Source of the DNA: a virus
Lineage: Duplodnaviria > Heunggongvirae > Uroviricota > Caudoviricetes
DNA length: 6,554 nucleotides
Strand: one strand, 5' to 3'
IMG/VR virus record: IMGVR_UViG_2531839585_000015
The position numbers and the translations under genes were made by a program. The notes below the pieces were generated by a model. The model saw only the letters and a program-made list of their open reading frames with translations. It was not told the DNA's origin and searched no databases. This document shows positions 1 through 6,554 of the stretch, one piece after another (positions within the stretch are counted from its first letter, which is position 1; every line of letters starts with the position of its first letter).

Positions 1-1
1 G

Positions 2-1714
2 AAGCTGCCGACGCTGCGCCAGCGCCTGTTCCGCTGCGTGAGTATCCGTGAGAACGACGACGGCACGTATGCCATCACCGCCGTGCAGCATGTACCGGAA
101 AAAGAAGCCATCGTGGATAACGGGGCGCACTTTGACGGCGACCAGAGCGGCACGGTGAATGGTGTCACGCCGCCAGCGGTGCAGCATCTGACCGCAGAAG
201 TCACCGCAGACAGCGGGGAATACCAGGTGCTGGCCCGCTGGGACACGCCGAAGGTGGTGAAGGGCGTGAGCTTCCTGCTTCGCCTGACCGTGGCAGCGGA
301 TGACGGCAGTGAGCGGCTGGTCAGCACAGCCCGGACGGCGGAAACCACATACCGCTTCACACAACTGGCGCTGGGGAACTACAGGCTGACAGTCCGGGCA
401 GTAAATGCGTGGGGGCAGCAGGGCGATCCGGCATCGGTATCGTTCCGGATTGCCGCACCGGCAGCGCCGTCGCAGATTGAGCTGACACCGGGGTATTTTC
501 AGATAACCGCCACGCCGCATCTTGCGGTTTATGATCCGACGGTACAGTTTGAGTTCTGGTTCTCGGAAAAGCGGATTGCGGATATCAGGCAGGTTGAAAC
601 CACAGCCCGCTACCTTGGCACGGGGCTGTACTGGATAGCCGCCAGTATCAATATCAAACCGGGCCATGATTATTACTTTTATATCCGCAGTGTGAACACC
701 GTTGGCAAATCGGCATTCGTGGAGGCCGTCGGTCGGGCGAGCGATGATGCGGAAGGTTACCTGGATTTTTTCAAAGGCAAGATAACCGAATCCCATCTCG
801 GCAAGGAGCTGCTGGAAAAAGTCGAGCTGACGGAGGATAACGCCAGCAGACTGGAGGAGTTTTCGAAAGAGTGGAAGGACGCCAACGATAAGTGGAATGC
901 CATGTGGGCTGTCAAAATTGAGCAGACCAAAGACGGCAAACATTATGTCGCGGGTATTGGCCTCAGCATGGAGGACACGGAAGAAGGCAAGCTGAGCCAG
1001 TTCCTGGTTGCCGCTAACCGTATCGCGTTTATTGATCCGTCTAATGGCAACACAAGACCAATGTTTGTTGGTCAGGGCGATCAGATATTCATGAACGACG
1101 TGTTCCTGAAACGCCTGACGGCTCCGACCATTACCAGCGGCGGTAATCCTCCGGCATTTTCCCTGACACCGGACGGGCGGCTGACGGCGAAAAATGCCGA
1201 TATCAGCGGTAACGTGAATGCGAACTCCGGGACGCTCAACAACGTCACGATTAACGAGAACTGTCGGGTTCTGGGAAAACTGTCCGCCAACCAGATTGAA
1301 GGCGATCTCGTTAAAACAGTGGGCAAAGCTTTCCCCCGGGACTCCCGTGCACCGGAACGGTGGCCATCAGGGACCATCACCGTCAGGGTTTATGACGATC
1401 AGCCGTTTGACCGGCAGATTGTTATTCCGGCGGTGGCATTCAGCGGCGCTAAACATGAGAGGGAGAATAACGATATTTATTCGTCATGCCGCCTGATAGT
1501 ACGGAAAAACGGTGCTGAAATTTATAACCGTACCGCGCTGGATAATACGCTGATTTACAGTGGTGTTATTGATATGCCAGCTGGTCGCGGCCACATGACG
1601 CTGGAGTTTTCGGTGTCATCATGGCTGGTAAATGACTGGTATCCCACAGCAAGTATCAGCGATTTGCTGGTTGTGGTGATGAAGAAAGCCACCGCAGGCA
1701 TCAGTATCAGCTGA
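2..1714 (+). CDS. J: Tail tip / host-specificity protein J, C-terminal ~570 codons; the 5' end lies upstream of the window
   Basis: Frame open from position 2 to TGA at 1712-1714 with no internal stops. The translation ([46 protein letters not shown]...[68 protein letters not shown]...) matches the C-terminal half of phage lambda J as I recall it. The last ~150 residues (from about [13 protein letters not shown]) differ from lambda J. Confidence 0.93.
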
Positions 1715-1733
1715 ATTTTATAACCCATATACG

Positions 1734-1760
1734 GGCGCCAGAAATGGCGCCTTTTTTATT
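1734..1760 (+). terminator. Rho-independent terminator candidate downstream of J
   Basis: Perfect 7-bp stem GGCGCCA (1734-1740) / TGGCGCC (1745-1751) with GAAA tetraloop (1741-1744), followed directly by TTTTTTATT (1752-1760). Begins 20 nt after the J stop codon. Confidence 0.65.
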
Positions 1761-1770
1761 GCAGAAAAGC

Positions 1771-1776
1771 GAGAGG
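1771..1776 (+). promoter_or_regulatory. Shine-Dalgarno sequence for lom
   Basis: GAGAGG lies 5 nt upstream of the ATG at 1782. Confidence 0.5.
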
Positions 1777-1781
1777 TAATT

Positions 1782-2369
1782 ATGCGTAAAGTTTGTGCAG
1801 CCATTTTGTCCGCAGCCATCTGTCTGGCCGTATCCGGTGCGCCTGCATGGGCGTCTGAGCAGCAGGCCACACTGAGCGCAGGGTATCTTCATGCCCGTAC
1901 GAACGCTCCCGGCAGCGATAATCTGAACGGGATTAACGTGAAATACCGTTATGAGTTTACGGACACGCTGGGGCTGATTACGTCATTCAGTTATGCCAAC
2001 GCTGAAGATGAGCAAAAAACGCATACAGCGATACCCGCTGGCATGAGATTCCGTGCGTAACCGCTGGTTCAGCGTGATGGCGGGCCGTCTGTCGCGTGAA
2101 TGAATGGTTCAGCGCGTATGCGATGGCGGGTGTGGCTTACAGCCGTGTGTCGACTTTCTCCGGGGATTATCTCGTACGACAAAGGGGAAAAGCACGATGT
2201 GCTGACCGGAAGTGATGACGGTCGCCACAGCAACACGTCTCTGGCGTGGGGGGCTGGCGTGCAGTTTAACCCGACCGAATCCGTGGCCATTGATATTGCT
2301 TATGAAGGCTCCGGCAGTGGTGACTGGCGCACTGACGGTTTCATCGTGGGTGTTGGTTATAAATTCTGA
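1782..2369 (+). pseudogene. lom: lom (Lom/Ail/PagC-family 8-strand beta-barrel outer-membrane protein), frame-disrupted as sequenced
   Basis: ATG at 1782 opens a typical signal peptide (MRKVCAAILSAAICLAVSGAPAWA) and Lom-like N-terminus (GINVKYRYEFTD...). Frame 0 hits TAA at 2058-2060. The Lom-like reading continues in another frame (VRNRWFSVMAG, 2053-2085), then another (NEWFSAYAMAGVAYSRVSTFSGDYL, 2099-2172), and returns to frame 0 for the C-terminus (HDVLTGSDDGRHSNTSLAWGAGVQFNPTESVAIDIAYEGSGSGDWRTDGFIVGVGYKF, stop TGA 2367-2369). Total span is 196 codons, the size of an intact Lom. At least 3-4 single-base frame changes fall between about 2020 and 2180. Confidence 0.85.
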
Positions 2370-2396
2370 TTAGCCAGGTAACACAGTGTTATGACA

Positions 2397-2422
2397 GCCC
2401 GCCGGTTCAGGCGGGCTTTTTT
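2397..2422 (+). terminator. Rho-independent terminator candidate between lom and stf
   Basis: Stem GCCCGCC (2397-2403) / GGCGGGC (2410-2416) with 6-nt loop, followed by TTTTTT (2417-2422). Begins 28 nt after the lom stop codon. Confidence 0.65.
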
Positions 2423-2433
2423 GTGGGGTGAAT

Positions 2434-3247
2434 ATGGCAGTAAAGATTTCAGGTGTACTGAAAGACGGCACAGGAAAACCGGTACAGAACTGCACAATCC
2501 AGCTGAAAGCAAAACGTAACAGCACCACGGTGGTGGTGAACACGCTGGCCTCAGAAAATCCGGATGAAGCCGGGCGTTACAGCATGGACGTTGAGTACGG
2601 CAGTACAGCGTTATTCTGTTGGTGGAGGTTCCCGCCGTCACATGCCGGGACCATCACGTGTATGAAGATTCACCGGTACGCTGAATGATTTTCTCGGTGC
2701 CATGACGGAGGATGATGCCGTCCGAGGCACTGCGCCGTTTGACTGATGGTGGAAGAGGTGGCGCGTAACGCGTCCGGGTGGCACAGAACACGGCAGCCGC
2801 AAGAAGTCAGCCAGGATGCCGCACATCGCCGTGAGGCGGCAACCCATGCGACTGATGCTCAGGCTCAGCACGGCAGCCAGCACTCAGCCGGCAGGCCGCG
2901 CGTCGGCTCAGTCAGCTCTTCCAGCGCAGGAACGGCATCAACAAAGCCTGAAGCATCAAAAGTGCTGCGCTGCAGAGTCCTCAAAAAGCGCGGCGCTACC
3001 AGTGCCGTGCGGCGAAAACGTCAGAAACGAATGCGCAGCGTCACAAAATCGCAGCCACTTCTGCATCCCCGCGACCACGAAGCGTCAGAAGCGCCACCTC
3101 AGCCCGGGATGCGGCGGCCTCAAAAGAGGCAGCGAAATCATCAGAAACGAACGCATCATCAAGCGCCAGTAGTGCCGCTTCCTCGGCAACGGCGGCAGGA
3201 ATTCCGCGAAGGCGGCAAAAACGTCGAGACAACGCCAGGTCTTCTGA
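2434..3247 (+). pseudogene. stf: Side tail fibre gene stf, 5' portion (tail-attachment domain and start of the Ala/Ser/Thr-rich region), multiply frame-disrupted as sequenced
   Basis: ATG at 2434 is preceded by GGGGTG. MAVKISGVLKDGTGKPVQNCTIQLKAKRNSTTVVVNTLASENPDEAGRYSMDVEYG is the lambda Stf / Rac StfR N-terminus as I recall it. After about 2600 the Stf-like reading hops between frames: PPSHAGTIT in frame 1 (2626-2658), YEDSP in frame 0 (2661-2675), TLNDFLGAMTEDDA in frame 2 (2678-2719), MVEEVARNAS in frame 1 (2746-2775), [36 protein letters not shown] in frame 0 (about 3087-3197). The first stop in the start frame is TGA at 2686-2688. Each frame alternates between Ala/Ser/Thr-rich (expected) and Arg/Gln/Pro/His-rich (shifted) stretches. 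Confidence 0.8.
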
Positions 3248-3760
3248 AACGGCAGCGGGACAGAGCGCCTCGCTGCGGCAGGCTCAAAAACAGCGGCTGC
3301 GTCGTCTGCCAGTGCCGCGTCAACAAGTGCCGGGCAGGCCTCAGCCAGTGCCACCGCCGCCGGAAAATCGGCAGAAAGTGCCGCATCGTCTGCTTCAACA
3401 GCCACAACGAAGGCTGGCGAAGCCACTGAACAGGCCAGCGCAGCAGCGAGGTCTGCTTCCGCAGCGAAGACATCCGAAACGAACGCGAAAGCGTCGGAAA
3501 CCAGCGCAGAATCCTCAAAAACGGCTGCCGCATCGTCAGCCAGTTCGGCGGCGTCATCGGCATCATCGGCGTCTGCTTCAAAAGATGAGGCGACCATACA
3601 GGCGTCAGCAGCGAAGGGCAGCGCCACGACGGCATCCACGAAGGCGACAGAGGCTGCTGGTAGTGCGACGGCAGCAGCTCAGAGCAAAAGTACGGCGGAA
3701 TCTGCAGCAACGCGCGCTGAGACAGCGGCAAAACGGGCAGAGGATATTGCATCCGCCGTG
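2850..3760 (+). repeat. Low-complexity, internally repetitive GC-rich segment encoding the Ala/Ser/Thr/Glu/Lys-rich linker of Stf
   Basis: Recurrent imperfect nucleotide motifs encoding (A)KTSETNA / SSETNA, for example 3015-3034, 3138-3158, 3471-3489. Dominated by GCN, TCN and ACN codons. It produces long spurious ORFs in the alternate + frame and on the - strand. Confidence 0.6.
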
Positions 3761-5791
3761 GCGCTTGAGGATGCGAGCACGACGAAAAAGGGGATAGTAC
3801 AGCTCAGTAGTGCGACTAACAGCACGTCTGAAACGCTGGCGGCAACGCCAAAGGCAGTAAAATCAGCCTATGACAATGCAGAGAAACGTCTGCAGAAAGA
3901 CCAGAACGGCGCTGATATACCCGATAAGGGACGCTTCCTGAACAACATTAACGCGGTCAGTAAAACAGACTTTGCTGATAAGCGTGGTATGCGTTATGTG
4001 CGGGTTAACGCTCCTGCAGGTGCAACATCTGGAAAATATTACCCTGTTGTTGTTATGCGTTCTGCTGGCTCAGTAAGCGAACTGGCATCAAGGGTCATTA
4101 TCACCACGGCAACGCGAACCGCAGGCGATCCGATGAATAACTGCGAGTTTAACGGATTTGTTATGCCTGGTGGCTGGACTGACAGGGGGCGTTATGCTTA
4201 TGGAATGTTCTGGCAATATCAAAACAATGAACGAGCCATCCACTCAATAATGATGAGTAATAAGGGCGATGATTTGCGCTCTGTGTTCTATGTTGATGGC
4301 GCTGCTTTCCCTGTTTTTGCGTTTATCGAAGATGGCCTGTCAATATCCGCACCTGGTGCTGATCTCGTTGTTAATGATACGACCTATAAGTTTGGGGCAA
4401 CAAATCCGGCGACTGAATGTATCGCGGCGGACGTTATCCTTGATTTTAAGAGTGGGCGTGGTTTTTATGAGTCTCATTCGTTAATCGTTAACGATAACTT
4501 GTCGTGCAAAAAACTTTTTGCCACAGACGAAATTGTAGCGCGTGGTGGTAATCAGATTCGAATGATAGGTGGGGAGTATGGGGCATTATGGCGTAATGAT
4601 GGCGCTAAAACTTACCTGCTGCTTACCAATCAAGGTGATGTTTATGGTGGCTGGAATACATTAAGACCGTTTGCTATTGATAACGCAACCGGCGAACTGG
4701 TTATTGGAACCAAACTGTCCGCAAGTCTGAACGGTAATGCATTAACAGCAACAAAGCTGCAAACGCCAAGACGGGTTTCTGGTGTTGAGTTTGATGGTTC
4801 CAAAGATATTACTTTAACCGCCGCGCATGTGGCTGCTTTTGCCAGAAGGGCAACGGATACATATGCCGATGCGGATGGTGGCGTTCCCTGGAATGCCGAA
4901 TCAGGCGCTTATAATGTCACCCGCTCTGGCGACAGCTATATTCTGGTTAACTTCTATACCGGAGTCGGAAGTTGCCGGACCTTGCAGATGAAGGCGCATT
5001 ACAGAAATGGTGGTCTGTTCTACCGTTCTTCAAGAGACGGTTATGGTTTTGAGGAAGACTGGGCAGAAGTTTATACCTCGAAAAATCTTCCACCAGAAAG
5101 CTACCCAGTCGGCGCACCAATCCCGTGGCCATCAGATACCGTTCCGTCTGGTTATGCCCTGATGCAGGGGCAGACTTTTGACAAATCTGCCTACCCGAAA
5201 CTTGCAGCCGCTTATCCGTCAGGCGTGATCCCTGATATGCGTGGCTGGACGATTAAGGGCAAGCCCGCCAGTGGTCGTGCCGTATTGTCTCAGGAACAGG
5301 ACGGCATAAAATCGCATACCCACAGCGCCAGCGCATCCAGTACTGATTTGGGGACGAAAACCACATCGTCGTTTGATTACGGCACTAAATCCACGAATAA
5401 CACTGGTGCGCATACCCATAGTTTAAGTGGCAGCACGAATGCAGCTGGTAATCACAGCCATAGAGATGGCCGTCGATTTAACCCCAGTGTTTTTAAAGAT
5501 ACTTATCAATATGGTTATACAAGCTCAGGTCAAAATACCTGGGGTGTACAAGGCTCAGTAGGTATGTCTACGGGGGCGTTAGCTAATACCAGTACAGATG
5601 GTAACCATAGCCACTCACTGTCCGGCACAGCAGCATCTGCAGGTGCACACGCACATACTGTCGGTATTGGTGCACACACGCACTCCGTTGCGATTGGTTC
5701 ACATGGACACACCATCACCGTTAACGCTGCTGGTAACGCGGAAAACACCGTCAAAAACATCGCATTTAACTATATTGTGAGGCTTGCATAA
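3248..5791 (+). CDS. stf: Side tail fibre protein Stf, uninterrupted 3' portion (847 codons: rest of the Ala/Ser/Thr-rich linker, a central shaft module, and a His-rich lambda-type distal tip)
   Basis: Frame 2 is open from 3248 to TAA at 5789-5791. The ORF track starts it at GTG 3758 only because no start codon occurs earlier in this Ala/Ser/Thr-rich stretch. The C-terminus ([76 protein letters not shown]...[31 protein letters not shown]) matches the lambda Stf / T4 gp37-type tip as I recall it. The whole ORF resembles E. coli Rac StfR from memory; this is not verified by search. Confidence 0.9.
5777..5782 (+). promoter_or_regulatory. Shine-Dalgarno sequence for tfa, inside the 3' end of stf
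   Basis: GTGAGG lies 8 nt upstream of the tfa ATG at 5791-5793. The stf stop and tfa start overlap as TAATG. Confidence 0.5.
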
Positions 5792-6432
5792 TGGCATTCA
5801 GAATGAGTGAACAACCACGGACCATAAAAATTTATAATCTGCTGGCCGGAACTAATGAATTTATTGGTGAAGGTGACGCATATATTCCGCCTCATACAGG
5901 TCTGCCAGCAAACAGTACCGATATTGCACCGCCAGATATTCCGGCTGGCTTCGTGGCTGTTTTCAACAGTGATGAGGCATCGTGGCATCTCGTTGAAGAC
6001 CATCGGGGAAAAACGGTTTATGACGTGGCTTCCGGCGACGCGTTATTTATTTCTGAACTTGGCTCGTTACCGGAAAATGTCACCTGGTTATCGCCGGAAG
6101 GGGAATATCAGAAGTGGAACGGCACAGCCTGGGTGAAGGATACGGAAGCAGAAAAACTGTTCCGGATCCGGGAGGCGGAAGAAACAAAAAACAGCCTGAT
6201 GCAGGTAGCCAGTGAGCATATAGCGCCACTTCAGGATGCTGTAGATCTGGAGATCGCAACGGAGGAAGAAACCTCATTGCTGGAAGCCTGGAAAAAATAT
6301 CGGGTGTTGCTGAACCGTGTTAATACAACAACTGCACCGGATATTGAATGGCCAACAGTACCCATACACAATGTAAGCGAAAAAGAAAAACCGCAGACAC
6401 GACGTATGCAGGACGTGCTGCGGTTTGGCTAG
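5791..6432 (+). CDS. tfa: Tail fibre assembly protein Tfa (chaperone for Stf), 213 aa
   Basis: Intact ORF from ATG 5791 to TAG 6430-6432. The translation [91 protein letters not shown]... is nearly identical over most of its length to lambda Tfa as I recall it, but with a different, longer C-terminal end. Position directly after stf is the canonical arrangement. Confidence 0.95.
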
Positions 6433-6554
6433 TAAACTTTTGATAGTGCGAGTATTGAATGATTTCCAGCCCATTACTCATTTTACGCTTTTCACGCGCA
6501 AGAGAAATTGAACTTTATTCCTCTGTCACCACATGACGGGGATTAACATTCTGG

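Follow-up and report, generated by a model that had tools for sequence, protein, structure and literature searches.

We found that the J gene in this 6554-nt stretch of lambdoid prophage DNA (hereafter the window) ends in an intact, swapped-in receptor-binding module, and that the divergence of its tip from that of lambda is not a product of decay. Its sequence places the tip in the 1A2/VT1-Sakai allele class, and by analogy with 1A2 we consider it probable (roughly 0.7) that the window J tip uses OmpC rather than LamB. The estimate was set no higher than this because receptor choice is labile in the J family. Among J tips in E. coli this allele class is the most frequent, and that of lambda is a rare outlier.

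Gene content of the window

The window covers the distal tail region, with the gene order J-lom-stf-tfa as in lambda, an order which is also common to many E. coli prophages. Its colinear best matches were 96–97% identical to it, and it is not lambda itself. The 3′ part of J, the gene for the tip attachment or central tail fibre protein, occupies positions 2..1714 of the plus strand as an uninterrupted frame of 570 codons and a stop, equivalent to residues 562–1132 of lambda J; the 5′ end of the gene, encoding the N-terminal baseplate hub domains (lambda 1–561), lies outside the window. Full-length homologues with an identical 3′ end are 1131–1159 amino acids long. Using phmmer against the lambda J structure (PDB 8iyk), query residues 1–569 aligned end to end with residues 562–1131 of chain J (E = 0).

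Four Pfam domains were identified in J, all on the plus strand, all far above their cutoffs and in the canonical order: Ig_J, the first Ig-like/FNIII domain (PF24421, E = 4.5e−42), at 146..460 (amino acids 49–153); Ig_J_second, the second Ig-like/FNIII domain (PF24489, E = 1.2e−40), at 464..772 (amino acids 155–257); Phage_Tail_Tip, comprising the helical shaft and beta-prism of the central fibre (PF09327, E = 2e−33), at 851..1234 (amino acids 284–411); and Ig_GpJ_C (PF12421, 134 bits against a cutoff of 26.2) at 1319..1711 (residues 440–570). The preliminary description of this DNA had taken the C-terminal domain of J to be the module which decides receptor choice, and it does correspond to a full Ig_GpJ_C receptor-binding domain.

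Downstream of J are a lom homologue (1782..2369, plus strand), the frame of which is broken by small deletions, the long side-tail-fibre gene stf (about 2428–5791) and the tail-fibre assembly gene tfa (5791–6432), the product of which matched Caudo_TAP in Pfam. A terminator-like hairpin with a T-run lies directly 3′ of J (1733..1760, plus strand) and another follows lom (2396–2417); both are GC-rich, and phages 21 and 434 have terminators annotated at the same places.

When the window was compared to two intact E. coli homologues, 36 small deletions (1–8 nt) and no insertions were found at 2023–2172 and 2600–3271, lom having five and the 5′ third of stf 31, so that both frames are broken. In the same comparison no small deletions were present in J (1–1714) or at 3272–6358. 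A tight cluster consisting of deletions only looks like low-quality sequence rather than natural decay, and a 51-mer spanning three of the stf deletions had no exact match in genome_contigs. It may nevertheless represent true pseudogenisation of lom and stf; with both genes frame-broken in the window, the prophage may not make infectious particles.

Close to its 3′ end, the tfa gene contains a 1-nt insertion at 6359 relative to its homologues, by which the normal stop is lost and the ORF becomes 213 rather than 194 amino acids long. Two colinear homologues, YF-1 and PEC301, showed no alignment to the last ~110–130 nt of the window (6427–6554). Most other E. coli genomes matched the window in two separate pieces over ~8.3 kb, with pinQ and tfaQ annotated, a pattern suggesting that these genomes carry either a tail-fibre segment that can invert or an insertion 3′ of tfa.

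Divergence of the J tip from lambda

We compared the J fragment with lambda J at both the protein and the DNA level. In the protein alignment, residues 1–417 of the fragment had 18 mismatches to lambda (4.3%; 95.7% identity), whereas the last 153 residues had 85 (55.6%; ~44% identity; Fisher P = 1e−40). The maximum-likelihood breakpoint in the DNA alignment fell at nt 1238, the mismatch rate rising from 6.6% before it to 44.7% after it (P = 2e−70), and blastn homology to lambda stopped at nt 1264, placing the left recombination junction versus lambda at 1238..1264 and the diverged specificity module, the receptor-binding domain of J, at 1265..1711 (both plus strand). Megablast of the window against lambda gave no match in the module past nt 1264; megablast homology to phage 434 and its relatives also ended at nt 1264, and that to other phages at 1334–1338.

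The tip was 45.6% identical to lambda over its last 157 amino acids and 43% identical from lambda residue 983 onward, with the core motifs FPR, WPSGT, PFDRQIV, DMPAGRG and KK..GIS conserved between the two. Searched alone, the last 157 residues matched over their whole length both A8 gpJ (9wca, E = 2e−55) and lambda gpJ (8xcj and 8iyk, ~1e−35), and J had zero indels against intact homologues. The preliminary description was thus borne out in its account of this region: it had described most of the fragment as close to lambda J, with divergence from about position 1260 over the last ~150 residues and with PFDRQIV and DMPAGRG retained as anchors. Given the breakpoint at 1238 and the end of blastn homology at 1264, its starting point was accurate, and the high C-terminal identity to lambda J which it had named as evidence against its reading was not seen (43–46%).

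The divergence extends beyond J. DNA homology to lambda was lost over 1265–2241 and returned at 2242, indicating that the receptor-binding domain, the spacer between J and lom and most of lom were replaced as one block. The lom protein of the window was 39% identical to lambda Lom and 63–73% identical to the lom proteins of 2G7b and E. coli 120899. Compared with E. coli 120899, VT1-Sakai and phage 21 as other carriers of its receptor-binding domain, the window was near-identical beyond about nt 1127 but differed at 781–1020, where it resembles lambda and 434. Over nt 721–1020, which encode the helical shaft along with the upper part of the beta-prism (lambda ~800–900), its identity was 95–100% to lambda and 100% to 434, but only 50–78% to those three carriers. 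This stretch is a second exchangeable module inside J, and on this mosaic pattern the window J is built from at least three modules. Modular exchange of the J specificity region has already been published (Maddamsetti et al., bioRxiv 10.1101/242495). We also observed a small divergent island in otherwise conserved surroundings at nt 1021–1080, which had 73–82% DNA identity to every reference compared and where lambda has ANGNETPMFVAQGNQ.

GC composition

The sequence had been described as AT-richer from about 1440 onward. GC content was indeed lower there (0.48 at 1440–1714 compared to 0.571 at 2–1262), but the shift is weak: the 452-nt module as a whole had a GC content of 0.515, within 1 SD of 452-nt windows taken across the whole stretch (mean 0.53, SD 0.053). 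Most of the upstream excess came from nt 1–500 (0.64), with nt 501–1262 at 0.52–0.53, and the divergent module began with 177 nt (1263–1439) at a GC content of 0.571. The preliminary description had proposed a plot of GC content as a means of locating the recombination junction. The drop at ~1440 falls ≈200 nt inside the module and so does not mark the junction. The receptor-binding ends of J in phage 21 (0.469), 434 (0.482), VT1-Sakai (0.504) and 2G7b (0.513) all had a GC content below that of their own upstream J. A GC dip is therefore a general property of the J receptor-binding module, and we rejected the GC shift as a marker of recombination, as it lies inside the module, is within 1 SD and is common to all receptor-domain classes.

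Allele class and prevalence

A tblastn search of the last 157 J residues against 50,697 phage records resolved discrete classes of J tip. The class with at least 91% identity to the window included 2G7b, PhiR47_1, PhiR55_1, PhiR49_2, many Stx1a and Stx2a phages, PPompW prophages and VT1-Sakai of O157:H7. A further class at 61–65% comprised phage 21, 4A7 and BP-4795; the lambda tip was at 46% and phage 434 and its relatives were at 42–44%. Over the domain, identity to the window was 100% for E. coli 120899 gpJ, 96.2% for 2G7b, 95.5% for VT1-Sakai/1A2, 65.4% for phage 21, 61.7% for A8 gpJ, 45.6% for lambda and 41.6% for 434, and several E. coli genomes contained annotated gpJ genes of full length which were 100% identical to the 451-nt module at the DNA level. 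The window tip was near-identical to 1A2/VT1-Sakai across the whole module, with no indels, and was separated from the phage 21 and A8 class both by identity (65.4% and 61.7%) and by two class-separating indels.

We then counted receptor domains in 5426 complete E. coli genomes, taking as a match any hit with at least 80% of the module covered. The window-type domain was found in 3350 of the 5426 genomes, with a median of 2 copies per genome, and the 434-type domain in 2091. The phage 21-type domain was found in about 1089 records, counted at no less than 90% DNA identity. The lambda-type domain was found in just 96 of the 5426 genomes, all at 99% identity or above, and three lambda-type examples among the matches listed were laboratory strains. 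It is on these counts (3350 genomes versus 96) that lambda is the outlier and the window-type allele the common one.

Evidence for the receptor

Brödel et al. (Nature 2024, PMC11338833) replaced lambda J from residue 964 with natural gpJ C-termini. The chimeras were screened on a lamB-deleted recipient, and A8 and 1A2 were found to deliver DNA through OmpC (PMC11338833). Delivery to MG1655 delta-lamB delta-ompC needed plasmid-borne OmpC; A8 accepted the OmpC of both MG1655 and EDL933, whereas 1A2 accepted that of EDL933 and TN03 but not that of MG1655 (K-12), and OmpC is highly polymorphic in E. coli, with 74 variants (PMC11338833). The 1A2 fusion point (lambda 964, nt 1208 of the window) lies just upstream of the natural junction at 1238–1264.

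The DNA sequence of 1A2 is given in Supplementary file 1 of PMC11338833, where it is codon-recoded and carries OCR indels, and we therefore stitched the domain together from tblastn segments. The reconstruction has one unreadable residue, and all seven residues which distinguish 1A2 from the window lie inside intact tblastn segments. The reconstructed domain was the same as the VT1-Sakai J domain at 156 of 156 readable positions. Searching the supplement for DNA strings from the window matched A8 only; 1A2 was missed by this search because of its recoding. A supplement sequence ending in KSTAGISIS was considered as 1A2 and ruled out: it is A8, consistent with PDB 9wca.

The window domain was identical to VT1-Sakai/1A2 at 150 of 157 residues, with 7 differences and no indels. 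In an alignment to J tips of known receptor, as had been suggested for this DNA, the nearest was VT1-Sakai/1A2 (OmpC; 95.5%), and this identity to an OmpC-dependent, LamB-independent tip supports the earlier proposal that the window allele probably recognises a receptor other than LamB. Among isolated phages of the window domain class, the listed propagation hosts were ECOR13 or E. coli C and never K-12, in loose agreement with the failure of 1A2 on K-12 OmpC. Our literature search found no paper on the 9wca/9wcb structure, and the Gifsy-1 and SNIPE papers held no receptor data for the window allele class. In the SNIPE paper, PhiR47.1 and PhiR55.1 had no need for ManYZ.

Differences from 1A2

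The seven differences from 1A2 fall at positions equivalent to lambda 1048, 1050, 1051, 1090, 1101, 1107 and 1130. They comprise, on the plus strand, codons R487, N489 and N490 (K, H and T in 1A2/VT1-Sakai; 1460..1471), which align with lambda 1048, 1050 and 1051; codons R529, S540 and D545 (H, A and N in 1A2; 1586..1636); and codon S568 (T in 1A2; 1703..1705). The residue aligned with lambda 1107 (D) is D545 in the window and N in 1A2, while the 1012-equivalent is P in both. The laboratory shift from LamB to OmpF always requires two positions, of which lambda 1107 is one, and natural variation likewise has a hot spot at this residue (Maddamsetti et al., bioRxiv 10.1101/242495).

Only a few substitutions are needed to change receptor choice in the J family. 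Phage 21 begins as a LamB user and within days acquires first OmpC and then OmpF as receptors (Borin et al., bioRxiv 10.1101/2023.04.13.536812), and the A8 domain is 81.6% identical to that of phage 21 although their receptors differ (OmpC and LamB, respectively). Relative to 1A2, the effect of the seven substitutions is probably to tune the range of OmpC variants that the tip accepts. We suggest only tentatively that the R487/N489/N490/R529/S540/D545/S568 sub-allele is functionally distinct from 1A2, using another set of OmpC variants or a second porin; another set of variants could possibly include K-12-type OmpC. If the sub-allele is indeed distinct, OmpC polymorphism would be directly mirrored by natural sub-allelic variation in the J tip most often found in E. 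coli.

Alternative explanations

Among classical phages whose native receptor has been defined genetically, phage 21 is the closest (65.4%), and it starts on LamB; lambda (45.6%) also uses LamB, and the fold and anchor motifs are shared. It could be argued from this that the tip is still LamB-binding and that its divergence comes from drift, whether antigenic or allelic, or from adapting to variants of LamB. We regard this as quite unlikely, as 1A2 is far closer (95.5%), works without lamB and is OmpC-dependent, and an identity of 65% is not predictive in the J family, given that A8 and phage 21 are 82% identical and have different receptors. It is also unlikely that the seven substitutions have shifted the sub-allele to OmpF, PhoE or another trimeric porin, or to dual-receptor use. 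This explanation draws on the alignment of D545 (N in 1A2) with lambda 1107, a residue on which the OmpF shift depends, and on the evolution of triple-receptor use by phage 21 via about 5–12 J mutations (bioRxiv 10.1101/2023.04.13.536812). However, many E. coli genomes that are unrelated to one another carry the sub-allele at 100% identity, and the Sakai-type sub-allele occurs next to it, a picture which resembles ordinary polymorphism within one class; the polymorphism of OmpC itself (74 variants) would be a simpler reason for sub-allelic variation.

It should also be considered whether the J tip is a non-functional relic in a decaying prophage, in which case its divergence would have no current functional meaning. 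The J frame is open over 570 codons with no indel against intact homologues, the receptor-binding segment is 100% DNA-identical to annotated full-length gpJ genes, and the divergence is common to thousands of intact genes and to the plaque-forming 2G7b, PhiR47_1 and PhiR55_1. What speaks for a relic are the 36 frame-breaking small deletions in lom and the 5′ third of stf, but a cluster made up of deletions alone is more suggestive of poor sequence quality than of decay, and we consider a relic very unlikely.

Proposed mechanism

Our preferred reading is an exchanged tip which binds OmpC. The J C-terminal Ig-like domain is a recombined 1A2/VT1-Sakai-class module on the otherwise lambda-like backbone of trimeric J. 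In the lambda gpJ-LamB structures, four bottom loops of the receptor-binding domain enter the extracellular porin lumen (PMC11101478). By analogy, the bottom loops of the three domains would reach through the extracellular mouth into a trimeric porin, which for the window allele would most likely be OmpC and not LamB. Porin binding would spread the bases of the three receptor-binding domains, new hydrogen bonds would then compact and rotate (twist) the beta-prism, the helical shaft would flip after this rotation, the FNIII strings would dissociate after the shaft flip and the tail tube would open, leading to DNA ejection. We infer this triggering mechanism for the window J from the lambda structures (PMC11101478). 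The J sequence ahead of the receptor-binding domain shows 96% identity to lambda, and its transduction machinery is therefore expected to be that of lambda; only the docking surface of J has been exchanged.

Implications for annotation

The window J can be annotated as having an OmpC-type (1A2/Sakai-class) rather than a LamB-type tip, and lambda is better regarded as an atypical reference for J tips. The allele class of the window has already been exploited as the OmpC-targeting tip of engineered lambda particles (Brödel et al., PMC11338833). It should be noted that the module, its recombination behaviour and the receptor of the 95.5%-identical copy are all already known in the literature, and beyond correct annotation the finding matters little.

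Comparison with known systems

The nearest known system is 1A2/VT1-Sakai (AP000400; the Stx1 prophage of E. coli O157:H7), which has the same domain class, the same module boundary and a lambda-like J backbone; OmpC dependence and OmpC-variant range were measured for 1A2 alone. In the VT1-Sakai record (AP000400, 1–3288), J is split into two overlapping CDSs, both annotated as truncated (“truncated protein by a mutation”), indicating that the prophage with the same tip as 1A2 has a disrupted J.

Lambda gpJ (8xcj, 8xck and 8iyk) has the same Ig_GpJ_C domain, length, position and core motifs as the window, but its tip is only 43–46% identical and its receptor is LamB. A8 (OmpC; 9wca and 9wcb) and phage 21 belong to the same domain family and are nearer to the window than lambda is. 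Both have the N-terminal 17-residue and C-terminal 12-residue stretches of the domain in common with the window and differ from it by a 5-residue insertion after the HE(N/R) loop, a 4-residue deletion and other loop sequences. The J backbone of phage 434 is near-identical to that of the window up to nt 1264 (94.1%), whereas its tip is 41.6% identical with several indels. The receptor of phage 434 J is OmpC, and 434 is likewise a natural case of a lambda-backbone J with a non-LamB tip.

What the first reader, a model, noticed from the sequence alone, without database searches (positions are those of the whole stretch)
2020..3250. Two confined blocks of dense single-base frame disruption inside an otherwise clean tail module
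Directly visible: J (571 codons), the 3' 847 codons of stf, and tfa (213 codons) read with no frame break, including across homopolymers such as the T6 run in J near 765. Between about 2020-2180 (lom) and 2600-3250 (stf) the homologous reading switches frame many times. Where I can reconstruct the expected codons, the changes look like single-base losses, mostly in 2-4 nt mononucleotide runs; the TITVYEDS...ELM stretch spans 99 nt where about 108 are expected. Natural decay would not usually give such a high, loss-biased, sharply bounded density beside pristine neighbours. A technical cause is more likely: lom and the stf 5' region are shared by several lambdoid prophages in one genome, so short-read polishing of a long-read assembly fails there. 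If real, both the Lom outer-membrane protein and the side tail fibre are inactivated.
Basis: partly seen in the sequence, partly recalled or inferred. Interest (0 to 1): 0.55.

Follow-up and report, generated by a model that had tools for sequence, protein, structure and literature searches.

The report
Assembly artefact: prophage repeats merged, mismatches dropped
The many apparent frameshifts in the lom and side-tail-fibre genes are almost certainly not real mutations: a draft assembler merged two similar prophage copies and left out one base wherever the copies differed.

Summary
Against 13 intact references, the window has 46 deletion events (53 nt; 41 of them single-base), no insertions and only about 7 substitutions. 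They are confined to 2023-2191 (lom) and 2598-3271 (stf 5' part). Filling them in restores a 199-aa Lom and a 1132-aa Stf.

They are not natural decay, and they are not long-read errors left unpolished. The window is an entire 6554-bp contig (APZI01000095.1, E. coli P0305293.13). That isolate series was sequenced with Illumina 100-bp reads only and assembled with Celera Assembler.

The lost bases are not tied to homopolymers. Instead they sit on sites where lom/stf alleles differ: 42 of 46 events (13 expected by chance), and 68% are at third codon positions. In related complete ETEC genomes, the contig's left flank, middle and right flank each match best at a different prophage. In strain 504237, the sites where those co-resident copies disagree explain 34 of 46 events (4.7 expected).

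The contig is therefore a chimeric merge of paralogous prophage tail regions across a shared segment of about 1.25 kb, with each mismatch column dropped. Biological interest is low; the result is useful as a warning about pseudogene calls.

The parts
1..1714 (+). 3' 570 codons of tail-tip gene J, cut by the contig start. This is the unique left flank. Its best matches lie in a different prophage from the one that best matches the right flank.
   Evidence: Single ORF. Pfam Ig_J, Phage_Tail_Tip and Ig_GpJ_C hits. Best match 97.4% in ETEC genomes, at loci distinct from those of the right flank.
1782..2369 (+). lom (Ail/Lom outer-membrane beta-barrel). It is read as two fragments in the contig; after repair it is intact at 199 aa.
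   Evidence: The fragments at 1782-2060 and 2145-2369 both hit PF06316. The repaired protein matches PF06316 over 1-199/199, E=8.5e-126.
2023..2191 (+). Block A: 9 pseudo-deletion events (12 nt lost) in the 3' half of lom.
   Evidence: Most of the events lie at sites that are polymorphic between alleles.
2192..2597 (+). Clean segment between the blocks: the lom 3' end, the intergenic terminator-like hairpin and the first 55 codons of stf. It is just as multi-copy as the blocks, but the copies are nearly identical here.
   Evidence: 3.2 places per genome, and 1680 records at >=99% identity against 187 and 250 for the blocks. Co-resident copies in strain 504237 disagree at 1.8 sites per 100 nt here, against 8.0 and 6.5 in the blocks.
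2434..5791 (+). stf (side tail fibre). It is fragmented in the contig; after repair it is intact at 1132 aa.
   Evidence: The repaired ORF matches PF08400 phage_tail_N over 1-134/134 (E=1.6e-71), and also Gp34_trimer and Collar. References have intact ORFs of 1129-1150 codons.
2598..3271 (+). Block B: 37 pseudo-deletion events (41 nt lost) in the stf N-terminal domain and the start of the Ala/Ser-rich shaft.
   Evidence: The events coincide with allelic and paralogous SNP sites. The 3' edge coincides with a drop in copy number from about 3.1 to about 1.5 per genome.
3276..6365 (+). Unique right flank: the stf middle and C-terminal part plus most of tfa. It reads cleanly.
   Evidence: 99.3% identical to a prophage of ETEC strains 504237, 120899, 602354 and others, at a locus different from that of the left flank.
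5791..6432 (+). tfa (tail fibre assembly protein), 213 aa, with an atypical C-terminal end after about 6365.
   Evidence: PF02413 Caudo_TAP, E=1.5e-43. This exact protein is on record only from this contig; relatives are 191-194 aa. The homology break is shown.

Best explanation
The two blocks are artefacts of draft assembly, not mutations.

The source genome carries several lambdoid prophages. Their lom 3' half and stf 5' part are about 92-100% identical, while the sequences on either side differ much more. An overlap-layout-consensus assembly of 100-bp Illumina reads joined sequence from one prophage (J and the lom 5' part) to sequence from another (the stf middle part to tfa) through this shared segment of about 1.25 kb.

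Wherever the co-assembled copies disagreed, the consensus emitted no base. Each paralogous SNP therefore became a 1-nt deletion, and adjacent SNPs became 2-3-nt deletions. Where the copies are identical (2192-2597) the consensus is clean. Outside the shared segment only one copy contributes, so the neighbouring genes look pristine.

Shown: the position, kind and context of the events; their coincidence with allelic and paralogous SNP sites; the multi-copy status of the segment; and the fact that the two flanks belong to different prophages in related genomes.

Inferred: the exact software step. Either mismatch columns were split into two half-gap columns that were both called as gaps, or ambiguous consensus characters were stripped out. 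Also inferred: that isolate .13 was sequenced and assembled like the rest of its series.
For: (1) Kind of change: 46 deletions, 0 insertions and about 7 substitutions in roughly 850 nt, identical against 13 references. Repairing them restores both genes.

(2) Uniqueness: no complete E. coli genome of 5,426 matches better than 96.8%. The two Lom fragments looked up (92 and 74 aa) are on record only from this contig, and the nearest similar fragment in another assembly has a different disruption.

(3) The window is a whole 6554-bp WGS contig of E. coli P0305293.13. The isolate series was Illumina-only and assembled with Celera Assembler.

(4) Position relative to allelic variation: 42 of 46 events lie on sites polymorphic among 23 alleles (expected 13.3 +/- 3.1; 0 of 5000 permutations). 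At site level, Fisher odds ratio 7.9, p=1e-16. The result is stable when any one allele is left out.

(5) A check that does not use the panel: 17 of 25 unambiguously placed single-base losses are at codon position 3 (p=4e-4), as expected for natural synonymous SNPs and not for random error.

(6) Copy number: the segment is multi-copy (about 3 per genome), dropping to about 1.5 right after block B. Other short-read assemblies break their contigs inside this same region (L009-L014 start at window 2821-3479).

(7) Chimerism: in seven complete ETEC genomes the left flank, middle and right flank have their best matches at three different loci.

(8) Direct test: in strain 504237, the sites where the co-resident copies disagree explain 34 of 46 events (expected 4.7 +/- 2.1; 0 of 5000). 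Their disagreement density is 8.0 and 6.5 per 100 nt in the blocks against 1.8 in the clean gap.

(9) Co-assembly of near-identical repeat copies, marked by correlated SNPs, is a documented class of mis-assembly (PMC2397507).
Against: The reads and the other contigs of the source assembly could not be examined. Read depth, mate-pair violations and the actual co-resident alleles are therefore untested.

Twelve of the 46 events are not explained by the proxy strain 504237, and 4 are not polymorphic in my panel. About half of the L/R differences in 504237 are not deleted in the window. This is expected if the source strain's copies differ from the proxy's (the left flank is only 97.4% identical), but it is not proven.

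Up to 9 events fall within 100 nt. That is a high mismatch rate for reads to be co-assembled, unless more than two copies took part or the merge happened at unitig or contig level.

I could not confirm from the assembly record that P0305293.13 itself was sequenced and assembled as the papers describe for the series; the supplementary table was not available.

I know of no published description of a consensus step that turns mismatches into deletions.
Confidence: 0.9

Rival explanations
1. Real pseudogenes: lom and stf of a decaying prophage accumulated many small deletions in vivo, inactivating Lom and the side tail fibre.
For: Prophage tail genes do decay. Single stf frameshifts exist naturally: lambda/DE3 carries stf as orf-401 and orf-314, a metagenomic relative (L008) has one frame break, and copyL of strain 504237 has a truncated stf.
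Against: There are 46 deletions with 0 insertions and almost no substitutions, next to intact neighbours. The deletions are not enriched in homopolymers, where natural indels concentrate. None of the events is shared by any of 5,426 complete genomes or by the 13 aligned references. The events sit on paralogous and allelic SNP sites and on third codon positions, which mutational decay does not predict.
Confidence: 0.02
2. One reading: a long-read (nanopore or PacBio) assembly in which short-read polishing failed in a multi-copy region, leaving raw deletion errors.
For: The errors are deletions only, confined to a multi-copy region. This failure mode is well known for hybrid assemblies (my own background knowledge, not checked here).
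Against: The isolate series was sequenced on Illumina HiSeq2000 only and assembled with Celera Assembler in about 2011-2013. The window is a 6.5-kb contig, not part of a long-read chromosome. Raw read errors would be random with respect to paralog SNPs and codon position, but 42 of 46 and 34 of 46 events sit on such sites and 68% are at position 3. The equally repeated segment 2192-2597 is error-free.
Confidence: 0.03
3. The same artefact, but the two haplotypes came from a mixed DNA preparation (two clones, or an induced phage variant) rather than from paralogous prophages within one genome.
For: The paper on these isolates reports that a few patients carried mixtures of distinct ETEC strains. 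The signal in the window only says that two or more sequence versions were merged.
Against: Related single-clone complete genomes already contain the required copies at separate loci. Multi-copy lom/stf is the rule in E. coli: the median is 2 and the maximum 13-14 copies per genome that has any. The isolates were single colonies.
Confidence: 0.05

Closest known systems
Collapsed or co-assembled near-identical repeat mis-assembly (Phillippy, Schatz and Pop 2008, 'Genome assembly forensics', PMC2397507)
   Same: Reads from distinct repeat copies are joined into one unit. The differences between the copies mark the mis-assembled region. Unique flanks from different copies can end up joined.
   Different: The described signature is correlated SNPs in the read pile-up, with the consensus taking one of the bases. 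Here the consensus has lost the base at each such site, producing frameshifts. I did not find that outcome described in the passages I read.
Lambda-type tail module J-lom-stf-tfa (phage lambda, Rac stfR/tfaR, Qin stfQ/tfaQ)
   Same: Same gene order and the same protein families. After repair, Lom is 199 aa and Stf is 1132 aa, with the phage_tail_N, Gp34_trimer and Collar domains. References annotate the same genes.
   Different: As deposited, lom and stf are unreadable. The J-lom 5' part and the stf-tfa part probably belong to two different prophages.
Natural stf frameshift of laboratory lambda (orf-401 / orf-314)
   Same: The stf reading frame is broken in the 5'-to-middle part of the gene (DE3 annotation).
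   Different: Lambda's stf is annotated as just two ORFs, consistent with a single break (that it is one real mutation is background knowledge). Here there are 37 events in stf alone, all deletions, at paralog SNP sites, and found in one draft contig only.

Membership tests
Collapsed/chimeric repeat mis-assembly | The affected segment is present in two or more similar copies in the genome. | tested here: met
   Tested by proxy. There are about 3 places per complete E. coli genome for blocks A and B and for the gap, against 1.5 downstream. Three co-resident copies were fetched from the related ETEC strain 504237. The source genome itself was not available.
Collapsed/chimeric repeat mis-assembly | The anomalies coincide with the positions at which the copies differ. 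| tested here: met
   42 of 46 events lie on allelic polymorphic sites (13.3 expected). 34 of 46 lie on sites where the co-resident copies of strain 504237 disagree (4.7 expected). There is also a third-codon-position bias.
Collapsed/chimeric repeat mis-assembly | Raised read depth, a second haplotype in the reads, and violated mate pairs over the segment. | not testable with these tools
Collapsed/chimeric repeat mis-assembly | The flanks joined by the repeat belong to different genomic loci. | tested here: met
   Tested by proxy. In seven complete ETEC genomes the left flank (97.4%) and the right flank (99.3%) map to different prophages. No genome carries the whole window at more than 96.9% identity.
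Genuine pseudogene (natural decay) | The disruptions are reproducible in independent data or shared by relatives. | tested here: not met
   No event is shared by any of the 13 aligned references, and no complete E. coli genome of 5,426 matches the interval above 96.8%. The frameshift ORF products are unique to this contig.
Genuine pseudogene (natural decay) | A mutation spectrum typical of decay: substitutions outnumber indels, both insertions and deletions occur, and indels favour homopolymers and short repeats. | tested here: not met
   46 deletions, 0 insertions and about 7 substitutions. The homopolymer classes match uniform expectation.
Unpolished long-read error block | A long-read platform was used. 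| tested here: not met
   The isolate series was Illumina HiSeq2000 plus Celera Assembler. This is inferred for isolate .13; the record's own metadata were not seen.
Unpolished long-read error block | Errors are random with respect to paralog SNP sites and biased towards homopolymers. | tested here: not met
Ail/Lom family (PF06316) | A full-length match to the family profile. | tested here: met
   The repaired Lom matches 1-199/199, E=8.5e-126. The unrepaired fragments also hit PF06316.
Lambdoid side tail fibre Stf (PF08400 N-terminal domain) | The N-terminal prophage tail fibre domain together with C-terminal fibre domains in one ORF. | tested here: met
   Met only after repair: PF08400 1-134/134 (E=1.6e-71), Gp34_trimer and Collar. 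As deposited, the ORF is split.

The most novel reading that the evidence does not exclude
The deletions are real. A recombination intermediate (heteroduplex) between two diverged prophage copies was processed in vivo so that each mismatch was resolved as a one-base deletion, creating a genuinely inactivated recombinant lom-stf locus. This would be an undescribed mutagenic outcome of recombination between diverged (homeologous) copies.
Probability: 0.01. Interest if true: 0.8.

Novelty: not a real feature. Interest (0 to 1): 0.1.

Why it matters
Biologically it does not matter: there is no evidence that Lom or the side tail fibre is inactivated in this ETEC isolate.

Practically it is a useful warning. 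A deposited draft contig can be a chimera of two prophages, and every paralogous SNP within the shared segment can appear as a frameshift. Such contigs inflate pseudogene counts, add spurious short proteins to databases (for example END52325 and END52326), and could be misread as prophage decay or as loss of a virulence-associated outer-membrane protein.

The signature should allow automated flagging in other assemblies of the same era and pipeline. It consists of deletions only, no homopolymer bias, third-codon-position bias, coincidence with allelic SNP sites, and sharp bounds at mosaic junctions.

Tried and rejected
(1) Random read-error model. The uniform base and homopolymer context at first suggested random per-base loss, as in low-coverage single-molecule data. 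I rejected this once the events proved to sit on polymorphic sites and the platform proved to be Illumina.

(2) Single partner allele. I rebuilt an 'all-alternative' allele B and searched for it. The best natural match was only 97.5%. This was uninformative, because phase is unknown. later showed that the real copies swap 'ref' and 'alt' states between the two halves of block B.

(3) Best pair within my 24-allele panel. It explained at most 27 of 46 events, so the true partners were not in the panel.

(4) Diverse alleles from viral contigs through the search for related loci. I used the phage hits instead.

(5) Sister isolates and other assemblies of the project. The contig-edge J fragment and the Lom fragments are on record only from this contig. 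The paper's supplementary table was not held, and the accession is not cited in the searchable literature.

(6) A similar 74-aa Lom fragment in another assembly (P0018). Its N-terminus is different, so the disruption is unrelated.

(7) I considered, but did not test, nanopore methylation-motif errors, 454 or Ion Torrent homopolymer errors, and DGR-type mutagenesis. None of them fits deletion-only changes at SNP sites in Illumina data.
Full report
WHAT THE WINDOW IS

The ORF map and sequence show a lambdoid tail module:
- the 3' 570 codons of J (to 1714);
- lom (1782-2369);
- stf (ATG at 2434, stop at 5791);
- tfa (5791-6432).

An exact-product look-up shows that the window is the whole of one WGS contig, APZI01000095.1 (6554 bp), of assembly GCA_000356865.2 (sequence identity verified). 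The source is Escherichia coli P0305293.13.

Isolates named P0305293.x are ETEC from a cholera-like case in Bangladesh in 2011, sequenced at the GSCID/IGS centre (PMC4309559). The papers describing this multi-colony series report Illumina HiSeq2000 sequencing with 100-bp paired reads and 300-bp inserts, more than 200x coverage, and assembly with Celera Assembler (PMC4462620; PMC5469772). I could not see the record's own metadata or the paper's Table S1, so applying this to isolate .13 is an inference.

CHECKING THE OBSERVATION

The best match among 5,426 complete E. coli genomes covers the 2201-nt query (window 1700-3900) with 2254 reference bases at 96.8% identity. The best phage matches behave the same way.

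Pairwise alignment to three annotated references with intact lom and stf, and then to ten more loci, always gives the same picture:
- 9 deletion events in 2023-2191;
- about 37 deletion events in 2598-3271;
- no insertions and only 1-12 substitutions per block;
- a clean interval at 2192-2597;
- clean sequence on both sides of the blocks.

Sizes are 41 x 1 nt, 3 x 2 nt and 2 x 3 nt, 53 nt in all. Filling exactly these events restores a 199-aa Lom and a 1132-aa Stf, with full-length Pfam matches.

One sub-claim fails. The losses are not mainly in mononucleotide runs: 25 of 41 are at non-run positions against 24.5 expected under uniform loss (chi2 1.9, 3 df), and the composition of the lost bases matches the background.

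WHY THIS IS NOT NATURAL DECAY

A ratio of 46 deletions to 0 insertions to about 7 substitutions, with no homopolymer bias, is unlike bacterial pseudogene decay (established knowledge about indel spectra, not tested here).

None of the events appears in any reference. The frameshift-specific products are on record only from this contig, or not on record at all. A Lom fragment of similar length in another assembly turned out to carry a different disruption.

The relatives with an identical 677-aa Stf C-terminus have intact stf ORFs of 1145 codons. The '677-aa' gene there is only a gene-caller choice.

WHY THIS IS NOT UNPOLISHED LONG-READ ERROR

Besides the Illumina-only platform, the errors are not random.

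I built a panel of 23 lom/stf alleles from genomes, metagenomes and phages, projected onto one reference:
- 42 of 46 events fall on sites that are polymorphic in the panel. Random placement within the blocks gives 13.3 +/- 3.1, and 0 of 5000 permutations reached 42.
- At the level of single sites, Fisher's odds ratio is 7.9 (p=1e-16). Leaving out any one allele gives 40-42 events.

A test that does not depend on the panel agrees. Of the 25 single-base losses whose placement is unambiguous, 17 are at third codon positions (p=4e-4). The lost bases therefore mirror natural, largely synonymous differences between alleles.

WHERE THE TWO VERSIONS COME FROM

Using intact reference sequence as query, the copy numbers per complete genome that has any copy are:

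| Segment | Places per genome |
|---|---|
| Block A | 2.98 |
| Clean gap (2192-2597) | 3.22 |
| Block B | 3.10 |
| Just after block B | 1.51 |

 So the 3' edge of block B is the end of the repeat. The clean gap is equally repeated but far more conserved: 1680 records at >=99% identity, against 187 and 250 for the blocks.

Independent short-read assemblies break their contigs inside this same stf 5' region: the contigs of L009-L014 start at window positions 2821-3479.

No genome carries the whole window at more than 96.9% identity. In seven complete ETEC genomes (504237, 120899, 602354, 103605, 204446, ETEC-2265, LR883006) the three parts of the window have their best matches at three different chromosomal loci. 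The left flank (1-2019) matches at 97.4%, the right flank (3276-6365) at 99.3%, and the middle as found.

I fetched the three co-resident copies of strain 504237:
- copyL fits the window's J and lom 5' part best (49 and 3 substitutions);
- copyR fits the stf C-terminal part and tfa best (5 and 4 substitutions), but differs from the window's J by 251 substitutions plus indels.

The sites where these co-resident copies disagree explain 34 of the 46 events (4.7 +/- 2.1 expected; 0 of 5000 permutations). Their disagreement density per 100 nt is:

| Segment | Disagreeing sites per 100 nt |
|---|---|
| lom 5' part | 12.5 |
| Block A | 8.0 |
| Clean gap | 1.8 |
| Block B | 6.5 |

 CopyL carries the 'reference' state in the first half of block B and the 'alternative' state in the second half. 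This explains why my reconstructed all-alternative allele has no natural counterpart.

MECHANISM

Shown:
- the contig's interior 2023-3271 behaves as the intersection of two or more paralogous sequences, with the base missing at each disagreement;
- the flanks belong to different prophages in the nearest complete genomes.

Inferred:
- During overlap-layout-consensus assembly, sequence from one prophage was merged with sequence from another across the shared segment.
- Mismatch columns were then emitted as gaps. Either a mismatch was laid out as two half-gap columns that were both called as gaps, or ambiguous consensus characters were removed afterwards.
- Outside the segment the copies are too divergent to be merged. 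Inside 2192-2597 they are identical. Together these explain the sharp bounds and the pristine neighbours.

Co-assembly of near-identical repeats, marked by correlated SNPs, is a documented class of mis-assembly (PMC2397507). I did not find the conversion of those SNPs into deletions described there.

Weak points:
- the reads and the source's other contigs were not available;
- 12 events are not explained by the proxy strain;
- up to 9 events fall within 100 nt, which suggests that more than two copies were involved or that the merge happened at unitig level.

COMPARISON WITH WHAT IS KNOWN, AND VERDICT

The genes are ordinary members of the Ail/Lom, lambdoid Stf and Tfa families. The 'feature' itself is a chimeric, collapsed-repeat mis-assembly.

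The specific mechanism (long reads with failed polishing) and the claimed homopolymer context are not supported.

Novelty class: not a real feature. Interest is low, apart from its value as a documented artefact signature. The only exciting reading left is that a real in-vivo process deletes one base at each heteroduplex mismatch. I put this at about 1%.

Noticed in passing
window 6357-6554 (tfa 3' end and contig tail): The 213-aa Tfa is on record only from this contig; relatives are 191-194 aa. Homology to all references stops at about 6357-6365. Window 6382/6385-6488 then matches sequence that lies about 1.7 kb further downstream in the references: beyond pinQ-ydfK-ynfT in a Qin-like prophage (L028), and beyond a diguanylate cyclase gene in L005/L009. 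This could be a real 1.7-kb deletion or mosaic junction, or a second mis-join at the contig end.
   Followed up: partly
window 1-6554 as a whole: The contig is probably a chimera. In seven complete ETEC genomes, J plus the lom 5' part matches one prophage and the stf middle part to tfa matches another. No complete genome carries the combination at more than 96.9% identity.
   Followed up: yes
L005 and L007 (stf at 4597-8031); window 3758-5791: The collection's gene calls start Stf at an internal GTG (677-aa product) and add a 245-aa antisense ORF, even where stf is one intact 1145-codon frame. The Ala/Ser-rich shaft also keeps a 359-codon alternative frame open (for example L001 4072-5148). 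Gene calls in this region are unreliable even without assembly errors.
   Followed up: partly
L029 (NZ_CP025862.1 2102467-2104110), copyL of ETEC strain 504237: In this complete genome, the prophage that best matches the window's left flank has an stf annotated as incomplete (C-terminus missing). It is a genuine truncated stf next to an intact lom, so real decay of this locus does occur in the lineage. It takes the form of a truncation, not a shower of 1-nt deletions.
   Followed up: no
L008 (ENA metagenome scaffold), stf at 1259-4848: stf is split into two overlapping frames (1259-2854 and 1843-4848), which suggests a single frameshift, as in laboratory lambda. Whether it is real or an assembly error was not examined.
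   Followed up: no
L001 1-3015 (NZ_AP027479.1 gpJ): The J gene of the best overall reference is annotated as a pseudogene with an internal stop.
   Followed up: no
window about 1733-1760 and about 2396-2423: GC-rich hairpins followed by T runs lie after J and after lom. They correspond in position to the rho-independent terminators annotated in phage mEp460 (L025 38-64 and 713-738). Both lie outside the disrupted blocks.
   Followed up: no
window 700-1100 (J): This stretch holds the densest substitutions against L001/L002, together with an in-frame length difference near 801-900 that was scored as 26 deletion events. J stays open throughout, so this looks like ordinary allelic mosaicism in the J C-terminal region, unlike the frameshifting blocks.
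   Followed up: partly

Follow-up and report, generated by a model that had tools for sequence, protein, structure and literature searches.

The repeated changes of reading frame in lom, a gene within the window (the whole stretch of DNA analysed here, 6,554 nt), are very probably the product of a consensus collapsed from co-resident prophage copies rather than of mutations. This reading is favored because the lost bases sit on sites that vary among copies, two known haplotypes fit the lom sequence, the segment is multi-copy in E. coli genomes, the contig belongs to a draft assembly, and the tfa end of the contig is chimeric. The frame-hopping is present in the deposited sequence, but the bacterium itself almost certainly lacks it. 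The lom of the window is best regarded as a normal prophage Ail/Lom gene with a corrupted database sequence.

Source contig and gene layout

An exact-protein look-up identified APZI01000095.1 (assembly GCA_000356865.2; 6,554 bp) as the window in full. It is a short, stand-alone WGS contig of a draft assembly, and its source is named as Escherichia coli p0305293.13, an ETEC isolate of a Bangladesh collection with GSCID as the sequencing center. The GSCID ETEC genomes were sequenced by Illumina HiSeq2000 at >200x, and Celera Assembler was used to build the assemblies (PMC4462620). The main text of that paper does not contain p0305293.13, and the Illumina and Celera methods are assigned to the contig through the project rather than through the isolate.

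The window is the right end of the tail region of a lambdoid prophage and carries the following features:

1..1714, plus strand: J (tail-tip gene), 3′ part, running off the contig start; Pfam Ig_J, Phage_Tail_Tip, and Ig_GpJ_C
1733..1762, plus strand: terminator-like hairpin and T-run in the gap between J and lom; consensus match only
1782..2369, plus strand: lom (Ail/Lom outer-membrane beta-barrel), frame broken; PF06316
2396..2427, plus strand: terminator-like hairpin and T-run 3′ of lom; consensus match only
2434..5791, plus strand: stf (side tail fiber gene); alignment to relatives
2601..3272, plus strand: zone of base loss in stf, 41 bases in 38 events with 0 insertions; alignment to relatives
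5791..6432, plus strand: tfa (tail fiber assembly gene), 213 codons against 191-194 in relatives

The Lom/Ail identity of the gene, proposed in the earlier note from the letters alone, is borne out by matches of both lom fragments to Pfam PF06316, and its position between J and stf of a lambdoid prophage is confirmed as well. The 92-aa fragment at 1782-2057 matches profile positions 1-82 (160 bits, E 6e-47) and the 89-aa fragment at 2100-2366 matches positions 135-199 (111 bits, E 6e-32), the cut-off being 23. Profile positions 83-134 are out of frame in the window, and in the intact neighbor S51 the match spans 1-199. Over 1..1714, J contains no indels relative to its relatives. The flanking GC-rich hairpins with T-runs set lom apart from J and stf as a unit of its own, and no sigma-70-like promoter was found by a simple scan of 1650-2480.

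Missing bases in lom and stf

Three-frame translation reproduces all of the strings that the earlier note had read in lom. Frame 0, beginning at ATG 1782, stops at TAA 2058-2060. Of the conserved stretches that follow, frame +1 gives VRNRWFSVMAG, frame +2 gives NEWFSAYAMAGVAYSRVSTFSGDYL, and frame 0 gives HDVLTGSDD...GVGYKF*, running to 2369. Start and stop share one frame, with the 588 nt between them making up 196 codons when the stop is counted. The wandering of the frame thus described is upheld, but not the path in three steps, as a codon-phase trace gives more of them. A tblastn search with intact Lom as the query spanned the frameshifts of the window by spurious gapped alignment, leaving the frames unseparated. 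Codon phase was instead traced on the DNA alignment, with the annotated intact 600-nt lom genes of E. coli S51 and 99COLEC as references, and the homology was again spread over multiple frames. It switches frame repeatedly between 2024 and 2192, as listed here from the codon-phase trace:

1782-2024, plus strand: lom in frame 0
2025-2046, plus strand: lom in frame 2 (SDTRWH)
2047-2084, plus strand: lom in frame 1
2085-2092, plus strand: lom in frame 0 (PS)
2093-2172, plus strand: lom in frame 2
2173-2191, plus strand: scrambled block of lom, with 8 bases gone in several small steps
2192-2369, plus strand: lom in frame 0

The alignment places the missing bases of lom as follows, with the first four being single-base losses of -1 each:

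~2024/2025, plus strand: one base lost, C/T in the panel of relatives
~2046/2047, plus strand: one base lost, A/G in the panel
~2082-2085, plus strand: one base lost, A/G in the panel
~2093, plus strand: one base lost, A/G in the panel
2173..2192, plus strand: variable-loop block with 8 bases missing in steps of 1-2 nt

Within the block at 2173..2192, removing bases from the 99COLEC/L019-type sequence is enough to yield that of the window. One of the deletion junctions is represented in the window by the 29-mer GAGCAAAAAACGCATACAGCGATACCCGC. A single uninterrupted barrel ORF of ~199 aa is not present in the window, where the homology occupies three frames and meets stops at 2058 and 2097.

As the earlier note held, lom is broken by small indels, and neither an IS element nor truncation is the cause. 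The note had further called the gene intact in length and its indels compensating, and neither description holds. The 588 nt of lom fall 12 nt short of the 600 nt (199 aa plus stop) of intact homologs, and the changes are deletions throughout, with no plus/minus compensation. That the net loss of 12 is a multiple of three is by chance, for which the odds are one in three. The extent of 2020-2180 given for the disturbance was also too narrow, since single-base losses resume in stf at 2601-3272, where 41 bases are involved.

Lambda Lom and the Ail/Lom genes of PF06316 (e.g., WP_001721301.1 of E. coli S51) resemble the lom of the window in lying between J and stf and in the domain matched by both of its fragments. 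Outside the missing bases, the window has 0 mismatches to S51 lom over 1990-2200 and four substitutions relative to 99COLEC lom across the gene. It departs from these genes in being 12 bases short and in having no 199-aa barrel in one frame. Another prophage lom homolog annotated as disrupted is lomR of the E. coli K-12 Rac prophage, which is split by IS5. Unlike lomR, the lom of the window has no IS element and shows many 1-nt losses, which are most likely not real.

In stf, the zone of base loss differs from the best relative, strain 120899, by 1 mismatch and 41 missing bases. The region 2380-3400 (1,021 nt) aligns to 1,062 nt in many complete genomes at 96.0% identity, with gaps accounting for nearly all of the difference. 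When the whole window is compared with close relatives, no indels are found in 1-2023 or in 3273-6360. The 41 losses do not restore the frame of stf, and because of the missing bases the stf start and the C-terminal 677-codon ORF (3758-5791) lie in different frames. Given that stf lacks these 41 bases, the plus-strand ORFs 2746-3429 and 3312-3797 are no genes; they read the Ala-rich Stf region out of frame. Nor are the antisense ORFs 3085-3639 and 3159-3752 likely to be genes. A frameshifted side tail fiber gene adjoining lom is also known from lambda PaPa, the laboratory lambda, whose stf carries one real 1-nt frameshift relative to Ur-lambda, in contrast to the 41 bases missing from the window at sites variable between copies.

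In several other assemblies (L010, L008, and L012-L017), the protein entries include the same 677-aa "tail fibre" product together with an upstream 245-aa antisense ORF. Since stf of L010 (4630-8034) is one intact ORF of 1134 codons, the 677-aa entry at this locus was cut short by the gene caller within the Ala-rich region. Over its C-terminal two thirds (3758-5791), the Stf of the window is identical at the protein level to the Stf of the L008 and L012-L016 prophages, which adjoin ybhB-bioA, the classical lambda attachment region. The end of the contig, unlike this ybhB-bioA-type Stf, resembles a prophage with other downstream genes, a hint of mixed copies.

Positions of the missing bases and rival explanations

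The comparison with relatives rests on a panel of 27 distinct intact sequences covering 1950-3350, which are mutually gap-free at 1454 nt; the window has 1401 nt over the same region. A MAFFT alignment of the panel was dropped, as its affine gaps fused adjacent 1-nt losses and produced spurious mismatches, and was replaced by a linear-gap profile alignment with a matched simulation. In the linear-gap alignment, the window differs from the panel profile by 53 deletions (12 in lom and 41 in stf), with 0 insertions and 0 mismatches, and is therefore a perfect subsequence of it.

The location of the losses is what decides the matter. Polymorphic columns make up 18% of the zone, and 51 of the 53 deletions can be placed on them. 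When 53 random deletions were passed through the same pipeline in each of 85 simulations, 14.4 ± 3.2 fell on polymorphic columns, and never more than 23. A Fisher test on the MAFFT alignment, a cruder measure, pointed the same way (odds ratio 8.6, p = 2e-13). Only two of the 53 losses, at ~2629 and 2860, are at sites invariant in the panel. Over lom 1990-2200, haplotypes of the L001/L004 type (S51/PEC301) and of the L019 type (an IMG/VR locus) each match all retained bases with 0 mismatches, and at 10 of the 12 missing columns the two carry different bases. Put differently, the lom of the window is the common part of two haplotypes from which the differing positions have been removed. The two-haplotype fit holds for the lom sub-zone only. 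No single pair in the panel accounts for all 53 sites, the best pair covering 42 of them with many extra predicted differences; thus, either at least three copies contributed or the true copies are absent from the panel.

A rival explanation is that random base-calling or consensus errors, unrelated to any copies, accumulated in a low-quality stretch of noisy reads or very low coverage. Deletion-biased noise would resemble what is seen, namely single-base losses only, clustered in 1.25 kb and free of homopolymer bias. Such noise, however, would not hit copy-variable sites at the observed rate (51/53 against 14.4 ± 3.2), nor would it leave two real haplotypes perfect at every retained base. It is also a poor fit to an Illumina project at >200x, as random indel errors are very rare in a consensus of that kind. 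Random error is accordingly considered improbable. The losses fall at single bases in 60% of cases, with 59.5% expected, and this lack of homopolymer enrichment argues against polymerase slippage and homopolymer-type sequencing error. Noise from PacBio, nanopore, or 454 reads had been the first suspicion and was rejected in view of the Illumina project, the lack of homopolymer bias, and the coincidence with polymorphic sites.

Genuine pseudogenization, in which a decaying prophage gathered real small deletions in its lom and stf, draws on the knowledge that cryptic prophages decay and that bacterial pseudogenes are deletion-biased, and lom is dispensable for the prophage. The mutation spectrum is nevertheless not that of decay. 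The 53 deleted bases form 49 deletion events, accompanied by 0 insertions and at most some 1-4 substitutions, and the run-lengths at the lost bases equal the background. Real -1 frameshifts concentrate in homopolymer runs, where no enrichment is seen here, and J, the remainder of stf, and tfa are clean. Nor is there a reason for real deletions to fall on inter-copy polymorphic sites.

The lesions were likewise not seen in other genomes or assemblies. In the panel, all 27 relatives carry a base in each of the 53 columns. Among 5,426 complete E. coli genomes, no match to the lom stretch exceeds 95.0% and none to the stf stretch exceeds 96.0%, which are the values expected if every missing base is present in those genomes. 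The 29-mer of the first deletion junction has 0 exact matches in the GTDB representative genomes and in IMG/VR, and the 92-aa lom product was found on APZI01000095.1 only. An intact twin contig was sought by exact look-ups of Tfa and the Stf fragment; this Tfa proved unique to APZI01000095.1, and the 677-aa ORF appears to occur elsewhere only as a gene-caller truncation, as in L010. Taken together, pseudogenization appears slightly less credible again than random error.

A different route to real deletions would be recombination between diverged prophage copies in the cell, with an unknown repair process excising each mismatched base of the resulting heteroduplex. Mismatch-directed deletion of this kind would yield the same picture, with 1-nt deletions exactly at inter-copy SNPs; however, we know of no mismatch-excising deletion process in recombination, and this explanation is regarded as highly improbable. 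Expression of lom through programmed frameshifts, for which a start and stop in the same frame might speak, is effectively refuted by alignment to intact homologs, as these encode the same peptide in one frame, at least 10 frame changes common to no homolog would be needed in 170 nt, and slippery-site logic is not apparent.

Probable collapse of prophage copies and its consequences

Under the favored explanation, a consensus of collapsed prophage copies, the strain would carry at least two lambdoid prophages with near-identical J-lom-stf regions, the copy number in p0305293.13 being presumed. E. coli genomes carry the lom-stf segment at a median of 2 places each, the highest number being 14. 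The assembler would then stack the reads of those copies into one short contig, and the consensus would emit nothing where the copies disagree, so that each inter-copy SNP becomes a 1-nt deletion. For the exact software step that drops the bases, we infer two candidates: a mismatch may be split over two staggered half-gap columns, each of which is called as a gap, or ambiguous calls may be stripped afterwards. The 12 losses in lom and 41 in stf would in this way scramble both frames, while the strain itself most likely has intact lom copies encoding 199 aa.

Collapsed repeats with correlated inter-copy differences are a recognized signature of mis-assembly (PMC2397507). The window shares with the collapsed repeat described by Phillippy et al. 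(2008; PMC2397507) a short contig of a multi-copy segment, anomalies where the copies differ (51/53 overall and 10/12 in lom), and a chimeric end. It differs in that the usual consensus keeps one allele, giving a chimera at the level of SNPs, whereas the window is left without the variant base. The dropping of bases at SNP columns by Celera Assembler is undocumented in the literature searched, which yielded only general papers on collapsed repeats. The origin of the sequence agrees with an assembly artefact in that a WGS contig, obtained with Celera and Illumina according to the project, also shows copy mixing in tfa:

6339..6365, plus strand: junction in the tfa 3′ end, from an L012/L016-type haplotype to an L004/L007-type haplotype; haplotype comparison

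Here, tfa follows the L012/L016 type, that of the prophage beside the bio operon, to ~6360 and the L004/L007 type thereafter. The join adds one base (+1) relative to the L004/L007 type, and with the frame shifted the normal TAA is skipped, extending Tfa from 194 to 213 residues. By exact look-up, the 213-aa Tfa (END52332.1 / WP_001501923.1) occurs on no other contig. The tfa end of the contig is a chimera of two haplotypes and, as such, a second sign of copy mixing.

The earlier note had raised the prospect of a real lom inactivation that would affect the host phenotype. This is not sustained, as the losses sit on copy-variable sites, the gaps are unshared, and the contig is a short one from a repeat in a draft assembly. 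The lom and stf of the strain are most likely ordinary intact genes; therefore, APZI01000095.1 gives no grounds for concluding that a serum-resistance or adhesion factor is lost, and the lom frame changes carry very little biological weight. Their practical consequence lies in the databases, where the artefact alone accounts for entries such as END52325.1, a 92-aa "Ail/Lom family protein," and the 213-aa Tfa. Pure single-base losses on sites that vary among repeat copies, with no substitutions, may help as a warning signature for prophage-rich drafts. Among public Stf homologs, some are named "short-chain fatty acid transporter" or "tape measure protein," and these names look like propagated mis-annotations.

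What the first reader, a model, noticed from the sequence alone, without database searches (positions are those of the whole stretch)
3863..5110. Mosaic stf: lambda-type N-terminus and tip flank a distinct, AT-richer central module
Up to ...LAATPKAVK (about 3862) and again from GAPIPWPSD (about 5111) the protein follows the lambda Stf pattern as I recall it. The roughly 415 codons between ([28 protein letters not shown]...[29 protein letters not shown]) do not, and the nucleotide composition is visibly more AT-rich than the flanking Ala/Ser-rich and tip regions. This fits module exchange by recombination in tail fibre genes. The central module probably contributes shaft or receptor-proximal structure and may alter host range.
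Basis: partly seen in the sequence, partly recalled or inferred. Interest (0 to 1): 0.4.

Follow-up and report, generated by a model that had tools for sequence, protein, structure and literature searches.

The report
Common Rac-type tail fibre cassette
The "foreign" middle part of this phage side tail fibre gene is real, but it is the well-known StfR-type cassette found in E. coli K-12's Rac prophage and about a quarter of complete E. coli genomes, so it is an ordinary example of tail-fibre gene shuffling.

Summary
DNA homology to lambda stf stops at 3861 and resumes at 5111. The 416 codons between have no similarity to lambda's 147-residue central segment. The module is not new. It is 99.2% identical (DNA) to the centre of stfR in the K-12 Rac prophage, 100% identical in other strains and isolated lambdoid phages, and present in 1307 of 5426 complete E. 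coli genomes, more than lambda's own cassette (584). It is itself composite: a Mu-S-like motif, a predicted beta-sandwich domain with no solved homologue, a T4 gp34-type trimerisation domain and a Mu-S'-like distal domain. A T4 gp37-type collar/needle tip follows. At least three alternative cassettes sit between the same two conserved motifs, and a separate variable patch in the tip assorts independently of them, so recombination is well supported. The AT-richness is significant only against the Ala/Ser-rich N-terminal part, mostly through amino-acid composition, and not against the tip or tfa. A shaft role is likely; an effect on host range is untested. Separately, lom and the stf N-terminal third carry 56 deleted bases that coincide with sites polymorphic among relatives. 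This is most likely a collapsed-repeat assembly artefact. Already known; low interest.

The parts
38..1714 (+). 3' part of gene J (tail tip host-specificity protein); the gene continues upstream of the window
   Evidence: 558-aa ORF. Aligns with annotated J genes of PhiR34_1, 2H10, lambda and PEC301.
1782..2369 (+). lom (Ail/Lom outer-membrane protein), split into two frames by deleted bases at 2025-2192
   Evidence: ORFs 1782-2060 and 2100-2369. Intact 199-aa Lom in relatives. Deletions listed.
2434..5791 (+). stf side tail fibre gene, StfR (Rac) type. Frameshifted many times in 2601-3273; uninterrupted frame from about 3245 to the stop at 5791
   Evidence: Three-frame translation. 96.6% DNA identity to K-12 stfR over 2182-5431 with 34 gaps. 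Intact 1132-1134-aa versions in L001, L005, L006, L011, L013.
3776..3898 (+). Phage_fiber_2 repeat ([25 protein letters not shown]...), the conserved motif that contains the upstream junction
   Evidence: Pfam PF03406, 75 bits, ORF residues 7-47. Shared with Mu S residues 109-171. Duplicated in PhiR26_1 and SPF_0923.
3863..5110 (+). The central module of the finding (416 codons), StfR-type cassette
   Evidence: No homology to lambda between 3861 and 5111. 99.2% nt identity to K-12 stfR and 100% to strain 120899; at least 80% coverage in 1307/5426 genomes.
3866..3955 (+). Mu-S-like 'KDQNGADIP' motif (module residues 2-31); still shared with PhiR26-type fibres
   Evidence: PDB sequence hits 5yvq/8ju3 residues 143-172. 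DNA homology to PhiR26_1/PhiR29_1/SPF_0923 runs to 3921.
3980..4477 (+). Predicted all-beta (beta-sandwich/jelly-roll-like) globular sub-domain, module residues about 40-205; no Pfam family and no solved homologue
4376..4723 (+). T4 gp34-type C-terminal trimerisation domain (also present in Mu S)
   Evidence: Pfam PF21446 Gp34_trimer, 99.9 bits (cut-off 27), module 172-272. PDB 4uxe/5nxf/9x3r E about 6e-12, module 216-287. Mu S 5yvq residues 268-336.
4826..5092 (+). Mu S' (gp52)-like distal domain / Pfam gp37_C
   Evidence: PDB 8ju3 residues 321-409, domain E=8e-21. Pfam PF12604, 25 bits (cut-off 22.5).
5111..5254 (+). Phage tail collar domain, the conserved motif (GAPIPWPSD...) at the downstream junction
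   Evidence: Pfam PF07484, 46.7 bits, ORF residues 452-499. Homology to lambda resumes at 5111.
5096..5788 (+). T4 gp37-type tip (collar, His-x-His needle, head)
   Evidence: phmmer vs PDB 2xgf E=3.7e-85, ORF residues 447-677. 71% identity to lambda Stf 529-774.
5431..5605 (+). Variable patch inside the tip, between His-x-His repeats; a second mosaic unit that assorts independently and is the likely receptor-specificity region
   Evidence: DNA homology to Rac and 2H10 breaks at 5431-5605 and to lambda at 5390-5604. Four patch types in the alignment, combined freely with cassette types.
5791..6432 (+). tfa tail fibre assembly chaperone; 213 aa here against 191-194 in relatives because the reading frame changes near 6359
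   Evidence: Pfam Caudo_TAP, 148 bits. PHROG 105. Comparison of C-terminal ends. One inserted base at 6359 relative to PEC301.

Best explanation
The window carries the J-lom-stf-tfa tail end of a lambdoid E. coli prophage whose side tail fibre is of the StfR (Rac prophage) type. The fibre is a chain of interchangeable blocks:
- a lambda-like N-terminal attachment domain and an Ala/Ser-rich rod;
- a conserved Phage_fiber_2 repeat;
- the 416-residue central cassette;
- a conserved collar;
- a T4 gp37-type His-x-His needle with a variable head patch;
- the Tfa chaperone.

The central cassette is itself built from fibre domains shared with Mu S/S' and T4 gp34, plus one beta-sandwich domain of unknown structure. 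It lengthens the trimeric shaft by about 270 residues per chain relative to lambda.

Shown: the boundaries, the identity with StfR, the alternative cassettes between the same motifs, and independent assortment of the tip patch.

Inferred: cassettes are swapped by homologous recombination (phage Red-beta/RecT-type and RecA) within the conserved flanking motifs; the cassette acts mainly as shaft or spacer; receptor specificity lies mainly in the gp37-type tip patch.
For: - Exact junctions against lambda and no collinearity with lambda's centre.
- 99.2-100% identity to K-12 Rac stfR, strain 120899 and phages PhiR34_1, Chlobot, Kati, 2H10 and mEp332.
- Cassette counts in 5426 complete genomes: 1307 StfR-type, 800 PhiR26-type, 584 lambda-type.
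- Domain matches: Gp34_trimer 99.9 bits, gp37_C, Phage_fiber_2, Collar. PDB matches: Mu S/S', T4 gp34, and T4 gp37 at E=3.7e-85.
- The alignment shows three cassette types between identical motifs and all four cassette x tip-patch combinations.
- The module has 0-1 mismatches per 200 nt against PEC301, while the flanks have up to 11-14.
- Experimental lambda x Rac recombination across 88-95% identical stf/tfa DNA at about 2e-6, mainly Red-beta dependent (PMC3945230).
- An engineered lambda Stf(1-393)-P2 H chimera is functional with a junction 8 residues from the natural one (PMC11338833).
- The gp37/lambda tip is the OmpC-binding part (PMC7291167).
Against: - No experiment or confident trimer model shows what the cassette does. 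The full-module AF2 monomer failed (pLDDT 38.7).
- The beta-sandwich sub-domain could bind a ligand.
- The direction and donor of the original exchange are unknown.
- The recombination assay in the literature covered the tip/tfa homology, not the central cassette itself.
- In this window the gene is not intact, so this copy as written could not make a full fibre unless the deletions are artefacts.
Confidence: 0.85

Rival explanations
1. The cassette is a host-range module. Its beta-sandwich sub-domain (module residues about 40-205) is a lateral, possibly glycan-binding, adhesin domain, so StfR-type fibres have a second specificity in addition to the gp37-type tip.
For: The sub-domain folds as a separate globular all-beta unit (pTM 0.69). 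Its weak fold neighbours include carbohydrate-binding modules, collagen-binding domains and adhesin domains. Related segments occur in fibres of very different phages, including rV5-like, Campylobacter and Aeromonas T4-like phages.
Confidence: 0.15
2. The cassette was exchanged by site-specific inversion or recombination catalysed by a fibre-associated invertase (Gin/Cin/Pin type), not by homologous recombination.
For: Relatives carry pinR/pinQ invertase genes just downstream of tfa. PMC3945230 notes that ancient fibre gene transfer is thought to be driven by such invertases.
Against: The window has no invertase gene, and no inverted repeats of 18 nt or more in 2400-6554. Junctions lie inside long conserved coding motifs with graded, partner-dependent breakpoints, the signature of homologous exchange. 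Known invertible segments swap the C-terminal end plus tfa, not an internal block.
Confidence: 0.07
3. The mosaic is an assembly chimera. The contig joins pieces of different prophages across repeats, so the lambda-like flanks and the module are not physically linked.
For: The same contig shows signs of collapsed-repeat consensus in 1715-3273. Lambdoid tail regions are multi-copy, with a median of 3 places per genome.
Against: The identical arrangement (N part, module, tip, tfa) is present in complete genomes and in isolated, plaque-forming phages, with the 677 C-terminal residues 99.6-100% identical. 860 genomes cover at least 80% of the whole window in one place.
Confidence: 0.02

Closest known systems
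StfR, side tail fibre homologue of the Rac prophage of E. coli K-12 (gene stfR, 1120 aa)
   Same: Same gene order (lom-stf-tfa). Same N-terminal part, central cassette (99.2% nt) and collar/needle. 92% protein identity over the last 677 residues.
   Different: The tip patch 5431-5605 is of another type. Rac has pinR downstream and this window does not. In this window the N-terminal third is frameshifted.
Stf of Ur-lambda (774 aa)
   Same: The N-terminal domain and Ala/Ser-rich rod (85% nt), the Phage_fiber_2 repeat up to ...AATPKAVK (residue 385), the collar from GAPIPWPSD (residue 533), the gp37-type needle and Tfa.
   Different: Lambda residues 386-532 (147 aa) are replaced by an unrelated 416 aa. 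The tip head patch differs, and lambda has an extra FDYGTK repeat.
Mu tail fibre proteins S (gp49, PDB 5YVQ) and S' (gp52, PDB 8JU3)
   Same: The module is collinear with Mu S/S' residues about 109-415: the Phage_fiber_2 repeat, the KD(Q/R)NGADIP motif, the gp34-like domain (268-336) and the distal domain (321-409).
   Different: An extra beta-sandwich domain of about 160 residues is inserted. Mu's own C-terminal tip is absent and replaced by a T4 gp37-type collar and needle.
T4 long tail fibre proteins gp34 (proximal) and gp37 (distal tip, PDB 2XGF)
   Same: A gp34 C-terminal trimerisation domain within the module (PF21446). The tip after 5111 is 2XGF-like at E=3.7e-85 with His-x-His repeats.
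   Different: In T4 these are separate proteins joined at a hinge. Here they are fused in one polypeptide on a siphovirus side fibre, with a Tfa (lambda/Mu-type) chaperone.
PhiR26_1 / PhiR29_1 / Salmonella phage SPF_0923 Stf (alternative cassette type)
   Same: Identical flanks: ORF residues 1-66 and 421-677 are shared at 75-93%. Same gene context.
   Different: A shorter, unrelated centre of about 200 residues. PhiR26_1 and SPF_0923 carry a duplicated Phage_fiber_2 repeat.

Membership tests
StfR-type lambdoid side tail fibre | Central cassette homologous to K-12 Rac StfR | tested here: met
   99.2% nt identity over all 1248 bases to stfR of MG1655. 92% protein identity over 677 aa.
StfR-type lambdoid side tail fibre | Gene context J - lom - stf - tfa | tested here: met
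   ORFs and alignments to annotated phages and prophages.
StfR-type lambdoid side tail fibre | Single intact reading frame of about 1120-1134 codons | tested here: not met
   Multiple frameshifts at 2601-3273. Probably an assembly artefact, so this bears on the record rather than on the family assignment.
Ur-lambda Stf | Collinear with lambda Stf along its whole length, including residues 386-532 | tested here: not met
   No DNA or protein similarity between 3862 and 5110.
T4 gp34 C-terminal trimerisation domain (Pfam PF21446) | Score above the Pfam gathering threshold | tested here: met
   99.9 bits against a cut-off of 27. PDB 4uxe E=5.8e-12.
Pfam gp37_C (PF12604) / Mu S' distal domain | Score above the gathering threshold; similarity to a solved Mu S' chain | tested here: met
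   25.0 bits against a cut-off of 22.5, which is marginal. 8ju3 residues 321-409, domain E=8e-21.
Mu S/S' tail fibre | Mu-type C-terminal receptor-binding tip after the distal domain | tested here: not met
   After module residue 410 the sequence is a collar plus gp37-type needle.
T4 gp37-type receptor-binding tip | Collar, His-x-His needle repeats and C-terminal ...[11 protein letters not shown] | tested here: met
   2xgf E=3.7e-85 over ORF 447-677. Repeats are visible in the alignment. This region lies outside the module.
Invertible tail-fibre segment (Mu G / P1 C / e14 P type) | Adjacent serine invertase and inverted crossover sites bracketing the exchanged segment | tested here: not met
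   No invertase ORF in the window. No inverted repeats of 18 nt or more in 2400-6554. Relatives do have pinR/pinQ downstream.
Trimeric fibre shaft (functional class) | Forms an intertwined homotrimer that extends the fibre | not testable with these tools
   Only monomer prediction was available. The full-module model failed (pLDDT 38.7).

The most novel reading that the evidence does not exclude
The roughly 165-residue beta-sandwich sub-domain in the first half of the cassette (window 3980-4477) has no Pfam family and no solved homologue. It may be an unrecognised lateral adhesin domain that gives StfR-type side fibres a second receptor or glycan specificity, independent of the gp37-type tip.
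Probability: 0.12. Interest if true: 0.35.

Novelty: already known. Interest (0 to 1): 0.1.

Why it matters
It matters little as a discovery. Tail-fibre mosaicism between lambda, Mu, P2 and T-even phages has been textbook knowledge since about 1990, and this cassette sits in a named E. coli K-12 gene.

It has some practical use. The two conserved motifs bracketing the cassette (…AATPKAVK and GAPIPWPSD) are natural, evidently tolerated fusion points for engineering lambda-based particles, and published chimeras use a junction 8 residues away. The cassette counts also show that lambda's own centre is the least common of the three forms.

The side finding is a useful warning: frameshifts in multi-copy prophage regions of draft assemblies can be consensus artefacts rather than pseudogenes.

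Tried and rejected
1. AF2 monomer of the whole module with flanks (14-sequence alignment): mean pLDDT 38.7 and unusable, so no fold search was run on it.
3. phmmer of that sub-domain against PDB at E up to 10: only a chance hit.
4. NCBIfam: no family for the ORF or for an intact relative.
5. Word-indexed homologue search with the sub-domain: only close E. coli fragments, no deeper alignment.
6. Exact 40-mer scan of genome contigs for the source: no hit. The viral-contig scan found a sibling contig but not the source.
7. The idea that the 677-aa truncated product is a real widespread truncation was rejected. Those genomes have intact 1134-codon ORFs and the gene caller truncated them.
8. Biological pseudogenisation as the cause of the deletions was rejected as unlikely. 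There are only deletions and no excess of substitutions, and the deletions are tightly associated with polymorphic columns.
9. The Gifsy-1 Stf paper held nothing on this architecture.
10. Downstream ORFs of the sibling contig have no Pfam family, and no terminator-like site follows tfa.

Full report
**What is in the window.** The 6554 bases hold the right end of a lambdoid tail gene cluster:
- the 3' part of J (38-1714);
- lom (1782-2369);
- stf (2434-5791);
- tfa (5791-6432).

Megablast finds the same arrangement in isolated lambdoid phages (PhiR34_1, Kati, Chlobot, 2H10, mEp332, ev099). It also covers at least 80% of the window in one place in 860 of 5426 complete E. coli genomes.

**Checking the observation.** Against lambda (L003), DNA homology covers window 2242-3301 (85%), 3606-3861 (81%), 5111-5389 (87%) and 5605-6353 (90%). 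There is nothing between 3862 and 5110. The base-by-base alignment shows identity collapsing right after the codons for ...AATPKAVK and returning at GAPIPWPSD.

A reconstructed 774-aa Ur-lambda Stf matches the window's 677-aa ORF only at residues 1-48 and 448-677. tblastn of the 416-aa module against the lambda locus gives nothing better than E=1.2. The segment replaces lambda residues 386-532 (147 aa) with 416 unrelated residues.

**Composition.**

| Segment | GC | GC3 |
|---|---|---|
| In-frame N part (3275-3862) | 0.607 | 0.526 |
| Module | 0.470 | 0.413 |
| Tip | 0.507 | 0.447 |
| tfa | 0.485 | 0.455 |
| J | 0.553 | 0.646 |

The module differs significantly from the N part (z=5.5; GC3 z=2.6). 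However, 72% of that difference is at codon position 2, because the N part is 35% Ala, 22% Ser and 13% Thr. The module does not differ significantly from the tip (z=1.6; GC3 z=0.8) or from tfa (z=0.6).

The real compositional step is therefore at the upstream junction only. Module, tip and tfa form one AT-richer block. A codon-window profile on an intact relative shows the same picture.

**What the module is.** It is 99.2% identical at DNA level to the centre of stfR in the Rac prophage of E. coli K-12 MG1655 and 100% identical in strain 120899. At least 80% of it is present in 1307 of 5426 complete genomes. The whole 677-aa C-terminal product is found letter for letter on many public contigs.

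For comparison, lambda's own central segment is present in 584 genomes and a third cassette (PhiR26 type) in 800. The 'distinct' module is thus the commonest form, and lambda's is the least common of the three.

**Internal anatomy.** Pfam finds Gp34_trimer (99.9 bits, module residues 172-272) and gp37_C (25 bits, residues 337-396). Phage_fiber_2 straddles the upstream junction and Collar starts exactly at the downstream one. Sequence searches of the PDB give:
- Mu S (5YVQ) and S' (8JU3) at module residues 2-31, 220-288 and 322-410, in the same order as in Mu;
- T4 gp34 at residues 216-287;
- the T4 gp37 tip (2XGF), E=3.7e-85, for the region after the module.

5YVQ and 8JU3 are Mu gp49 and gp52 (PMC11821841). 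That paper also describes a natural Mu-like fibre that has acquired a gp37-like tip.

**Evidence for exchange.** An alignment of eight Stf proteins from the ALEDA motif onward shows three unrelated centres between the same two conserved motifs. Against PhiR26_1, PhiR29_1 and Salmonella phage SPF_0923, homology extends further into the module (to 3921) and resumes earlier (5070). The breakpoints are therefore nested and depend on the comparison partner. PhiR26_1 and SPF_0923 have the Phage_fiber_2 repeat in tandem duplicate, a footprint of unequal exchange there.

A second variable patch lies inside the tip (5431-5605, between His-x-His repeats) and comes in at least four types. Types A and C each occur with both the StfR-type and the PhiR26-type centre. 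All four combinations exist, which requires recombination between the two sites.

The module is almost invariant between the window and strain PEC301 (0-1 mismatches per 200 nt), while the flanks reach 11-14.

There is no invertase gene in the window and no inverted repeat of 18 nt or more in 2400-6554. Site-specific inversion is therefore not the local mechanism, although relatives carry pinR/pinQ downstream.

**Literature.**
- De Paepe et al. 2014 (PMC3945230) showed that lambda picks up markers from Rac through the 88-95% identical stf/tfa homology at about 2e-6, mostly through Red-beta. They cite the classical work on fibre gene transfer among lambda, T4, P2 and Mu. Their assay covered the tip/tfa homology, not the central cassette, so applying it to this cassette is an inference.
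- Brödel et al. 2024 (PMC11338833) made a functional lambda Stf(1-393)-P2 H chimera, with a junction 8 residues from the natural one.
- Goulet et al. 2020 (PMC7291167) summarise that the lambda Stf C-terminus resembles the gp37 collar, needle and OmpC-binding head.

**Mechanism.**
- Shown: a modular fibre in which a Mu/T4-like central cassette sits between conserved motifs, and the tip patch varies independently.
- Inferred: exchange by relaxed homologous recombination in those motifs. The cassette serves mainly as additional trimeric shaft, about 270 more residues per chain than in lambda. Specificity resides mainly in the gp37-type head patch with Tfa as chaperone.
- Not excluded (about 0.12-0.15): the beta-sandwich sub-domain is an accessory binding domain.

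**Side finding: the frameshifts.** Relative to every intact relative, the window lacks 42-58 bases in 34-46 gaps, with essentially no insertions. All gaps lie between 1715 and 3273 (the J-lom spacer, lom, and the stf N-terminal third) and none lies in the module or tip. The gapped bins show no excess of substitutions.

An IMG/VR contig (L017) shares 40 of the 56 deleted bases and has about 15 private ones. The deleted positions fall on columns that are polymorphic among 11 intact relatives in 64% of cases, against 15% expected (0 of 5000 random draws). Within ±1 base the figure is 86% against 36%.

The best explanation is a consensus artefact of collapsed multi-copy prophage repeats in draft assemblies, with bases dropped where copies disagree. 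It is unlikely to be gene decay. Raw reads would settle it.

**Verdict.** The feature is an already known, very common StfR-type fibre cassette. Interest is low.

Noticed in passing
window 1715-3273 (J-lom spacer, lom 2025-2192, stf 2601-3273): 56 bases are missing relative to intact relatives: deletions only, mostly single bases, not in homopolymers, and with no excess of substitutions. 40 are shared with IMG/VR contig L017. 64% fall exactly on columns polymorphic among relatives, against 15% expected. Most likely a collapsed-repeat consensus artefact that creates false frameshifts in lom and stf.
   Followed up: yes
window 5431-5605: A second mosaic unit lies inside the gp37-type tip, between His-x-His repeats. 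At least four sequence types occur among relatives, in all combinations with the central cassette types. This is probably the receptor-specificity head region.
   Followed up: partly
window 6355-6432: Tfa is 213 aa instead of 191-194. The frame changes near 6359 (one extra base relative to PEC301), replacing the last few residues with a 20-odd-residue extension. It could be another sequence error or a real variable end, since Tfa C-termini differ among relatives.
   Followed up: partly
window 6385-6488, against L002, L004, L005 and L006: The sequence just downstream of tfa matches a stretch that in Rac, 2H10, strain 120899 and PEC301 lies about 1.7-3.4 kb further on. The block found there in those relatives (the pinR/pinQ invertase and ydfK in Rac and 2H10; other genes, such as a diguanylate cyclase or a Panacea-domain gene, in strain 120899 and PEC301) is absent here.
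   Followed up: partly
window 817-1335 (J C-terminal region): J is also mosaic. Against PhiR34_1 and strain 120899, identity is 93% up to 816, then there is a gap in homology, then only 78% for 901-1335. PEC301 is collinear throughout.
   Followed up: no
L007 (PhiR26_1) and L008 (SPF_0923) stf, just upstream of their central cassette: The Phage_fiber_2 repeat ([33 protein letters not shown]) is present twice in tandem, suggesting unequal recombination at this motif.
   Followed up: partly
L011, L013, L015, L016 and protein hits P0033-P0042, P0091, P0109: Public gene calls often truncate intact 1134-codon stf genes to the same 677-aa product, because a reverse-strand ORF in the Ala/Ser-rich region is called instead. 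Several tail-fibre fragments also carry the wrong name 'short-chain fatty acid transporter'.
   Followed up: partly
window 2746-3797, both strands: Long overlapping ORFs in alternative frames and on the minus strand (for example 3085-3639 minus, 3159-3752 minus, 3312-3797 plus) are by-products of the GC-rich, repetitive Ala/Ser/Thr coding region. That region also contains degenerate 23-26-nt direct repeats encoding ...AAKTSETNA...-like peptides.
   Followed up: partly
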